Notes: generated from the letters alone by a model not told the origin. A stretch of DNA of 64,000 bases from an uncultured Bacteroidales bacterium (GCA_964531985.1 CAZHFC010000007.1:21194-85193); one strand, 5' to 3'. Positions 1 to 64,000 are shown, numbered from the stretch's first letter. Numbers and translations: made by a program.

Positions 1-1
1 G

Positions 2-904
2 CTTGCCGAAGGATATCATGTTATTGCCCTGAAATTTCACCATTATGCTTCAACCATCCTCCGTCATAAAAATATTGAGTATCACGAATGTGATATCCGG
101 AAGGAAATAAATCCACGCTTGGCAGATGTTATTGCCGGCAAACCGGTCCATGCCCTGATCAATGCAGCCGCATTGCTCGGTAGTTCGGATTATCAGAAAA
201 ACTATGATGTTAATGCAAAAGGGGTGGAAAATCTTATCGGCTTTTGCAGGATCAACGGGATCAGGCGTTTTATACAGATCAGCAGTGTGGTGGTGCTCAA
301 GTCGTTCAAAGGCCCCTATGGAGAGACAAAGCTCCGGGGTCAGAAATTTGTGATTTCATCGGGTCTTGATTATACTGTTTTTATCCCTGCCATGATCCTG
401 GGCCCGGAAGGCCTGGGCATCAACCGCATTCTGAAAAATGTTTTCCGGTTCCCGTTTATCGTTCCACTGGTAGGTTATGGGAAACAAACCCAGCACCCGG
501 TTTTCGTAATTGACTTTGCAAAGTATATCGTAAAGTCGCTCAATTCACCTGCTGCCTCGGCGAAAGTCTATCAGATTGCAGGAAATGAAGTGATCCCTTT
601 TCGCGAACTGGTATCAATGGTCTTGAAAATACGTAAGAAAAAAAGGCTGTTTTTGCCTGTTCCACCGGCCCTTGTGAAGGTTCTTGGAAAAGGTTTCCAG
701 CGGTTTCAGAAAGTTCCTCTGTTCACAGCAGAACATGTAAAAGGTGTTTTGCAGAACTCAAAACTTGATACAAAACTGATCAGGGAAGATCTGGACTTTG
801 AGCCCACACCTCTGAAGGAAGCGCTTGAATACAGTCTTTCGGTGATCGGCCGGAACTGGGACGAATATTTGAAGCCCAGGGATGAGAAGATCATTGATAT
901 TTAG
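2..904 (+). CDS. NAD-dependent epimerase/dehydratase family protein (extended SDR), 5' end cut by window edge
   Basis: The frame of ORF 119..904 stays open back to nt 2 (LAEGYHVIALKFHH...), so the ATG at 119 is internal. YGETK matches the SDR YxxxK catalytic motif. Converges on the next gene and overlaps it by 14 nt. Confidence 0.7.
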   Translation, partial: LAEGYHVIALKFHHYASTILRHKNIEYHECDIRKEINPRLADVIAGKPVHALINAAALLGSSDYQKNYDVNAKGVENLIGFCRINGIRRFIQISSVVVLKSFKGPYGETKLRGQKFVISSGLDYTVFIPAMILGPEGLGINRILKNVFRFPFIVPLVGYGKQTQHPVFVIDFAKYIVKSLNSPAASAKVYQIAGNEVIPFRELVSMVLKIRKKKRLFLPVPPALVKVLGKGFQRFQKVPLFTAEHVKGVLQNSKLDTKLIREDLDFEPTPLKEALEYSLSVIGRNWDEYLKPRDEKIIDI

Positions 905-2747
905 GGTCGAAAAACTCAATTTTCAGGTCATCGATCCAGATGCTTTCAGTCCCTTTTTTAAACCACACATATACTTCGAGCTTATCGCCGGCGGATAAAA
1001 GTTCCGGTGTCATATAGTCGGCCCTGACCAGGTTCCACTGGTTCATCTGCAGCCCCACCGTATCGGCGTTCATGCTATAGCCTTTGTACTTATAGTTCTG
1101 GCTGCCGTGGCGGAAGGCGATAACCAGGGCGGCTTCGTTTTCCAGGGGGTCGGCAACGGGATAGATCCAGACGCTGGCCCTGACCCAGCCGTAATAGCTG
1201 TTGCTGATCTCATTGAAGGGCTCGCGGAAGGTTGGGGAGTATTCACGGCCGGGCTCCAGTCTGAACGACATCTTTCCGCTACGGGCGTAGGTGGTGTCGT
1301 AATACTGTTCCTCTCCCGGCTGAGGGGTCTCAAAAGCAAAATGCCGCAAGAGCTTCCTGTTGAAATCTTCTTCGTTTCCGAGTTTTTCCTGTGCCGTGAA
1401 CGGACGCTGCACCAGCATGTATTTCCGGTCTTCTTCGCTTATCTTCGTCTTGAAGAAAATCCGGCAGTAATAGTCTTTTGTCATTCGATAGCCGTCAAGG
1501 ATGCCGTTGTTGAGCTGCCATACCTGGAAAAGGTTGAGCACTGTGAAGAACAGCAGCAGGGCATATACCGCTATGCGGAAAGGCAGACGGCTTTTTTCCA
1601 CGGCGGCGATCAGTAGGGCAAGGGGGATGACCAGCAGGGCATAGAGCTCGATAAAGGCCCGCCAGCCATAGGCCACAAGGCTGGTAAAGCTGGCGATGAG
1701 ATAGGTATGCGCCAGGGTTACCAGCAAAACAGGCAGGAAGGCCTGCTTGTTCTTTTTATAGAGATACCAGAAGCCTGCCACAGCCAGGATCATAACCGGC
1801 GAATAGATAAACAGTCCTTTACGGAAACCGAACAACACATAATAAAAACGCGGGTTCAGCAGGTCGAGGGAGGAGCCGGGGTCATTGTAGGCATTGAAAA
1901 GCCAGCCCCCGGATGCCATCTTCCAGTATGCCAGCTGGGGCAGTACGGCAATGATGCCTGCCAGGACCAGGTACAGCAGGTGCAGGCGGTAGCGCCAAAG
2001 CAGCCCGATTTTATCAATGAGTGTTTGCCTGTTGTACACCCCCCAGAACACCGGTACGGCCAGCATGATCACCTCCGATATGCGTGAGATCACGGCCAGG
2101 CCGAGTACCAGGCCAAGCAGGATGGCGTGCACTGGCCGCCGGCTCTCATGCCAGCGCAGGCTCAGCCAGATAATGAGCACGTTCAGCGTGAAGGCATAAA
2201 CATGCGGGACATCGTTGCCGTAAGTGATGAAAAAGAAAAAGTTGGACGAAATACATAATATGGCCAGGGTGATGGCCGCCACGCGGTCGCTCACAAAACG
2301 CAGCAATACCTTCCGCAGGAAGACAAGCCCTACAATGGTGTAAAAGAGCCCGCAAAGGATGATGGCCCACTGGTAGGGATCCGAAAAGCCGTCGGCAAGG
2401 TCGATCTCGCTCAGGGAAGCATAGGCATGGCCTGCCAGGAAAAACGGCGACATCATGATGGCCATCCCGGGCGTGAAACGAATCACATTGGTGCCCATAT
2501 GGGTGGGCGCAAGCTGATAGAGCGTGGCAGTATTGTTATAGGTGGCATTGATCTCTTCGATCCAGCGCACATCCCTGATGCCCGGATCATCGTAAATGAA
2601 AGTGGCCGGAAGATAAAGGTAAAAACCAAAAGTGTCCCACGAAAGGATATTGTGCTGCGGGTTTCTGAGCTTGATCACCGAAATGGTCAGAATGATCAGC
2701 ACCAGCGTGATCAGCGATACAGGTGATTTAAACTGTTTGAAATCCAT
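891..2747 (-). CDS. Polytopic membrane protein, GT-C-like (ArnT/PMT-like) glycosyltransferase candidate with a C-terminal soluble beta-sandwich/CBM-like domain
   Basis: 618 aa with an ATG start. About 430 aa contain many hydrophobic helices, with an acidic first loop (SWDTFGFYLYLPATFIYDDPG). A roughly 190-aa hydrophilic tail ends ...ESIWIDDLKIEFF, typical of carbohydrate-binding modules. Lies 13 nt downstream of a GT2 gene. Confidence 0.5.
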   Translation of the reverse strand: MDFKQFKSPVSLITLVLIILTISVIKLRNPQHNILSWDTFGFYLYLPATFIYDDPGIRDVRWIEEINATYNNTATLYQLAPTHMGTNVIRFTPGMAIMMSPFFLAGHAYASLSEIDLADGFSDPYQWAIILCGLFYTIVGLVFLRKVLLRFVSDRVAAITLAILCISSNFFFFITYGNDVPHVYAFTLNVLIIWLSLRWHESRRPVHAILLGLVLGLAVISRISEVIMLAVPVFWGVYNRQTLIDKIGLLWRYRLHLLYLVLAGIIAVLPQLAYWKMASGGWLFNAYNDPGSSLDLLNPRFYYVLFGFRKGLFIYSPVMILAVAGFWYLYKKNKQAFLPVLLVTLAHTYLIASFTSLVAYGWRAFIELYALLVIPLALLIAAVEKSRLPFRIAVYALLLFFTVLNLFQVWQLNNGILDGYRMTKDYYCRIFFKTKISEEDRKYMLVQRPFTAQEKLGNEEDFNRKLLRHFAFETPQPGEEQYYDTTYARSGKMSFRLEPGREYSPTFREPFNEISNSYYGWVRASVWIYPVADPLENEAALVIAFRHGSQNYKYKGYSMNADTVGLQMNQWNLVRADYMTPELLSAGDKLEVYVWFKKGTESIWIDDLKIEFFDPKYQ

Positions 2748-2760
2748 GATCTGTGCTTGT

Positions 2761-3513
2761 TTATGGTTGACCGGGCTTTTTGCCGGGCTCTTTGAGGTAT
2801 TTCCTGCTCCAGATATTGTATTTCAGGATGCACCAGATGGCGCGGAAGCCGTCGCTGGCGCCAATCTTCTTGCCTTCGTCATAGGTCCTGCCGTAATAGG
2901 AAATGCCTACTTCATAGATCCGGATGCCCGGAAAACGGGAAATTTTGGCCGTAACCTCTGGCTCAAAACCGAAACGTCTTTCATGGAATCGGATCTTCTT
3001 CAGGTAATCGGCCCTGAACAGTTTATAACAGGTTTCCATATCGGACAGGTTCAGGTTGGTGAACATATTCGACAGGAAGGTGAGGAATTTGTTGCCGATG
3101 GAGTGCCAGAAGAAGAGGATACGGTGCGGTGTGCCACCCATGAAGCGTGAACCGTATACCACATCGGCCTGGCCGGCGATAACGGGCCTGAGCAGGATAT
3201 TGTATTCTTCCGGATCGTACTCCAGGTCGGCATCCTGGATGATGATATAATCGCCCGTGGCCTCTTCAATGCCCCGGTGAAGTGCAGCTCCCTTTCCCAT
3301 GTTGACAGGCTGTTCGAAAAACTTAATGTCATCTTCGGGATGCCTGCCGGTGTATTCCTTCACAACTTCCGCTGTTGCATCGGTGGAGCAGTCGTTTACG
3401 ATGATGATCTCCCGGGTGAACCCGCCGCTAAGCTTTACCGCAAGCACCTTGTCGAGGATCAGGTGGATGGTTTTTTCTTCATTGTAGGCAGGAATGATAA
3501 CAGAAAGCTTCAT
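2761..3513 (-). CDS. Glycosyltransferase family 2 (polyprenyl-phosphate sugar synthase-like, soluble type)
   Basis: [16 protein letters not shown]..., IIVNDCSTD and [15 protein letters not shown] (DxD) motifs. The track start at 3540 is a TTG; the ATG at 3513 gives the canonical GT2 N-terminus. Confidence 0.8.
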
Positions 3514-3594
3514 GGCCGCTGATTCGTGAATAAGTTTCAAATGTAAGAATTATCATGCGAATATAAGGAAGCTGCCGGGTGTTTGCCGAAAAAA

Positions 3595-5658
3595 TTATTC
3601 GGAGGGAGGGTGCTTTTTGGCTTTTAGCAGGTTGATGCCTTCTTCCACCAGCATATTCACAGTATTTTCCTTCATAAAGGATTCGATGGGCCATTCGATG
3701 CCGAATTCTTTATTCACATCCCGCTCGAGGCTTACGGCAGTGATGGAATCGAGCCCATAGGCCGATACGGCTTTGTCGGGGTCGATCTTCCCGGGGTCGA
3801 CCTTTAGTTTTTGCGATATCCAGTGGATCAGCCACTCGCGGAGGTACCCGGGCCGGAATCCTATCTCAGAGGCAAGTTCATCTGTTATGGCCGGCATCTT
3901 CCATGAAGCCACCATTTTAAGTTCATTTTCCTGCCAGGCTCTTTTCACGGCAAAGCGCTGGATCTTGCCACTGGATGTTTTTAAAATGCTGCCGGTACGG
4001 ATGAGCGACAATGCATGGGGCTGGATGCCGTATTCCGAAAAGATGGCCTGCCTGGCGGCTTCAAACACCTCATCGTGCTTGTCCGTATTCATGAAGGCGC
4101 GCTCTGTTTCCATCACCACCACGAGCTTTTCCCCCTCCCCGCTGTCGATGGAAAAGGCTGCGCTGGCATTCTTCCTGATCGCCGGGTGACAGCCCTCGGC
4201 GCAATGTTCTATGTCGTTGGGGAAGTAGTTCGCACCCCTGATGATGATCAGGTCTTTGCGGCGGCCGCTGATAAAGAGTTGACCGTGGCTGATGAAGCCC
4301 AGGTCGCCGGTGCGCAGCCAGGGCCCGTCATGGGTTCCGGCGATACGGGCATTGAAGGTTTCTTCCGTTTCCTGCGGCTTGTTCCAGTAGCCCTGGGCAA
4401 CGGAAGGGCCGCTGACCCATACCTCGCCAAGCATGCCGGCTGCTGAAGGTATTCTGGTAACGGGGTCGACAATGGCCACGCGCATGCCCAGCCAGGGGTA
4501 TCCGCAGGCGGTCAGCACACGGCTTTCCCTGCCTGAAGTGACGGAAAGCACCCTGTTCTCTTCCAGGGCCCTGGCATCGACCTCTGTGTACAGGGGTGCT
4601 GCCAGGTAATTGCCCCCGGTGACGATCAGCACCGATTCGGCCATGCCGTAACAGGGATAGAACTGTGCAGGCCTGAACCCCGAAGGCTTGAATTTTGCCG
4701 CAAACTCCTGCAGGGTTTCACGGCGTATCGGCTCGGCCCCGCAATACAGCGTACGCAACCCGCCAAGGTCAAACTGCGGGATGTCTTCATCCGCCACTTT
4801 TTCGATGCTGTAGTCGAAGGCAAAATTCGGACCGCCTCCGGTAGTGGCCCCGTAACGGCTCATGGACAGAAACCAGTTGGATGGATTTTTCAGGAAGCTG
4901 AGCGGCGGGATGATCACGTTGGAAGCACCCAGGTAGGCAGCCTGTATCAGGCAGCCGATCAGCCCCATGTCATGGAAGTTGGGGAGCCAGTTCACACCAA
5001 CCGAGTTTTCGTCAAAACCGAATGATTGCCTGATGCATTCCGAGTTATGGATGATGTTGGCATGGCTCACCATCACCCCGTTGGGGGTGCCCGTCGAACC
5101 TGAAGTGTATTGCAGCAAGGCAATATCGTTGCCCGATATGCCGGGGTCGGCCCATTTTTCCGCCAGGGATTCATCCATCTCCTCGTAAACCAGCATCTGC
5201 ATCCCTTCCGGGTAGCCTTCCGTTGAATGGTATTCCAGCAGTTCGGCATGGATGCCGGCGGTGCTGATGAGAAAGGCCGGGGATGAATCCTGAACGATCG
5301 ACCTGAAACGTTCGTTGGCCTTGTTCCTTTTTGGGGGATAGGCCGGCACGGCGATCATGCCGGCAAAGTGGCAGGCAAAAAAAGTCGTGATAAACTCAAT
5401 CCCCGTCGGGAATAACAGCAACACCCTGTCGCCCTTATTCCCCTTTTCCATGAGCACACAGGCTATGGCTTTGGCCCTGGCAACGAGGGCGGCATATGTG
5501 ATGCTGTCTTTTTCGTTCAGGCCGTCTTCAAGCAGGATGTAAACCACCTTGCCGGGCTGGTTCTTTTCGTGCTGCAGAAGCCGTTCTGCCATGGTGCCGG
5601 CCGGTAGAACGGTGCCCTCCATCGATGAGCCGAGATATTGCGGATAAGGTTTGTCCAT
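3595..5658 (-). CDS. Fatty acyl-AMP ligase (FAAL) fused to a C-terminal acyl/peptidyl carrier domain
   Basis: Adenylation motifs LQYTSGSTGTPNGV and GDLG. FAAL-type WLPNFHDMGLIG and AVPAYPPKRNK segments. The C-terminal 80 aa carries the phosphopantetheine site YGLDSITAVSL. Confidence 0.85.
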   Translation of the reverse strand: MDKPYPQYLGSSMEGTVLPAGTMAERLLQHEKNQPGKVVYILLEDGLNEKDSITYAALVARAKAIACVLMEKGNKGDRVLLLFPTGIEFITTFFACHFAGMIAVPAYPPKRNKANERFRSIVQDSSPAFLISTAGIHAELLEYHSTEGYPEGMQMLVYEEMDESLAEKWADPGISGNDIALLQYTSGSTGTPNGVMVSHANIIHNSECIRQSFGFDENSVGVNWLPNFHDMGLIGCLIQAAYLGASNVIIPPLSFLKNPSNWFLSMSRYGATTGGGPNFAFDYSIEKVADEDIPQFDLGGLRTLYCGAEPIRRETLQEFAAKFKPSGFRPAQFYPCYGMAESVLIVTGGNYLAAPLYTEVDARALEENRVLSVTSGRESRVLTACGYPWLGMRVAIVDPVTRIPSAAGMLGEVWVSGPSVAQGYWNKPQETEETFNARIAGTHDGPWLRTGDLGFISHGQLFISGRRKDLIIIRGANYFPNDIEHCAEGCHPAIRKNASAAFSIDSGEGEKLVVVMETERAFMNTDKHDEVFEAARQAIFSEYGIQPHALSLIRTGSILKTSSGKIQRFAVKRAWQENELKMVASWKMPAITDELASEIGFRPGYLREWLIHWISQKLKVDPGKIDPDKAVSAYGLDSITAVSLERDVNKEFGIEWPIESFMKENTVNMLVEEGINLLKAKKHPPSE

Positions 5659-5672
5659 GTGTTGATGTCAGA

Positions 5673-7154
5673 TTAAGTTCCCTTCCCGGCATTTCCGATA
5701 CCTGCGAATATTTCGGGGAATACACACTTCACATCCAGTATCTCGGCCCTGCCTTCGAAGCAGAAATTGCGCATATGCATGTTGGAAGAGAATGCCCAGG
5801 CGGCGGTGGTGGCATTTTGGGTGAGTTTCAGCGTATTCAGGAATTTCTTTTTCAGTGTTTTTACATTATACAATCTTTCCCAGTTCTCATATACGGCTTC
5901 CTCAAAGGTTTCGGGGCTCATTCTTTGCGGCTTGTAAACAACCTCCGCATAATTGTACCTTTCCCAGTCGGCAGGATAATTGGTATAAAGCAGCCTGCCT
6001 TCGTCCCTTAACCTGTTATACAGGGCGGTGCCGGGCAGGGGCGTAAGGATGGATGCCTGCATGATGTCGATGTCGGAATTCAGGATATAGCTGGTCCGGT
6101 TGTACAATGTTTCCGGCGTATCCCTGTCGAGACCGAAGATAAAGGCCCCGATCACGGCAAGTTCATATTTGTGTAATTTCCGGTAAACTTCTTCGTAGCG
6201 GTCTACTCCCAGCCTGAGGTTAACCTTTTTGTTCATCTGCTCAAGCTGGTCGATCAGTTCCGATTCAATGCCGAGGAAGATCGTTTTGCATCCGCTTCTG
6301 GCAGCCCATTCGAGCAGTTCCTCGTCTTCGCCGATGTTCATGGAAGCCGATCCGGCCCAATGCTTTTGCACCCCGCTCCGGGCTACGCCCTTAAAGAAAT
6401 CCAGTGCGTGCTGGCGGGCGGCCTTGCTGTAGCCCACAAAATTGTCGTCGACAATGTAAACCCGGTCTTTCTGAAGGTTTATGAAGTCATCGACCGACCT
6501 TTCGACCGAGCGCAGCCTGTATTTGCTCCCGTTAAAGGTATGCACCGAGCAAAACTCACATTTCATGGGGCATCCGCGGGTGGTTTGCATGCTGCTGAAT
6601 TCATAGCCCGGGTGGAAAAGGTCCTGCCTGGCCGAAGGCGAATCAACGATGGAGGGCAGTTTCGGACGGTAAATGTCGCGCAGCCGGTTGTTCTCAACAT
6701 CCCTGATCACCTCCTCCCATATTCCTTCGGCTTCGCCAACCACTACGGAGTCGACGTAGCGCAGGGCTTCCTGTGGCAACATGGAGGCATGGATGCCGCC
6801 GATCACCGTCGGGATCTTGTTTTTTCTGTATTCCGTGGCAATCTCATAGCACCGGTTTACCGTGGCCGTCAGTGAGGTGAAGCCAACCAGGTCGGCATCC
6901 GTATATTCGAAAGGGGTAAAATTTTCGTCGATGATCTCCACTTCCCAGTTTGGTGGCGTGAGGGCCGCAATGATGCCCAGGGCGATGGGGGGATAGATGG
7001 AGCCCTTGTCGAGCATGAGCCCTTTCCGCCGGCTATTGACGGGGTTGACCAGAAGCAGCTTATATGATCTTTTCTTTTTGTTCACGCTTATCCCGGAATT
7101 GCGGGCGTTTTTACCTGAAAGGGCTTGCCAGCAACAAATCGCGGCTGTTTTCAT
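5673..7154 (-). CDS. Cobalamin (B12)-binding domain radical SAM protein, paralog 1 (DUF4070-type C-terminus)
   Basis: N-terminal B12-binding-like Rossmann segment (DLVGFTSLTA...VIGGIHASMLPQEA). CxxxCxxC cluster motif TTRGCPMKCEFCSVHTF. C-terminal TPLPGTALYNRLRDEGRL. The ATG at 7154 overlaps the upstream gene by 44 nt; a GTG at 7085 (VNKKKRSYKLLLVNP) aligns better with the paralog N-termini. Confidence 0.85.
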   Translation of the reverse strand: MKTAAICCWQALSGKNARNSGISVNKKKRSYKLLLVNPVNSRRKGLMLDKGSIYPPIALGIIAALTPPNWEVEIIDENFTPFEYTDADLVGFTSLTATVNRCYEIATEYRKNKIPTVIGGIHASMLPQEALRYVDSVVVGEAEGIWEEVIRDVENNRLRDIYRPKLPSIVDSPSARQDLFHPGYEFSSMQTTRGCPMKCEFCSVHTFNGSKYRLRSVERSVDDFINLQKDRVYIVDDNFVGYSKAARQHALDFFKGVARSGVQKHWAGSASMNIGEDEELLEWAARSGCKTIFLGIESELIDQLEQMNKKVNLRLGVDRYEEVYRKLHKYELAVIGAFIFGLDRDTPETLYNRTSYILNSDIDIMQASILTPLPGTALYNRLRDEGRLLYTNYPADWERYNYAEVVYKPQRMSPETFEEAVYENWERLYNVKTLKKKFLNTLKLTQNATTAAWAFSSNMHMRNFCFEGRAEILDVKCVFPEIFAGIGNAGKGT

Positions 7155-8529
7155 CCAGCCCGAAAATGTCTTCTATGTTCTTCCCCGGCCTTTCGCCCTC
7201 ATACACCATGTTGTGATATTGCAGGTTGGAACCATACGACCAGATGGCCGCCAGCGGGCTGCGGGTCTGTTTCAGCGTCCGCAAAAACTTTTTCTTCAAT
7301 ATGTGGTCGTTATACAGCGCCTCCCAGTTCTTTCTCATCTCCCTGGCAAAGACTTCCGCCGTCATATTCCTGTGTGCAAACACCATTTCAACAAAGTCGT
7401 ATTTCTGCCAGTCGGAAGGGAAATCACGGTGTGCCACCTTCCCTTCTTTCATCATCCTGTTGTATAGCCCGGTGCCGGGAAGCGGGGTGAGCACGGTGGC
7501 CTGTACGGCGTCGATACTGGCATTGTTGATGTACTCAGTGCGCTGTGCCATGGTTTCGGGCGTGTCGCTCTCAAGACCGTATATGAAGGCACCCAAAACG
7601 CTGATGCCGTATTTGTGGATCTTGTCAAAAACCGCTTCGTAATGGTCAATTCCGATGCGGATGTTAAGCTTTTTATTGGTTTCTTCCAGTTGCTCGATCC
7701 TTTCAGATTCGATGCCAAGCAGTACCATCACGCAGCCGGCCCGGGCAGCCAGGCTCAGCACTTCTTCATTGTTGGCAAAGTTCATGGAAGCCGAACAGAA
7801 CCACTGCTTTTTGATGCCCCTTTCGATCATACCCCGGAACAAGGCAATGGCGCGGCGTTCCGACCGTTTTCCATAGCCAATGAGGTTGTCGTCGACAAAA
7901 TAGATCTTTTCGTGCGGGATGCTTTCAAGCTCGTCAAGGACTTCCTCAACGGGCCTTTCGCGGTATTTGTCGCCGTTAAAGGTGTGTACCGAACAAAAAT
8001 CGCACATCATCGGGCAGCCGCGCGTTGTTTGTATGCTTGCAAACTGGTAGCTTTTATGAAACAGATGACGGGCCGGGTAAACGGCATTTTTAAAAGGAAG
8101 GAGTTTGCCCTTGTAAATGCTTTTCATTTTACCCTGCTCAAAGTCGCTGATCAGCTCCGCCCATACGCTTTCCGCCTCACCCGTAACCACCGTGTCGACA
8201 TATTGCCCGGCTTCCTGCGGCATCATCGACGCATGGATGCCCCCCAGCACCGTGGCAATTCCCTTTTCACGGTATACCGCCGCCAGTTCATAGGCCCTGG
8301 CCACCCCTGATGTGAGGGCGGTGATGCCTACCAGGTCGGCTTCACGGTAAGAGAAACGATCGAAATTCTCATCCAGGATCTCTACTTCCCAGTGCTCCGG
8401 CGTGAGCGCTGCCACAATGCCAAGCCCGATCGGGGGGTAGATCACATGGCTGTGAAGGATGAGACCCTGCCGCTTCGTGCTCAGCGGGTTGATGAGCAAA
8501 AGTTTTTTCCTGTTCCCTTTAGTTGACAT
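7111..8529 (-). CDS. Cobalamin (B12)-binding domain radical SAM protein, paralog 2
   Basis: Same architecture as paralog 1: DLVGITALTS...LGGIHASMMPQEA, TTRGCPMMCDFCSVHTF, TPLPGTGLYNRMMKEGKV. The track start at 8538 is a TTG; the ATG at 8529 (MSTKGNRKKLLLINP) is preferred. Confidence 0.85.
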   Translation of the reverse strand: MSTKGNRKKLLLINPLSTKRQGLILHSHVIYPPIGLGIVAALTPEHWEVEILDENFDRFSYREADLVGITALTSGVARAYELAAVYREKGIATVLGGIHASMMPQEAGQYVDTVVTGEAESVWAELISDFEQGKMKSIYKGKLLPFKNAVYPARHLFHKSYQFASIQTTRGCPMMCDFCSVHTFNGDKYRERPVEEVLDELESIPHEKIYFVDDNLIGYGKRSERRAIALFRGMIERGIKKQWFCSASMNFANNEEVLSLAARAGCVMVLLGIESERIEQLEETNKKLNIRIGIDHYEAVFDKIHKYGISVLGAFIYGLESDTPETMAQRTEYINNASIDAVQATVLTPLPGTGLYNRMMKEGKVAHRDFPSDWQKYDFVEMVFAHRNMTAEVFAREMRKNWEALYNDHILKKKFLRTLKQTRSPLAAIWSYGSNLQYHNMVYEGERPGKNIEDIFGLDENSRDLLLASPFR

Positions 8530-8795
8530 GCCCGCCAAAGTTAATCATATTATGTTTAACAAAGCCCCCGGACCCATACAGACTGCATACTTATATCTGT
8601 TTAAACCAATCGGTCAGTTGTTTGTTCAGTTAACGGGGTTTGAAAGTTTCGCGAAGCGATGAAACTGCTGCGATGCCCGCTTTGTCATGGTTTTATCTCC
8701 GGCACCGTACATGGCTGCTCCACATCCCGAAACCGTGAGAAGCGGTCATCCTGATAATTATTTTCCACTTAAATGGCTTTCAAACAGAAAAAACG

Positions 8796-8803
8796 TAATT
8801 TTG
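8796..8803 (+). promoter_or_regulatory. Candidate Bacteroidota -7 promoter box (TAATTTTG = TAnnTTTG) for the ACP-KASIII-SDR-GT2 unit
   Basis: Exact match to TAnnTTTG, 22 nt upstream of the ATG at 8826, inside the 296-nt divergent intergenic region. Confidence 0.4.
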
Positions 8804-8825
8804 CGCTAAACTGATCAAATTGAAA

Positions 8826-9068
8826 ATGATTGGCATCGAAGAATTCATTAAAAAGGTAGAAGAGGAGTTCGAGGACATGGAACCCGGTAAGCTGAAGCCC
8901 CATAGTGTGATCAGGGAACACTTTACCTGGGATTCGATCAGCGCGCTCATATTCATCGCACACGTGAATGTTGAATATGATGTGGTGATCACCGCCGATG
9001 ACCTGGTGAACTCCGAAACGGTGCAGGACCTTTATAACCTGGTTATGTCCAGGGCACAAGCTGCATAA
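8826..9068 (+). CDS. Stand-alone acyl carrier protein-like protein
   Basis: 80 aa, acidic, four-helix-sized, with candidate phosphopantetheine serine in FTWDSISALIF (DSx motif at the start of helix II). Ends 8 nt upstream of KASIII. The track start at 8820 is a TTG; the ATG is at 8826. Confidence 0.7.
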   Translation: MIGIEEFIKKVEEEFEDMEPGKLKPHSVIREHFTWDSISALIFIAHVNVEYDVVITADDLVNSETVQDLYNLVMSRAQAA

Positions 9069-9076
9069 TCCTCTAT

Positions 9077-10135
9077 ATGGCTATTTTCAGCATTCCTGAT
9101 ATCAGGCTTGCAGGTGTTGCCGCAAGCGTTCCCCGAAAGGAATATAATAACCGGGATTACGAATGGATTACTCCGCGGGAGCGGGAAGTGCTGATCAAAA
9201 CCGTCGGGGTTGAAAGGCGCCGGGTGGCGGAAGAAGGAATGACCACTTCGGACCTCTGCTATGAGGCAGCCCGGAAACTGATTTCAGGCCTTGGCTGGCA
9301 GGCCGGTGAGATCGATCTGCTGGTCTTCGTCAGCCAGTCGCGCGATTACCTCATCCCCGCCACGGCAGGCATACTGCAGGATCGCCTCGGGCTCCCCAAA
9401 ACATGCATGGCCTTCGACATCAGCCTTGGCTGCTCGGGTTACTTGTATGGCCTGTCGGTGATGGGCAGGATGATGAGCGGAGGGGCCATCCGCAAAGGCC
9501 TCCTGCTTGTCGGGGACGTATCCACGCAAAATACTTCTTATAAGGATAAAAGTACCTTCCCCCTCTTCGGCGATGCCGGAACGGCCACGGCCCTGGAATA
9601 TCAGGAAGGTGCAGGCCCCATGGACTTTAACCTGCAAACCGACGGATCGGGCTACCGGGCCATCATCATCCCCGACGGGGGTATCAGGAACCTCGCCGCC
9701 CGCGAACGTTCATTCGAGTATGAGGAGATTGCCGAGGGCATTATCAGGAACCGCTACCATATTGCCCTTGACGGGCTCGAGGTGTTCAACTTCTCCCTGC
9801 GCGAAGTGGCAGCCAACGTCAGGAGCCTGCTGCAGCATGCCGGTGCCGGCATCGACGACATCGATTTTTTTGTGATGCACCAGGCAAACCGGCTCATGAA
9901 TGAAACCATCAGGAAGCAACTGAAGATTGTCCCGGAAAAATATCCCTATTCGCTCCGCCTATACGGAAACACCAGCTCGGCCTCCATCCCGCTTACCTTC
10001 ATCACCCAGCTGGGAGTACCTCTGGGCTCGAAACGGCTGAGGTTGCTTTTGTCGGGCTTTGGGGTTGGACTTTCATGGGGCAGCGCACTGCTCACCACCG
10101 ACCATGTTTTTTGTCCTGAAATTATAGAAATGTAA
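9077..10135 (+). CDS. 3-oxoacyl-ACP synthase III (KASIII/FabH-like) condensing enzyme
   Basis: Cys-His-Asn triad contexts DISLGCSGYLYG, FVMHQANRLMNE and LYGNTSSASIP. 352 aa. Confidence 0.85.
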   Translation: MAIFSIPDIRLAGVAASVPRKEYNNRDYEWITPREREVLIKTVGVERRRVAEEGMTTSDLCYEAARKLISGLGWQAGEIDLLVFVSQSRDYLIPATAGILQDRLGLPKTCMAFDISLGCSGYLYGLSVMGRMMSGGAIRKGLLLVGDVSTQNTSYKDKSTFPLFGDAGTATALEYQEGAGPMDFNLQTDGSGYRAIIIPDGGIRNLAARERSFEYEEIAEGIIRNRYHIALDGLEVFNFSLREVAANVRSLLQHAGAGIDDIDFFVMHQANRLMNETIRKQLKIVPEKYPYSLRLYGNTSSASIPLTFITQLGVPLGSKRLRLLLSGFGVGLSWGSALLTTDHVFCPEIIEM

Positions 10136-10141
10136 AACCAT

Positions 10142-10894
10142 ATGTTACCCTTTTGCGATCTTACCGGAAAAACCGTGCTGGTTACCGGTGCCTCCTCGGG
10201 CATCGGGATGCAGGCAGCCATCAGCATCAGCAGGCATGGCGGAAAGCTCATCATTGCCGGACGGAACCGGGAAAAACTGGAAGAAACACGATCAAAACTG
10301 CAGGGCGACGGGCATCAGCTGTTTGCCGGCGACCTGACGGTCGAAGCGGAACTGGCTTCGCTGGCGGAGATGCTTCCCGGCCTCGACGGGCTGGTACACT
10401 GTGCCGGGGTTATCGGCCCCACACCGGCCAAATTCATCAGGGATGAGCATATCGATAAGATGTTCAGCATCAACTACCGCGTGCCCGTATTGCTCACCGC
10501 CGCCATCCTCAGCAGCAAGAAGCTGAACAGGAATGCCTCCGTCGTGCTGATGTCGTCGGTGGTTACGCGCTCACCCTATTTCGGCGGCAGTCTCTATGCC
10601 GGATCCAAGGGCGCCATCGAGACCTATGCCAAAACCCTTGCCCTGGAACTGGTTGAACGGGGCATCCGCGTAAATTGCCTTTCGCCGGGGCTGGTAAACA
10701 CTCCCATGATCACCGACCCCGCAAAGGAATCGAATCCGGCCATCGTTGACGACTCGCTGAAACGCTATATTGCAAAATATCCAATGGGAGTAGGCGAAGC
10801 CGAAGATGTTGCCAATGCCGTCATATTCCTGTTGTCGGATGAGGCACGCTGGATATCCGGTGCCAATATCGATATGGGCGCAGTGATCAGGTAA
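10142..10894 (+). CDS. SDR family oxidoreductase (FabG-like 3-oxoacyl reductase)
   Basis: TGASSGIG cofactor motif, catalytic YAGSKGA (YxxxK), NCLSPGLVNTPM. Starts 6 nt after KASIII. Confidence 0.85.
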   Translation: MLPFCDLTGKTVLVTGASSGIGMQAAISISRHGGKLIIAGRNREKLEETRSKLQGDGHQLFAGDLTVEAELASLAEMLPGLDGLVHCAGVIGPTPAKFIRDEHIDKMFSINYRVPVLLTAAILSSKKLNRNASVVLMSSVVTRSPYFGGSLYAGSKGAIETYAKTLALELVERGIRVNCLSPGLVNTPMITDPAKESNPAIVDDSLKRYIAKYPMGVGEAEDVANAVIFLLSDEARWISGANIDMGAVIR

Positions 10895-11009
10895 ACATCC
10901 GGGGTCAGGCAACGGTAGTTTGCCATTCTTTACGGATGCATCAAAAGATAATATTCTTCTCCATCACCCGAAATATTCTTATTTTTGTTTTAAACAATAC
11001 ATCGCAGCG

Positions 11010-11933
11010 ATGTCAAAACCCGGCTATTCCGTAGTTGTACCCGTTTATAACAGCGAAGAAACACTCAGGGAACTCTTTGAAAGGGCGACGGCCGTTTTTC
11101 AACGGCTCAATGCCACTTTCGAAATTATTTTCGTGGAAGACTGCGGAACCGACAATAGCTGGGAAGTGTTGAAGGAACTGAAGAACGCGCATCCCGGAGA
11201 GGTTACCGCCATAAGGCTGCACCGTAATTACGGGCAGCATAACGCCACCATTTGCGGATTGGGTTTTGCCCGGGCCGACAGGGTCATCACCATGGATGAT
11301 GACCTGCAGCATCCGCCCGAAGAGATCCTGAAACTGGTTGAACGCTTTGATGAAGGCGATACCGATATCGTTTACGGCGTTTTTTCCCGGAAACGGCATT
11401 CGAAACTCCGGAACATAGGCAGCAATTCCGTAAAAAAAACCTCCCGGATGCTCCTGAAAGGTACCGGAAAAGGATCTTCCTTCAGATTGATCAAAAAGGA
11501 GATCATCGACAAGCTGCTGCAAAATATCATCCATTTTGTCTTTATCGACCAGTTGTTGCTCTGGCATACCAACGATTTTGCCTTCGTGGAGGTTGAACAT
11601 CACCCCAGGCGGATTAAAAAATCGGGATATACGGCCAAAAAGCTGTTTATGCTGGTAACCGACCTGACCTATTTCTATACGAACATCCCATTAAAGATCA
11701 TGGTATACGGCGGCCTGCTGATGTCGATGGTGTTTTTCCTGTTCGGTCTGCGTTTCTTATTGCAAAAATGGCTTTTTAATGTTACGGTGCCGGGCTATAC
11801 CTCTACCATCGTTACCATCCTTTTCAGTACGGGGATCATCGTGTTCAGCCTGGGTATCATTGGCGGTTATCTCAGCCGCATTTATATGGTGCAGAGCAAG
11901 AAACCACCTTTTACCATCAAGAAGATCTTATAA
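11010..11933 (+). CDS. Glycosyltransferase family 2, ArnC/GtrB-like polyprenyl-phosphate glycosyltransferase with two C-terminal TM helices
   Basis: YSVVVPVYNSEETL, FVEDCGTDNS, TMDDDLQHPPEE. C-terminal hydrophobic segments (IMVYGGLLMSMVFFLFGL and IVTILFSTGIIVFSLGIIGGYL). The track start at 10920 is a TTG; the ATG at 11010 gives the canonical N-terminus. Confidence 0.8.
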   Translation: MSKPGYSVVVPVYNSEETLRELFERATAVFQRLNATFEIIFVEDCGTDNSWEVLKELKNAHPGEVTAIRLHRNYGQHNATICGLGFARADRVITMDDDLQHPPEEILKLVERFDEGDTDIVYGVFSRKRHSKLRNIGSNSVKKTSRMLLKGTGKGSSFRLIKKEIIDKLLQNIIHFVFIDQLLLWHTNDFAFVEVEHHPRRIKKSGYTAKKLFMLVTDLTYFYTNIPLKIMVYGGLLMSMVFFLFGLRFLLQKWLFNVTVPGYTSTIVTILFSTGIIVFSLGIIGGYLSRIYMVQSKKPPFTIKKIL

Positions 11934-13136
11934 TTCTTTTTTATACACCGGTTTCCATCCCGTTCGGCAGCTGTTGCCGCTTTTTTGCGACATTTGTTTC
12001 ATCCGTCCGTCGAGTTCACGTAGTTTTTTCCTGTTGAAAATGCCCAGGTAGAAGCGGCCTACCGCCAGGGGTGCTTTGCTGAGGATGGTCATGCGCAGGC
12101 GATAGGGGAATTTGTCGATCATCCATGTAGCCATGTAGAGAATGCCCGCAAAGGCTTTGCCGGGCAGGCAACGGATATGGGCCCGGACCCCCGGTTTTGG
12201 ATATGCTTTTTCATGCCCGGTAAGGGCTGCATAGGGTCCGGCACAGGCATCGGCCACCCGGATCTCCGAAGGTTTCAGCTCTTTCTTCCATAAGCCGGTC
12301 CTGCCGGTATTGATCTTCTTTAACAGGCTGGAATGGTATTTCAGGATGAGTTCGTTCGGGTAGATCTTCAGCACTTCGCTGCTTTTTTTGTAGAAATCGA
12401 AAGGAACGGGGCTGAAAGGGATGCCGATAAACCTGCAGAGTTCCGAAAATACCTCCTCCGGCCTGGAAACAAGGTCTTCGTAACGGATTTCCTTATGCGT
12501 GCCCGGATACCTGCCGGCAGCCTGCCTGAATTTTTTGACAAAATAACGCCATTTGCTGGTGGTAACGGAAATAAATGGCAATTCAAAGTCGACGTTCCTG
12601 ATCGAAACAAAATTATCGCGGTAGTCTCTGACGATATGTATGAACCTGGCTTCGGGGAAGATTTTCAGCAGCCTTTCCGTATAGATCGTGTAACCGGGAT
12701 TTTTATCACCCAGTGCCAGGATTACTCCGTGTCTGAATATTGACCGGTATTCATGATAGACAAGCTTGCAAAGTGTTCCGTAACTATAATCTCCCCGGCA
12801 TTGCATAAGGCTGTGATAAAGCTTGTTCCGGTCGAGGGGCCAAAGGTCGAAACGCCATTGGCGGAAAAGGTCTTCATAAAATGATTGCAGTTGTTTTTTC
12901 GACCAGTTGGTGATTTTCCCGTATTTTGGATAAAGGTTGATGATCAGCTGGCATTCGGGGGGTACCATCACGTTGGGATGTGCATCGAAGAGGGTACGAA
13001 GCAGGGTTGTTCCTGAACGCGGCCTGCCAACTACAAAAAACATTGGGATTTCCTTCAGTTGCCTGGCACTGAGATGCCGCTGCCGTTGCAGCAGAAGGAT
13101 TTTATTCTGGTCTTTTTCTGTAAAGAAATGATTCAT
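11928..13136 (-). CDS. Sulfotransferase family protein (PAPS-dependent type)
   Basis: 5'-PSB loop FFVVGRPRSGTTLLRTLF, 3'-PB-like IHIVRDYRDNFVS. The track start at 13187 is a TTG inside a hairpin; the ATG at 13136 (MNHFFTEKDQ) is preferred. Converges on the GT2 gene with a 6-nt overlap. Confidence 0.75.
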   Translation of the reverse strand: MNHFFTEKDQNKILLLQRQRHLSARQLKEIPMFFVVGRPRSGTTLLRTLFDAHPNVMVPPECQLIINLYPKYGKITNWSKKQLQSFYEDLFRQWRFDLWPLDRNKLYHSLMQCRGDYSYGTLCKLVYHEYRSIFRHGVILALGDKNPGYTIYTERLLKIFPEARFIHIVRDYRDNFVSIRNVDFELPFISVTTSKWRYFVKKFRQAAGRYPGTHKEIRYEDLVSRPEEVFSELCRFIGIPFSPVPFDFYKKSSEVLKIYPNELILKYHSSLLKKINTGRTGLWKKELKPSEIRVADACAGPYAALTGHEKAYPKPGVRAHIRCLPGKAFAGILYMATWMIDKFPYRLRMTILSKAPLAVGRFYLGIFNRKKLRELDGRMKQMSQKSGNSCRTGWKPVYKKEL

Positions 13137-13154
13137 GAATGTGCAAAAATAGGG

Positions 13155-13195
13155 AAAAAGGGTTGCCAGCCTTATTAGGGTTGGCAACCCTTTTT
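13155..13195 (-). other. Strong stem-loop at the flippase/sulfotransferase junction, with the flippase stop codon in its loop
   Basis: AAAAAGGGTTGCCA (13155-13168) is perfectly complementary to TGGCAACCCTTTTT (13182-13195). Three further pairs extend the stem (gcc/ggt), leaving a 7-nt loop that contains the TAA stop (13175-13177). Confidence 0.6.
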
Positions 13196-14488
13196 TAAAA
13201 CCCTGTCAACCAACAGTTTAATTTCTTTAAAATCGCCCCGTTTTACCAGGAGAATATCCCGTACCGGAACTTTGAGAATACGGGAATACATGGCCAGGTA
13301 GCCGATGGATCCGGCCGTATAGCTCACGTTGGTGGCCATGGCGGCCCCAGCACCTCCGTAGGAGGGTATCCACCAAAGGTTCAGCAGGATGTTCAGGACC
13401 AGGGCAGGCAAAAAAACGTAGAGGGTTATCTCCGGTCTCCCCAGCCCGGCCAGGTGGCCGCTGAGGATGCGGAACATCACCACCATGATGATGCCGGGCA
13501 GGATCAGTTGTATGATGCGGATGCTTTCGTGATAAGCCTGCCCGAAGATGAGGGGAACCAGAAAGGGTACCAGGAAGAACATGGCAACGGCCAGGAGGAG
13601 GCTGAAAAGGAACGACAGCCTCAGCAATACCCCCGTTGTTTCTTTCATCTCGGCCTGGTCGCGCGCATTCGCCGTGCGGCTGAAAACCACGATGCCCACT
13701 GCCAGCGGTAGTTGCCAAAGTTGTTCCGCCACCGATGCCCCGATGGAATAGATACCCACCTCGGCCGTGTCGCGCAGCTTTTCGATAAGCAGGATGTCGA
13801 TACGGTAGTTCAGTTGCAGGATGAAAAACGAAACAGAGAACAAAATGCCCAGCCTCAGCAGGCTGATGATGATCTTTTTATGGAAGCGGAGACGGATACG
13901 GAACGACTTCCCGAGAAGGAACAGTCCGTACACGGCTACCATTGCCGCTGAAGCAAGAAAGGCGACAACCGCACCGATGATCCCCGCTTTGAGCACCCAA
14001 ACCAGTAAAATGATGAGCAGCAGGTTGAGGGCGTTGGTGATCCAGTTCATCTGATTGGCTTTGCTGATCTCATCATTTCCGAGAAAAACGCCGCCGAAAT
14101 AGATAATGGCCAGCCGTCCGGGAATGACCATCAGCACCAGCCCGATCATCAGGGGAGTAAACGAAGGGCCGTCGTAGATCCAGTAGGCGAGGGCTGAGAT
14201 AACGATGCCTAATGCCGATGCAATGAGCAGCAATACGATCACGGAAGACACAAGCTGGTCGTGGTTGTGTTTTTTCTTGCCCACATGAAAAATGGCCGAT
14301 CCCCTGATGCCGAGGTTGGTCAGGCTGACCACGATCATTGGAATGATCACCAGTGCCATGAAGATACCGTACTCCTCAGGGCCCAGCAGGCGTGCCAGCA
14401 CTATGCTGGCCGCAAATCCCGCCAGGATAGAAAAAACATTGCTGTTAAAAACACCGATCACATCGCGCGAAAAGCGTCGTTTGGCCAT
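13175..14488 (-). CDS. MOP-superfamily polysaccharide/oligosaccharide flippase (Wzx-like)
   Basis: 437 aa with about 12 hydrophobic helices. The N-terminus FNSNVFSILAGFAASIVLARLLGPEEYG is typical of polysaccharide biosynthesis (Polysacc_synt) exporters. ATG start. Confidence 0.75.
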   Translation of the reverse strand: MAKRRFSRDVIGVFNSNVFSILAGFAASIVLARLLGPEEYGIFMALVIIPMIVVSLTNLGIRGSAIFHVGKKKHNHDQLVSSVIVLLLIASALGIVISALAYWIYDGPSFTPLMIGLVLMVIPGRLAIIYFGGVFLGNDEISKANQMNWITNALNLLLIILLVWVLKAGIIGAVVAFLASAAMVAVYGLFLLGKSFRIRLRFHKKIIISLLRLGILFSVSFFILQLNYRIDILLIEKLRDTAEVGIYSIGASVAEQLWQLPLAVGIVVFSRTANARDQAEMKETTGVLLRLSFLFSLLLAVAMFFLVPFLVPLIFGQAYHESIRIIQLILPGIIMVVMFRILSGHLAGLGRPEITLYVFLPALVLNILLNLWWIPSYGGAGAAMATNVSYTAGSIGYLAMYSRILKVPVRDILLVKRGDFKEIKLLVDRVLKKGCQP

Positions 14489-14619
14489 GGCATCAGGGTT
14501 AAATTGTTGATTGCGGCATCAATCTGTTTTTCGGCCGGTAAACGGCCCTTTTGCCGAATAAGCGGAACTGTACGGGCATCCTTGCATTGTTTTAATTATC
14601 CTTATTTACGTTCCTTTAT

Positions 14620-16002
14620 TTATTTTTTTAATTCCTGCAGGCTTTTCAGCAGACGGTTCGGGTCGAGGGGTTCCTTTTTGTTCCCGAAGCAAACATTGTG
14701 TCTTTCCACGTTCGAGAGATAAGCCCATGCGGCAGCCCTGGCATTTCGTGTTTCCTTCAGGCTCCTCAGCATTTTTTTCTGAAGCAGCTTGTCATCGTAC
14801 ATGATCGACCAGTTCTGGTACATGGCATCCATGAATTCCTGCGGATCCATCTTCAGGGGTTGGTGTACCACCTCGAGGAAATGGTAATGCTGCCAGTCGG
14901 CGGGATAGTTTGTATAAAGCAGGCGTTTTTCGGCTTCCATACGCTTGTAGAGCCCGGTCCCCGGCAAGGGTGTAACGATGGTGGCCTGCATGGCGTCCAT
15001 GCCGCTATCGATGGCAAAGCGGGTTCGTGCAAAAAGATCATCCCTGCTGTCGCTGTCGAGGCCATAGATCAACGCTCCCAGCACGCTGATGCCATGCCTG
15101 TGGATACGGTCGAATACCTCCTGGTATTTATCAATGCCCATCCGCAGGTTCAGCTTTTTGTTGGCTTCTTTCAGTTGTTCTTCCTTTTCCGATTCGATGC
15201 CGATGAGGATCATGCGGCAACCGCTTTCGGCGGCAAGCCTCAGCACCTCTTCATTGTCGGCAACGTTCAGGGAGGCCTGGCAGTACCAGTCTTTTTTGAT
15301 CCCCCGCCTGATCATGCCCCTGAAGAGGCTGATGGCGCGTTCCGACGACTCCCGGGAATATCCGATGATGTTGTCGTCTACAAAGTACACCATCTCCTGG
15401 GGTATGCTTTCCAGTTCGTCGAGGACTTCTTCAACGGGGCGTTGCCGGTATTGTGATCCGTTAAAGGTATGCACCGAACAAAAGTCGCAGTTCATGGGGC
15501 ATCCCCGCGAGGTTTGTATGTTGGCATAGGTATAGGCAGGATGAAAGAGGTCGCGGCGCGGCATAACGGCATTGTTCATGGGTAGAAGCCTGCCTTGATA
15601 CAGTTTCTGAAGGTTTTTGGCTTCAAAGTCGCTGATGACTTTCCCCCAGATGCTCTCCGCCTCACCGCTCACCACGGCGTCGGCATGCAGTGACGCTTCC
15701 CCGGGAAGCATGGAGGCATGGATGCCGCCGATCACCACCGGGATGCCTTCGGCACGGTAGATGGAAGCAATCTCGTAAGCGCGGTTAACATTGGCCGTCA
15801 TGGCAGTGATGCCAACAAGATCGGCTTTGCGAAATTCGAAATCGTCGAAGTTCTCGTCGATGATCTCTGTATCCCAGCCGGCAGGCGTCAGCCCGGCAAT
15901 AATCCCCAGCGCAAGCGGTGGCGACATGGCATGGGTGTCGTAAAACCCGTCGCGGGTATGCCTGTTGAAAGGATTGACCAGTATCAGTTTTTTCCTGCGC
16001 AT
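14620..16002 (-). CDS. Cobalamin (B12)-binding domain radical SAM protein, paralog 3
   Basis: DLVGITAMTA...VIGGIHASMLPGEA, TSRGCPMNCDFCSVHTF, TPLPGTGLYKRMEAEKRL. Shares the run RPVEEVLDELESIP with paralog 2. The track start at 16008 is a GTG; the ATG at 16002 (MRRKKLILVNP) is preferred. Confidence 0.85.
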   Translation of the reverse strand: MRRKKLILVNPFNRHTRDGFYDTHAMSPPLALGIIAGLTPAGWDTEIIDENFDDFEFRKADLVGITAMTANVNRAYEIASIYRAEGIPVVIGGIHASMLPGEASLHADAVVSGEAESIWGKVISDFEAKNLQKLYQGRLLPMNNAVMPRRDLFHPAYTYANIQTSRGCPMNCDFCSVHTFNGSQYRQRPVEEVLDELESIPQEMVYFVDDNIIGYSRESSERAISLFRGMIRRGIKKDWYCQASLNVADNEEVLRLAAESGCRMILIGIESEKEEQLKEANKKLNLRMGIDKYQEVFDRIHRHGISVLGALIYGLDSDSRDDLFARTRFAIDSGMDAMQATIVTPLPGTGLYKRMEAEKRLLYTNYPADWQHYHFLEVVHQPLKMDPQEFMDAMYQNWSIMYDDKLLQKKMLRSLKETRNARAAAWAYLSNVERHNVCFGNKKEPLDPNRLLKSLQELKK

Positions 16003-16024
16003 CTGCACCTGTGCTGAAGTATTG

Positions 16025-16032
16025 CAAAGATA
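16025..16032 (-). promoter_or_regulatory. Candidate -7 promoter box (TATCTTTG on the minus strand) for the rSAM3-flippase-sulfotransferase unit
   Basis: Plus-strand CAAAGATA is the reverse complement of TAnnTTTG. Lies 22 nt upstream of the ATG at 16002. Confidence 0.4.
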
Positions 16033-16081
16033 TTATTTTTAAGCAAGCAGGTGGCGCGGAAGCTTGCACGCAAGGAATGCT

Positions 16082-16089
16082 TACTTTTG
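16082..16089 (+). promoter_or_regulatory. Candidate -7 promoter box (TACTTTTG) for the GNAT gene
   Basis: Exact TAnnTTTG, 24 nt upstream of the ATG at 16114. Sits back-to-back with the minus-strand box 49 nt away. Confidence 0.4.
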
Positions 16090-16113
16090 CAGCACCATCC
16101 ACCTTTTAGTGTT

Positions 16114-16779
16114 ATGATCATATCAAAATACAATATCCGCTTTACGCGTCTCAGCGAAGACGACATCGAGCTTGTCAGGAAGTGGCGCAACCACCCGAGC
16201 ATCAAAAAGTATATGGTCTACCGCGAATACATCAGCCCTGAGATGCAGGAAGCCTGGTTCAGGTCGGTAAATAATAACGATAACCTGTATTTTATTATCG
16301 AGTATAAGGGTAAAAAGATAGGTCTGATCAATGGCAAGGACATCAACTGGGAAGAAAAATCGATGGAAACCGGCATCTTCATCTGGGACAGGTATTACCG
16401 CAAAACCCATATCCCGACCTTGTGTACCATCATATTTGCCGAGCTTGGCGTTGCAATCTGGGGTTTGAAGCCGCGTGCCACCATCCTGCGAAGCAATGAA
16501 CGGGCTTTAAAATACAATAAGATGCTTGGTTTTAAGGTGATTGAAGACGATCCTACCAAGGAGTACGTCAGGCTGTCGATGGAGAAGGACAGCATGGGCT
16601 TCATTGCCAGGAAGCTGAAAGCGGCCATCAACCTTTTTGCCGGGGATGAACCCATTCAGCTGATGATTGAAAAGGAAGACATGGAGAGCGGCATCTATGA
16701 TATCATCAGGCAGGGCATTGACCCGTCTCTGGTAAAGAGCGTAAAAGATGAAGGAGACCGCATTATATACCATTTCTGA
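16114..16779 (+). CDS. GNAT family N-acetyltransferase (PseH/RimL-like) with an extra roughly 75-aa C-terminal extension
   Basis: IRFTRLSEDDIELVRKWRNHPSIKKYM N-terminus, typical of sugar-nucleotide N-acetyltransferases of the GNAT fold; RSNERALKYNKMLGFK acetyl-CoA region. The ATG at 16114 is preferred over the upstream start at 16051. Confidence 0.7.
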   Translation: MIISKYNIRFTRLSEDDIELVRKWRNHPSIKKYMVYREYISPEMQEAWFRSVNNNDNLYFIIEYKGKKIGLINGKDINWEEKSMETGIFIWDRYYRKTHIPTLCTIIFAELGVAIWGLKPRATILRSNERALKYNKMLGFKVIEDDPTKEYVRLSMEKDSMGFIARKLKAAINLFAGDEPIQLMIEKEDMESGIYDIIRQGIDPSLVKSVKDEGDRIIYHF

Positions 16780-16794
16780 CCTGCCGGTTGCCGG

Positions 16795-17382
16795 CTATAT
16801 TCCGTAAAGGCGGTTTTCACGGATGTATCCCCATACCCCCGGAGGCAGCATATGGCTGACATCTTCTCCCTGCCTGATTGCATGCCTGATAAAGCTGGCC
16901 GAAATATTGAGTAGCGGTGCCTTGAAAAACCTTATGCCGGGATGGTCTTTATATTCGCCGGCTTCGTAATGGGGGCGGTTATAAATGTAGATTGGGCAGC
17001 ATGCCAGCAATTGGCGGTAATTTTTCCACAGGTGGAGAGAGGGAAGGATATCGGTGCCCGCGATCAGCACAAAGTCACGGCCGGGATATTCTTTCTCCAG
17101 GAACTCCAGGGTGTCGATGGTGTAGGAGGGCTGGGGCAGTTTAAATTCCGCATCGCAGGAGCGGAAACGGGCATCGCCGCGGATGGCGATGTTGACCATG
17201 GCCAGCCGGTGATATTCATCCAGCAATTCCTGCTCATCCTTGAGCGGGTTTTTGGGCGAAACGACGAACCAGACCTCTTCCAGGCCGGTATGCCCGGCCA
17301 TGTATGATGCCACTGTGAGGTGTCCCGTATGGACAGGGTTAAAGGATCCGAAAAACAACCCGGTTTTTGATTTTTCAGGCAT
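16795..17382 (-). CDS. nadD: Nicotinate-nucleotide adenylyltransferase
   Basis: GLFFGSFNPVHTGH (HxGH nucleotidyltransferase motif), ISASFIR C-terminal motif, 195 aa. Confidence 0.9.
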   Translation of the reverse strand: MPEKSKTGLFFGSFNPVHTGHLTVASYMAGHTGLEEVWFVVSPKNPLKDEQELLDEYHRLAMVNIAIRGDARFRSCDAEFKLPQPSYTIDTLEFLEKEYPGRDFVLIAGTDILPSLHLWKNYRQLLACCPIYIYNRPHYEAGEYKDHPGIRFFKAPLLNISASFIRHAIRQGEDVSHMLPPGVWGYIRENRLYGI

Positions 17383-17947
17383 GTTGGGTCAAAAATTCCG
17401 AAACCACACGGATGGCTTCTGCTGTTGCTTTTTTTATATCATCATTAACGATGATCAGGTCGAAATCACGGGCCAGTTCCATCTCCTGTTTTGCCTTTCC
17501 GATGCGCCTGGCGATGTTCTCTTCCGAGTCGGTCATCCGCTTGCGCAACCTTTCTTCGAGCACTTCAAGCGAGGGGGGCATCACGAAGATAGCCAGCGAT
17601 TCCTCAGGATACTGCCTTTTGATATTGAGCCCCCCGTAAACATCCACGTCGAAGATCACATGCCGGCCTGACCGGCGGATGCGTTCCACTTCAGGTTTGA
17701 GTGTGCCGTAGAAATGATCCTTGTAAACTTCTTCCCACTCGAGGAATGCCCCTTCGGCAATTTTCCGGCGAAAGCCATCAATCCCCAGAAAATAGTAATC
17801 ACGTCCGTCAACTTCCTTATTTCTTTTGGGCCGGCTGCATGCCGAAACCGAAAACTCCAGTCCGAGCCCCGCAGCCAGCAGGGCATGAACCAGGGTGGTC
17901 TTGCCTGCCCCCGAAGGAGCCGATATGATCAGCAGTTTGCCTTTCAT
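17375..17947 (-). CDS. gmk: Guanylate kinase
   Basis: P-loop SAPSGAGKTTL, SCSRPKRNKEVDGRDYYF, 190 aa. Overlaps nadD by 8 nt. Confidence 0.9.
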   Translation of the reverse strand: MKGKLLIISAPSGAGKTTLVHALLAAGLGLEFSVSACSRPKRNKEVDGRDYYFLGIDGFRRKIAEGAFLEWEEVYKDHFYGTLKPEVERIRRSGRHVIFDVDVYGGLNIKRQYPEESLAIFVMPPSLEVLEERLRKRMTDSEENIARRIGKAKQEMELARDFDLIIVNDDIKKATAEAIRVVSEFLTQHA

Positions 17948-18822
17948 CAGAGAATATTGAACAATTGTTCCTTTATCTTTTCAAGCTCGTCTTTCATCAA
18001 TACCACGATGTGCTGGATGTGGGCATCATTGGCCTTCGATCCCAGGGTGTTGATCTCCCTACCCATTTCCTGTGAAATGAACGACAACTTTTTCCCGTTC
18101 GATCCGTTTTCCTGCATGGTTTCCAGAAAATAGGCGCAGTGTTTCTCCAACCTGACCTTTTCCTCGTTGATGTCAAATTTCTCAAGGTAATAGATGATCT
18201 CCTGTTCGAAACGGTTGGCATCGATACTGTTTTGTTTCTGCAAATCCTCGAATTGTCTGTTGAGCCGTTCCCGAAGCCTGCCGATGCGTTCATCTTCGAA
18301 AGGCTTGATCTCACCGAGTAAACGCTGGATGGTATTTACCCGGTTGATCAGGTCTTTTTCGAGGGCGCCCCCTTCATGCTCCCTGAAGATGTTCAGGCTT
18401 TCGATGGCACCATTTACGGCTGTCCGGAGCTTTTCCCATTCCTCTTCGCTCAGTTCGGGCTGTCCGGCTTTGAGAACATCCGGCATCCTCACCAGCGTAC
18501 CGATCACTTCTGCATTGATCGCCAGCCCCAGTTCTCCGGCCAGGGTTTTGATCTCTTTATAATAGGCACGGGCAATGTCGCGGTTGAAGGTATATTGCGG
18601 GGCTTCTTCATCGGTGTCGACACTTACGCTGAGTTCAACCTTTCCCCTTTCCAGGCCTGAAATCAATATGAGCCTGATCTCCGATTCCTTTTCACGATAC
18701 AGATGTGGCAGGCGGAAACCGGCATCAAACTGCTTGCTGTTCAGTGACCGTATTTCAACCGTGATGCGCTTCCCGGGCATCTCCACATTACATTTGCCAT
18801 AACCTGTCATGGATCTGATCAT
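17947..18822 (-). CDS. yicC: YicC family stress-induced protein
   Basis: MIRSMTGYG N-terminus and EMGREINTLGSKAND C-terminal signature of YicC/DUF1732. 291 aa. Confidence 0.85.
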   Translation of the reverse strand: MIRSMTGYGKCNVEMPGKRITVEIRSLNSKQFDAGFRLPHLYREKESEIRLILISGLERGKVELSVSVDTDEEAPQYTFNRDIARAYYKEIKTLAGELGLAINAEVIGTLVRMPDVLKAGQPELSEEEWEKLRTAVNGAIESLNIFREHEGGALEKDLINRVNTIQRLLGEIKPFEDERIGRLRERLNRQFEDLQKQNSIDANRFEQEIIYYLEKFDINEEKVRLEKHCAYFLETMQENGSNGKKLSFISQEMGREINTLGSKANDAHIQHIVVLMKDELEKIKEQLFNIL

Positions 18823-18937
18823 AAGGCGTTATTTTTTACCAAAGATACAGAGTCTCCGCCGTAATCCCAAAACTTTTACACATGAAGACTTTTGGCAATT
18901 ACCGGAAATTGATTAATTTGCGGTGTAATTAAACCCT

Positions 18938-21877
18938 ATGAATCGCCCGGTGAAATACTTTTTCATCCTTATAATGCTATGCCTTGTTTCCCTGATCCTG
19001 CCGGCGCAGGAACCCGTATTTACAAATTTTTCGGAAGAGGAAGGCCTGCCGGGGAGAGATGTTTATGATATCCTCAATGCCAGAAACGGATATTTATGGT
19101 TTGCCACCGACAATGGCGTGTGCCGCTACGATGGGAATGAATTTGTAAATTACAGCGTTTCGGAAGGCCTGCCGGTCAATGCCATTCTTAAGCTGAGCGA
19201 AGATTCCCTTGGCCGCATCTGGTTCCTGGGTTACAATGGCTCATTGAGCTATTATAATGAGTGTGAAGGGATCACTGCCTGTGCCTTTAACGATACCATC
19301 GTGAAATACTTTACCGATAATTACCTCGATAATATTGATATTTATCCAGGTGATGGTATGCTCATAGCACCCAGGCGGGGAGGTGCCGCATTTATTGATC
19401 AGTCAGGAAAGATCTACCTGAAGTCTGACATAACGGATCCGCTGAAGATCGACTCCTGTTATTTGTATTTTACTGACCGTGGCGACCAGCACTTTATTAC
19501 CCTGGTAACCGGCAAGCCCGGGGGCCTTCATTCGGATGGGTTACTGGCATATGCGCCCAGTGGTTATTACCTGAAGGTGGAATACAGCAGCCGGCAGTTT
19601 CACAGGAACTATCTTCGTGCCGGCAACGACGAATATGTGGTCAGCTATCGCGACATGGCATATTATATCAGGGACCGGAAGATCGTGTCGAAACGTAAGT
19701 TCAGCCATGAGGTGGTTTCACTGTACCTGGATACCCGGAGACACCTGTGGGTGAGCCTGAAATCCGATCAAGGCGTGTATGTATTTGACCACATTTCCAT
19801 GCTGGGCCCTAAAAAACAATATATGCAAGGGCATGCTGTTACCAGGGTGATGCAGGACAGGGAGGGCAATTACTGGTTCAGCACCGAGGGCGACGGGCTT
19901 TTTTTTGTCCCCGACTTCAATTTTAAGCGTTATACCCCTGCAGATAAAGAGCGCCAGCTGAAAGTGATGGCCATGGCCATTTCGGGGCAGCGACTGTTTT
20001 TTACCACACGCAATAAAATGCTTTTTTCCGGACGATTGCACTTCGGGGAGATCTCAAAAATACGACCCATCGATATCGGTGAACCACTGAACTGGATCAA
20101 ATATATCGCCCTTGACGGGCAGGGATATTTATGGTTGTCGTCGACCGAATATCTCAGATATGATCCTGCCGGTTTTCCGCGTCCGCCCGACACGGTTTTG
20201 GATGCCATTTGTATTGCACGGGGCCGCGATAATACAATCATTGTCGGCAGCAGGAATCTGGGTTTTTATAAAGATGGCCGGCTGGTGGATCTCAGCGAAA
20301 CAGACCATCGGAAAAGGATATATGCCATCTGTGAGGACCATGACGAAACCATATGGCTCGGAACCTTATATGGTTTATATGCATTCGGGAATGGTGAATT
20401 CCTGTCGAAAACACATCTGCATTCCCGCTTGAATGAAAGGATCAGTTGTATTGAGAGGACAGGCGATATGCTCCTTGTGGGTACAGCGGCGCACGGGTTG
20501 ACAGGAGTGAGGAATGATATGCCGGTCATGCACTTAAACAGCCGGAATGGTCTGACCGGTGACGAGATCCGTTCCCTCTTTGTGCAAAACGATTCGGTTT
20601 TTTGGGTAGGCACACGGAAAGGCCTGAACAGATGCTGTATCAAATCCGCTACGGACAGTATTGCCATTGAACGTTTCTGGCAAAGCGACGGCCTGCCTTC
20701 CGACGAGATCAATGCCATTGGTATGCATGGGGGGCATATGTGGCTGGCAACCGGCAACGGGCTGGTGTCATTTGACCCCCTCCGGCTTACGTCAAACCTG
20801 GTGGCACCCCTCATCCAGATTAACAGCATCAGGATCATGGGCAGGGATGTTGAAATAAAAGATCAGTATGTGCTTGAACACGACCAGAACGATATCAGGA
20901 TCTCATTCAGCGGGATCGGTTTTCGCTCCGCGGGTAAAATGATGTTTCGCTATTGTATGTTCAACCTGAATGACGAGATCATAGAAACCAGGAACCAGTG
21001 GGTCAATTTTTCAAACCTTGCTCCCGGCGATTACAATTTTTTTCTGAATGTGGCCAATGCAAACGGCGTCTGGAATGAAAAACCACGGAGCATCCGCTTC
21101 ACCATTAAAAAGCATTATACCGGTACAGTCTGGTTCATAATCCTGCTCATCCTCGTTACTTCATCCATATTTGTCGCGGCAGCCTTGTTTTTCCAGCGGC
21201 AGAGAAAAATGAAGGAAATGGTCAGACACGATCTCACCCTGATGGAACAGAAGCTGTTCAGGCTGCAAATGAATCCGCATTTTGTGTTCAATGCCCTGCT
21301 GGCCATACAGGGCTTCATGTACCAGAATCAGGCCAGGGAGGCCGCACGTTATCTGACCAGCTTTGCCAAACTGATCAGGCACACACTGTATGGATCAAGC
21401 GAGGAATATATTCCGCTCAACCAGGAGATCGAAGCGCTTACCTATTACATCGAATTGCAGCAACTGCGCTTCAACGAATACTTTTCATTCAAGATCGAAA
21501 CAGATCCGGAATTGATCGCCGAATCAGTTCGCGTCCCGTCACTCATGATACAGCCCTTTATCGAAAATGCCATTGAACATGGCCTGCAGCACAGGGAAAG
21601 CAAAGGGATGCTTTATCTTCGCTTTAAGATGTCCGGCTATGATTTAATGGTTGAGGTAGAGGATAACGGGATCGGACGGGAGGAAGCCGCCAAAAGGCAA
21701 AATGAAAAGGGCGCACTGCATAAGTCGCTGGGACTTGAAATCCTTTCGAAAAGGATCAGGTCACTTAACCTTATACAGACCGGCAAGATCCTGCTCGAGA
21801 TCATTGACCTGAAAGACGTGCAGGGAAAGGCTTCCGGGACACTGGTACGGATCATCATGCCCGTAAAGGAAAACTGA
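18938..21877 (+). CDS. Sensor histidine kinase: periplasmic two-component-regulator propeller repeats plus Y_Y_Y domain, TM helix, LytS/YehU-type His_kinase and HATPase domains
   Basis: Signal/TM N-terminus. Repeated GLPxxxV/I...D..G.LW..T..GL propeller motifs. TM WFIILLILVTSSIFVAAALFF. MNPHFVFNALLAIQGFM (LytS-type H-box region). DNGIGREE ATPase motif. Confidence 0.85.
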   Translation: MNRPVKYFFILIMLCLVSLILPAQEPVFTNFSEEEGLPGRDVYDILNARNGYLWFATDNGVCRYDGNEFVNYSVSEGLPVNAILKLSEDSLGRIWFLGYNGSLSYYNECEGITACAFNDTIVKYFTDNYLDNIDIYPGDGMLIAPRRGGAAFIDQSGKIYLKSDITDPLKIDSCYLYFTDRGDQHFITLVTGKPGGLHSDGLLAYAPSGYYLKVEYSSRQFHRNYLRAGNDEYVVSYRDMAYYIRDRKIVSKRKFSHEVVSLYLDTRRHLWVSLKSDQGVYVFDHISMLGPKKQYMQGHAVTRVMQDREGNYWFSTEGDGLFFVPDFNFKRYTPADKERQLKVMAMAISGQRLFFTTRNKMLFSGRLHFGEISKIRPIDIGEPLNWIKYIALDGQGYLWLSSTEYLRYDPAGFPRPPDTVLDAICIARGRDNTIIVGSRNLGFYKDGRLVDLSETDHRKRIYAICEDHDETIWLGTLYGLYAFGNGEFLSKTHLHSRLNERISCIERTGDMLLVGTAAHGLTGVRNDMPVMHLNSRNGLTGDEIRSLFVQNDSVFWVGTRKGLNRCCIKSATDSIAIERFWQSDGLPSDEINAIGMHGGHMWLATGNGLVSFDPLRLTSNLVAPLIQINSIRIMGRDVEIKDQYVLEHDQNDIRISFSGIGFRSAGKMMFRYCMFNLNDEIIETRNQWVNFSNLAPGDYNFFLNVANANGVWNEKPRSIRFTIKKHYTGTVWFIILLILVTSSIFVAAALFFQRQRKMKEMVRHDLTLMEQKLFRLQMNPHFVFNALLAIQGFMYQNQAREAARYLTSFAKLIRHTLYGSSEEYIPLNQEIEALTYYIELQQLRFNEYFSFKIETDPELIAESVRVPSLMIQPFIENAIEHGLQHRESKGMLYLRFKMSGYDLMVEVEDNGIGREEAAKRQNEKGALHKSLGLEILSKRIRSLNLIQTGKILLEIIDLKDVQGKASGTLVRIIMPVKEN

Positions 21878-21989
21878 AAAGTTTATGGCATGATAAAGCA
21901 GGATTACGGGCGGAAAGAGGAATAATGATCCCGATATTGATTATATTTATCAACCGAATATATCATTACAAAACAAAAAGTCCTGAAAA

Positions 21990-22739
21990 ATGATAAAGAC
22001 TGTGATCATCGACGATGAAGAAAAGGCGCGTGAATCGATAAGGAATATGCTAAAGACCTATTGCCCGGAAGTGAGCGTGATCGCTACTGCCGGAAGCGTG
22101 AAGGAAGGGGTTGAGGTTTTACGTACCCATAAACCGGATCTGCTGTTGCTGGATATTAAAATGGGCGATGGCACCGGTTTCGACCTGCTGAAAAAAATAC
22201 GGAACAATAACTTTTTTCTGATCTTCATCACTGCCTTCGAAGAATTTGCCATCAGGGCCATCAAGTTCAGTGCCCTGGATTATATCCTCAAACCCATCGA
22301 CCCGGACGAGCTGATAAACGCCGTTGAAAAGGTTGGCGCCAGGATCGAAAAGGAAAATATCGGCCTGCGCCTCAAAGCCCTGTACGAAAACCTCGATGCC
22401 CTGCAGAACCATTCGAAAAAGATCGTTTTAAAGGCGGCCGACAGCGTTCATGTGATGCCTGTGAGTGATATTGTGCGTTGCGAATCGGAAAAGAATACCA
22501 CACATTTCTTTACCGGCGGCGGAGATATGATCACGGTGCCGAAAAGCCTGAAAGAATACAGCGAATTGCTGCAGGAATACAACTTTCTTAGGGTGCACCA
22601 GTCGCACCTTGTCAACCTTTTGCATGTCAGGCGCTATGAAAAGGCCGGCAGCGGATCCCTCGTTATGGTTGATGGCTCACGCGTGCCGGTTTCCTTCAGG
22701 AAAAAGGAGGAACTGATGAAGTTGTTCAAAAGCCTGTAA
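21990..22739 (+). CDS. LytR/AlgR family response regulator (receiver plus LytTR DNA-binding domain)
   Basis: VIIDDEE...PDLLLLDIKMGDGTGFDL receiver. C-terminal FLRVHQSHLVNL LytTR signature. Confidence 0.9.
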   Translation: MIKTVIIDDEEKARESIRNMLKTYCPEVSVIATAGSVKEGVEVLRTHKPDLLLLDIKMGDGTGFDLLKKIRNNNFFLIFITAFEEFAIRAIKFSALDYILKPIDPDELINAVEKVGARIEKENIGLRLKALYENLDALQNHSKKIVLKAADSVHVMPVSDIVRCESEKNTTHFFTGGGDMITVPKSLKEYSELLQEYNFLRVHQSHLVNLLHVRRYEKAGSGSLVMVDGSRVPVSFRKKEELMKLFKSL

Positions 22740-22745
22740 AACTTA

Positions 22746-23843
22746 ATGCCGGATGTGATGGAACACGCTCAGTATAAAACGGAACGACCGGTATTTTTCG
22801 ACGACCCGTGGCGGTTTTATAATGCCATGCTCGACGATCTGGCTTTGGCAAAAACAAGTATTTGCCTCGAAACCTATAAGTTTGGCAACGACAACATCGG
22901 CGAACGCTTCAGGGATGTGCTTACACGAAAGGCCAGGGAAGGGGTAAAAGTAAAAATTCTGATCGACTCATGGGGAGCCGGACCATCGCATTCCTTTTTC
23001 CGGGAATTGCTGCAGCATGGCGGGGAAGTACGCTTTTTTATGAAAATTAAGTTTTTCTGGGATTTTTTTACCCGGAACCACCGGCGTAACCACCGCAAGC
23101 TGCTGCTGATCGACAATAACATTTCTTACATTGGTTCGGCCAACATTACCGGATACTCGCTGAACTGGTGCGAATCGGTACTGCGCATTGCCGATGCCGA
23201 CCTGAACAAGCATTTCACAAGGATCTTTATGACCGACTTCAGGATGTACAAGCGTTATGTGTTTAACAGGCCTGAGCTGACCCGTCTGATCCGTTGCGGG
23301 GATTACGAGATCCTGCGCGATGTGCCTTCCATCACCCGGCAAAGGATTAAAAAACGCTATGAAAAACTGATCCGTAACGCCAAACAAAGGGTGGTGATAG
23401 AAACTCCCTATTTCCTGCCCGGCTTCCTGCTCAGAAAAGCCATGAGCGATGCCGTAAAAAGGGGCGTCGACATCACGGTGATCATCCCCCTGAATTCCGA
23501 TGTGCAGCTTGTCGACATCGTGCGCGGACGATACCTGGGGATGCTGCATAAGAATGGCGTAAATTTCCGCCTTTTCTACCCGAATAACCTGCATGCGAAA
23601 ATGATGATGGTCGATAATAAAGTGTATTCGGTAGGTTCGCCGAATTTCGACTATCGCAGTTTCAGGTACCAGCATGAAATAATTCTGGTGGGCAGGGATG
23701 AAGAAACCGTCAGCCAGGTGAAAGAACATATTGCGCGCTGTCTTGATAACAGCGCACCCTTCGACTATGAAGGGTGGAAAAACCGTCCTTTCATGCAACG
23801 GGTCTTCGAATGGGTATTTCTCCCCTTCAGGCATCTTCTTTGA
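22746..23843 (+). CDS. Phospholipase D / cardiolipin synthase-like protein (two HKD motifs)
   Basis: HRKLLLIDNNISYIGSANI and HAKMMMVDNKVYSVGSPNFD (HxK(x)4D). Starts 6 nt after the response regulator stop. Confidence 0.8.
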   Translation: MPDVMEHAQYKTERPVFFDDPWRFYNAMLDDLALAKTSICLETYKFGNDNIGERFRDVLTRKAREGVKVKILIDSWGAGPSHSFFRELLQHGGEVRFFMKIKFFWDFFTRNHRRNHRKLLLIDNNISYIGSANITGYSLNWCESVLRIADADLNKHFTRIFMTDFRMYKRYVFNRPELTRLIRCGDYEILRDVPSITRQRIKKRYEKLIRNAKQRVVIETPYFLPGFLLRKAMSDAVKRGVDITVIIPLNSDVQLVDIVRGRYLGMLHKNGVNFRLFYPNNLHAKMMMVDNKVYSVGSPNFDYRSFRYQHEIILVGRDEETVSQVKEHIARCLDNSAPFDYEGWKNRPFMQRVFEWVFLPFRHLL

Positions 23844-23971
23844 ATGTGCAGCCTGCCTGACCCTGCCAGGTTTTTTTATTGAACTTTGCTGCATTTATAC
23901 CGGTCCTAAAGTGGTTCGTCCCCAAAATATCATTACCTTTGCAGGGAGTAAAACCATTAAAAACTAAAGTG

Positions 23972-25204
23972 ATGCGTGAACAAAAAGCTGAAATTATGAC
24001 ATCTGCAAAAGCCATTGAACTTGAAGATAAATACGGTGCCCATAACTATCATCCGCTCCCTGTGGTGCTGGCCCGTGGCGAAGGTATTTTTGTATGGGAC
24101 GTTGAGGGGAAGAGGTATTTCGATTTTCTGTCGGCCTACTCGGCCGTGAACCAGGGTCACTGCCACCCGAAGATCGTTGATGCCCTTGCAGAACAGGCCC
24201 GCACGCTCACACTTACCTCAAGGGCATTCTACAATGATGTGCTGGGGGTTTATGAAAAGTATATCTGTGAGTATTTTGGGTATGATAAGGTGCTTCCGAT
24301 GAACACGGGCGCCGAAGGCGATGAAACCGCACTCAAACTTGCCCGCCGCTGGGGATACGATAAAAAAGGCATTCCCGAAAACCAGGCCAGGATCATTGTT
24401 TGTGAAAATAATTTCCATGGCAGAACCATCACGGTCATCTCCATGTCAACCGATCCCGATGCACGCGGCGGCTTCGGGCCCTACACGCCCGGATTCGTTA
24501 CGGTACCATACAATGACCTTAAGGCACTTGAAAAGGAACTTGCCCATCCTCATGTGGCCGGCTTTCTGGTCGAACCCATACAGGGGGAGGCAGGGGTTTA
24601 CGTACCTGACGACGGCTATCTTTCAAAGGCCTACCGGCTGTGTAAAGAAAACAATGTGTTGTTTATCGCAGATGAAGTACAGACCGGTATTGCCCGTACC
24701 GGTAAGCTCCTTGCATGTGATCATGAGGATGTTCGCCCCGATATTCTAATTCTGGGAAAAGCCCTTTCAGGCGGCGTGTATCCCGTCAGCGCCGTTTTGG
24801 CCGATGATGAGGTGATGCTGTGTATCAAGCCCGGTCAGCACGGATCCACTTTCGGCGGTAACCCGCTGGCCTCAAAAGTCGCTGTGGCAGCACTGGAAGT
24901 GGTCAGGGAGGAAAAGCTGGCCGAAAACGCCACACGACTGGGTGAGGTCTTCAGGAATGAAATGAAAAAGATACAGTCGGATATGATCGAGACCGTACGC
25001 GGGAAAGGCCTGCTGAATGCCATCGTTATCAGGCCCAAAGGCGATAAAACCGCCTGGGACGTTTGCCTGAAGATGAAAGAAAACGGCCTGCTGGCAAAAC
25101 CCACCCATAACCATATCATCAGATTCGCTCCTCCACTGGTCATCACCGAAGAACAATTGCGCGAAGCGATCGGACTGATCAGGGATTCTATCCTTTCTTT
25201 CTGA
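23972..25204 (+). CDS. rocD: Ornithine--oxo-acid aminotransferase
   Basis: [50 protein letters not shown] and class-III aminotransferase motif [12 protein letters not shown]. The ATG at 23972 is preferred over the extended track start at 23879. Confidence 0.85.
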
Positions 25205-25261
25205 CAACGAAGGCCTGGAACCGCCCTTCGTCCTCAGCAGCCATTGTAGATTGTACCAAAA

Positions 25262-25301
25262 TAAAAAAAAAGCCCTCCGGAAGGATCCGGAAGGGCTTTT
25301 T
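25262..25301. terminator. Bidirectional rho-independent terminator between convergent rocD and SOD genes
   Basis: AGCCCTCCGG (25271-25280) pairs with CCGGAAGGGCT (25287-25297): 10 bp with one bulged A and a 6-nt loop. Flanked by an A-run (25263-25270) and a T-run (25297-25301). Confidence 0.65.
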
Positions 25302-25367
25302 GCAATTAACCCAAATCAAAATTGCTATTAAAAAATAGCATCGCCTATGAAAATAGAGACGCTCTTA

Positions 25368-25976
25368 TCACGCTTTTTCAAGGTTTTTGGCAACGGCCTC
25401 CCAGTTCACTACATTCCAGAAAGCATCAATATACTCGGGCCTGCGGTTCTGATATTTCAGATAATATGCATGTTCCCATACATCAAGCCCCAGAATGGGA
25501 GTCCCCTTGCAGTCGGTTACGTTCATCAGCGGGTTATCCTGGTTGGGCGTGGAACAAACCTCCAGTTTGCCCGAGCTGTTCAGGCATAACCAGGCCCAAC
25601 CGCTGCCAAAACGGTTTGCGGCCGCATCGCTGAATGACTCTTTGAAAATGGTGAAGGATCCGAATGCCTGGTCGATCTCTTCCATCAACCTGCCGGCAGG
25701 TTCCCCGCCACCATTGCCGCTCATCACGCTCCAGAAAAGCTCATGATTGAAGTATCCGCCACCGTTGTTTCTTACAGCAGCAGACTGATTGCCGATGTCG
25801 GCAAATATGCTTTTCAGGTCTTTGTCGGACAGGGGAGTGCCATCAATGGCCGCCATGAACTTATCATAATATGCCCTGTGGTGTTTGGTGTAATGGATCT
25901 CCATCGTCCTGGCATCAATATAGGGCTCCAGGGCGTTGAAATCGTATGGTAAATCTTTAAAATCAAACTTGCTCAT
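25368..25976 (-). CDS. Fe/Mn superoxide dismutase
   Basis: [26 protein letters not shown]-terminus, [19 protein letters not shown]-terminal signature. 202 aa. Confidence 0.9.
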
Positions 25977-26119
25977 TGTTCCTTGAATTTATTAATTTGT
26001 AATCAGTCTAAATAACAACAAGTGTCTTGAAATGTTCAATCAGGAAGTTTGTTTTTTTTAGGAAATTTACCCTGAGGGGCCTGCACCGGCTTGCGCAGGC
26101 CGGATGCTTTGCAGGTGGC

Positions 26120-28660
26120 TCAGAAATTCACTGCCAGGCGCAGGTTGATCAGCCTTGGCGTGAGGTAGTTCGGAACGGCATACTCGCGGCCGTCCTTGTC
26201 TTTTACCCAGATATACGAAATGGTGTTTGATATCTGGAAGAGGTTGAATACTTCGAGGCTGATCCAGGCCGTTTCAATAAAACGCAGCGGGTTTTTAGGC
26301 CCGATGTTCGTGTATCCGCCGATCAGCTGTTTCGAAAATCCGATATCAACACGGCGGTATGGTGGAATGCGGTATACATGTTCATGTTTGGGAGAGTTGG
26401 GAGGGCCAAAGGGAATGCGGCTGCCAAAGATCAGTTTTAGCTGCATCTTCCAGGTAGGATTGCCGGGGATGTAATCCTGGAAGAACAGGGCAAAGTGGAC
26501 ATGCTGGTCGGTGGGGCGCGGAATATACCCCGGATATACCACACTGCTGTCGACGGCTGTCTGGTCTTCGGTGTAGCCGGGAATGATCTTTTCGCCCGAC
26601 TCATTGTAATATTCCCGGAAAAAGTCGTTTTCGATGTCTTCCATGGTCTTCAGTAACGACAGGCTGGCCCATGATTCGATGCCTTTGATGAATTCGCCGT
26701 TCACCTTCAGGTCGAGCCCGTAAGCAAAACCCTTCGACAGGTTATCACCGTAATACCTGATCCGGACATTGTCGACGGTATAGGGAACCAGCTCGTCCAG
26801 TATCTTGTAATATGCTTCTGCAATGAACTTAAAGGGCCGGTCCCATGCCTTGAAATCCCAGTCGAGCCCGGCCACAAAATGGATGGATTTTTGTGCCCGC
26901 ACATTGGGGTTGATGCGTCCCTGCAGATCTCTCAGTTCCCTGTAAAAGGGAGGCTGCTGGTAATAGCCGGCCGAAAACCGGAAAAGGATGTCCTTTTCCC
27001 ATTGCGGGCGCAGCGACAGGCTGGCCCTGGGACTGAAAACAAACTGATTGTTCACATCCCAGTATGTGGCCCGCATGCCTGCCACCACAAATGCCGTGGC
27101 GCGTGTGAAACGGATGTTCCAGGTGTTTTGAAGGAAGGCCGAATAGCGGTTCGACTGAAAGCTGGTATCGGTGCGGTAAGCCGAGAAAAGCTCCAGTTGG
27201 GGATTATACACGGGTGCCGGATCTCCGGTGGTGAAAGGCGGCTCGGGGATGGAATACCCGGCCGAATCGATGAGTTCCCATTCGTTGAGCCGGTCATATA
27301 TGATCTCGTGCTGGTATTTGGCGCCCCATTGCAGGTAATGATTGCCCAGATCGAAATGCCCTTTGTGTTCGGCATTGTAAACACTGGCTTGCAGGTAATT
27401 TCTGGCATGGTCGAGGAAACCGCCAACACCCTGGGCTTCTACAACCTCCCCGAACTGCTCGTCACCGATTTGGTTTTCAAGCCTTCCGATATAATACTCG
27501 CCAAGTATGTCGAAGGTCTCGCTTTCGCGCGTCTGGAAGGCCGAAGCGATGAACTGCAGCTTCAGCTTGTCCTGGGGGTAATGGTTAAGGCTCAGGGCCC
27601 CCATATAATTTTCAAAACGGTTAAGTTCCTGTCCTTCAAAATAAATATTCAGACGGTATGCTTCCTGTATCGTTCCGAATTCTGTTTGTCTGCTCGAGGG
27701 GATGACCTTATAGGAATTCCGGGCGTAATTCCCGAGCAGGGAAAGCTCCGTTTTCGGGTTGATCCGGTAGGCGAACAATGCCTGGGCATCCATGAAGTTG
27801 GGCTTGTAGTTGCCCTGGGTCTCAAGCCCGCGAAGTATATATGAGTTTGATTTGTACCGCAGGCCGGTCAGGTATGTGAATTTCCGGTTTTTCGACAAGC
27901 CTTCGATATGGGCTTCCGCTCCGAGGAGGCTGGCCTGGAAGGAGCCGGCGTTTGTCGTGGGCTTTTTGTATTGGATGTCGAGTACCGACGACATCTTGTC
28001 GCCGTATTTTGCTTCAAATCCGCCGGCCGAAAAGAGGATGGACCCGACCAGGGCGGAATTGATGAAGCTCAGCCCTTCCTGCTGCCCTGCCCTAATCAGG
28101 AAAGGCCTGTAAATTTCAATGCCGTTGACATAAACGAGGTTTTCGTCGAAATTGCCGCCGCGCACAGAATATTGCGAACTCAGTTCATTTCGCGAAGCCA
28201 CGCCGGGAAGCGTTTTGATCATGTCCTCGATACCGCCCGCCAGGGTTGGTATCTCGGTGGCCACCTTGGGATCGAGGCGTTGCAGGTTGGTGTGCCTGAT
28301 CTGCTTATCAGTGATCTCCACGTCGGGCAGCTCTTCGGCTGTTCTCTTCAGCGTGATGTTGAGCTCCCGCCTTTGTCCAGGCTGGAGAAAGACCCTGAAC
28401 AACTGCCTTTCGAAACCAACAAAGGATATGACCAGTTCGAGTTCGGTTGAAGCGGGCACCGATAATTCAAAGCTGCCATCATCACCGGTAGCCACGCCGC
28501 CGGCGTAACCGGTCACGGCAAGGTTGGCATATTCAACCGCCTTGCCCTGCTCATCGGTCACCCTGCCGTAAATGACGGACTTTTCCTGCGCAAAGGCCAG
28601 TGCCGGAAGCAGTATGAAAAAAAAGGCAGCAATGGTTTTCAGCATATATGATGTCATCAT
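26120..28660 (-). CDS. TonB-dependent receptor with N-terminal carboxypeptidase-regulatory-like domain
   Basis: Signal peptide, YGRVTDEQGKAVEYANLAV (CarboxypepD_reg), plug region, long beta-barrel ending in ...LRLAVNF with terminal Phe. The start is more likely the ATG at 28645 (MLKTIAAFFF). Confidence 0.85.
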   Translation of the reverse strand: MMTSYMLKTIAAFFFILLPALAFAQEKSVIYGRVTDEQGKAVEYANLAVTGYAGGVATGDDGSFELSVPASTELELVISFVGFERQLFRVFLQPGQRRELNITLKRTAEELPDVEITDKQIRHTNLQRLDPKVATEIPTLAGGIEDMIKTLPGVASRNELSSQYSVRGGNFDENLVYVNGIEIYRPFLIRAGQQEGLSFINSALVGSILFSAGGFEAKYGDKMSSVLDIQYKKPTTNAGSFQASLLGAEAHIEGLSKNRKFTYLTGLRYKSNSYILRGLETQGNYKPNFMDAQALFAYRINPKTELSLLGNYARNSYKVIPSSRQTEFGTIQEAYRLNIYFEGQELNRFENYMGALSLNHYPQDKLKLQFIASAFQTRESETFDILGEYYIGRLENQIGDEQFGEVVEAQGVGGFLDHARNYLQASVYNAEHKGHFDLGNHYLQWGAKYQHEIIYDRLNEWELIDSAGYSIPEPPFTTGDPAPVYNPQLELFSAYRTDTSFQSNRYSAFLQNTWNIRFTRATAFVVAGMRATYWDVNNQFVFSPRASLSLRPQWEKDILFRFSAGYYQQPPFYRELRDLQGRINPNVRAQKSIHFVAGLDWDFKAWDRPFKFIAEAYYKILDELVPYTVDNVRIRYYGDNLSKGFAYGLDLKVNGEFIKGIESWASLSLLKTMEDIENDFFREYYNESGEKIIPGYTEDQTAVDSSVVYPGYIPRPTDQHVHFALFFQDYIPGNPTWKMQLKLIFGSRIPFGPPNSPKHEHVYRIPPYRRVDIGFSKQLIGGYTNIGPKNPLRFIETAWISLEVFNLFQISNTISYIWVKDKDGREYAVPNYLTPRLINLRLAVNF

Positions 28661-28677
28661 TGGCGGCTGTGTCTGTC

Positions 28678-29337
28678 TCAGTCTTTATCTTTTCGTTTGA
28701 AGTCACCATTTTCCCATGCCTGTATGAACTTGGCCCAGGCAAAGGGGTTCAGTATGGTTATGGGTTGCGTTTGCCCGTTATAATAAAGTTTTTCCACCTG
28801 CCGGTCGACCAGGTACTTGAAGTTGATGCTTCCCATGGCCGGAAGGTTTTCGGCCTTTGCCATCAGCTTGCGTGCTTCCAGGTTTTTTCGTGCAATTTCC
28901 AGATCGTCATCGGGGATCTCGAGGGTCAGGAATGCTTCTTTGAACTGCTGCCGTGTGGGCCAGGGGTATATGACGGTTTCGCTCAGAAAGATGGTATCGG
29001 CGGTCATGAGCTGGATCATGGAGTAGCGGTTGTTGTTTATGGTATCGGGGATGACGAAACGGCCGGTTTTAAACCCTACTGCACTGAACTCAACCGTATC
29101 GCGTTTTTTGGCTACAAAAGAAAAATACCCGCTGAAATCGCTCACGGTTCCCCGCATCGAATTCACCACGATGATATGTGCCAGGGGGATGGCCCTGAGG
29201 CTGTCGGAAGTAAGTATGACTCCCGAAAACTGCACGAGTTCACGTTGCTCCGTATCTTCAGCCTGCTGGGCCTGTACGATGCCTGCAAGAAAAAAGAGAA
29301 AGGCCAATAGCGGGATGTGTCCTGCGGAATATCTCAT
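28678..29337 (-). CDS. Carboxypeptidase-regulatory-like domain protein (secreted)
   Basis: Signal peptide MRYSAGHIPLLAFLFFLAGIVQA, FSGVILTSDSLRAIPLAHIIVVNSMRGTVSDFSGYFSF. The ATG at 29337 is preferred. Lies 17 nt downstream of the TonB receptor gene. Confidence 0.6.
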   Translation of the reverse strand: MRYSAGHIPLLAFLFFLAGIVQAQQAEDTEQRELVQFSGVILTSDSLRAIPLAHIIVVNSMRGTVSDFSGYFSFVAKKRDTVEFSAVGFKTGRFVIPDTINNNRYSMIQLMTADTIFLSETVIYPWPTRQQFKEAFLTLEIPDDDLEIARKNLEARKLMAKAENLPAMGSINFKYLVDRQVEKLYYNGQTQPITILNPFAWAKFIQAWENGDFKRKDKD

Positions 29338-29440
29338 GATGTGCAAAAATAAGCTAATTCGCCGTGATAGAAATAATGAACGTTTTTGGATGGCCATTAT
29401 TTTGAATTTCACCGCTTCGCGGGATTTTTAAGTCTGCGGT

Positions 29441-29471
29441 AAATAAAAAAGGCTGCCATAAAATGACAGCC
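29441..29471 (-). terminator. Rho-independent terminator of rpmB
   Basis: On the minus strand: GGCTGTC-ATTTTAT-GGCAGCC (7 bp including one G-U pair) followed by TTTTTTATTT. Lies 25 nt after the rpmB stop. Confidence 0.55.
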
Positions 29472-29495
29472 CCGTTGAATATGTTTTCCGGAAAA

Positions 29496-29735
29496 TCAGC
29501 CTTTGTAGAAGCCTTTTTCCCTGGCATCCTTCAATGCCTGGCTGATGCCTTTCTTGCTGATGGTGCGTATGCCCGCTGCAGAAACCTTCAGCGTAACCCA
29601 ACGGTCTTCTTCTTCAATGTAAAAACGCTTGGTTTGAAGGTTGGGATAAAATTTCCTTTTGGTTTTTATGTTTGAATGGGAAACGTGGTTCCCCACCATC
29701 ATCTTCTTGCCTGTAATTTCACAAATTCTTGACAT
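29496..29735 (-). CDS. rpmB: 50S ribosomal protein L28
   Basis: [34 protein letters not shown]... is a canonical L28 sequence. The ATG at 29735 gives 79 aa; the longer track ORF adds a non-L28 extension. Confidence 0.9.
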
Positions 29736-29823
29736 TTTTCTATGTTTTTCAGGGTTGCGCTCAAAAAACGGAGTGCAAAGAACGTCATTTTTTTTGATAT
29801 TTTCAAATGAAAAATAAAAAACT

Positions 29824-31068
29824 TTAGGCAATCATCATCAGCCTGAGGTGGTTCAGGGCATGAACGGCAGCCAGCCGGATATTCCGTTGTCTGTTGATGC
29901 CAAAGTTATGTTTTTGTGCAATACTGCCTTTTGGTCCTGCAATCGCGATCCATACGGTGCCAACGGGTTTTTCTGCTGTTCCGCCCCCGGGCCCGGCAAT
30001 GCCGGATACGGCAATGGCATAGTCGGTACTGAACTTTTTTCTGGCTCCGGCTGCCATCTCCAGCACACATTCCCTGCTCACGGCCCCGTGGAGGCTGAGG
30101 GTTTCTTCTTTCAACCCTGGTAATTCCAGTTTTACCTCGTTCGAATAGGCGATGATCGAGCCTTTATAATATGCTGAACTGCCGGGGACAGAAGTGACGA
30201 GGTGTGCAATGTAGCCGCCCGTGCAGCTTTCGGCCGTTGCCAGGGTGCTGTTCCTTTCCTTCAGCAGCCTGCCGGCCACTTCTTCAAGCGTTTCCTCGTC
30301 ATAACCATAAATAAGGTCAGGGATGATGGAATGCAGCGCCTTCACCTTTTCATCCATCTCTTTGGCCAGTAATTCTTCGTCTGTGCCGCTTCCGCTCAGG
30401 CGAAGCCGCACAATGCCCGGTTGCGGGAGGTAGGCCAGCCTGATGTGGGGCGGGAGGTTGTCTTCCCAGCCGCTGATCGTTTCGGCCAGCATTGACTCTC
30501 CCATTCCCTGGGTGTTTACTTTTCGGTGAATGATGTATTGCCCGTTTCTCCTGCCAGCCAGCAAGGGCAGCACATGATCCAGCATCATGGCCTGCATCTC
30601 ATAAGGTACCCCCGGTAGTGAGATACAGATAAGGTTTTTGCGTTCAAACCACATGCCGGGTGCCGTACCGTTTTCATTCAAAATGACCTTACAGTTATCG
30701 GGTACTTCGGCTTGCCTGCGGTTTACCTCCAGCAGGGGCAGCCCTCTCCCGGCAAAAAGCATTTCCACGTTCCTGAGCGAAGCTTCGTGAAGCACAAGCC
30801 TGCCATTGAAATATTCGCAAAGACTGTGTTTGGTGATGTCGTCTTTGGTGGGGCCCAGGCCGCCGGTGAGAAGGACCAGTTCCGCCCGCGAAAAGGCATC
30901 GTCCAGCGCTGCGATGACGTCTTCCCTGCAGTCGGGGATGGCCGTGATACGGCCAACTGTAATGCCTGCAAGGCTAAGTTGCTCCGCCAACCAGGCAGCG
31001 TTGGTGTTGATGACCTGCCCGATCAGCAATTCATCTCCGATGTTGATGATCTCTGCTTTCAAGATCAA
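29824..31068 (-). CDS. cinA: CinA family protein (MoCF-binding domain plus nicotinamide-nucleotide amidohydrolase PncC domain)
   Basis: [26 protein letters not shown]-terminus, TAESCTGG in the C-terminal deamidase domain. TTG start in a TTGA overlap with the upstream stop codon. Confidence 0.85.
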
Positions 31069-31961
31069 CTCATTATGTAGGTAAAGCCGAGCTGTTTCGG
31101 GATGATGGTCATGACGGGAACCTTCGACTCGGTAATGATGTCCTGTGCCGAAGAGGTGAGAAAGAGATCGAACAAACCGGATTCTTTCTGGGTCATGATG
31201 ATGATGAGGTCAATGTCGTCATGCTTTTCCGAAAATTGTAAAAGCATGGGCGTGAGGCTCCTGGCCGTGCCTTTCTTTTCAATGATCTCGCCTGAGCAAC
31301 TGATCCCCGCCTTTTTGATAAATGTGGTTACCTGTTTCATCTGGGTTTCGAGCTGGTTCAGCACGGTTTTGCTACCGGTCGACCAGTAAACGGAAACCAC
31401 TTTGATGGTGGAGCCGAATATCTTTGCCATTTCAATACCGTGGCTTACCTTTTGCCGGGTTTCCTCGGTCAGGTCGAGCGGGAGCAGAATGCTGCGGCAC
31501 CCGTTGTAGGAATGCGGGTTTTTAACGGTGATCACCGGGCATTCGGCCTTGTTGATCACCCGCAGGGCATTGGACCCGATATGGTTTTTCCCCGAGCCCG
31601 GCTTTTCATTGTTGATGCCCTGCACAATGAACCTCGATTGCAGCAGGTGTGAACTCTTGAGTATCTTGTCATAGGCTTTCCCTCGCGAAATGACGGCATT
31701 TACCCTGGTTCCCGAGCGGTTTGTGGCATCGGCGGCAATCTCCTGTAACTGGCTGCGCAGCTGCGACTCATATTCCTTTTTCATGCTTTTCGAACGTTCT
31801 CCGCCGAAGGCAGAGAACAGGTTTTGATTATCGCGGATCACATGCAGAAGCGTGATCTCCAGCCCGGTGATCTTGGACAGGTTAAAAGATTCTTCGAGAG
31901 CGATCAGCGAGCGTTCGCCAAAATCTGTCGGAACAAGAATGGTATTATAGATATTCTTCAT
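31065..31961 (-). CDS. Universal stress protein family protein (tandem Usp domains)
   Basis: ILVPTDFGERSLIALEE and ILLPLDLTEETRQKV repeat starts. 298 aa. Confidence 0.8.
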   Translation of the reverse strand: MKNIYNTILVPTDFGERSLIALEESFNLSKITGLEITLLHVIRDNQNLFSAFGGERSKSMKKEYESQLRSQLQEIAADATNRSGTRVNAVISRGKAYDKILKSSHLLQSRFIVQGINNEKPGSGKNHIGSNALRVINKAECPVITVKNPHSYNGCRSILLPLDLTEETRQKVSHGIEMAKIFGSTIKVVSVYWSTGSKTVLNQLETQMKQVTTFIKKAGISCSGEIIEKKGTARSLTPMLLQFSEKHDDIDLIIIMTQKESGLFDLFLTSSAQDIITESKVPVMTIIPKQLGFTYIMS

Positions 31962-32006
31962 AGCGATTTCCTTTTAAAGTGGGCAAAGTTATTTAATTTT
32001 GTTTGT

Positions 32007-32879
32007 ATGGAGAAGATTAAAGAATCGGAATTGATCATTAATCCCGACGGAAGCCTGTATCATGTAAGCCTGCGCCCTGAGCATCTTGCGGGTAAGGTTA
32101 TTCTGGTTGGTGATCCGCAGCGGGTGCCGATGGTCTCTTCCTGTTTCGACAAGATCGAATTCATGTTTGAGAACAGGGAGATCGTCACGCACACAGGATA
32201 CCTGAACAAGGTGAGGCTTACGGTGATGTCGACAGGCATGGGCACCGACAATATCGACATTGTGATGAATGAACTTGATGCCCTGGTGAATGTCGACCTG
32301 GTCAACCGTACCCTTAAGCCTCAGCATACAAGCCTGGAGATCATCCGGCTGGGTACTTCCGGTGCCATGCAGCCAGATATTCCGGTCGATAGCTTTGCCA
32401 TGGCCACGCATGGGATTGGAATGGACGGCCTGTTGCATTTTTATAAGCACAGCCGTGTCTGCGACAGGAAGATGGCCCGTGCCTTTGCAGCCCATACCCG
32501 TTGGCCCGGCGTTTTACCCGGGCCTTATGCTGTCAGAGGTTCGGAAGAACTGGCCCGCCGCCTGGGAGAAGGAATGATACATGGCATCACCATTACGGCT
32601 CCCGGCTTTTACGGGCCCCAGGGCCGGGAGATCCGCCTGGCGGCAGCCTATCCCCGAATGAACGAACGGATCAGCTCATTCCGGTACAACGATTTACGCA
32701 TCATCAACTTTGAAATGGAAACCTCGGCCCTGTATGCTCTTGGCAAACTGCTGGGCCATCATACCCTCACGCTTTGTGCGGTCATTGCCAACCGAATAAA
32801 GGAAAGCTATTCGCATAAGCCCAAAGAAACGGTCAAACGCCTGATCAGTTTGTTGCTCGAAAGGCTGACCCTTGCCTGA
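32007..32879 (+). CDS. Nucleoside phosphorylase (PNP/UDP family, uridine phosphorylase-like)
   Basis: YHVSLRPEHLAGKVILVGDPQRV, MSTGMGTDNIDIVMNEL, FEMETSALY. The ATG at 32007 is preferred; the track start at 31824 overlaps the divergent usp gene. Confidence 0.75.
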   Translation: MEKIKESELIINPDGSLYHVSLRPEHLAGKVILVGDPQRVPMVSSCFDKIEFMFENREIVTHTGYLNKVRLTVMSTGMGTDNIDIVMNELDALVNVDLVNRTLKPQHTSLEIIRLGTSGAMQPDIPVDSFAMATHGIGMDGLLHFYKHSRVCDRKMARAFAAHTRWPGVLPGPYAVRGSEELARRLGEGMIHGITITAPGFYGPQGREIRLAAAYPRMNERISSFRYNDLRIINFEMETSALYALGKLLGHHTLTLCAVIANRIKESYSHKPKETVKRLISLLLERLTLA

Positions 32880-32905
32880 TATGATCCCGCCTCCGCCGGC
32901 CCGGA

Positions 32906-33724
32906 CTATTGCTTTTTCCCCTTCAGCAGTTCACCCGTGTTTTCGGGAAGATATTCCTTAATGATGTTGTTGACCATTTCAGTGTATTCCTCTCCGCGTG
33001 AGGAATAGGAGGTGAGGCCTGCAGCCAGTTCCACCGGGTCGAGCGGCTTTTTCTTTTCCCTCATTGCGGCCCGGCTGCTGCGCAGGTCGCGATAGGCATA
33101 TCCTGTATTCAGGTTCCATAGGTAATCCCTGATGCAGGCCGCTTCACTCGGATAGCTTTTTACATAAAACCCGGCGCTGTCAGCACCTGTTGGGCTCATC
33201 CCGCAGCCTTCACGGTAACAGCGGATACCATAATAATTATTGGCTTCGCGGGCAAATTTCGAACTTCCCCAACCCGACTCGATGATGGCCTGCGCCATGG
33301 CCAGCCGGGCAGGTATGATATCGACCCGCCTCAGAAGTCTCGAAAATGTGCTGTCGGGAAAAGAGGGCGCCAGTACTGCAGAAGTATCAATCACTTCGAG
33401 CCTGTATTGCCGCAGGTAAGCGTTCAGTTCCCGGGCCATGGCCGCCGGGATGTGCGTGGCATCCCCTATGCTGTCGCGAATGTCAAGGATACGGTTCCTC
33501 TGCCGCAGTATGTCATTGTTGGCCTTTTGTATCGCAGGCAGGAAACGTGCAATAAAGGCCTTGTGCCCGTTGGGAACGTTTCGCGGCGTAATGATGTCAC
33601 TGGCATGGAGTACCGGTGGATCCGTAATGGGATGGCGTTCGGCCGTACGACGGCAAAAACACAGCGACAGCGACAGCATGGTTAAGATTAAAACCCTGAA
33701 ATATGGCCGGTCAATCATTTTCAT
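32906..33724 (-). CDS. Glucosaminidase (mannosyl-glycoprotein endo-beta-N-acetylglucosaminidase) domain protein, secreted
   Basis: LAMAQAIIESGWGSSKFAREANNYYGIRC matches the glucosaminidase-domain signature. N-terminal hydrophobic signal MKMIDRPYFRVLILTMLSLSLCFC. Confidence 0.7.
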   Translation of the reverse strand: MKMIDRPYFRVLILTMLSLSLCFCRRTAERHPITDPPVLHASDIITPRNVPNGHKAFIARFLPAIQKANNDILRQRNRILDIRDSIGDATHIPAAMARELNAYLRQYRLEVIDTSAVLAPSFPDSTFSRLLRRVDIIPARLAMAQAIIESGWGSSKFAREANNYYGIRCYREGCGMSPTGADSAGFYVKSYPSEAACIRDYLWNLNTGYAYRDLRSSRAAMREKKKPLDPVELAAGLTSYSSRGEEYTEMVNNIIKEYLPENTGELLKGKKQ

Positions 33725-33847
33725 TTGACGGGAAGTGTTTTTAATAGTAATTTTGATTTTGATAACAAACATAACGTTTCATCTGAGTGTTTGGTATCCG
33801 GAGGTGCCCGGCATGATGCGGAATCCTGCCTCAAATGGCTGAAAAAT

Positions 33848-34726
33848 ATGGCGGAAGATCAGAAACTTAAGGAGCTTAAGGCTTTACTGAGCCTGCTTGA
33901 TGAACCCGATCCCGAGGTATTTGAAAGGATCAGGAGCAGGGTGCAGGCCTATGGCACCGATGCCGTTACCCTGCTTGAGGCAAAGTGGGAGGAGTCGTTC
34001 GATCCTTTCCTGCAGGATCGTATCGAAGATATCATTCATTCAATTCAACTCGACGATCTGTATGCTGCCATATGCAGTTGGGCTCAGCTGGGAAGCGATG
34101 ACCTGCTCAAGGGTTTTATCCTGGCGGCACGTTACCAGTATCCCGATCTCGACACCGAAAAGATATTCAAGGAAGTGGGTGCCCTGGTGCAGGATGTGTG
34201 GCTGGAGCTTAACGACAGGCTTACGGCCCTTGAAAAGATCAAGGTGGTGAATCATATTTTATTCGATGTACATAAGTTCAGGGGGAATAAGAGTAATATC
34301 AGGAGCCCCGAAAACCTTTACCTGAATACCCTGCTGGAAAGCAGGAAAGGCAATCCTCTCTCCATAGGCATCCTCTACATGATCATTGCCAACAGCCTGA
34401 AGATGCCTGTTTACGGTGTGGACCTGCCAAACCATTTCGTGCTTGTTTACATGGACCTTAAAGGCAGCAGCGATGCCCCGGCAACCGGTAATCCCTTGTT
34501 CTACATCAACCCCTTTAACAGGGGTGCGCTCTTCACCCACCACGAAATTGAAGTATACCTTCGGCAGATAAAACTGCCTCCTGACGAAGTCTATTACCGG
34601 CCTTGCAACAACATCACCATCATCCGGCGACTGTTCGAAGAATTGATCAGCCTGCATGCCGGGCAGGGGAACCGGGAGCGGGCGGAAGAACTGAAGAAGC
34701 TTGCTTCGGCTTTGTCAGTGGACTGA
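33848..34726 (+). CDS. Transglutaminase-like (SirB1-type) family protein
   Basis: NLYLNTLLESRKGNPLSIGILYMIIANSLKMPVYGVDLPNHFVLVY matches the Transglut_core2/SirB1 pattern. The ATG at 33848 is preferred. Confidence 0.65.
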   Translation: MAEDQKLKELKALLSLLDEPDPEVFERIRSRVQAYGTDAVTLLEAKWEESFDPFLQDRIEDIIHSIQLDDLYAAICSWAQLGSDDLLKGFILAARYQYPDLDTEKIFKEVGALVQDVWLELNDRLTALEKIKVVNHILFDVHKFRGNKSNIRSPENLYLNTLLESRKGNPLSIGILYMIIANSLKMPVYGVDLPNHFVLVYMDLKGSSDAPATGNPLFYINPFNRGALFTHHEIEVYLRQIKLPPDEVYYRPCNNITIIRRLFEELISLHAGQGNRERAEELKKLASALSVD

Positions 34727-34758
34727 CCACATACGGCAAACCTATCCTGAAATTGGAT

Positions 34759-35361
34759 TTATTTTTTTCTGCGGGCAATCCCTGCTGCTGTCCGGAACAG
34801 GATCACAATGTCGCCCCAAAAGGATCTTTCGCGCATGTAGCGACGGTTAAGTAAAAGCTTTGCCGGCATGATCTCACTGATATATGTATTTTCGGGGTTG
34901 TTGCTGTTCCCGAGGAGTTCTTCCTCATTGATGTATTCGAGTGAGGCATAATCGGTCAGTCCCGGCCTGATGCTGAGTACCTGCAACTGCTCTTCATTGT
35001 AGGCTGCAACAAATTTTTCGACTTCCGGCCTGGGTCCTACAAAGCTCATATGTCCTGCCAGGATGTTGAACAGTTGGGGAAGTTCGTCGAGTTTTGACTT
35101 TCTCAGGAAATAACCGGCCCGGGTCACCCGGCCGTCGCGCCTGCCAATGGTGAGAAAGCCCCCGGCGTCGGCACCGGGCCGCATGCTCCTGAATTTATAT
35201 ATGCTGAAAGGTTTCTTATTTTTCCCCACCCGGGTCTGTGTGTAGAAAACGCCGCCACGCGAATCAAAAACGATCCATAGCGAAAGAATAATAAAAACCG
35301 GGCTCAGCAGGATGAGCAGGAATATGGCCAGGCATATGTCGAAAAGACGTTTGAGTATCAT
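34759..35361 (-). CDS. Small initiating phosphoglycosyl (sugar) transferase, PglC/WbaP C-terminal type
   Basis: KRLFDICLAIFLLILLSPVFIILSLWIVFDSRGGVFYTQTRVGKNKKPFSIYKFRSM, DELPQLFNIL, PGLTDYASL. The ATG at 35361 overlaps the upstream TGA (TGATG). Confidence 0.85.
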   Translation of the reverse strand: MILKRLFDICLAIFLLILLSPVFIILSLWIVFDSRGGVFYTQTRVGKNKKPFSIYKFRSMRPGADAGGFLTIGRRDGRVTRAGYFLRKSKLDELPQLFNILAGHMSFVGPRPEVEKFVAAYNEEQLQVLSIRPGLTDYASLEYINEEELLGNSNNPENTYISEIMPAKLLLNRRYMRERSFWGDIVILFRTAAGIARRKK

Positions 35362-36569
35362 CACAATTCCTCTTCAACAGCAGCGGTTACTGCACGGATC
35401 ACCATTCCGGCCTTCTCATCGTCGAGGTCGTAATATACCGGCAGGGAGATCACCCTGCTGTACTGGTGATAACTCGACGGATAGGCGTCAATGTCGTATC
35501 CCTGGTTTTTATAGTAACTGAGCATGGGCAGCGGAATGAAATGCACATTCACCGACACTCCTTTTTCGAAGATCTTTGTGATGATCCTGTTGCGTTTGTC
35601 TTCGCTGATGCCTTTGACCCGGAGCAGGTAAACGTGGCAGGAGCTTTTCCGGGTATCATCTTCAAAGGGGGGCAGCAGGGCCCAGTCCTTTTCTGAAAAG
35701 GCCTGGTTGTATTGGCCGAAGATCGCATTTCTTCGCGGCAGCATATCATCATCGTAGCGTGGCAGTTCAACGATGCCCATGGCTGCCTGTATGTCGGTCA
35801 TATTGTATTTGTAGCCGGCTTCTATCACGTCGTATTCCCAGTTTCCGCCCTGGCTCTTGGCCAGGGCGTCCCTGGTTTGCCCGTGAAGTGATTTGATACA
35901 AAGATACCGGTAGAGTTCCCCGTTGTCGAAAGGGGGTGGCATGTTCAGGCAAACGGCGCCGCCTTCAGCCGTGGTGAGGTTTTTCACGGCATGGAATGAA
36001 AATACCGTAATGTCGGTAAGTGCGCCTGTTTTTTTCCCTTTAAAAACGGCTCCCAGCGAATGGGCTGCGTCTGACAGCACCAGTATCCTTCCCAGCATTT
36101 CCTGTTCGGGGGTGTCGGCCCTGAACAACTTTCTGATGTCATCGTCTTCCACCATCTTCATAATGCCTTCATAGTTGCAGGGAAGCCCAGCCAGGTCTAC
36201 GGGCATGATCACCCGTGTAGCGGGGCTGATGGCATTGCGCAGTTTTCGCAGATCGATATTGAAATCGTTGCCGATGTCGACCATCACCGGCCTGGCTCCG
36301 CAGTGCACCACCACGTTTGCCGTGGCCGAATAGGTATAGGCGGGTATGATCACCTCGTGTCCGGGCCCTACGCCATACCAGCGCAACATCAGCTCCAGCC
36401 CCGAAGATGCCGAATTTACGCAAAGTGTGGCGGCATGCCCGCAATAGTCGCTGATCATCTTTTCGAACTGCTTGGTCCGCGGCCCGGTGGTGATCCAGCC
36501 CGAGCGCAGGGCGGCTGTCACTTCGTCAACGATCTTCTGGTCGATCCGGGGCGGTGAGAAGGGGATCAT
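35361..36569 (-). CDS. DegT/DnrJ/EryC1/StrS family sugar aminotransferase
   Basis: MIPFSPPRIDQKIVDEVTAALRSGWITTGPRTKQFE, FSFHAVKNLTTAEGG (PLP lysine context). Confidence 0.85.
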   Translation of the reverse strand: MIPFSPPRIDQKIVDEVTAALRSGWITTGPRTKQFEKMISDYCGHAATLCVNSASSGLELMLRWYGVGPGHEVIIPAYTYSATANVVVHCGARPVMVDIGNDFNIDLRKLRNAISPATRVIMPVDLAGLPCNYEGIMKMVEDDDIRKLFRADTPEQEMLGRILVLSDAAHSLGAVFKGKKTGALTDITVFSFHAVKNLTTAEGGAVCLNMPPPFDNGELYRYLCIKSLHGQTRDALAKSQGGNWEYDVIEAGYKYNMTDIQAAMGIVELPRYDDDMLPRRNAIFGQYNQAFSEKDWALLPPFEDDTRKSSCHVYLLRVKGISEDKRNRIITKIFEKGVSVNVHFIPLPMLSYYKNQGYDIDAYPSSYHQYSRVISLPVYYDLDDEKAGMVIRAVTAAVEEEL

Positions 36570-36580
36570 GGTATTTGTTT

Positions 36581-37534
36581 CTATGATGAGTGGGCCGAAA
36601 GAAATTCACGGATGTTCTTTTCCACACGTCCGGTCACATTGGTGTTATCGGCCCTGACAAACTTCTCGCCGGTGATGTTCTCATACAGCTCTATGTAGCG
36701 TTCCGAAACCGAACGGACAAAGTCGTCGGGCATGAACGGCATCTCCTGGCCTTCGTTCCCCATGAAGCCCTGTTCCATAAGCCATTGGCGGACGAATTCC
36801 TTGCTGAGCTGTTTCTGTGGTTCGCCCCCGGCCTGTCTTTCTTCGTAACCATCGCGGTAAAAGTACCTGGAGGAATCAGGCGTATGGATCTCGTCGATGA
36901 GGTATATCTGGTCGCCGATCTTGCCAAATTCGTACTTGGTGTCGACAAGGATCAGCCCCATTTCGGCGGCAATTTCGGATCCCCGCCTGAAAAGCTCGCG
37001 CGTGTATTTATCGAGCAGGCGGTAGTCCTCTTCCGTAACCAGTCCCTGGCGGATGATCTCCGCTGCCGATATGTCTTCATCGTGTGCACCGCCCTGGGCT
37101 TTTGTGGTGGGGGTAACGATGGGCTCGGCAAAGGCCTGGTGTTCCTTCATTCCGTCGGGGATGGGAACCCCGCAGATCTCCCTGGCGCCTTTCTGGTAAT
37201 TCCTCCATGAACTGCCGGTAAGGTAGCCTCGGATGATCATCTCCACCGGGAAGGGCTTGCAGAAACGCCCGATGGTGACCATGGGGTCGGGCAGGGCGAT
37301 CTTCCAGTTGGGGACAATGTCGGCCGTGGCATCAAGGAATTTGGCTGCGATCTGGTTCAAAACCTGCCCTTTATAGGGGATGCCCTTGGGCAGCACCACA
37401 TCGAAAGCAGAGATGCGATCGGTGACCACCATCACCATCCATTTGTCGTCAATGTTGTACACATCACGTACTTTCCCCTTATAGAAGCTTTTTTGCCCGG
37501 GGAAATGAAAATCTGTTGCGGTTAATGTATTCAT
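36581..37534 (-). CDS. purC: Phosphoribosylaminoimidazole-succinocarboxamide (SAICAR) synthase, long form
   Basis: [41 protein letters not shown]. The ATG at 37534 is preferred (37561 is a TTG). Confidence 0.9.
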
Positions 37535-37630
37535 GTTTTTGCATTTTTTGTTTGAATGCAAAAATAATCAGAAAAAGTTAACCGCCAGGATGTAAAAAAA
37601 AGAAGTTAGTCCAATGTGCCGGATGCCTTC

Positions 37631-38023
37631 CTATTCCTGCAGTTCCAGCTCCTGGAGGCGTTTTTCAAGCTTGTCGGAGATCTCGTCGTACCTGGCCTGG
37701 TACATCTCTTCCTGTGTACAGATCACAAATTCCGTCCAGGATGCATACCAGTTGGCTGCTGATTCTGCCAGTGTAAGATATTCCTGGCTCAACTGGATAT
37801 TGGTGGGGTCTTTCTTGTAGGCTTCCACCACGGCAATGTAATCTTCCGTCCATTTTTCAAATTCATCCAGGAATTCATCACAGCTCATTTCTTCTTCGCC
37901 GGCGGTAGCTTCTTGTTCTACGGCCACGGCTTCATCGGTGCCTTCTTCGGCTTGCTGGGTGCTTCCCCCGCATGAAAACAGGAAAAAGCCCAGCATGATC
38001 AATACATAAAACAGTTTGTTCAT
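37631..38023 (-). CDS. Hypothetical acidic lipoprotein
   Basis: Lipobox MNKLFYVLIMLGFFLFSCGG, then a Glu-rich linker and a helical roughly 80-aa domain. I recognise no family. Confidence 0.5.
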   Translation of the reverse strand: MNKLFYVLIMLGFFLFSCGGSTQQAEEGTDEAVAVEQEATAGEEEMSCDEFLDEFEKWTEDYIAVVEAYKKDPTNIQLSQEYLTLAESAANWYASWTEFVICTQEEMYQARYDEISDKLEKRLQELELQE

Positions 38024-38117
38024 AGGACGCAATAATTAGGGTTAATGGTTCGAAAAGTTTTTAATGGATCGGTATAAAGATAAATGTTTTTTATATGTGA
38101 ATCAAGGGAGTTAATAA

Positions 38118-38564
38118 TTATTTTATTTCCAGCAGGCTGTTCTCGGTAGTGAGGAACAGGAAAACTTTATGGAAACGGGTTTCAAAGCCCCAATTGCCGG
38201 TATTCTGGTGTAATGCCGGGTGCCTGTCACCATCCTTACCCAGCAGGATGAGCAGCCAGAAACGGTCGATCAGTTTTTTCCGGTACAAATCCAGCTTGCT
38301 GTCTTTGCGGGCAATGCAGCCTGCAATCAGCTCCCGGCTGAGGTGCTTGTCGTTCTTTCCGGCTTCCGGGATGAGCCAGGTCAGCTCTATGCCGATGGAT
38401 TTCTTGCGGCCGGTCTTCAGGATGAAGTCGGGCGATTCAGCGGGGATGAGCCTGCCCGCAGGTTTTTCATCCAGCAGTCCGAAAAAGCGGTCGAGATATT
38501 CCCTTTCTCCGGTCTTTTTCTGATCATCATTTTTCGTCACCGGGATTATCCTTTTTAGCGCCAT
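38118..38564 (-). CDS. Hypothetical protein
   Basis: 148 aa from the ATG at 38564, overlapping the phoH 3' end by 38 nt. No motif recognised with confidence; SPDFIL...IGIELTWL faintly resembles a PD-(D/E)xK core. Confidence 0.4.
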   Translation of the reverse strand: MALKRIIPVTKNDDQKKTGEREYLDRFFGLLDEKPAGRLIPAESPDFILKTGRKKSIGIELTWLIPEAGKNDKHLSRELIAGCIARKDSKLDLYRKKLIDRFWLLILLGKDGDRHPALHQNTGNWGFETRFHKVFLFLTTENSLLEIK

Positions 38565-39498
38565 ATGCTGCAATTATTTTACTTACGAGCCTGTGGCGTA
38601 TGATGTCGGTTTCGTCGAGGTAGATGAACTCTATGTCGCTGGTGTTCTTCAGTATCCGGGCGGCATGGATGAGCCCCGATTCCTGTTTTGGCGGGAGGTC
38701 GATCTGGGTTATGTCGCCGGTAACGATAAATTTTGATGAACGCCCCATGCGTGTGAGGAACATTTTTAACTGGTTGGGTGTGGTGTTCTGCGCTTCGTCG
38801 AGGATGGCAAAGGCATGGTCGAGGGTGCGGCCTCGCATAAAGGCCAGCGGGGCCACTTCGATGGTGCCGTCTTCGAGGTACGACAAGAGTTTTTGCATGG
38901 GCAGCATGTCGCGGAGGGCATCGTAGAGCGGCTGCAGATATGGATCGAGCTTGTCCTTGAGGTCGCCGGGAAGAAAGCCGAGGTTCTCGCCTGCTTCAAC
39001 AGCCGGCCGGGTTAGAATGATGCGCCTGACTTCCTTGTTCTTCAATGCCCTTACGGCGAGTGCAACAGCGGTATATGTCTTGCCCGTACCCGCCGGACCG
39101 ATGGCAAAAATGAGGTCGTGCGCGTCGCTTCCGCTGACCATCCTGCGCTGGTTGTGTGTACGTGCCTTTACCAGCAGGCCGTCGCGGCCGTATACCAGGA
39201 TATCGTCGCTTTTGCCGTTAACCGCAGGCTCGGGCTTGTCGTTCTCCTTTTCCCCCATGACCTGCACCACATCATTCTCGGTAATCCTGCCGAATTGTTC
39301 ATAGGAAGTGAGCAGCAGGGAAAAGCGGCGCTCAAAAACCAGCAGTTCCGCATCAGGACCGGCTACCTTGATAAGGTCGCCGCGGGCAATGATCTTTAAC
39401 TGGGGAAATAGCTTCCTGATGAGCTCAAGGTTTTTATCGCTTACCCCGTAAATATCCAAAGGGCTGTACCCTTCAATGGAAATACTGATCTCGTTCAT
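38527..39498 (-). CDS. phoH: PhoH family ATPase (phosphate starvation-inducible protein)
   Basis: Walker A GPAGTGKTYTAVALAV, ILDEAQN, VTGDITQIDLP. 323 aa. Confidence 0.9.
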   Translation of the reverse strand: MNEISISIEGYSPLDIYGVSDKNLELIRKLFPQLKIIARGDLIKVAGPDAELLVFERRFSLLLTSYEQFGRITENDVVQVMGEKENDKPEPAVNGKSDDILVYGRDGLLVKARTHNQRRMVSGSDAHDLIFAIGPAGTGKTYTAVALAVRALKNKEVRRIILTRPAVEAGENLGFLPGDLKDKLDPYLQPLYDALRDMLPMQKLLSYLEDGTIEVAPLAFMRGRTLDHAFAILDEAQNTTPNQLKMFLTRMGRSSKFIVTGDITQIDLPPKQESGLIHAARILKNTSDIEFIYLDETDIIRHRLVSKIIAAYGAKKDNPGDEK

Positions 39499-39579
39499 GC
39501 CATACGTGCTTTATTGTTTCACCGTCGCTTAGGAATACCCAAAACTAATGAAAAAAAACGATGATTTGAACGAAATGAT

Positions 39580-39587
39580 TACTTTTG
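39580..39587 (+). promoter_or_regulatory. Candidate -7 promoter box (TACTTTTG) upstream of the SAM hydrolase gene
   Basis: Exact TAnnTTTG, 47 nt upstream of the ATG at 39635. Confidence 0.3.
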
Positions 39588-39634
39588 ATGATGGTTTAAG
39601 GGATGTGATTTTTATAAACCTTTGAGGATTGACT

Positions 39635-40411
39635 ATGGCGCTTATTACACTGACCAGCGACTGGGGAATGAAGGACCATTACCTGGCTTCTGTTAAAGGA
39701 GCCATACTGAATCAGATACCCGATGCCCGCATTATTGACATATCCCATTCAATTCCTCCGCATAACCTCACCCAGGCCGCATTTATTATCAGGAACTGCT
39801 ATCGCGATTTTCCGCCGGGTACGATCCACCTGATCGGAATCAGTACCGAGGAATCGGAAACCCGGCCGCATACAGCCATATCGGCCGAAGGCCAGTATTT
39901 CATCGGTTGCGACAATGGTATTTTTTCGCTGATCTTCGACAAGCCCCCCGACAAGATCGTTGAGATCGGGCTGATGCAGGACTCGGAATTCTTTACTTTT
40001 TCCACCCGCCACCGTTTCATCAAGGCAGCCGCGATGCTGGCCGGCGGTGGCAGCATTGAGGAACTGGGAAACATACGCGAACAGCTCCACGAAAAGATCC
40101 TTTTCGCCCCCGTAATCGAAAAGGATGTGATCAAGGGCATGGTCATTTACATCGATAACTACCAGAATGTGATCACCAATATCAGCCGTGAAAAATTCAG
40201 GGAGGTGGGAAAAAACAGGAAGTTCACCATTTATATGCGCGGTGAGGAGATCAGCCGGATCTCCGAATCCTATTCTGATGTGCCGCTTGGCGAAGTGCTG
40301 GCATTGTTCGGCTGTCACGGCAACCTTGAGATCGCCATGAACAACGCCAATGCAAGCAACCTGCTGGGCCTTGGCATTGATGACCCGGTGCGGGTGGAGT
40401 TTACGGGATAA
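39635..40411 (+). CDS. S-adenosyl-L-methionine hydroxide adenosyltransferase (SAM hydrolase, DUF62 family)
   Basis: MALITLTSDWGMKDHYLASVKGAIL matches the DUF62 N-terminal signature (TDFG..D.YV..MKG). 258 aa. Confidence 0.8.
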   Translation: MALITLTSDWGMKDHYLASVKGAILNQIPDARIIDISHSIPPHNLTQAAFIIRNCYRDFPPGTIHLIGISTEESETRPHTAISAEGQYFIGCDNGIFSLIFDKPPDKIVEIGLMQDSEFFTFSTRHRFIKAAAMLAGGGSIEELGNIREQLHEKILFAPVIEKDVIKGMVIYIDNYQNVITNISREKFREVGKNRKFTIYMRGEEISRISESYSDVPLGEVLALFGCHGNLEIAMNNANASNLLGLGIDDPVRVEFTG

Positions 40412-40644
40412 GGCCCGTCCATTCCTCTGATTATCCTTCAAAATACTGATCCCCCGCATGGCCGGCAATACTGATTGTGAACGTTCAGTGCAGGGAAAAT
40501 CCCGGGATTGTTATTTTGAAGTTACCGGCATATTCCGGCTAAAGTATCATACTAATTGACCGTCCCCGCCGTTTTCATAAAAATACGTAATTTAGCCCCT
40601 GTTTTCCGCCCATCATGCGGGCCGGATATAAGATACTGTAAAAC

Positions 40645-41391
40645 ATGCTGGCATTACTGAAGAAAGAGATCAACGGTTTTTTGAGCACGCTCACCGCCTA
40701 TATCGCCATGGTGGTGTTCCTGCTGGTGCTGAGCTTTTTCCTTTGGATGCTGAATGTTGACCTTTTCCTGGGGTTGCATGATATCATATCCAACCGGTCG
40801 GCAAGCCTTTTTGGACTGTTTGCCGTGGCTCCTTATGTTTTCATGTTCCTGATACCGGCCATCACCATGCGGATGTTTGCAGAGGAAAAACGCACCGGTA
40901 CCTATGAGCTTCTGCTTACACAACCCCTGTCGGACATGCAGATCGTACTGGCCAAGTTCCTGGCCGGGGTTCTGCTGGTCATCTTCTCACTGCTGCCCAC
41001 CCTGCTGTACTTTTATTCCATATACCAGCTTGGCGATACGGTCGGTAACATCGATGCCGGTGCCACCTGGGCCTCCTATCTGGGGTTACTGCTGGTTGGT
41101 GCATGTTTTGTGGCCATTGGTATTTTTGCCTCCTCGCTTACCGGCAGCCAGATACTTTCTTTCATTTTTGCGGCACTGATATGCGTCTTTATGTTTATCG
41201 GCTTCAGCACACTTTGGAAAATGCAGGTTTTTGGCGGGGTGGCATTGTTCATCCATTCACTGGGCATGCTGGCACATTACGACTCTATCATGCGCGGTGT
41301 GATCGATGTGAGGGATGTGGTGTATTTTCTGAGTGTGATCGTCCTTTTCCTTATGATGACAAAGTTTGTCCTGGCGGGAAGGAAATGGTAA
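40645..41391 (+). CDS. gldF: Gliding-motility-associated ABC transporter permease GldF-like
   Basis: MLALLKKEINGFLSTLTAYIAMVVFLL N-terminus, six hydrophobic segments, EEKRTGTYELLLTQPLS (ABC-2 permease motif). Followed by gldG. Confidence 0.7.
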   Translation: MLALLKKEINGFLSTLTAYIAMVVFLLVLSFFLWMLNVDLFLGLHDIISNRSASLFGLFAVAPYVFMFLIPAITMRMFAEEKRTGTYELLLTQPLSDMQIVLAKFLAGVLLVIFSLLPTLLYFYSIYQLGDTVGNIDAGATWASYLGLLLVGACFVAIGIFASSLTGSQILSFIFAALICVFMFIGFSTLWKMQVFGGVALFIHSLGMLAHYDSIMRGVIDVRDVVYFLSVIVLFLMMTKFVLAGRKW

Positions 41392-41482
41392 TGCGTACAT
41401 ACAGTAACGGCCCGGGTAAAAACCTCTGAGGGTACAGGAACAGACGGATCGGGGCCAAAGAACAGGATTGAATAAAAAGATT

Positions 41483-43228
41483 ATGAGTAAAACAAGAAGA
41501 AATCAAAAACGAAGTGCCTGGGTACAGTTTCTGCTGATCCTGGTGGTCATCGTTTTTGTGAACCTCATTGTTTCTTTCCTGCCCCTTCGCTTCGATCTGA
41601 CGGCAAACAGGCTTTATTCCGTGTCGGACGAAACGCGCCAGATGCTCAAAAGCCTCGATGATATTGTGTATTTCCAGATCTATCTCGATGGTCAGCTTCC
41701 TCCCGATTACCGCAGGCTGAAGAAAGCTGCCAAGGAGATGCTGGATGAATTCCACGTGATCAGCGACAAGGTACAGTACGAGTTTATCAATCCTTCGGCC
41801 AGCGATGATCCGCGCGACCGTATGCTCACCCAGCAGAATATCGAGGAAAGAGGGCTGGTGGCCGACCAGCACCGCGAGGATGGCAGCGAAGGAGTGAAAT
41901 TCCGAAAGATATTTCCGGGGGCCATCGTCACCTATAAATCGCGCGAACTGCCGCTGCAGTTCCTCCAGCCCGAGCGTTTTCCGATGCGACTTGAACAACG
42001 CATCAACCGTGCCATTAACGAGATAGAATTCAGCCTTGCATATACAATCGGCATCCTGAGCAGGGAAACCAAGCCCAACATTGCCTTTATCGAAGGTCAC
42101 GGTGAACTGGGGCGGCTTGAAACGGCCGATATCAGTAAGGCACTTGCCGATAATTATATCGTGGAAAGGATTCGCCTCAATGAGCAGGTGAATATCCTCA
42201 CCGAAAGGGTCGAGACCGATTCGGGCAATTTTGTTGTCAGGAACAAGTACCGGGCCATCATCATTGCCGGGCCCGATTCGGTATTCAGTGAAAAGGACAA
42301 ATTTATCATCGACCAGTATGTGATGTACGGAGGAAGCGTGCTTTGGCTGATCGACCCGGTTTTTGCCCGTATGGACAGTCTGCAGTTCACGGGGGTAAGC
42401 ATGGGCATCACCAACGACATCCACCTCGATGATATGCTTTTCAACTATGGGGTGAGGCTAAATACCGATCTGGTCATGGACCTGATCGCACTGCCCATTG
42501 CCATGGTTTCGGGCTCTACGGCCGGCCAGCCCAACATCGAGTTTTTCCCCTGGTATTTCTTTCCGCTGGTGGCTTCCGACACCAGCCATCCGGTGGTGAA
42601 CAACGTGGGAGCTTTGAAAACCGAGTTTGTCAGCAGCATCGACACCATCGGCGTGCGCGGCATCAAAAAGACCTTCCTGCTCAGGACCTCACCTTATTCA
42701 AGGCGGCTGAATGCCCCTGTTTATATAAATTTGAACATCGTTAACGAGGAACCCGACCGCAGCCTGTATAACCTGAAGAATCTTCCTGTGGCCGTTTTGC
42801 TCGAAGGGGAATTCAACTCACTCTATAAAAACAGGATCCCGCCCGCCCTGGCCGGCAGCAGGGAAATCGCCTTTGCGGAAAGCAGCCGTCCCACAGCCAT
42901 GATCATCGTTTCCGACGGAGATGTGATAAAGAACCAGTTTCACTATTCACAGGGATATCCGCTGCCCCTGGGGTACGACCAGTATACCGGCGAAACCTTT
43001 GGCAATAAACGTTTCATCCTGAATGCCATCGACTACCTGGTGTCGGGATCGGAATTAAACACCATCAGGCAAAAAAACTTCAGCATCCCCTCACTCGACG
43101 ATGCATACCTGAAAGATCACGGCTTTTCGTGGCGCCTGGCCAACTCGGCCATCCCGCCCCTGGTGGTGATCATCTTTGGCATTGCATATGCCATCATCCG
43201 CAGAAAAAGATATGCTTCCACCAAATAG
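41483..43228 (+). CDS. gldG: GldG-like ABC-transporter auxiliary component
   Basis: N-terminal TM (WVQFLLILVVIVFVNLIV), DLTANRLYSVSDETRQML, large periplasmic domain, C-terminal TM (PPLVVIIFGIAYAIIRRK). The ATG at 41483 is preferred over the TTG at 41468. Confidence 0.7.
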   Translation: MSKTRRNQKRSAWVQFLLILVVIVFVNLIVSFLPLRFDLTANRLYSVSDETRQMLKSLDDIVYFQIYLDGQLPPDYRRLKKAAKEMLDEFHVISDKVQYEFINPSASDDPRDRMLTQQNIEERGLVADQHREDGSEGVKFRKIFPGAIVTYKSRELPLQFLQPERFPMRLEQRINRAINEIEFSLAYTIGILSRETKPNIAFIEGHGELGRLETADISKALADNYIVERIRLNEQVNILTERVETDSGNFVVRNKYRAIIIAGPDSVFSEKDKFIIDQYVMYGGSVLWLIDPVFARMDSLQFTGVSMGITNDIHLDDMLFNYGVRLNTDLVMDLIALPIAMVSGSTAGQPNIEFFPWYFFPLVASDTSHPVVNNVGALKTEFVSSIDTIGVRGIKKTFLLRTSPYSRRLNAPVYINLNIVNEEPDRSLYNLKNLPVAVLLEGEFNSLYKNRIPPALAGSREIAFAESSRPTAMIIVSDGDVIKNQFHYSQGYPLPLGYDQYTGETFGNKRFILNAIDYLVSGSELNTIRQKNFSIPSLDDAYLKDHGFSWRLANSAIPPLVVIIFGIAYAIIRRKRYASTK

Positions 43229-43329
43229 GAACCCCATGAAATATTTACCGGTAGAAATTCGCAAACACAGCCATGTCATGAACATCCGCAGAGAGGTTCC
43301 GTCATATCGCTAAAAAAAAGATATTAACG

Positions 43330-44388
43330 ATGAAAAAAAACAAATTACTGCTCATACTTGCCATCATCCTGGTTATTGCCGGGAGCCTGTTTGTGGTTAA
43401 CCACAGCTATACCACGCTGAGCCACTCCGAAAGCGGGTTTGCCATTGCCGATACGGCAACGGTCACCAAAATTTTCATGGCCGACATGAACAACAGGACC
43501 GTTAAGCTGGTAAAGCAGGAACCGGGTGTGTGGATACTGAACGATCAGTATCTTGCCAACAGTTATAATGTGGCCATGCTGCTCAGGACCGTGAAAGAAC
43601 TTACGGTGCGCTACCCGGTACCCCTTGTGGCCCGCGACAATGTGATCAGCAGGCTGGCAACCATCGCCAGGAAGGTTGAGATCTATCAGATGGAATATGC
43701 CGTGAACCTGTTCAACTACATCAGGCTTTTTCCACGCGAAAAACTCACGCGCACTTATTATGTTGGTGATGCTACAGCCGACAACCGCGGTACATACATG
43801 CAGATGGAGGGTGCCGACCAGCCCTACGTTGTATTCCTGCCCATGCTCAGGGGGTATATCTATCCGCGTTACAGCACGGATGAGGACGACTGGCGTGATC
43901 ACAGCATTTTTCAGACACCCATCAATGAGTTTGCTTCGGTCAGGATTGAATATCTCGAAGAACCCGAAGAGTCGTTTATCGTTGAGAGCGACGGATTCGG
44001 CGATTTTACGCTGACCACCCTCCACGACGGCCTGCAAAAGGATTATGACACGCTCAGGATGCTGCAGTTTGTGTCGGCCTTCAAAGACATCCGCTATGAG
44101 GCAGTCCTGAACAACAAGCTGGAGCAGCACTATATTGATTCCATCACGGCCGGCTCCGAAGCTCATCGCATCACCCTGGAAGATATTGAAGGGGAAAAAT
44201 ATTTTGTGAAGACATACCGGAAAAGAGGGTTTGCAGAGTTATTTGAGCATGACGGTGCCGCCCTTGAACCCTTCGACCTCGACCGCCTGTATGCGTACGT
44301 CAATGACGACAGGGATTTTGTGCTGATACAGTATTTTGTTTTCGACAAAGTATTACGGACGGCCTCTTACCTGCAGAAAAAGGAATGA
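43330..44388 (+). CDS. DUF4340-like protein (commonly follows gldG)
   Basis: N-terminal TM MKKNKLLLILAIILVIAGSLFVV, 352 aa, positioned directly after gldG. The family call rests on gene order and general resemblance only. Confidence 0.55.
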   Translation: MKKNKLLLILAIILVIAGSLFVVNHSYTTLSHSESGFAIADTATVTKIFMADMNNRTVKLVKQEPGVWILNDQYLANSYNVAMLLRTVKELTVRYPVPLVARDNVISRLATIARKVEIYQMEYAVNLFNYIRLFPREKLTRTYYVGDATADNRGTYMQMEGADQPYVVFLPMLRGYIYPRYSTDEDDWRDHSIFQTPINEFASVRIEYLEEPEESFIVESDGFGDFTLTTLHDGLQKDYDTLRMLQFVSAFKDIRYEAVLNNKLEQHYIDSITAGSEAHRITLEDIEGEKYFVKTYRKRGFAELFEHDGAALEPFDLDRLYAYVNDDRDFVLIQYFVFDKVLRTASYLQKKE

Positions 44389-44422
44389 TCCCGGGATGGT
44401 TTTTACAAAATGATCAGGAACA

Positions 44423-45694
44423 TTGAAACTGCTCATTCTTACACAGTATTATCCGCCTGAGACAGGTGCAGCGCAAAACCGCCTGCATGAGATGGCCCTC
44501 AGGCTCAAAAGCAGGGGTGTGGATATTACCGTGCTCACGGCTATGCCCAATTATCCGCAAATGAAAGTATATGATGGATATCGCCGTAGATGTTATAAGA
44601 GGGAGGAGGTCGACGGCATCGTGGTGCATCGCTCGTGGATCTTCGCTGGAAGAAGCAAATCCGTTTTCCTGAGATTGCTGAACTATTTCTCTTTCGTGAT
44701 CACTTCCTTTTTTGCCGGCTGGTTCAGGACCCCGAAATGTGATTATGTTTTTTGCGAATCGCCGCCGCTCTTTCTGGGGATCTCTGCCTGGCTGCTGTCG
44801 GTCATCAAAAGGGCCGGGCTGATACTGAACGTGTCGGACCTCTGGCCTGAAAGTGCAGAAAAGCTGGGCCTGGTCAGGTCGCGGTTGCTGCTGGGGATCA
44901 GCCGGCGGCTCGAGGAATTCCTGTACCGGAGATCGGTACTGGTTACAGGACAAACGCAGGGGATCGTAAACAATATATCAGGCCGTTTTCCTTTAAAAAA
45001 AGTATACTGGTTTCCCAACGGGGCCAGGCTTGAAAATTTCTCGCCGGACGGGATCAATATCTCCTGGCGTATCAAACATGGTTTCGCCCCCGGCGATTTT
45101 CTGGTGTTTTACGGAGGCATACTGGGACATGCACAGGGGCTCGAAGTGATATTGCATGCCGCCGCACGACTCACCGGGCTCCCCGATATCAAATTTGTGA
45201 TCATGGGCAGCGGCCCCCGCAGGGATGAACTGCTTAAGCTGAAGGAGGAGATGAAACTCCGGAGGCTGCATTTTTTCGATACCGTTGGCAAGGCTGAGAT
45301 GCCCGCCGTGATCGCCGCCATGGATGTGAGCGTGATCCCCCTTAAAAGACTGGAACTGTTCAAAGGGGCCATCCCTTCCAAAATATTTGAAAGCCTGGCC
45401 ATGAAAAAGCCTGTCCTGCTTGGGGTGGAAGGCGAAGCAAAGGAATTGTTCATCGATGAGGGCGGATGCGGACTGGCATTTGTACCGGAAGATGCCGCCG
45501 ACCTGGAAGCAAAGATCAGGCAGTTATATGAAGACAGGGAATTGCTTAAAAAACTCGGGGAAAATGCCAGGGCCTGTGTTGAGAAAAAGTTCAACCGCGA
45601 CATCATCACGGATGAGCTTCTCAGTCAATTTCTTCAGTTGTACGAAGAAGGGAAGGAAGGCAAAAAGGCTGGCAGTAAAACCCTTAAACAATGA
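44423..45694 (+). CDS. Glycosyltransferase family 4 (WcaI/WbuB-like)
   Basis: (TTG)KLLILTQYYPPETGAAQNRLHEMA N-terminus typical of WcaI-type GT4; C-terminal E...E region (FESLAMKKPVLLGVEGEA). There is no in-frame ATG upstream, so a TTG start is inferred. Confidence 0.8.
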   Translation: MKLLILTQYYPPETGAAQNRLHEMALRLKSRGVDITVLTAMPNYPQMKVYDGYRRRCYKREEVDGIVVHRSWIFAGRSKSVFLRLLNYFSFVITSFFAGWFRTPKCDYVFCESPPLFLGISAWLLSVIKRAGLILNVSDLWPESAEKLGLVRSRLLLGISRRLEEFLYRRSVLVTGQTQGIVNNISGRFPLKKVYWFPNGARLENFSPDGINISWRIKHGFAPGDFLVFYGGILGHAQGLEVILHAAARLTGLPDIKFVIMGSGPRRDELLKLKEEMKLRRLHFFDTVGKAEMPAVIAAMDVSVIPLKRLELFKGAIPSKIFESLAMKKPVLLGVEGEAKELFIDEGGCGLAFVPEDAADLEAKIRQLYEDRELLKKLGENARACVEKKFNRDIITDELLSQFLQLYEEGKEGKKAGSKTLKQ

Positions 45695-45750
45695 TATCAT
45701 GAAAGCCAATATGCTATCTTTAACGCGCCTGCAGCCATAAAGCCGAGCAA

Positions 45751-47034
45751 ATGACGAACATCCGCCAACACATATTTCGCCTGTACCGCATTGAATTCCT
45801 GCTGATGGCATTCATGCTGCCGATATACCGGAAGGTGATCCCGTATATTATTGCTTTGTTGGTATTGACCTGGCTGGCGGAGTTATTGCTGTGGCTTGCT
45901 GAAAGGGATTTTGCCGCCAGGATCCGAAAGCTGTTTACCGATCGGCACCGTCTGTATACGCTGCTCTTCGGGACTTTTTATGTTTATTACCTGTTCGGGA
46001 TGCTCTACACGAATAACTTTCATTACGGCTTGTTTGACCTGGAGGTAAAGCTATCGCTGCTTATCTTTCCGGTCATTTTTTTCACCATGGATACCGCCTT
46101 GTTGACGGCCAGAATGGCCCGGCAGCTAATGCTTTCATTTACCGGAGGGGTCGCGGCGGCCATGCTGCTGTGTTATGGCGTTGCACTGGCCGACTACCTT
46201 GGCAGCGGCTCAGGAATGGCGTTTTATTACAACCGCCTGTCGGTGCTTATCCATCCCTCATACCTGGCCATGTACGTTTGTTTTGCCATTTCCATCATCC
46301 TGTATTTTCTTGCCAACGGCATAATAAAGAAAGGTTCTGTGCGTGCAGCACTGTATGCACTGGTATTTTTGTTCGGTATTTTTATTGTCATGCTGAGTTC
46401 CAAGGCCGGCATCCTCAGCCTGGGGCTGGTTATTGCGCTTTACGCTTCATACCTGGTCATCATCAAAAGGCGTGTGGTGTACGGACTGATGCAGGGTACC
46501 GTGATGGCTGTGGTATTTGTCTTCCTGCTGGTTTTGTTCCCGGCTTCCGCGCAACGTTTTGAGCAATCGCGGGAAGACCTCGGCCAGGCCGATCTGAAGG
46601 CATCGGAAGTGGTGGGAAGCACGAGCGAACGGATCATGATATGGTGGTATTCGCTGGAGATCACAAACGAGCATTTCCTGGGCGGGGTCGGTACGGGCGA
46701 CGTAAAGGATAAGTTACTCGATAAGTATCGCGAAAAGAAGATGACACATGCCCTTGAGCTTGAGCTGAACGCCCACAACCAGTATTTGCAGACCATGATC
46801 GCACTGGGAATGGGCGGTTTGATCCTGCTGTTGCTATGCCTGGTTATTCCGGCCATGTACAGCATCGAACGGCGCCAATATCTCTACCTGGTTTTCCTGC
46901 TGCTCCTGGGGATGAACCTCCTGTTCGAATCCATGCTTGAAACCCAGGCCGGGGTGGTATTTTACGCCTTCTTCAATGCCTATCTTTTTGCCATAAAAAA
47001 AGATCCCGCCTCTGTGGAAGCGGGATCTCCTTGA
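45751..47034 (+). CDS. O-antigen ligase / O-antigen polymerase family membrane protein (Wzy_C)
   Basis: About 11 hydrophobic helices. Periplasmic loop with ...GVGTGDVKDKL...ELNAHNQYLQTMIALGMGGLILL, typical of Wzy_C proteins. Confidence 0.75.
   Translation: MTNIRQHIFRLYRIEFLLMAFMLPIYRKVIPYIIALLVLTWLAELLLWLAERDFAARIRKLFTDRHRLYTLLFGTFYVYYLFGMLYTNNFHYGLFDLEVKLSLLIFPVIFFTMDTALLTARMARQLMLSFTGGVAAAMLLCYGVALADYLGSGSGMAFYYNRLSVLIHPSYLAMYVCFAISIILYFLANGIIKKGSVRAALYALVFLFGIFIVMLSSKAGILSLGLVIALYASYLVIIKRRVVYGLMQGTVMAVVFVFLLVLFPASAQRFEQSREDLGQADLKASEVVGSTSERIMIWWYSLEITNEHFLGGVGTGDVKDKLLDKYREKKMTHALELELNAHNQYLQTMIALGMGGLILLLLCLVIPAMYSIERRQYLYLVFLLLLGMNLLFESMLETQAGVVFYAFFNAYLFAIKKDPASVEAGSP
46995..47028 (-). 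terminator. Rho-independent terminator of gdhA, embedded in the 3' end of the convergent ligase ORF
   Basis: AGATCCCGC (47001-47009) pairs with GCGGGATCT (47020-47028), 9 bp with a 10-nt loop. On the minus strand it is followed by a T-run (plus-strand A-run 46995-47000). Confidence 0.5.
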
Positions 47035-47052
47035 CAGATACAAGCCTGAATA

Positions 47053-48408
47053 CTATACGAATCCCTGTGCCATCATGGCATCGGCCACTTTAACAAACCC
47101 GCCGATGTTGGCTCCTGTAACATAGTCGATGTAGTCGCCTTCTTTGGGGCCGTACTTCACACAGGTAGCATGAATGTCTTTCATGATCTGGTGCAGCCGT
47201 GCATCCACTTCTTCCCTTGTCCAGGAAAGCCTGAGCGAGTTCTGGCTCATTTCCAGTCCGGATGTTGCAACACCGCCTGCATTGGCAGCCTTACCGGGTC
47301 CATAAAGGATTTTGGTATTCTGGTATACTTCGATGGCGCCCGGAGTGGATGGCATGTTGGCACCTTCCGACACCAGGAAGCAACCGTTTGAGATCAGTGT
47401 TTTTGCATCGTCTTCGTCGATCTCGTTCTGTGTAGCACTGGGCAGGGCCACATCGCATTTGATGCCCCAGGGGCGTTTCCCTTCATAGTACTCGCAACCG
47501 TACTTTTCGGCATATTCCTTGATGCGTCCGCGCTTTACGTTCTTGAGCTGCATAACGTAAGCCAGTTTCTCTTCATCAATGCCATTGGGATCATAAATGA
47601 ATCCCGCCGAATCGGAAAGCGTAACCACTTTGGCTCCCAGCATGGTGGCCTTCTGAGTGGCAAACTGGGCCACGTTGCCCGACCCCGATACCGTACAGAT
47701 CTTTCCCTTCATGCTGTCGCCGCGCACATTGAGCATTTCCTCGGCAAAGTATACCTGTCCGTAACCGGTAGCTTCGGGACGGATGAGGCTGCCTCCCCAT
47801 TCAATGCCCTTGCCGGTGAGTACGCCGGTAAATTCATTTTTTAACCTCTTGTATTGCCCGAAAAGATAGCCGATCTCGCGACCGCCCACCCCGATGTCGC
47901 CGGCAGGTACGTCGGTGTTGGGACCAATGTGGCGGAAGAGTTCGGTCATGAAGCTCTGGCAAAACGACATCACCTCGCTGTCGGATTTTCCTTTGGGATC
48001 GAAATCAGATCCCCCCTTGCCACCGCCCATGGGCAGGGTGGTGAGGCTGTTCTTGAAAACCTGTTCGTAAGCAAGGAATTTCAAAATGCCCAGGTTCACC
48101 GTGGGGTGGAAACGCAGGCCGCCCTTGTAAGGGCCGATCGCACTGTTCATCTCAATGCGGTAACCCTTGTTGATCTGTATTTCACCTTTGTCGTCTTTCC
48201 ACGGAACCCTGAAAAGGATTACGCGCTCAGGCTCGGCAAGCCTTTCAAGGATCTTGGCTGCCTTGTATTTGGGGTTTTCCTCAACATAGGGGATAATGGT
48301 CGAAACCACCTCCTCAACAGCCTGGTGAAATTCAACTTCGCCGGGATTCCTGGCAATAATCCTGGCCATGAAATCCTTTAATAAAGAATCATAAGCGGTG
48401 TTTGTCAT
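47053..48408 (-). CDS. gdhA: NADP-specific glutamate dehydrogenase
   Basis: FRVPWKDDKGEIQINKGYRIEMNSAIGPYKGGLRFHP and LPMGGGKGGSDFDPKGKS Glu/Leu/Phe/Val dehydrogenase signatures. 451 aa. Confidence 0.92.
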   Translation of the reverse strand: MTNTAYDSLLKDFMARIIARNPGEVEFHQAVEEVVSTIIPYVEENPKYKAAKILERLAEPERVILFRVPWKDDKGEIQINKGYRIEMNSAIGPYKGGLRFHPTVNLGILKFLAYEQVFKNSLTTLPMGGGKGGSDFDPKGKSDSEVMSFCQSFMTELFRHIGPNTDVPAGDIGVGGREIGYLFGQYKRLKNEFTGVLTGKGIEWGGSLIRPEATGYGQVYFAEEMLNVRGDSMKGKICTVSGSGNVAQFATQKATMLGAKVVTLSDSAGFIYDPNGIDEEKLAYVMQLKNVKRGRIKEYAEKYGCEYYEGKRPWGIKCDVALPSATQNEIDEDDAKTLISNGCFLVSEGANMPSTPGAIEVYQNTKILYGPGKAANAGGVATSGLEMSQNSLRLSWTREEVDARLHQIMKDIHATCVKYGPKEGDYIDYVTGANIGGFVKVADAMMAQGFV

Positions 48409-48442
48409 AATAAATATTTGTTGGTTGGTAAAAAAACGGTTT

Positions 48443-48460
48443 TTGTGAAAACGTTCACAA
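48443..48460. promoter_or_regulatory. CRP/FNR-family-type palindrome TTGTGAA-N4-TTCACAA (contains TGTGA-N6-TCACA)
   Basis: Perfect 7-bp inverted repeat in the gdhA / PPDK_N-gene divergent intergenic region. Its centre is about 43 nt upstream of the gdhA ATG. Confidence 0.4.
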
Positions 48461-48592
48461 TATTAAATAAAAAAAATTAAGTATTGCAAGAATTCGATAT
48501 TATTTTGATTCTAAATTGTTATTGCGGCCCTGATGCCTGTAATAAGCGAAATGATTACCTTTACCATCATTTATCATTAGCCCGTATCAGAT

Positions 48593-51500
48593 ATGGAGGG
48601 AAGCAAGAAATCACCAAAAGACCTGCAAAAACTTGAATTCGAAGTACGTGAGCGGCTGAAGGAACTGGCTGCCATCAACCAGACCACGCAAATTCTTCGC
48701 GAAGGAAAAAGCATCGAGGAAACCCTGCACCGCCTGGTCGATATCCTGCCCCCGGCCTGGCAATACCCCGATTATACGGTTGCCAGGATAAAATTTGGCG
48801 AAATGGAGTTTGCAAGCCATGATTTTATGCCCAGCAGCTGGATGCAGAAGCAAAGTTTTGAGACCATCGATGGTTTGCAGGGCTGCGTGGAAGTATTTTA
48901 CCTGAGGGAATTTCCCGAACTTGACGAGGGGCCCTTCCTGAGAGAGGAACGTCACCTGATCGATAACATCGCCGGCCTGATCGAAGGCTACCTGAACAGT
49001 GTAAAGGGAAAAACACTTTTGCGAAGGGAAAGGCCGCTCATCACAGGGGTGGATGCGGGGGCGGAAAAAGAGAAGGAAGCGGGCCACAGCCGGCAATTGC
49101 TGCAGAAATTCCTGAACAAAAGCAATTACGACCGCGACATATACCACGATCTGATGCCATTCAAGGTTAAGGAGATCCTGCTTGTGGCCAACCTCTATGA
49201 TGCATACAGTATAGAAAAAGAGGGTCGCTTTTCGGAACATGTGCTGGGCGAATATCATCAGTTGAACCTTACCTCCATCCCCCGTATTACGGGAGTTTCA
49301 AACGAAAAGGAAGCCATGGCGCAATTGCACAGCAAGCATTTCGACCTGGTCATCCTGATGATGGGGGCCGATAAAAAATCACCCATCGGGCTGAGCTGCA
49401 TGATCAAGAACGAATTCCCTTATATTCCGGTTTTTCTGCTGCTGAACAACAACAGCGATATGGAATATGTGGCAGGGCACAAGGCTTCGGTAAAGCACAT
49501 CGACAAGGTTTTCGTATGGAATGGGGAATCACAGGTGTTCTTTGCCATGATCAAGCATGTGGAAGACATGATCAACGCCGAGAACGACACGCGTGTTGGC
49601 ATGGTCAGGGTGATATTGCTGGTGGAGGACTCGCCCCAGTATTATTCGCGCTACCTGCCCATGCTCTATAATACCGTTCTTGAACAAACCAAAAGGATCA
49701 TCGACGATGTGAGCACCGACGACCTGTACAAGGTGCTGAAACTTCGTGCCAGGCCCAAGATACTCCTGGCTTCCGACTTTGAGCAGGCTACCGGCATCAT
49801 CGATAAGTACGGCGAATATCTGCTGTGCCTCATCACCGATGTGAAATTTAAAAAAGAAGGCAAGGATGACGAAGAAGCAGGCTTTGAACTGGTAAAGTAT
49901 GCCCGGCAACAGATCAGGGACCTCCCCATCATCATACAGTCATCAGACGAAAATAACGCCTCAAAGGCCTATAAGTACAAATCCACTTTCATCAACAAGA
50001 ATTCTGAAAGCCTCTCTCAGGATTTCAGGAGCTTCATCACGCACTATCTCGGGTTTGGCAATTTCATCTATCGCGACGAAAAGGGGAAGATCATCAGTGT
50101 GGCCCGCTCGCTCAAGGAATTTGAGAAACAGCTCAAGACCATTCCCGATGAATCGCTCATGCACCATGCCCGCAAAGACCATTTTTCGCTATGGCTCATG
50201 GCCAGGGGCGAAATTCAGGCTGCCAAGATCCTGAACCCCTACAAGGTGACCGACTTCGAAAGTCCCGGCAGGGTCAGGGAATATTTGCTCGATATCATTT
50301 CCAAATTCAGGAATGAACAGGAAAAAGGAAAGATCATTCCATTCGAGAAGGCCGCCATTGCCGACGAATCGAATATCGTTTCCCTTTCGGAAGGCAGCCT
50401 GGGAGGCAAGGGGAGGGGCGTTGCGTTTATCAATACGCTCATCTACAATTACGAATTCAGCCAGTATATCCCGAATATCCATGTAAAATCGCCCAAGACA
50501 CTGCTCATCGGCACCGAAGAGTTCGAATATTTTATCAGGCGTAACAACCTGCTCGACCTGGTGCTGAACGAAAAAGACTACCTGAAGATCAGGAAGGCCT
50601 TTCTTCAGGCCACGCTCACGGGCACCCTCATCAAACGGTTGAAAATGGTGCTGGATGAAATAAAAAAGCCCATCGCCATCAGGTCTTCCGGCCTGTTCGA
50701 AGACTCGCTGATCCAGCCCTTTGCCGGAATTTTCGAAACTTACCTGCTTCCCAACAACCATCCCGACCCCAAAGTGCGGCTCGAACAGGCCATGGATGCC
50801 ATCAAGCTGGTATATGCCAGCGTATATTCGTCAACGGCGCGCGGGTATGTGGAAGCCATCAACTATAAGCTTGAAGAGGAAAAGATGGCCGTGGTTATCC
50901 AGGAGGTGGTAGGCAACCAATACGGCCGTTACTTTTACCCGCACATCAGCGGGGTGGCCCAATCATATAATTATTATCCTGTTTCGCATATGAAGCCTGA
51001 AGAAGGCTTCGTGGTGGCCGCCGTGGGTTTGGGAAAATATGTGGTGGAAGGGGAAAAAGCCTACCGTTTTTCGCCCAGATACCCCGAAATTGAGATCAAC
51101 AGCGCCAGGGACCAGTACAGGAACTCGCAGGTCAAATTTTTTGCCGTCGACCTCGAAAAGAAAGAACCCAACCTGCTGGAGGGTGACACGGCCGGCCTTG
51201 CCCGCCTCGACATCGATGATGCAGAAATGCACGGAACGCTCAATCACTGCGCTTCGGTATACAATCCCGATAACGACCAGATCATTCCCGGCCTGACACA
51301 TGCCGGGCCCCGTATCGTTAATTTCGCCAACATCCTTAAGTATAACTATATCCCCCTGGCCCAGACCATCGAAGTGGTCCTCGACGTGGTGAAGGAAGCC
51401 CTTGGCTCGCCTGTGGAAGTTGAGTTTGCCGTTGACCTGAACAAGGACCGCAACGGCATGGCATCCTTCTACCTGCTGCAGATCAAGCCTCTCATCGGCA

Positions 51501-52051
51501 ATGCCTCGGACTATACCATCGACCTGGCGAAGATCAAAAAGGAAAGCATTTTATTGTTTTCGGAAAAAGGCATGGGCAACGGAATCATCGAGAATATCAG
51601 TGATGTGGTTTATGTCGACCCGAAAACCTTTGATAAGGCCGAAACGGAAACCATCGCCGCAGAGATCAACCGGATCAACACAAAAATGGTGTCGGAAAAG
51701 CGCAAATATGTCCTGATCGGACCCGGCCGCTGGGGAACCCGCGACCGCTGGATCGGCATACCCGTGACCTGGCCGCAGATCTCGAACGCCGGTGTCATCA
51801 TCGAAACCAGCCTGGAAGACTATCCGCTTGATGCTTCTTCCGGATCGCACTTCTTCCACAATGTCACATCCATGAATGTCGGCTATTTCTCGGTGCAACC
51901 CGAAATGTCGGAAAGCTACATCCGCTACGACATGCTGGAGGCCGGCAAGCTGGTCGAAAAAACCGCCTTTGTCAGACATGTCAGGTTCAAAAAACCCCTG
52001 AAGGTACGCATGGACGGCAAGAAACGGATCTCGCTCATCACCCTTGAATAG
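48593..52051 (+). CDS. Multidomain regulator-like protein: N-terminal sensor-like domain, two CheY-like (receiver/pseudo-receiver) segments, and a PEP/pyruvate-binding PPDK_N (ATP-grasp) domain
   Basis: VRVILLVEDSP...CLITDVKF...IIIQSSD is receiver-like. SLGGKGRGVAFIN and IAIRSSGLFEDSLIQPFAGIFETY resemble PpsA/PPDK N-terminal nucleotide-binding motifs. I found no TSHAA-type phosphohistidine motif. Confidence 0.65.
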   Translation: MEGSKKSPKDLQKLEFEVRERLKELAAINQTTQILREGKSIEETLHRLVDILPPAWQYPDYTVARIKFGEMEFASHDFMPSSWMQKQSFETIDGLQGCVEVFYLREFPELDEGPFLREERHLIDNIAGLIEGYLNSVKGKTLLRRERPLITGVDAGAEKEKEAGHSRQLLQKFLNKSNYDRDIYHDLMPFKVKEILLVANLYDAYSIEKEGRFSEHVLGEYHQLNLTSIPRITGVSNEKEAMAQLHSKHFDLVILMMGADKKSPIGLSCMIKNEFPYIPVFLLLNNNSDMEYVAGHKASVKHIDKVFVWNGESQVFFAMIKHVEDMINAENDTRVGMVRVILLVEDSPQYYSRYLPMLYNTVLEQTKRIIDDVSTDDLYKVLKLRARPKILLASDFEQATGIIDKYGEYLLCLITDVKFKKEGKDDEEAGFELVKYARQQIRDLPIIIQSSDENNASKAYKYKSTFINKNSESLSQDFRSFITHYLGFGNFIYRDEKGKIISVARSLKEFEKQLKTIPDESLMHHARKDHFSLWLMARGEIQAAKILNPYKVTDFESPGRVREYLLDIISKFRNEQEKGKIIPFEKAAIADESNIVSLSEGSLGGKGRGVAFINTLIYNYEFSQYIPNIHVKSPKTLLIGTEEFEYFIRRNNLLDLVLNEKDYLKIRKAFLQATLTGTLIKRLKMVLDEIKKPIAIRSSGLFEDSLIQPFAGIFETYLLPNNHPDPKVRLEQAMDAIKLVYASVYSSTARGYVEAINYKLEEEKMAVVIQEVVGNQYGRYFYPHISGVAQSYNYYPVSHMKPEEGFVVAAVGLGKYVVEGEKAYRFSPRYPEIEINSARDQYRNSQVKFFAVDLEKKEPNLLEGDTAGLARLDIDDAEMHGTLNHCASVYNPDNDQIIPGLTHAGPRIVNFANILKYNYIPLAQTIEVVLDVVKEALGSPVEVEFAVDLNKDRNGMASFYLLQIKPLIGNASDYTIDLAKIKKESILLFSEKGMGNGIIENISDVVYVDPKTFDKAETETIAAEINRINTKMVSEKRKYVLIGPGRWGTRDRWIGIPVTWPQISNAGVIIETSLEDYPLDASSGSHFFHNVTSMNVGYFSVQPEMSESYIRYDMLEAGKLVEKTAFVRHVRFKKPLKVRMDGKKRISLITLE

Positions 52052-52100
52052 CATATCGGCACAATGAACATTCTGCTTTCCGGACTTGTTAAGTTGCCGG

Positions 52101-52667
52101 ATGAAGCATGCAATGATAATATCTTTTATCAGGCCGCTGGCAGTCGTTGGCCTGCTTTTGCTGTTGTTTTCCTGCCGGGATGGCAGGGAGCCTGCACAAA
52201 AAAATGCCCGGGCTCTACCGCTGAAAGTGGCCGAAGCGGATGGCATCAGCGTGCCGGTTTATGATTTTGCCTCCATCAGCCCCCTTTTCGATGAACAGGG
52301 CGATACACTCTTCATTTTTAATTTCTGGGCTACCTGGTGCAAACCCTGTGTAAAGGAATTGCCTTATTTTGAGCGGGCAGCCAAACATTTTTACGGGGAA
52401 CCCGTGAAGATTACCCTGGTCAGCCTCGACTTTTCGGAGAACATTGAAGAGGTGCTGATCCCTTTCATGCTTGCAAATGGGCTGAAACTGGAAGTGGTCA
52501 ACCTTGACGACCCCGACGCCAATGCCTGGATACCCAAAGTCAGCAGTGAGTGGGATGGTGCCATCCCCGCAACCCTTTTCATGCGAAAGGGTGAAAAGAC
52601 CTTCTTTGCGCATGCCTTCACCTATGAGGAACTGATTGATGAAATTGAAAAACAACTTAAACGATAA
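52101..52667 (+). CDS. TlpA-like thiol:disulfide oxidoreductase lipoprotein (thioredoxin fold)
   Basis: Lipobox MKHAMIISFIRPLAVVGLLLLLFSC. Active site FNFWATWCKPCVKELP (WCxxC). Confidence 0.75.
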   Translation: MKHAMIISFIRPLAVVGLLLLLFSCRDGREPAQKNARALPLKVAEADGISVPVYDFASISPLFDEQGDTLFIFNFWATWCKPCVKELPYFERAAKHFYGEPVKITLVSLDFSENIEEVLIPFMLANGLKLEVVNLDDPDANAWIPKVSSEWDGAIPATLFMRKGEKTFFAHAFTYEELIDEIEKQLKR

Positions 52668-52671
52668 AACA

Positions 52672-53274
52672 ATGAAAAAAACAAGTCTGACCATCATCGC
52701 GCTGCTTATGTCAGTGGCATATGTTATTGCCGGCGGATACCGGCCGGGCGACAAAGCCGCCGGCTTTTCGCTGAAAAACGTGGACGGAACCATGGTTTCC
52801 ATGTCCGATTATGAAGATGTCAAAGGATTTATCCTGATATTTACCTGCAATCACTGCCCCTATTCGGTAAAATATGAAGACCGAATCATCGCCCTCGACA
52901 AAAAATACAAGGAACAGGGTTACCCGGTAATTGCCATTAACCCGAACGATCCGGCCAAACAGCCCGAGGACAGCTTTCCGCTGATGCAGGAGCGGGCACG
53001 CAACAAGGGTTTTACTTTTCCTTACCTCTTTGATGAAAGCCAGGAAACAGCGCGTACATACGGTGCAACACGCACGCCCCATGTATTTCTTCTGCAAAAG
53101 GATGAAGGTGATCTACTGGTAAAATACATCGGTGCCATCGACAACAATGTGAAAAGCGAGCAGCTTGCCGATATAAAATATGTTGAAGATGCCATTGCTG
53201 CCCTGGCTGAGGGCAGGGATCCCGATCCCGCCTTTACGACTGCAGTTGGCTGCACCATCAAGTGGAAGGATTAA
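52672..53274 (+). CDS. Thioredoxin-fold redoxin (AhpC/TSA-like) protein, secreted
   Basis: Signal MKKTSLTIIALLMSVAYVIA. FTCNHCPYS CxxC-type site. ARTYGATRTPHVFLL is typical of this redoxin family. Confidence 0.75.
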   Translation: MKKTSLTIIALLMSVAYVIAGGYRPGDKAAGFSLKNVDGTMVSMSDYEDVKGFILIFTCNHCPYSVKYEDRIIALDKKYKEQGYPVIAINPNDPAKQPEDSFPLMQERARNKGFTFPYLFDESQETARTYGATRTPHVFLLQKDEGDLLVKYIGAIDNNVKSEQLADIKYVEDAIAALAEGRDPDPAFTTAVGCTIKWKD

Positions 53275-53415
53275 ACGGGGAGTGTTCAATCCCGTGTGTC
53301 CGGTGCAGTTAAAGAGGAAAAGAATAACCAGGCTGAACATTTGGATCGCCGGATGCGGAATCCTGCCTGAGAATTTTCCCGCCCCCTTCCGATCTCTCCC
53401 AAAAGGGGAGGCCGA

Positions 53416-53436
53416 TATGATTGCGCGATTGAACGA
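53416..53436 (+). repeat. Left copy of a 21-nt direct repeat TATGATTGCGCGATTGAACGA (octamer-periodic GATTGNNC units)
   Basis: Identical 21-mer at 55081-55101. Looser homology continues for about 25 nt (GAAATTCAAAAATGG versus GATAATCAAAATCTGG). Confidence 0.75.
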
Positions 53437-53871
53437 AATTCAAAAATGGTCATCCCGATGGAGCGAAGCGAGGAGGGATGGTTTAAGGAGCCGGGTGGTG
53501 GCCCCGGGGGAAAGGGGCTGTAAGGCCGCTGGCTGGTCTGTACGCCTTCTTTCAACCAATAAGCACAAAAATCATGAAAGACTTTACAGAACCCTGAACC
53601 TGTTTATCTCCGAAAAATTAAAAAGCCTTCGTTAAGTGCATGGATCGTTATAGGATGGATGCGCAGCACAGAAGCTGTCGGGATGTGGTTCAATAACAAC
53701 TCCTTGCCCGGTTCCAGGAGTTTCATCGGGTTTACAGACCGCCCGGCTTTCCGTTTTTTGCGCATCATTGCTTTATTATCTCCATTATATCAGTCAATTA
53801 ATAATCTAATTGAAAAATATTTCCGTTTTTTTGTAATAAATTCCAATCAAGGAATACTTTATTAGAAACAG

Positions 53872-54387
53872 ATGTCAGGAAATATGAAAGCATTGAAAGA
53901 AGAATTCCTTGAAATACTTGCAAATTATCAAGGAATACTGCACAAAGTCAGCCTGGTTTACTTTAAAAATAAAATTGACCGGGAAGATAATATTCAGGAA
54001 ATCATATATCAGCTCTGGAAGTCGTACCCAACACTTAAAAACCGTAACAGCATTGGTTCATGGATTTATGCAGTATCAATAAATACATCTTTATCAAGGA
54101 TCAAAAAAGAGTTGCGGGTAGAATACAGGGAGGCAATACCCGAATTATCTGATAAATCAGATTTTATTGAGAATCTATCAATGAATGAATCATTAAACCT
54201 GCTTTTGAATGCAATATATCATCTTGATGAGCTTGACAAATCAATCATGCTGCTTTATCTGGAAGAAAAAAGCTATGATGAAATTGCCGGGATTATTGGT
54301 ATATCAAAGTCGAATGTGGGTGTTAGAATCAATCGGGCAAAAGAAACGTTAAAACATACCTTTAAAGTACAAAGCCATGGAAAATAA
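53872..54387 (+). CDS. ECF-subfamily RNA polymerase sigma-70 factor
   Basis: Region 2 EDNIQEIIYQLWKSY...WIYAVSIN. Region 4 SYDEIAGIIGISKSNVGVRINRAKETLK. 171 aa, in an AT-rich context. Confidence 0.85.
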   Translation: MSGNMKALKEEFLEILANYQGILHKVSLVYFKNKIDREDNIQEIIYQLWKSYPTLKNRNSIGSWIYAVSINTSLSRIKKELRVEYREAIPELSDKSDFIENLSMNESLNLLLNAIYHLDELDKSIMLLYLEEKSYDEIAGIIGISKSNVGVRINRAKETLKHTFKVQSHGK

Positions 54388-55006
54388 TGAATTACAATTA
54401 ATATGGAGAACCGTGAACGCCGATATTAAACAAAAATCCAGGGATGAACTAAACCTGTTGTTGACATCAAAGGCCAGGCAGGTATTTGCCGAATTTTTGA
54501 TCTTTAATATTACTGCTATTCCGGTTTGTATAGGGTTAATGGTTTGGCTGATCATTTCTACGGCAAATAGTATAGACGATAAACTATATGTTGCAAACAA
54601 TGTCTTGCTGGGGTCAATCGGGTTATTCACCTTATTTCACGTAATCCGGGGATGGCATCGGTATAAACGGAGCAAAATGGACAAACCAGTCAAAGAGTGG
54701 CTGGGAATAGAAATCGACCTGTTGTCTAAATGGATAATTGGTAAATACAAAAGAATTGACCTTTATCTAATCCCCATATTATTTATCCTTTCTTTTCTAT
54801 CAATTCACGTATACCATTCAGACCTTTATTTAATTGAAGTGTTTCGCTCGGATAAATTCATAAGTGAAGATATGTGGGGGTTAATAATTTTCACACCGAT
54901 AATCTTTGCTGCTTCTTTTTATGGTTTGATAAAACTCCGCAAGTATCAGGTGAAAAAACTGCAATTTCTCAAAGATCTGTATGGTCGCATTTGTCAGGTA
55001 TGCTAA
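54377..55006 (+). CDS. Membrane protein, probable cognate anti-sigma/partner of the ECF sigma
   Basis: Overlaps the sigma gene by 11 nt. Four hydrophobic helices. No recognisable anti-sigma zinc motif, so the role is inferred from position only. Confidence 0.45.
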   Translation: MENNELQLIWRTVNADIKQKSRDELNLLLTSKARQVFAEFLIFNITAIPVCIGLMVWLIISTANSIDDKLYVANNVLLGSIGLFTLFHVIRGWHRYKRSKMDKPVKEWLGIEIDLLSKWIIGKYKRIDLYLIPILFILSFLSIHVYHSDLYLIEVFRSDKFISEDMWGLIIFTPIIFAASFYGLIKLRKYQVKKLQFLKDLYGRICQVC

Positions 55007-55080
55007 GGGTATCACGGCATGGCACGGGCCTGAACAAGCAGAAGCCCGGGCCTGCCCGCTTGCTGCGGCCATCATCCCGG

Positions 55081-55101
55081 TATGATTGCGCGATTGAACG
55101 A
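55081..55101 (+). repeat. Right copy of the 21-nt direct repeat, with one extra GATTGAGC octamer unit
   Basis: TATGATTGCGCGATTGAACGA followed by TTGAGCGAT, giving GATTGCGC-GATTGAAC-GATTGAGC-GAT. Confidence 0.75.
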
Positions 55102-55196
55102 TTGAGCGATAATCAAAATCTGGAGGAAACTTGTTTTGTTTGTGAAGAGAGGTTAGAGGGGGTGAGCCATGGCATATCCCGCTTGTTGGAAAAGCA

Positions 55197-55223
55197 CCGG
55201 CGGATGAAAATGCCGGTTTTTTT
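55197..55223 (+). terminator. Weak candidate rho-independent terminator downstream of the sigma/membrane-protein pair
   Basis: CCGGC (55197-55201) pairs with GCCGG (55212-55216), 10-nt loop, followed by T7 (55217-55223). The stem is short and lies 190 nt from the stop. Confidence 0.35.
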
Positions 55224-55385
55224 CCTTGCCTGGTCTGCTTTTGTTAACTGCACCGATCAGCTATTCAGGCCGGTGTTTGCCTTCAGATGGTTTATCATGC
55301 CCAACTATATAGAGATGCAACTTTTCTGTTGTTGCCTTGAACCGGCTTTTTACCGGTTTATCAGAAGATCCCTCCTGATCCTGTT

Positions 55386-56342
55386 TTATTCCTTCAGTGA
55401 GAGCGTAAAAGAACGGGCATGTGCATGGAGGGGAATCGTGTCCCCGATCGCATATGTGTCAATATAAGCTTTTCCGTTTTTGGCAATTGTCATAACACGG
55501 AACATTGGCGTGTGGTTTGTTTCATCGGGAATTTTGGTGCGTTCCAGGGCGGGAATATGAAGATATTGGACATGGTCAATTTTTTTGGAGTGGTTTACCC
55601 GGTCCATATCCATGTGAAGATCGCCTGAAACAACCACGGCAAGATTGTTTTGTGAAATCACCTTTTCTCTGAACAGTTCGTTACTGATGCCTTTATCAGG
55701 GTTTTCGGGGTATACGCCCTGTTGGGCCCCGTGTACAACCAGCACCACCGGTTTGGGAGCGAGCCGTTGCAGTTGTTCAAGAATCCACCTGGCACCGCTG
55801 TCGTCGAAATCCCGGCTATAATCAGGCGAAGCACATATAAAGGCGATCTGGTCATATTCCAGTACATACTTTGTGCTTTCAATCTGGCTGTTCCATTGTC
55901 GGGCATAGTACAGATACCGTTCTACTGTACTGCCATGCTCCTCGTTGCCCATTATTGGATAAAACGGTAACGAAAGTTTTTGTAAAACCCGGGTTGCAGC
56001 TTCGTACTGGATTTCAGTTCCTTTATGCGCTATGTCGCCAACACCGATAACAAGATCGATATGCTTTGACCGGGCAAGGGCGTTGATCTGTTCAACAGCC
56101 GCATCCATATGAGGGAATTCAGCCAATGGCTTGGGTTCAGCATCGCCCAGAAAGGCTACGCGAAGAAGCGTGGTATCATTTTCGGCATGCACTCCGGTAA
56201 GGTTAAACACGGATGCCTCCGGATGATTTGCTTCTGATTTTGTGCCGGTATTGCCGGCGGACCCGCTTTTACCGGGGTTTCCCTGACATCCTGCCAATAC
56301 GATGGCGAGAAGAATAAATGAAAGTTTCAAAAATCGTGTCAT
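55386..56342 (-). CDS. Calcineurin-like metallophosphoesterase lipoprotein
   Basis: Lipobox MTRFLKLSFILLAIVLAGCQG. Metallophosphoesterase motifs FLGDAEP, GVGDIAHKG, MGNEEH, VVHG, GDLH. Confidence 0.8.
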   Translation of the reverse strand: MTRFLKLSFILLAIVLAGCQGNPGKSGSAGNTGTKSEANHPEASVFNLTGVHAENDTTLLRVAFLGDAEPKPLAEFPHMDAAVEQINALARSKHIDLVIGVGDIAHKGTEIQYEAATRVLQKLSLPFYPIMGNEEHGSTVERYLYYARQWNSQIESTKYVLEYDQIAFICASPDYSRDFDDSGARWILEQLQRLAPKPVVLVVHGAQQGVYPENPDKGISNELFREKVISQNNLAVVVSGDLHMDMDRVNHSKKIDHVQYLHIPALERTKIPDETNHTPMFRVMTIAKNGKAYIDTYAIGDTIPLHAHARSFTLSLKE

Positions 56343-56348
56343 AGTTTT

Positions 56349-56993
56349 TTATCTGGTATTATGGTCAATATAATTGCGGTGCGCTTTTTTCAAATAACGA
56401 AGCGCCTCTGTTTCATCGTTTACTGATAGGATATTAATTTTACCGGGCCCTTTGTAGTTTGAGAGCCAAATCCTGATAATTTCAATAATGCCGGGATACT
56501 TATTCTTTAACATTTCATATGAGTTTATATCAAGCCCCGCTTCATCAGTATTCACAGCCAAAAGCTTGGGGTCTGATTCCTCGTTATCGAGCAGATGGAT
56601 TATTCCGACAATCCTGGCGGTAATAATTCTTTCACGGGCAATGGCTGAACCCAGGACAAGAACATCCACCGGATCGCCGTCGCCACCGGTGGTTTCTGGT
56701 AACAATGTCTGTGGCACAAAACCATAATTGGCCGGATACGCCAGATAATCAATTACGCGGAACGACCCTGGGGTAAGCTGCTCCCATTCCAGGCGGCCAC
56801 TTTCTTTGTTCAGTTCCCATTTTTCGCTCGTACCTGCAGGGATTTCAATAACGACATTCACCAGTGAGTCAGATGCGAATGCAGCAATGTCGCGCAGGTA
56901 GTCAGTTGTTTTAACAGCTGTATTTTCAACCCTGTCATGATTGCTGCAGGCAAAGAGTATGACGAGTGCAAATCCTGTTAATAGTGTTTTCAT
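56349..56993 (-). CDS. ppa: Family I inorganic pyrophosphatase with a lipoprotein signal peptide
   Basis: VVIEIPAGTSEKWELNKESG and GGDGDPVDVLVLG (DxDPxD) PPase signatures. The ATG at 56993 gives MKTLLTGFALVILFACSNHD (lipobox). The longer track ORF adds an Arg/Pro-rich non-protein-like extension. Confidence 0.8.
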   Translation of the reverse strand: MKTLLTGFALVILFACSNHDRVENTAVKTTDYLRDIAAFASDSLVNVVIEIPAGTSEKWELNKESGRLEWEQLTPGSFRVIDYLAYPANYGFVPQTLLPETTGGDGDPVDVLVLGSAIARERIITARIVGIIHLLDNEESDPKLLAVNTDEAGLDINSYEMLKNKYPGIIEIIRIWLSNYKGPGKINILSVNDETEALRYLKKAHRNYIDHNTR

Positions 56994-57153
56994 TTTATGT
57001 GATATGAAGGGATGGTGTTGTACGTGATTACGAGGCGATTTCCTGTCAGTTTGGCTGCCGGCAGATTTGTTGACCCTCCGGTTACCGGCGAACAGACCGG
57101 GGGGGCGGCAAAGATAAACCCGCATGCATTTAAGCTTGTTTTATGTGGCGTTT

Positions 57154-58218
57154 TTACTTTTCATATTCATTTAATTTTTCCATCAGATTATATTTAGCCT
57201 GTCTCGTTTTCCACCTTTCCCGTGCAAATTTCTGCATATCTGTTATTGTATCTTTTTCGTCAACGATTTCAAGTCCCAGCAGCGTTTCAATGATATCCTC
57301 CATTGTTACGATCCCGTCTACTCCTCCGTATTCGTCAACGATCAGTGCTATATGCTCCTTTTTTTCCAGCAGCTTTTCCCATAAAGAGAACAATACCATC
57401 GTTTCGGGAACAACGATGATCTCGCGTTTTATTTCCTTTAGTTTCAGTTTTTGGTTGTTTTCAGCTAATTTTTCAAATACCTGCTGCCTGAAGACGTATC
57501 CGGTAATGTTTTCATTGTTCCCCGAGTATACAGGTATTCTTGAAAATTTCAGGTATTCCTTGTTTTTCAGAAAGTCTTCCAGGGGCAGATTCTCATCAGC
57601 AACTGCAACAACAACTCTTGGCGTCATTATCTCGGTTACTTTAACATTTTTCAGTCGTAGTATATTTTGAATTATTTTGTTTTCCTTCTCCGAGAACAAA
57701 CCTTCATCCGACCCGATGCTTGCCAAAGCTGCAATCTCTTCTCTGCTGGTAGTTTGTTCGTTTGTTCGTTTCGAAAAAACCCGTGTAATCACAGACGACA
57801 TCACAACCAAAGGATAGGTGAAAAAGATCATAAATTTGATTGTAAAAAACGAGGTCCTTGTTAAGCTTTTCCAATATCTGGCCCCAATCGTTTTCGGAAT
57901 TATTTCAGTAAATACTAAAATCAGAATTGTAAGTATGGCAGAGACTATCCCGAAATATACTTCGCCAAACACCTTTACAGCCTGGGCTCCAACACCGGCA
58001 GCTCCAATCGTATGAGCAACGGTGTTTAAAGATAATATTGCAGATAAAGGTTTATCTATATTGATTTTTAAATTTAAAAATGACTCTGCCCATTTATGCC
58101 CCTTGTTTTGCTTTACAATCAGAAATGACTGAGGGGTGGAAAGAAGCACGGATTCCATTATTGAACAAAGAAATGAAACGAATAGGGCAAGGAATAAATA
58201 TGCAATCAGGGTTACCAT
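57154..58218 (-). CDS. CNNM/DUF21 transmembrane domain plus CBS-pair protein (CorB/hemolysin-family divalent-cation transport protein)
   Basis: N-terminal DUF21-type helices (MVTLIAYLFLALFVSFLCSIMESVLLS). CBS-pair region (VTEIMTPRVVVAV...IALIVDEYGGVDGIVTMEDIIE). No CorC_HlyC C-terminal domain is evident. Confidence 0.8.
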   Translation of the reverse strand: MVTLIAYLFLALFVSFLCSIMESVLLSTPQSFLIVKQNKGHKWAESFLNLKINIDKPLSAILSLNTVAHTIGAAGVGAQAVKVFGEVYFGIVSAILTILILVFTEIIPKTIGARYWKSLTRTSFFTIKFMIFFTYPLVVMSSVITRVFSKRTNEQTTSREEIAALASIGSDEGLFSEKENKIIQNILRLKNVKVTEIMTPRVVVAVADENLPLEDFLKNKEYLKFSRIPVYSGNNENITGYVFRQQVFEKLAENNQKLKLKEIKREIIVVPETMVLFSLWEKLLEKKEHIALIVDEYGGVDGIVTMEDIIETLLGLEIVDEKDTITDMQKFARERWKTRQAKYNLMEKLNEYEK

Positions 58219-58964
58219 TTTTCTTTCAAATATACAATTTTGTTTATTGTTTTGTTTATTTCGTGCAGTTTTTGGGGTAGTGTTACATTCGGTTTGTTTG
58301 CGGGGAGTCTTGCCCGTTGAGCGAAGCGAAGAAGAAACCTGCTGTATTCGTGGCCTGTAAGTTTACCCCGGGAAGAGCCGAAGGGCAGAGTGGTTTACCT
58401 TCATTCCATTCCGGTGGATAAATGTGAGAGGCGCACTCCGGGCGGTTTTTACTGACGAAGCCGCTTACCCGATCATAAGGGCGTAGGCCCGGGTGCTGCG
58501 GTCCAGGTATTGGCGCAGAATTTGACATCGGCTCAAAATGGGCAAAATGCCGTGTCAGCCCACGCACAAATGCCAATAAACAACCCCCGGTCATCCCGAC
58601 CCCGGGTAACCGGGGGAGGGAGCCCCCGGTCGTTCGGATTTAAACCATCAGATTCCACCCGCCGGCCTTCCTTCGGTTCGGATTCATTGCCGGCTTATGC
58701 TGATCCCCTATTCTGTTAATACCAAAAGGCGTGAAAAGCCGCCCCCGCCATGATGTTTTTCCGGTCCTTTCAGTTTGCCCGGCACGGCGGAAACATAAAC
58801 CCCTGTTCAGGTTACTTCTGTTGCATTCACCATCAAACATCCCCTGTATCTGGTAATCCGGCCATGGCTCCCACCTGCACCGATGCTGTGTTTCCGGCGC
58901 CGGAGGCGATAATTTAGACCTCATATAAATTATGGCCATCGCAAAGGGGGCACAAATCATTTGC

Positions 58965-58972
58965 TAAATTTG
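58965..58972 (+). promoter_or_regulatory. Candidate -7 promoter box (TAAATTTG) for the NuoE/NuoF-like operon
   Basis: Exact TAnnTTTG, 23 nt upstream of the ATG at 58996. Confidence 0.35.
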
Positions 58973-58995
58973 TCATCGCCTAAAACCATTGTAAT

Positions 58996-59514
58996 ATGCG
59001 GATTCAAAGAATTGAGGTAAAACACGAAACAACAGCGCAGGAAGCCGTTGATATCGAACTGCTCAACCCGCTGATCGGGAAATATAAAAACCGCAAGGGA
59101 AACCTTATCCCCCTGCTGCAGGGTACACAGGATATCTACGGTTTTATCCCGCGGGTGGCATTCGAAAAGATCGCCGCCGAAACAGGCTTGTCGCTCAGCA
59201 ATATGTATGGCGTAGCCACTTTCTATGCGCAGTTCCGGCTCAGCCCGGTGGGCCGTCATATCATCAAGGTGTGCCACGGTACCGCCTGCCATGTGCAGAA
59301 TGCCAAGTCGATCACCACGGCTCTCAGGGAATCGCTCAAGGTGGAAGACGGGGGCACCACCGACGACGGCCTCTTCACGCTCGAATCGGTTGCATGCCTC
59401 GGCTGTTGCTCGCTGGCACCGGTCATGATGATCGGCGACGAAACCTATGGCAAGCTCACGGGTGCCCAGGCCATCAGGATCGTGAAGAACATCCGCATCG
59501 CAGAAAACAATTGA
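58996..59514 (+). CDS. NuoE/HndA-like thioredoxin-fold [2Fe-2S] subunit of an NAD(P)H-linked oxidoreductase
   Basis: VATFYAQFRLSPVGRHIIKVCHGTACH and CLGCCSLAPVMMI cysteine motifs of the NuoE family. Confidence 0.85.
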   Translation: MRIQRIEVKHETTAQEAVDIELLNPLIGKYKNRKGNLIPLLQGTQDIYGFIPRVAFEKIAAETGLSLSNMYGVATFYAQFRLSPVGRHIIKVCHGTACHVQNAKSITTALRESLKVEDGGTTDDGLFTLESVACLGCCSLAPVMMIGDETYGKLTGAQAIRIVKNIRIAENN

Positions 59515-59542
59515 TCATCGAACCACCCTTTGAATTGAAAAT

Positions 59543-61318
59543 ATGGAAACAAAAGTTATTGTAGGACTGGGAAGTTGCGGCATCGCCGCCGGCGCCGGGA
59601 AAGTCTATGAGAAGATCAGGGCCGTAAAAAATGCGGAAAACCTCAGCTTCGAACTCAAAAAGACATCCTGCGTGGGCATGTGCTACCGCGAACCCCTCGT
59701 TGAGATCATCGACGAAAGCGGAAAGTATCTCTACGGCGACATCGACGAGGAAAAGATACTGGAAGTGCTCGAAAAACATATCAACCAGCATAACCCGGTT
59801 AAGGAATATATCGTACAGTCGGATCTTTTCGAAACAACCGACAATGAGTTTACCGAAAACCAGGTAAAGATCGCCCTGCGCAACTGCGGACATATCGATC
59901 CCGAAAATATTGACGAGTACGAAGCCGGCAAAGGTTACGAGGCCCTGCGCATGATCGCCGCTAAGGGCATCTCACGGGAGGAGATCATCCAAACGGTCAT
60001 CGATTCCGGCCTCAGGGGCAGGGGCGGCGGCGGATTTCCCACCGGCCTGAAGTGGAAGTTTGCCAATAACAACAAGTCTGACGAAAAATACATCATTTGT
60101 AATGCCGACGAAGGTGACCCCGGCGCTTTCATGGACCGCTCGGTGCTCGAAGGCGACCCCCATTCGGTGCTTGAAGGGATGATCATCGGCGCCTATGCCA
60201 TTGAAGCCTGCCAGGGCGTGATCTATTGCAGGGCCGAATACCCGCTGGCCATCAAACGCCTGCAGATCGCCATCGAACAGGCCCGTGCCAAAGGATACCT
60301 TGGCAAAGAAATACTCGGGATACCGGGTTTTGATTTCGACATCTACATCAAGGAAGGAGCCGGCGCCTTTGTATGCGGAGAAGAGACAGCCCTGATCGCC
60401 TCGGTGGAAGGACAAAGGGGCATGCCGCGCAAACGCCCGCCATTTCCCGCTGCCTCCGGCCTGTGGAAAAAACCCACAAATATCAACAATGTTGAAACTT
60501 TTGCCAATATCCCCTGGATCGTGATGAACGGGGCCGCAGCCTACGCAAAATACGGTACCGAAAAAAGCAAAGGCACCAAGGTGTTCGCACTGGCCGGCAA
60601 GATCCGGCGCTCGGGACTGGTAGAGGTGCCCATGGGCATCAGCATCAGGGATGTGATCTTTAAACTGGGAGGAGGCATAAAGGACGACAAGGAATTCAAG
60701 GCGGTGCAGATGGGAGGCCCCTCTGGCGGATGCATCCCCGCCTACCTCTCCGATACCATCGTCGACTATGACTCGGTGAACGCCACGGGAGCCATTATGG
60801 GCTCGGGCGGTATGGTGGTGATGGACGAAACAACCTGCATGATCGATGTGGCAAAGTTCTTCCTCGACTTTACACAGAAGGAATCATGCGGAAAATGTAC
60901 CTTCTGCCGCATCGGCACCAAAAGGATGCTCGAGATCCTTACCCGCATCACCGAAGGAAAAGGCGAAGAAGCGGACATTGAAAGGCTTGAGGAACTGGCA
61001 TACCAGATCAAGGATAACTCGCTGTGCGGGCTCGGACAAACAGCCCCCAACCCGGTTCTTACCACCATCAAGTATTTCAGGGATGAATACGAAGCCCATA
61101 TCCGCGACAAGAAATGCCCTGCCAAGGTGTGCGTGAACCTGCTTACCTACGAGGTGGACGAGGAAAAATGTACGGGTTGTACGGTCTGTGCAAAAAACTG
61201 TCCCGTTGATGCCATCAGCGGCGAACGGAAGGAAATACACCACATAAACCAGGAAGTCTGTATCAAATGCGGGGTTTGCTTTACCAAATGCAAATTCGAA
61301 GCCATTAAATTATCTTAA
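59543..61318 (+). CDS. NuoF/HndC/HydB-like flavoprotein subunit (N-terminal 2Fe-2S domain, FMN/NADH site, 4Fe-4S, C-terminal 2x[4Fe-4S] ferredoxin)
   Basis: GLRGRGGGGFPTGLKWKF (FMN site), ESCGKCTFCRIG (N3 cluster), CTGCTVCAKNCP and CIKCGVCFTKC ferredoxin motifs. Confidence 0.85.
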   Translation: METKVIVGLGSCGIAAGAGKVYEKIRAVKNAENLSFELKKTSCVGMCYREPLVEIIDESGKYLYGDIDEEKILEVLEKHINQHNPVKEYIVQSDLFETTDNEFTENQVKIALRNCGHIDPENIDEYEAGKGYEALRMIAAKGISREEIIQTVIDSGLRGRGGGGFPTGLKWKFANNNKSDEKYIICNADEGDPGAFMDRSVLEGDPHSVLEGMIIGAYAIEACQGVIYCRAEYPLAIKRLQIAIEQARAKGYLGKEILGIPGFDFDIYIKEGAGAFVCGEETALIASVEGQRGMPRKRPPFPAASGLWKKPTNINNVETFANIPWIVMNGAAAYAKYGTEKSKGTKVFALAGKIRRSGLVEVPMGISIRDVIFKLGGGIKDDKEFKAVQMGGPSGGCIPAYLSDTIVDYDSVNATGAIMGSGGMVVMDETTCMIDVAKFFLDFTQKESCGKCTFCRIGTKRMLEILTRITEGKGEEADIERLEELAYQIKDNSLCGLGQTAPNPVLTTIKYFRDEYEAHIRDKKCPAKVCVNLLTYEVDEEKCTGCTVCAKNCPVDAISGERKEIHHINQEVCIKCGVCFTKCKFEAIKLS

Positions 61319-61338
61319 TCATAATCAAAAGACCTTTC

Positions 61339-64000
61339 ATGATGAGTGAAAAGCTGAATGTGATCCTGAATGGGAATATCGTTTCCGGAAATAGCGGGGA
61401 ATCCATCCTGCAACTGGCACAGCGGCACGGGATACAGATCCCCACCCTGTGCAACGATCCGCGCCTTGAACCCTACAGTTCGTGCTACGTTTGCGTAGTG
61501 GAAGTGGAAGGGCTGCGTGGATTGCAGCCTTCCTGTTCCACCAGGATCACGGAGGGTATGCGCATAAAAACCGACAACGACAAGATCGCAAAAGCCAGGA
61601 AAACGGCCCTGGAGCTGATCCTTGGCAACCACTATGCCGACTGTACCGGCCCCTGCAAACAGACGTGTCCTGCCGGCGTGGATGTACAGGGCTATATTTC
61701 CCACATTGAGAAAAGGCAATACCATGAGGCCGTTGCGCTGATCAAGGAAACAAACCCCCTGCCGGCCATCTGCGGCCGCGTATGTGTGCGCCCCTGCGAG
61801 GTAGCCTGCCGGCGAAACCTGCTCGACGAAGGCGCCCCGGTGGGCATCGACTATCTGAAAAGGTTTGCCAGCGATATCGATCTGGCTTCGGCCAATAAAT
61901 ACAGACCTGCCGTTAAGCCCGAAACCGGAAAAAAGGTGGCCGTGATCGGGGCGGGACCCGGAGGCCTCTCGGCAGCCTTCTTCATGCGAAAGGAAGGACA
62001 TGCCGTCGACATCTACGAAGCCGCCCCCAAAGCCGGTGGCTGGCTCAGATACGGGATCCCCGAATACCGCCTGCCCAACGACATCCTGCAGAAAGAGGTG
62101 GATAACATCTCCGAAATGGGCGTGCGGATATTCTATAATAAACGGCTCGGCGAAGAGATCAGCTTTGCCGGTATCAAGGATGCCTACGATGCAGTGATCC
62201 TGGCAATAGGTTCGCAGAAAGGTACCGGCATCGGCTGCGAAGGCGATGATGCCATCAATGTGTTCTCGGGCATCGACTTCCTCAAAGAGATGGAGATGAC
62301 AGGAAAAAAATACGATTTCTCGGGAAAAACGGTGGCCGTGGTCGGAGGCGGAAATACAGCCATGGACTGCTGCCGCACATCCATGCGCTGCGGCGCCGAA
62401 AAGGTGTATGTGATCTACCGGCGTACCGAAAAGGAGATGCCGGCCAACCCCATCGAAATACATGAATCGAAACTCGAAGGCATCGAATACCTCTTCCTCA
62501 CCAACCCGGTGAAGATCAGCAAGGATGATGAAGGAAAGGTGAAGTCGGTCACCTGCCTGAAGATGGAACTGGGCGAGCCGGATGCTTCCGGAAGGCGGCG
62601 CCCGGTGCCCGTGGCGGGATCGGAATTCGACATCGAGGTTGACTATATGCTGGCAGCCATCGGCCAGAAGACCGATGTGCATTTCCTCGATGATGTAAAT
62701 AAGTTTTCCATTAACGGAGAGCTGAAGGTGAACCGCTGGGGCGACATCGACGCGGACCCGGCCACGCTGCAAACCGGCATCGGAAACGTTTTTGCCGCCG
62801 GCGACGGGGTTACGGGCCCGGCAACGCTCATACAGGCCATCGCACAGGCAAAAGTGGCCGCGCATAGCTGTGATCAATTCCTCCGCGGTGAAGAAGTGAA
62901 ACCCCTGCCCGAAGAGTTCCTCAGTAAAAAAGACAACTTCAGGGAACAGGAACCCGCCGCCTATAAAGGACGCTACGCCGGACAGCAGCGGGAAGAAATG
63001 CCAACCCTCGACCCAGCCGACAGAAAGAATTTCAGGGAGGTGGAACTGGGATACGCCGGTGAGGAAGTGGCCCTGCATGAGTCGCAGCGCTGCATGGAAT
63101 GCGGATGTACGGCCCTCTATACCTGCGACCTGAAAAAATATGCCACTGAATACCAGGCACGCCAGGATGGTTTCCCGGGCAGCTTCAATGAATACGAGGT
63201 CGATTTCAGGCACCCCTATGTTGAGATCGACAACAACAAGTGTGTGCTCTGTTCCCGTTGTGTCAGGATATGCTCCGAGCTGGTGGGCGCCAACGCCCTC
63301 GGGCTCGTCAACCGCGGGTTCGACACCTATGTGGCCCCCAGCATGGGGAATTCCCTGCAGCAAACCTATTGCGAGAGCTGCGGCATGTGTATCTCGACAT
63401 GCCCCACCGGCGCGCTCACCGAAAATGTTCCCTTCAAGCCGGGACCCGTCAAACTCGAAAAGGTCCATACCATCTGCAATTATTGTTCTATCGGCTGTGA
63501 AACGGTACTGGGCCACAACAGGCAATTCTTTATGGAGGCGGAAGGAAGCATGGGCGGAGATAAACCCGGAAACCTTTGTAAATACGGTAAATTCGGGTAC
63601 CGATACCTGAATGGCCCCGGCCGGATCACCAAACCCATGCGCAGGCTGAACGGGAAATTTGAGGAGATCGGCCTTGAAGAGGCCCTCGCCACCATCGCCG
63701 GAAAGATCAAAGAGGCCGGTTCGGGCGAAAATGCCTTCTTTGCCGGGGCCCGGATGAGCAATGAGGAGCTTTACCTGCTGCAGAAACTGGCCCGGGCCGG
63801 CGCAGGAACCAACAACGTGGGCAGCTTCCACTACCTGGGAAGAGAAAAGGCCTGTGAGAACAATGTTATCGCCAACGTGCCATTCGAACAACTGAAAGAG
63901 GCCGGGAAAATATACCTCTTAGGCGCCGAACTGAGCCGCGACAACGGCGTGGCGGGATTCATGGTGAACGAGGCAAGGGTGAAAAACAAGGTGCCGGTCG
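61339..64000 (+). CDS. Fusion oxidoreductase, 3' end cut by window edge: NuoG-type [2Fe-2S] domain, GltD/NfnB-like FAD-NAD(P)H module, 4Fe-4S domains and a molybdopterin-oxidoreductase (formate dehydrogenase alpha-like) domain
   Basis: Not in the supplied ORF track because it has no stop in the window. My translation from ATG 61339 in frame 1 reads MMSEKLNVILNG...CNDPRLEPYSSCYVCVVEVEG, CTGPCKQTCPAG, KVAVIGAGPGGLSAAFF, VVGGGNTAMDCCRT, NNKCVLCSRCVRIC, CESCGMCISTCPTGA, HTICNYCSIGCETVL. The frame was still open at every point I checked up to nt 63999. Confidence 0.8.
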   Translation, partial: MMSEKLNVILNGNIVSGNSGESILQLAQRHGIQIPTLCNDPRLEPYSSCYVCVVEVEGLRGLQPSCSTRITEGMRIKTDNDKIAKARKTALELILGNHYADCTGPCKQTCPAGVDVQGYISHIEKRQYHEAVALIKETNPLPAICGRVCVRPCEVACRRNLLDEGAPVGIDYLKRFASDIDLASANKYRPAVKPETGKKVAVIGAGPGGLSAAFFMRKEGHAVDIYEAAPKAGGWLRYGIPEYRLPNDILQKEVDNISEMGVRIFYNKRLGEEISFAGIKDAYDAVILAIGSQKGTGIGCEGDDAINVFSGIDFLKEMEMTGKKYDFSGKTVAVVGGGNTAMDCCRTSMRCGAEKVYVIYRRTEKEMPANPIEIHESKLEGIEYLFLTNPVKISKDDEGKVKSVTCLKMELGEPDASGRRRPVPVAGSEFDIEVDYMLAAIGQKTDVHFLDDVNKFSINGELKVNRWGDIDADPATLQTGIGNVFAAGDGVTGPATLIQAIAQAKVAAHSCDQFLRGEEVKPLPEEFLSKKDNFREQEPAAYKGRYAGQQREEMPTLDPADRKNFREVELGYAGEEVALHESQRCMECGCTALYTCDLKKYATEYQARQDGFPGSFNEYEVDFRHPYVEIDNNKCVLCSRCVRICSELVGANALGLVNRGFDTYVAPSMGNSLQQTYCESCGMCISTCPTGALTENVPFKPGPVKLEKVHTICNYCSIGCETVLGHNRQFFMEAEGSMGGDKPGNLCKYGKFGYRYLNGPGRITKPMRRLNGKFEEIGLEEALATIAGKIKEAGSGENAFFAGARMSNEELYLLQKLARAGAGTNNVGSFHYLGREKACENNVIANVPFEQLKEAGKIYLLGAELSRDNGVAGFMVNEARVKNKVPV

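Follow-up and report, generated by a model that had tools for sequence, protein, structure and literature searches.

A probable Bacteroidales orthologue of the StnABC/NfnABC transhydrogenase, with a vestigial formate-dehydrogenase-like domain

What does an enzyme do whose large subunit joins a [2Fe-2S] domain, a GltD-type flavin module and a molybdopterin-oxidoreductase-type region in one polypeptide, encoded directly behind a NuoE/NuoF-like pair? We examined such a locus in a 64,000-nucleotide window (the whole stretch of DNA analysed) from an uncultured Bacteroidales bacterium. A reading made from the sequence alone (the sequence-only reading) had called this combination unusual and had proposed that two pyridine-nucleotide sites feed a formate-dehydrogenase-like or SfrA-like catalytic subunit. 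The three genes are co-directional and adjacent, in the order NuoE-like, NuoF-like, GltD/NuoG-fusion large subunit. By homology they are very probably the Bacteroidales orthologue of StnABC/NfnABC (Nfn-Bfu), a soluble flavin/iron-sulfur electron-bifurcating transhydrogenase. The features are as follows, with residue numbers in the last eight lines referring to the product of gene 3.

58996..59514, + strand: gene 1, NuoE-like, probable nfnC/stnA (BfuC); 172 amino acids (ORF listing and translation)
59543..61318, + strand: gene 2, NuoF-like, probable nfnB/stnB (BfuB); 591 amino acids (ORF listing and translation)
61339..64000, + strand: gene 3, probable nfnA/stnC (BfuA); first 887 of 1234 codons, continuing past the window end
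61348..61578, + strand: [2Fe-2S] domain, cluster A1; residues 4-80, PF13510 (Fer2_4), E 2e-15
61630..61671, + strand: first junction motif, HxxxCxxxCxxxCP; His98-Pro111, the point of entry of the GltD module into the His-ligated cluster motif of NuoG type
61642..62850, + strand: GltD/NfnL-type module; residues 102-504, PF14691 and PF07992, PRK12814 E 5e-196
63091..63126, + strand: second junction motif, CxxCxCx5C; Cys585-Cys596, where NuoG-like sequence resumes
63214..63420, + strand: 2x[4Fe-4S] ferredoxin-like domain; residues 626-694, PF22117 (Fer4_Nqo3), E 5e-11
63457..63612, + strand: molybdopterin-oxidoreductase-type Fe4S4 domain; residues 707-758, PF04879 (Molybdop_Fe4S4)
63622..64000, + strand: start of the vestigial Fdh/NuoG-like domain, which spans residues 762 to 1234; partial PF00384, profile 1-121 of 353
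63838..63843, + strand: Gly834-Arg835, the lost active site; aligned to SeCys140 and His141 of FdhH

Is the large subunit really one polypeptide? Gene 3 begins with an ATG at 61339 and runs for 887 codons without a stop up to the window end (ORF listing and translation). Its remainder is supplied by a metagenome contig (k141_211628, ENA ERZ27252280) that matches window positions 58996-64000 with 100% identity over 5005 nt; the complete gene (k141_211628:11797-15501) is one unbroken reading frame for 1234 amino acids. A frameshift or assembly artefact can be ruled out because this contig is identical and because many homologues of approximately 1230 amino acids come from independent assemblies. 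The fusion described by the sequence-only reading therefore stands, and the four motifs it quoted are all present in the translation: CTGPCKQTCPAG (residues 102-113), VIGAGPGGL (202-210), GGGNTAMDC (336-344) and HTICNYCSIGCETVL (709-723). An 858 amino acid antisense ORF within gene 3 (61315-63891, minus strand) matches nothing in Pfam and is taken as spurious. Consensus scans of the operon found promoter-like and terminator-like sites at the level of shuffled sequence (9 versus 5.9 and 13 versus 11.1, respectively), and an Rfam scan of 58000-64000 (E <= 0.1) found no regulatory RNA. AhpC/TSA and thioredoxin-like genes lie approximately 6 kb upstream of the operon. No fdhD, moa or sel gene occurs within 10 kb of it.

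The same arrangement is found in related genomes. Among the best 120 clusters at 90% identity, which are 70-93% identical to the query, nearly all members agree in length (approximately 1230 amino acids) and in domain set; some of the few shorter ones are annotated as partial. The fused gene is kept in all 24 related genome loci found (24/24), and wherever the contig of these Bacteroidales species loci includes the upstream sequence, the NuoE-NuoF-fusion order is kept too. The scan of genome contigs used peptide patterns from the query itself, and for that reason it returned only Bacteroidales/Bacteroidota relatives and has no bearing on the distribution elsewhere; for the distribution outside Bacteroidota we rely on Table 1 of PMC7483475 and on PMC9304861. 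Schut et al. (2022) had already placed Nfn-type BfuB sequences in Bacteroidetes.

The Pfam scan bears out the domain order given earlier for the gene 3 product: [2Fe-2S] domain, GltD-type FAD/NADPH module, 2x[4Fe-4S] domain, Fe4S4 domain and Fdh/NuoG-like domain. The GltD module (Fer4_20 at 102-182, Pyr_redox_2 at 198-504) is inserted into a NuoG-type subunit, since the PF10588 match breaks off at residue 103 (profile position 17 of 40) and the match to the NuoG model TIGR01973 picks up again at residue 595. Both junction motifs, HxxxCxxxCxxxCP and CxxCxC...C, have been described in StnC (PMC7483475). The module has an FAD site (GAGPGG, 204-209) and an NADPH site (GGGNTA, 336-341, of the form GxGxxA, with YRR at 360-362), and it carries clusters A6 and A7. 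The downstream 2x[4Fe-4S] domain has two sets of cysteines (Cys635, 638, 641, 645 and Cys678, 681, 684, 688).

The two smaller subunits have the features of a bifurcating flavin module. The product of gene 1 (PF01257, E 2e-48) is a NuoE-like thioredoxin-fold subunit in which the four ligands of [2Fe-2S] cluster C1 are present (Cys93, Cys98, Cys134, Cys138). The product of gene 2 (PF01512, PF10589 and two Fer4 matches at the C-terminus) has an FMN site (GRGGGGFP, 159-166), an NADH site (GAGAFVCGEE, 272-281) and the cysteines of the [4Fe-4S] cluster B1 (Cys449, 452, 455, 495). As is typical of Bfu enzymes, it is extended at both ends, by a thioredoxin-like domain at the N-terminus and a 2x[4Fe-4S] domain at the C-terminus (clusters B3/B4, Cys543-553 and 573-583). 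Its linker HIRDKKCPAKVC is identical in StnB and NfnB; a B2 Zn site of three Cys and one His is a family trait of Nfn-type B subunits, and the B5 site in their N-terminal domain may carry Zn or [2Fe-2S]. The earlier assignment of the NuoEF pair to the bifurcating HydBC type is upheld, as is the presence of two pyridine-nucleotide sites in the predicted complex. Stn/Nfn structures outscore HydB hydrogenase subunits for gene 2 (863 versus 755 bits).

For all three proteins the best PDB matches are the three solved Nfn-Bfu/Stn complexes (8OH5, 9BOV, 9N5U): 9BOV_C (5e-54), 9N5U_C and 8OH5_A for gene 1; 8OH5_B (7e-259), 9BOV_B and 9N5U_B for gene 2; and 9BOV_A (2e-234), 8OH5_C (2e-222) and 9N5U_A (2e-185) for gene 3. 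Gene 2 is 66% identical to StnB and 64% to NfnB of Caldicellulosiruptor saccharolyticus (Csac), and gene 3 is 44% identical to StnC over residues 5-821; Kremp et al. accepted Stn homologues at 33-51% identity. Solved structures at 44-66% identity are already available. StnC itself is laid out as a [2Fe-2S] part (1-101), a GltD part (102-565) and an FdhF-like part (683-1172), and the gene 3 product agrees with it in both the order and the limits of its domains. StnABC/NfnABC enzymes have been purified, assayed and solved in three cryo-EM structures (PMC7483475, PMC10482914, PMC11829005, PMC12018979). Because the architecture is published for StnC/NfnA, this is an already characterised kind of enzyme: the three-gene architecture is real, yet already known and ordinary, and the earlier description of it as unusual does not hold. 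The sequence-only reading had itself named an enzyme of this kind as grounds for its refutation.

Individual residues follow the same pattern, and those of tested function are retained at cluster A7, at Arg244, in the NADPH motif, at the FMN/NADH site and at clusters B1, B3, B4 and C1. The A7 ligands of Csac NfnA (Cys108, Cys147, Cys151, Lys170; PMC11829005) align to Cys110, Cys149, Cys153 and Lys174 of the gene 3 product, and Arg239 at the FAD site of StnC to Arg244. Mutational data are available for StnC residues (PMC10482914). One of the positions mutated in S. ovata, Cys114 of StnC, which adjoins cluster A7, is Val116 here. This position does not define the family: the active archaeal NfnA (9N5U) likewise has Val there, and the Stn paper describes the residue as variable, not strictly conserved. 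An additional cysteine, Cys145, occupies a canonical GltD position and has no counterpart in the three solved enzymes; the ligation of A6/A7 could therefore differ.

Is the molybdopterin-type region catalytic? We aligned the C-terminal 540 residues of the gene 3 product and nine Bacteroidales homologues to E. coli FdhH using MAFFT. The Fe4S4 cysteines (Cys713, 716, 720, 747) align to Cys8, 11, 15 and 42 of FdhH. The active-site residues SeCys140, His141 and Arg333 are replaced by Gly834, Arg835 and Lys, and none of the ten Bacteroidales sequences has a Cys in the Mo-ligand column. Residues approximately 565-715 of FdhH are without counterpart in the alignment, and PF01568 (Molydop_binding, FdhH domain IV) was found neither in the gene 3 product nor in the precomputed domains of its homologues. 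The Fdh-like domain is vestigial, its Mo site lost as in StnC/NfnA. The homologous StnC domain is catalytically inactive and S. ovata Stn does not oxidize formate; Csac NfnA has an incomplete pterin site and shows no pterin density.

The most likely function, by analogy with the characterised enzymes, is NADPH + NAD+ + ferredoxin electron bifurcation/confurcation. Following the solved and assayed Stn/Nfn enzymes, NADPH would donate a hydride to the FAD of the large subunit's GltD-type module, from which electrons would pass singly via A7, A6, A3, A2 and A1 to the FMN/[4Fe-4S] B1/[2Fe-2S] C1 site of the NuoF-like and NuoE-like subunits. The flow would be split there, one path reducing NAD+ at FMN and the other leading through C1 and then B3/B4 at the NuoF-like C-terminus to ferredoxin; in reverse, NADH and reduced ferredoxin would yield NADPH. 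The Fdh-like C-terminal domain would be a non-catalytic scaffold without cofactor, holding a dead-end cluster branch. Enzymes of this family form a tetramer of heterotrimers and oxidize NADPH in a manner that depends on both NAD+ and ferredoxin (bifurcation), and we infer a similar activity, bifurcating nature and oligomeric state here.

A different role is hinted at by the neighbouring gene. A 152 amino acid ferritin-like protein (PF02915, rubrerythrin family), in which both E...EExxH halves are conserved, is encoded by a gene that starts 84 nt beyond the gene 3 stop codon, and a consensus scan found no + strand terminator-like site between the two genes. The complex, bifurcating or not, might then be mainly an NAD(P)H oxidoreductase (with or without ferredoxin) that feeds this protein for peroxide or O2 reduction, a hybrid of Nfn-Bfu and the predicted "Rub-Bfu" type. 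The gene lies directly downstream in 13 of the 21 related Bacteroidales loci with enough sequence, and is missing in the other eight; the linkage may be mere inheritance within one order. AhpC/TSA and thioredoxin-like genes also lie upstream, BfuBC-rubrerythrin complexes were predicted by Schut et al., and NCBIfam PRK12775, a GltD-ferritin domain fusion, gives a weak full-length match (E 0.002). The archaeal homologue Nso of T. litoralis used NADPH to reduce O2 and S0 and was originally reported as an NADPH sulfur/oxygen reductase. However, the characterised Stn/Nfn operons lack such a partner and still encode transhydrogenases, and the ferritin-like protein has no rubredoxin domain and is a putative peroxidase at most. 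We consider this reading unlikely. It is nonetheless tempting to speculate, at similarly long odds, that the vestigial Fdh-like domain could serve as a docking site for the ferritin-like protein, which would draw electrons from the "dead-end" A2-A4-A5 branch, so that the complex would also act as an NAD(P)H/ferredoxin-driven peroxide/O2 reductase. If true, this would give a function to a cluster branch regarded in the cryo-EM papers as an evolutionary remnant. The linkage is the only mildly new point of the locus; it may point to a further, or another, electron acceptor.

That the enzyme is an NAD(P)H-linked formate dehydrogenase or an SfrAB-like metal/substrate reductase, with two nucleotide sites feeding a catalytic Mo/W-bisPGD domain, as the sequence-only reading held, is very improbable. 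Gene 3 does match Molybdop_Fe4S4 and Molybdopterin in Pfam, FDH alpha subunits are among its PDB matches (e.g., 6TG9_A at 3e-83), and several database sources call its homologues "formate dehydrogenase major subunit." The catalytic reading is rejected because neither the active-site residues nor domain IV are present; the inactive StnC counterpart, the Csac structure and the lack of fdhD, moa and sel genes nearby also stand against it. SfrA (Fdh-like) and SfrB (GltD-like) of the soluble Geobacter NADPH oxidoreductase, moreover, are separate proteins without NuoEF partners, whereas here one fusion accompanies NuoE/NuoF-like genes. The top NCBIfam names ("putative NADPH-dependent glutamate synthase small subunit" (PRK12814), NuoE, NuoF) would point to a small subunit related to glutamate synthase, or to a NuoEFG input module as in respiratory complex I. 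This is scarcely credible, with the GltD models and the NuoF and NuoG equivalogs all below their curated cut-offs (653 versus 916 and 494 versus 559 bits; NuoE NF005722 is the exception), no gltB within 10 kb, no nuoA-N neighbours and a NuoF-like subunit with the additional Bfu-type domains.

Returning to the transhydrogenase, the significance lies in little beyond the annotation. In databases, these proteins from Bacteroidales go under the names "formate dehydrogenase major subunit" or "FAD-dependent oxidoreductase"; the correct annotation would be large subunit of a Stn/NfnABC-type transhydrogenase. Bfu-type bifurcation is therefore the probable means by which these anaerobes keep their pools of NADPH, NADH and ferredoxin in balance, with no formate oxidation by this enzyme. 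The linkage to a ferritin-like diiron gene offers a small lead for research on Bfu enzymes and on the oxidative-stress defence of anaerobes.

How does the locus compare with known systems? A stand-alone GltD has approximately 470 amino acids and a GltB partner, while the module here is fused. Respiratory complex I differs in its nuoA-N operon, in a NuoF without the extra ferredoxin domain and in a NuoG without a GltD insertion. The Mo/W formate dehydrogenases (E. coli FdhH, 1AA6; R. capsulatus FdsABG, 6TG9, whose FdsBG is also NuoFE-like) share the Fe4S4 cysteines and the general fold in the first part of the molybdopterin domain; the protein here has other residues in place of the active-site Sec/Cys, His and Arg, lacks the last pterin-binding domain and carries an inserted GltD module. 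NfnAB/NfnSL (4YLF, 5JCA) has a homologous GltD-type FAD/NADPH module (E 1e-93 to T. maritima NfnB) and presumably the same net reaction. In NfnAB the FAD of this module is the bifurcating site and the partner is the FNR-like NfnA, whereas here a NuoEF/HydBC-type module takes the partner's place and the FAD, by analogy with StnC, is expected to be non-bifurcating. NfnABC of C. saccharolyticus (9BOV/9BP5; PMC11829005) gives the best PDB match overall for both the large and the small subunit. It and the archaeal enzyme (9N5U, PMC12018979) ligate A7 with three Cys and a Lys, as here; the components of the B1-FMN-C1 "flavobicluster" are present, and the pterin site of the Fdh-like domain is likewise incomplete. 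The source here is presumably mesophilic. StnABC of Sporomusa ovata (8OH5/8OH9; PMC7483475, PMC10482914) has the same gene order and large-subunit domain order, and shares the junction Cys motifs, the lysine and arginine at positions 174 and 244, the NADPH motif and the inactive Fdh-like domain as well as, in the B subunit, the FMN/NADH site and the C-terminal 2x[4Fe-4S] domain. Its host is an acetogenic Firmicute rather than an uncultured Bacteroidales bacterium, and its large subunit has 1172 amino acids versus 1234. Unlike StnABC, the operon described here has no adjoining Wood-Ljungdahl genes and is followed by the ferritin-like gene.

Three tightly spaced genes, all on the + strand in the ORF listing of the window, encode the proteins considered here. 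Their positions and Pfam domains are as follows.

58996-59514, + strand: gene 1 (nfnC/stnA), NuoE-like subunit, 172 amino acids, thioredoxin-like [2Fe-2S] NuoE fold
59543-61318, + strand: gene 2 (nfnB/stnB), NuoF-like subunit, 591 amino acids, Nuo51 FMN domain, NuoF 4Fe-4S domain and C-terminal 2x[4Fe-4S] ferredoxin domain
61339 (ATG) to the window end, + strand: gene 3 (nfnA/stnC), fused large subunit, ORF open through 887 codons
gene 3 residues 4-80, + strand: Fer2_4
gene 3 residues 102-182, + strand: DPD/GltD 4Fe-4S domain
gene 3 residues 198-504, + strand: Pyr_redox_2
gene 3 residues 626-694, + strand: Fer4_Nqo3
gene 3 residues 707-758, + strand: Molybdop_Fe4S4
gene 3 from residue 762, + strand: Molybdopterin domain, of which only the beginning lies in the window

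Because the match of gene 3 to the NuoG His-cluster domain (PF10588) breaks off at residue 103 (position 17 of the 40 in the profile), and the NuoG model TIGR01973 picks up again at residue 595, the GltD module sits inside a NuoG-type subunit. The sequence-only reading had described exactly this insertion, and all the motifs that it quoted are found in the translation of gene 3 where it had placed them. An 858 amino acid ORF runs antisense to gene 3 (61315-63891, - strand); it has no Pfam match, and the codon composition of gene 3 itself (56% GC, compared to 50% for the window) most likely explains it.

An exact-sequence look-up with the NuoF-like protein returned 19 contigs. One of them, L001 (ENA contig ERZ27252280 k141_211628), is 100% identical to the window over 58996-64000 and supplies the downstream sequence that the first reading had lacked, completing gene 3 at 1234 amino acids. 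Nearly all of the best-scoring 120 clusters (90% identity, independent assemblies) are approximately 1230 amino acids long with the same domain list; a small number fall short of this length, among them some labelled partial. The fused gene is kept in every species-level genome locus found (24/24). Together, these loci and the full-length homologues from independent assemblies rule out an artefactual fusion.

For all three proteins the top solved-structure matches are 9BOV (C. saccharolyticus [Csac] NfnABC), 8OH5 (S. ovata StnABC) and 9N5U (archaeal NfnABC), with E-values for the large subunit of 2e-234, 2e-222 and 2e-185, respectively; with their best structures, the NuoF-like subunit reaches 7e-259 and the NuoE-like subunit 5e-54. 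The NuoF-like subunit scores 863 bits against the Stn/Nfn structures but 755 bits against HydB of bifurcating hydrogenases. The assignment of the NuoEF pair to the bifurcating type was right. The NuoF-like subunit shares 66% identity with StnB and 64% with Csac NfnB, and the large subunit shares 44% with StnC (residues 5-821); Kremp et al. list Stn homologues at 33-51% identity (PMC7483475). StnC has 1172 amino acids, comprising a [2Fe-2S] domain (1-101), a GltD fold (102-565) and an FdhF-like part (683-1172) (PMC10482914), and the architecture of StnC/NfnA in the literature is the same as that of the gene 3 product. Nfn-type BfuB sequences have been noted previously in Bacteroidetes (PMC9304861). 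The three-gene system is a member of the known, structurally solved Stn/NfnABC family. The architecture, at first taken to be unusual, is thus that of “a common, already characterised enzyme.”

Is the C-terminal part of gene 3 a formate dehydrogenase-like or SfrA-like catalytic subunit, as had been suggested? An alignment with E. coli FdhH covered this part of the gene 3 product and of nine Bacteroidales homologues. All four Fe4S4 cysteines of FdhH are conserved. However, SeCys140, His141 and Arg333 of FdhH are replaced by Gly834, Arg835 and a lysine in gene 3, none of the nine homologues has a cysteine at the Mo ligand column, and no counterpart of FdhH domain IV (about residues 565-715, PF01568) appears in the alignment. 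The Gly834 codon (63838-63840) lies within the window and is visible without the downstream sequence. Within 10 kb of the operon there are no fdhD, moa or sel genes. Because the active-site residues are replaced, domain IV is gone and these genes are absent nearby, the Fdh-like domain is predicted to be a cluster-carrying scaffold with no Mo/W active site, and the proposal of a catalytic subunit is not borne out. The FdhF-like part of StnC likewise “is catalytically inactive” (PMC10482914); in Csac NfnA the pterin site is incomplete, without pterin density, and clusters A2-A4-A5 form a dead-end branch (PMC11829005).

By homology, NADPH would reduce the FAD in the GltD module, and single electrons would reach the “flavobicluster” (B1-FMN-C1) of the NuoF-like and NuoE-like subunits by way of A7, A6, A3, A2 and A1, in that order (A, B and C denoting the Fe-S clusters of the large, NuoF-like and NuoE-like subunits). 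There the bifurcation would split them between NAD+, reduced at the FMN, and ferredoxin, reached via C1 and B3/B4; the reverse direction would yield NADPH. Every part and ligand of this mechanism is present in the window genes. The two predicted pyridine-nucleotide sites are indeed found: gene 3 has the NADPH motif GGGNTA together with YRR, and the NuoF-like subunit carries the FMN and NADH motifs as well as the B1 cysteines. We consider it very probable that the complex is a bifurcating transhydrogenase of this kind, for which we infer the activity, in vivo direction and tetrameric state.

Just beyond the window, 84 nt past the gene 3 stop, begins a further gene.

L001:15585-16043, + strand: ferritin-like/rubrerythrin-family diiron protein, 152 amino acids (PF02915, E 8e-15)

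The gene caller's version has 181 amino acids, from an upstream ATG overlapping the gene 3 stop; homologues favour the 152 amino acid start. The protein keeps both E...EExxH halves and has no rubredoxin domain; along its entire length it weakly matches the ferritin domain in PRK12775, a family of GltD-ferritin fusions. Many of its 151 amino acid homologues bear the name “ferritin family protein” or “rubrerythrin.” Of the 21 related Bacteroidales loci that extend 700 bp or more beyond the large-subunit gene, 13 have the ferritin-like gene directly 3' of it. A consensus scan of the operon found no + strand terminator-like site between gene 3 and the ferritin-like gene. BfuBC-rubrerythrin complexes have been predicted by Schut et al. 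(PMC9304861). These observations hint at an additional tie to peroxide or oxygen detoxification through this gene, which we consider improbable.

Next downstream is a PPDK_N-domain gene (PEP-utilising enzyme family; 987 amino acids, L001:16186-19149, + strand), and several related loci share this order of the two genes. A paralogue with about 42% identity over the C-terminal part (1152 amino acids, 48593-52051, + strand) lies about 7 kb upstream of the operon. In the region 4-7 kb upstream come first two AhpC/TSA-thioredoxin-like genes by Pfam label (52113-53274 and 53893-55006, + strand; coordinates transferred from L001, which was compared with the window over 58996-64000 only) and then an ECF-type sigma factor gene with an unannotated gene beside it; this neighbourhood is a possible oxidative-stress context. 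The non-coding gap of about 780 bp (58219-58995) between a divergent CNNM/CBS gene and the operon has no Rfam match at E <= 0.1. Within it, TAAATTTG (58966-58973, 23 nt 5' of the start codon) is a candidate -7 element that fits TAnnTTTG, the -7 promoter consensus of Bacteroidetes.

Most residues known from the solved complexes are conserved. The linker HIRDKKCPAKVC of the NuoF-like subunit is identical in StnB and NfnB, two CxxCxxCxxxC motifs stand at its C-terminus, and the NuoE-like subunit has all four [2Fe-2S] cysteines. Gene 3 has the junction motifs HxxxCxxxCxxxCP (98-111) and CxxCxCx5C (585-596). The A7 ligands of Csac NfnA, Cys108, Cys147, Cys151 and Lys170 (PMC11829005), align with Cys110, Cys149, Cys153 and Lys174, and Arg244 aligns with StnC Arg239, whose mutation lowers activity (PMC10482914). 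Two positions deviate. Cys114 of StnC and Csac NfnA is replaced by Val116 (61684-61686) in gene 3, and the active archaeal NfnA (9N5U) also has Val; the Stn authors describe this position as variable (PMC10482914). Conversely, gene 3 keeps Cys145 (61771-61773; ICGRVC), the canonical GltD cysteine and fourth of CxxxCxxxCxxxC, a residue absent from S. ovata StnC, Csac NfnA and archaeal NfnA. Since Cys145 is kept and Val116 replaces Cys114, the ligation or tuning of the A6/A7 clusters may be slightly different in this clade from that in the solved complexes.
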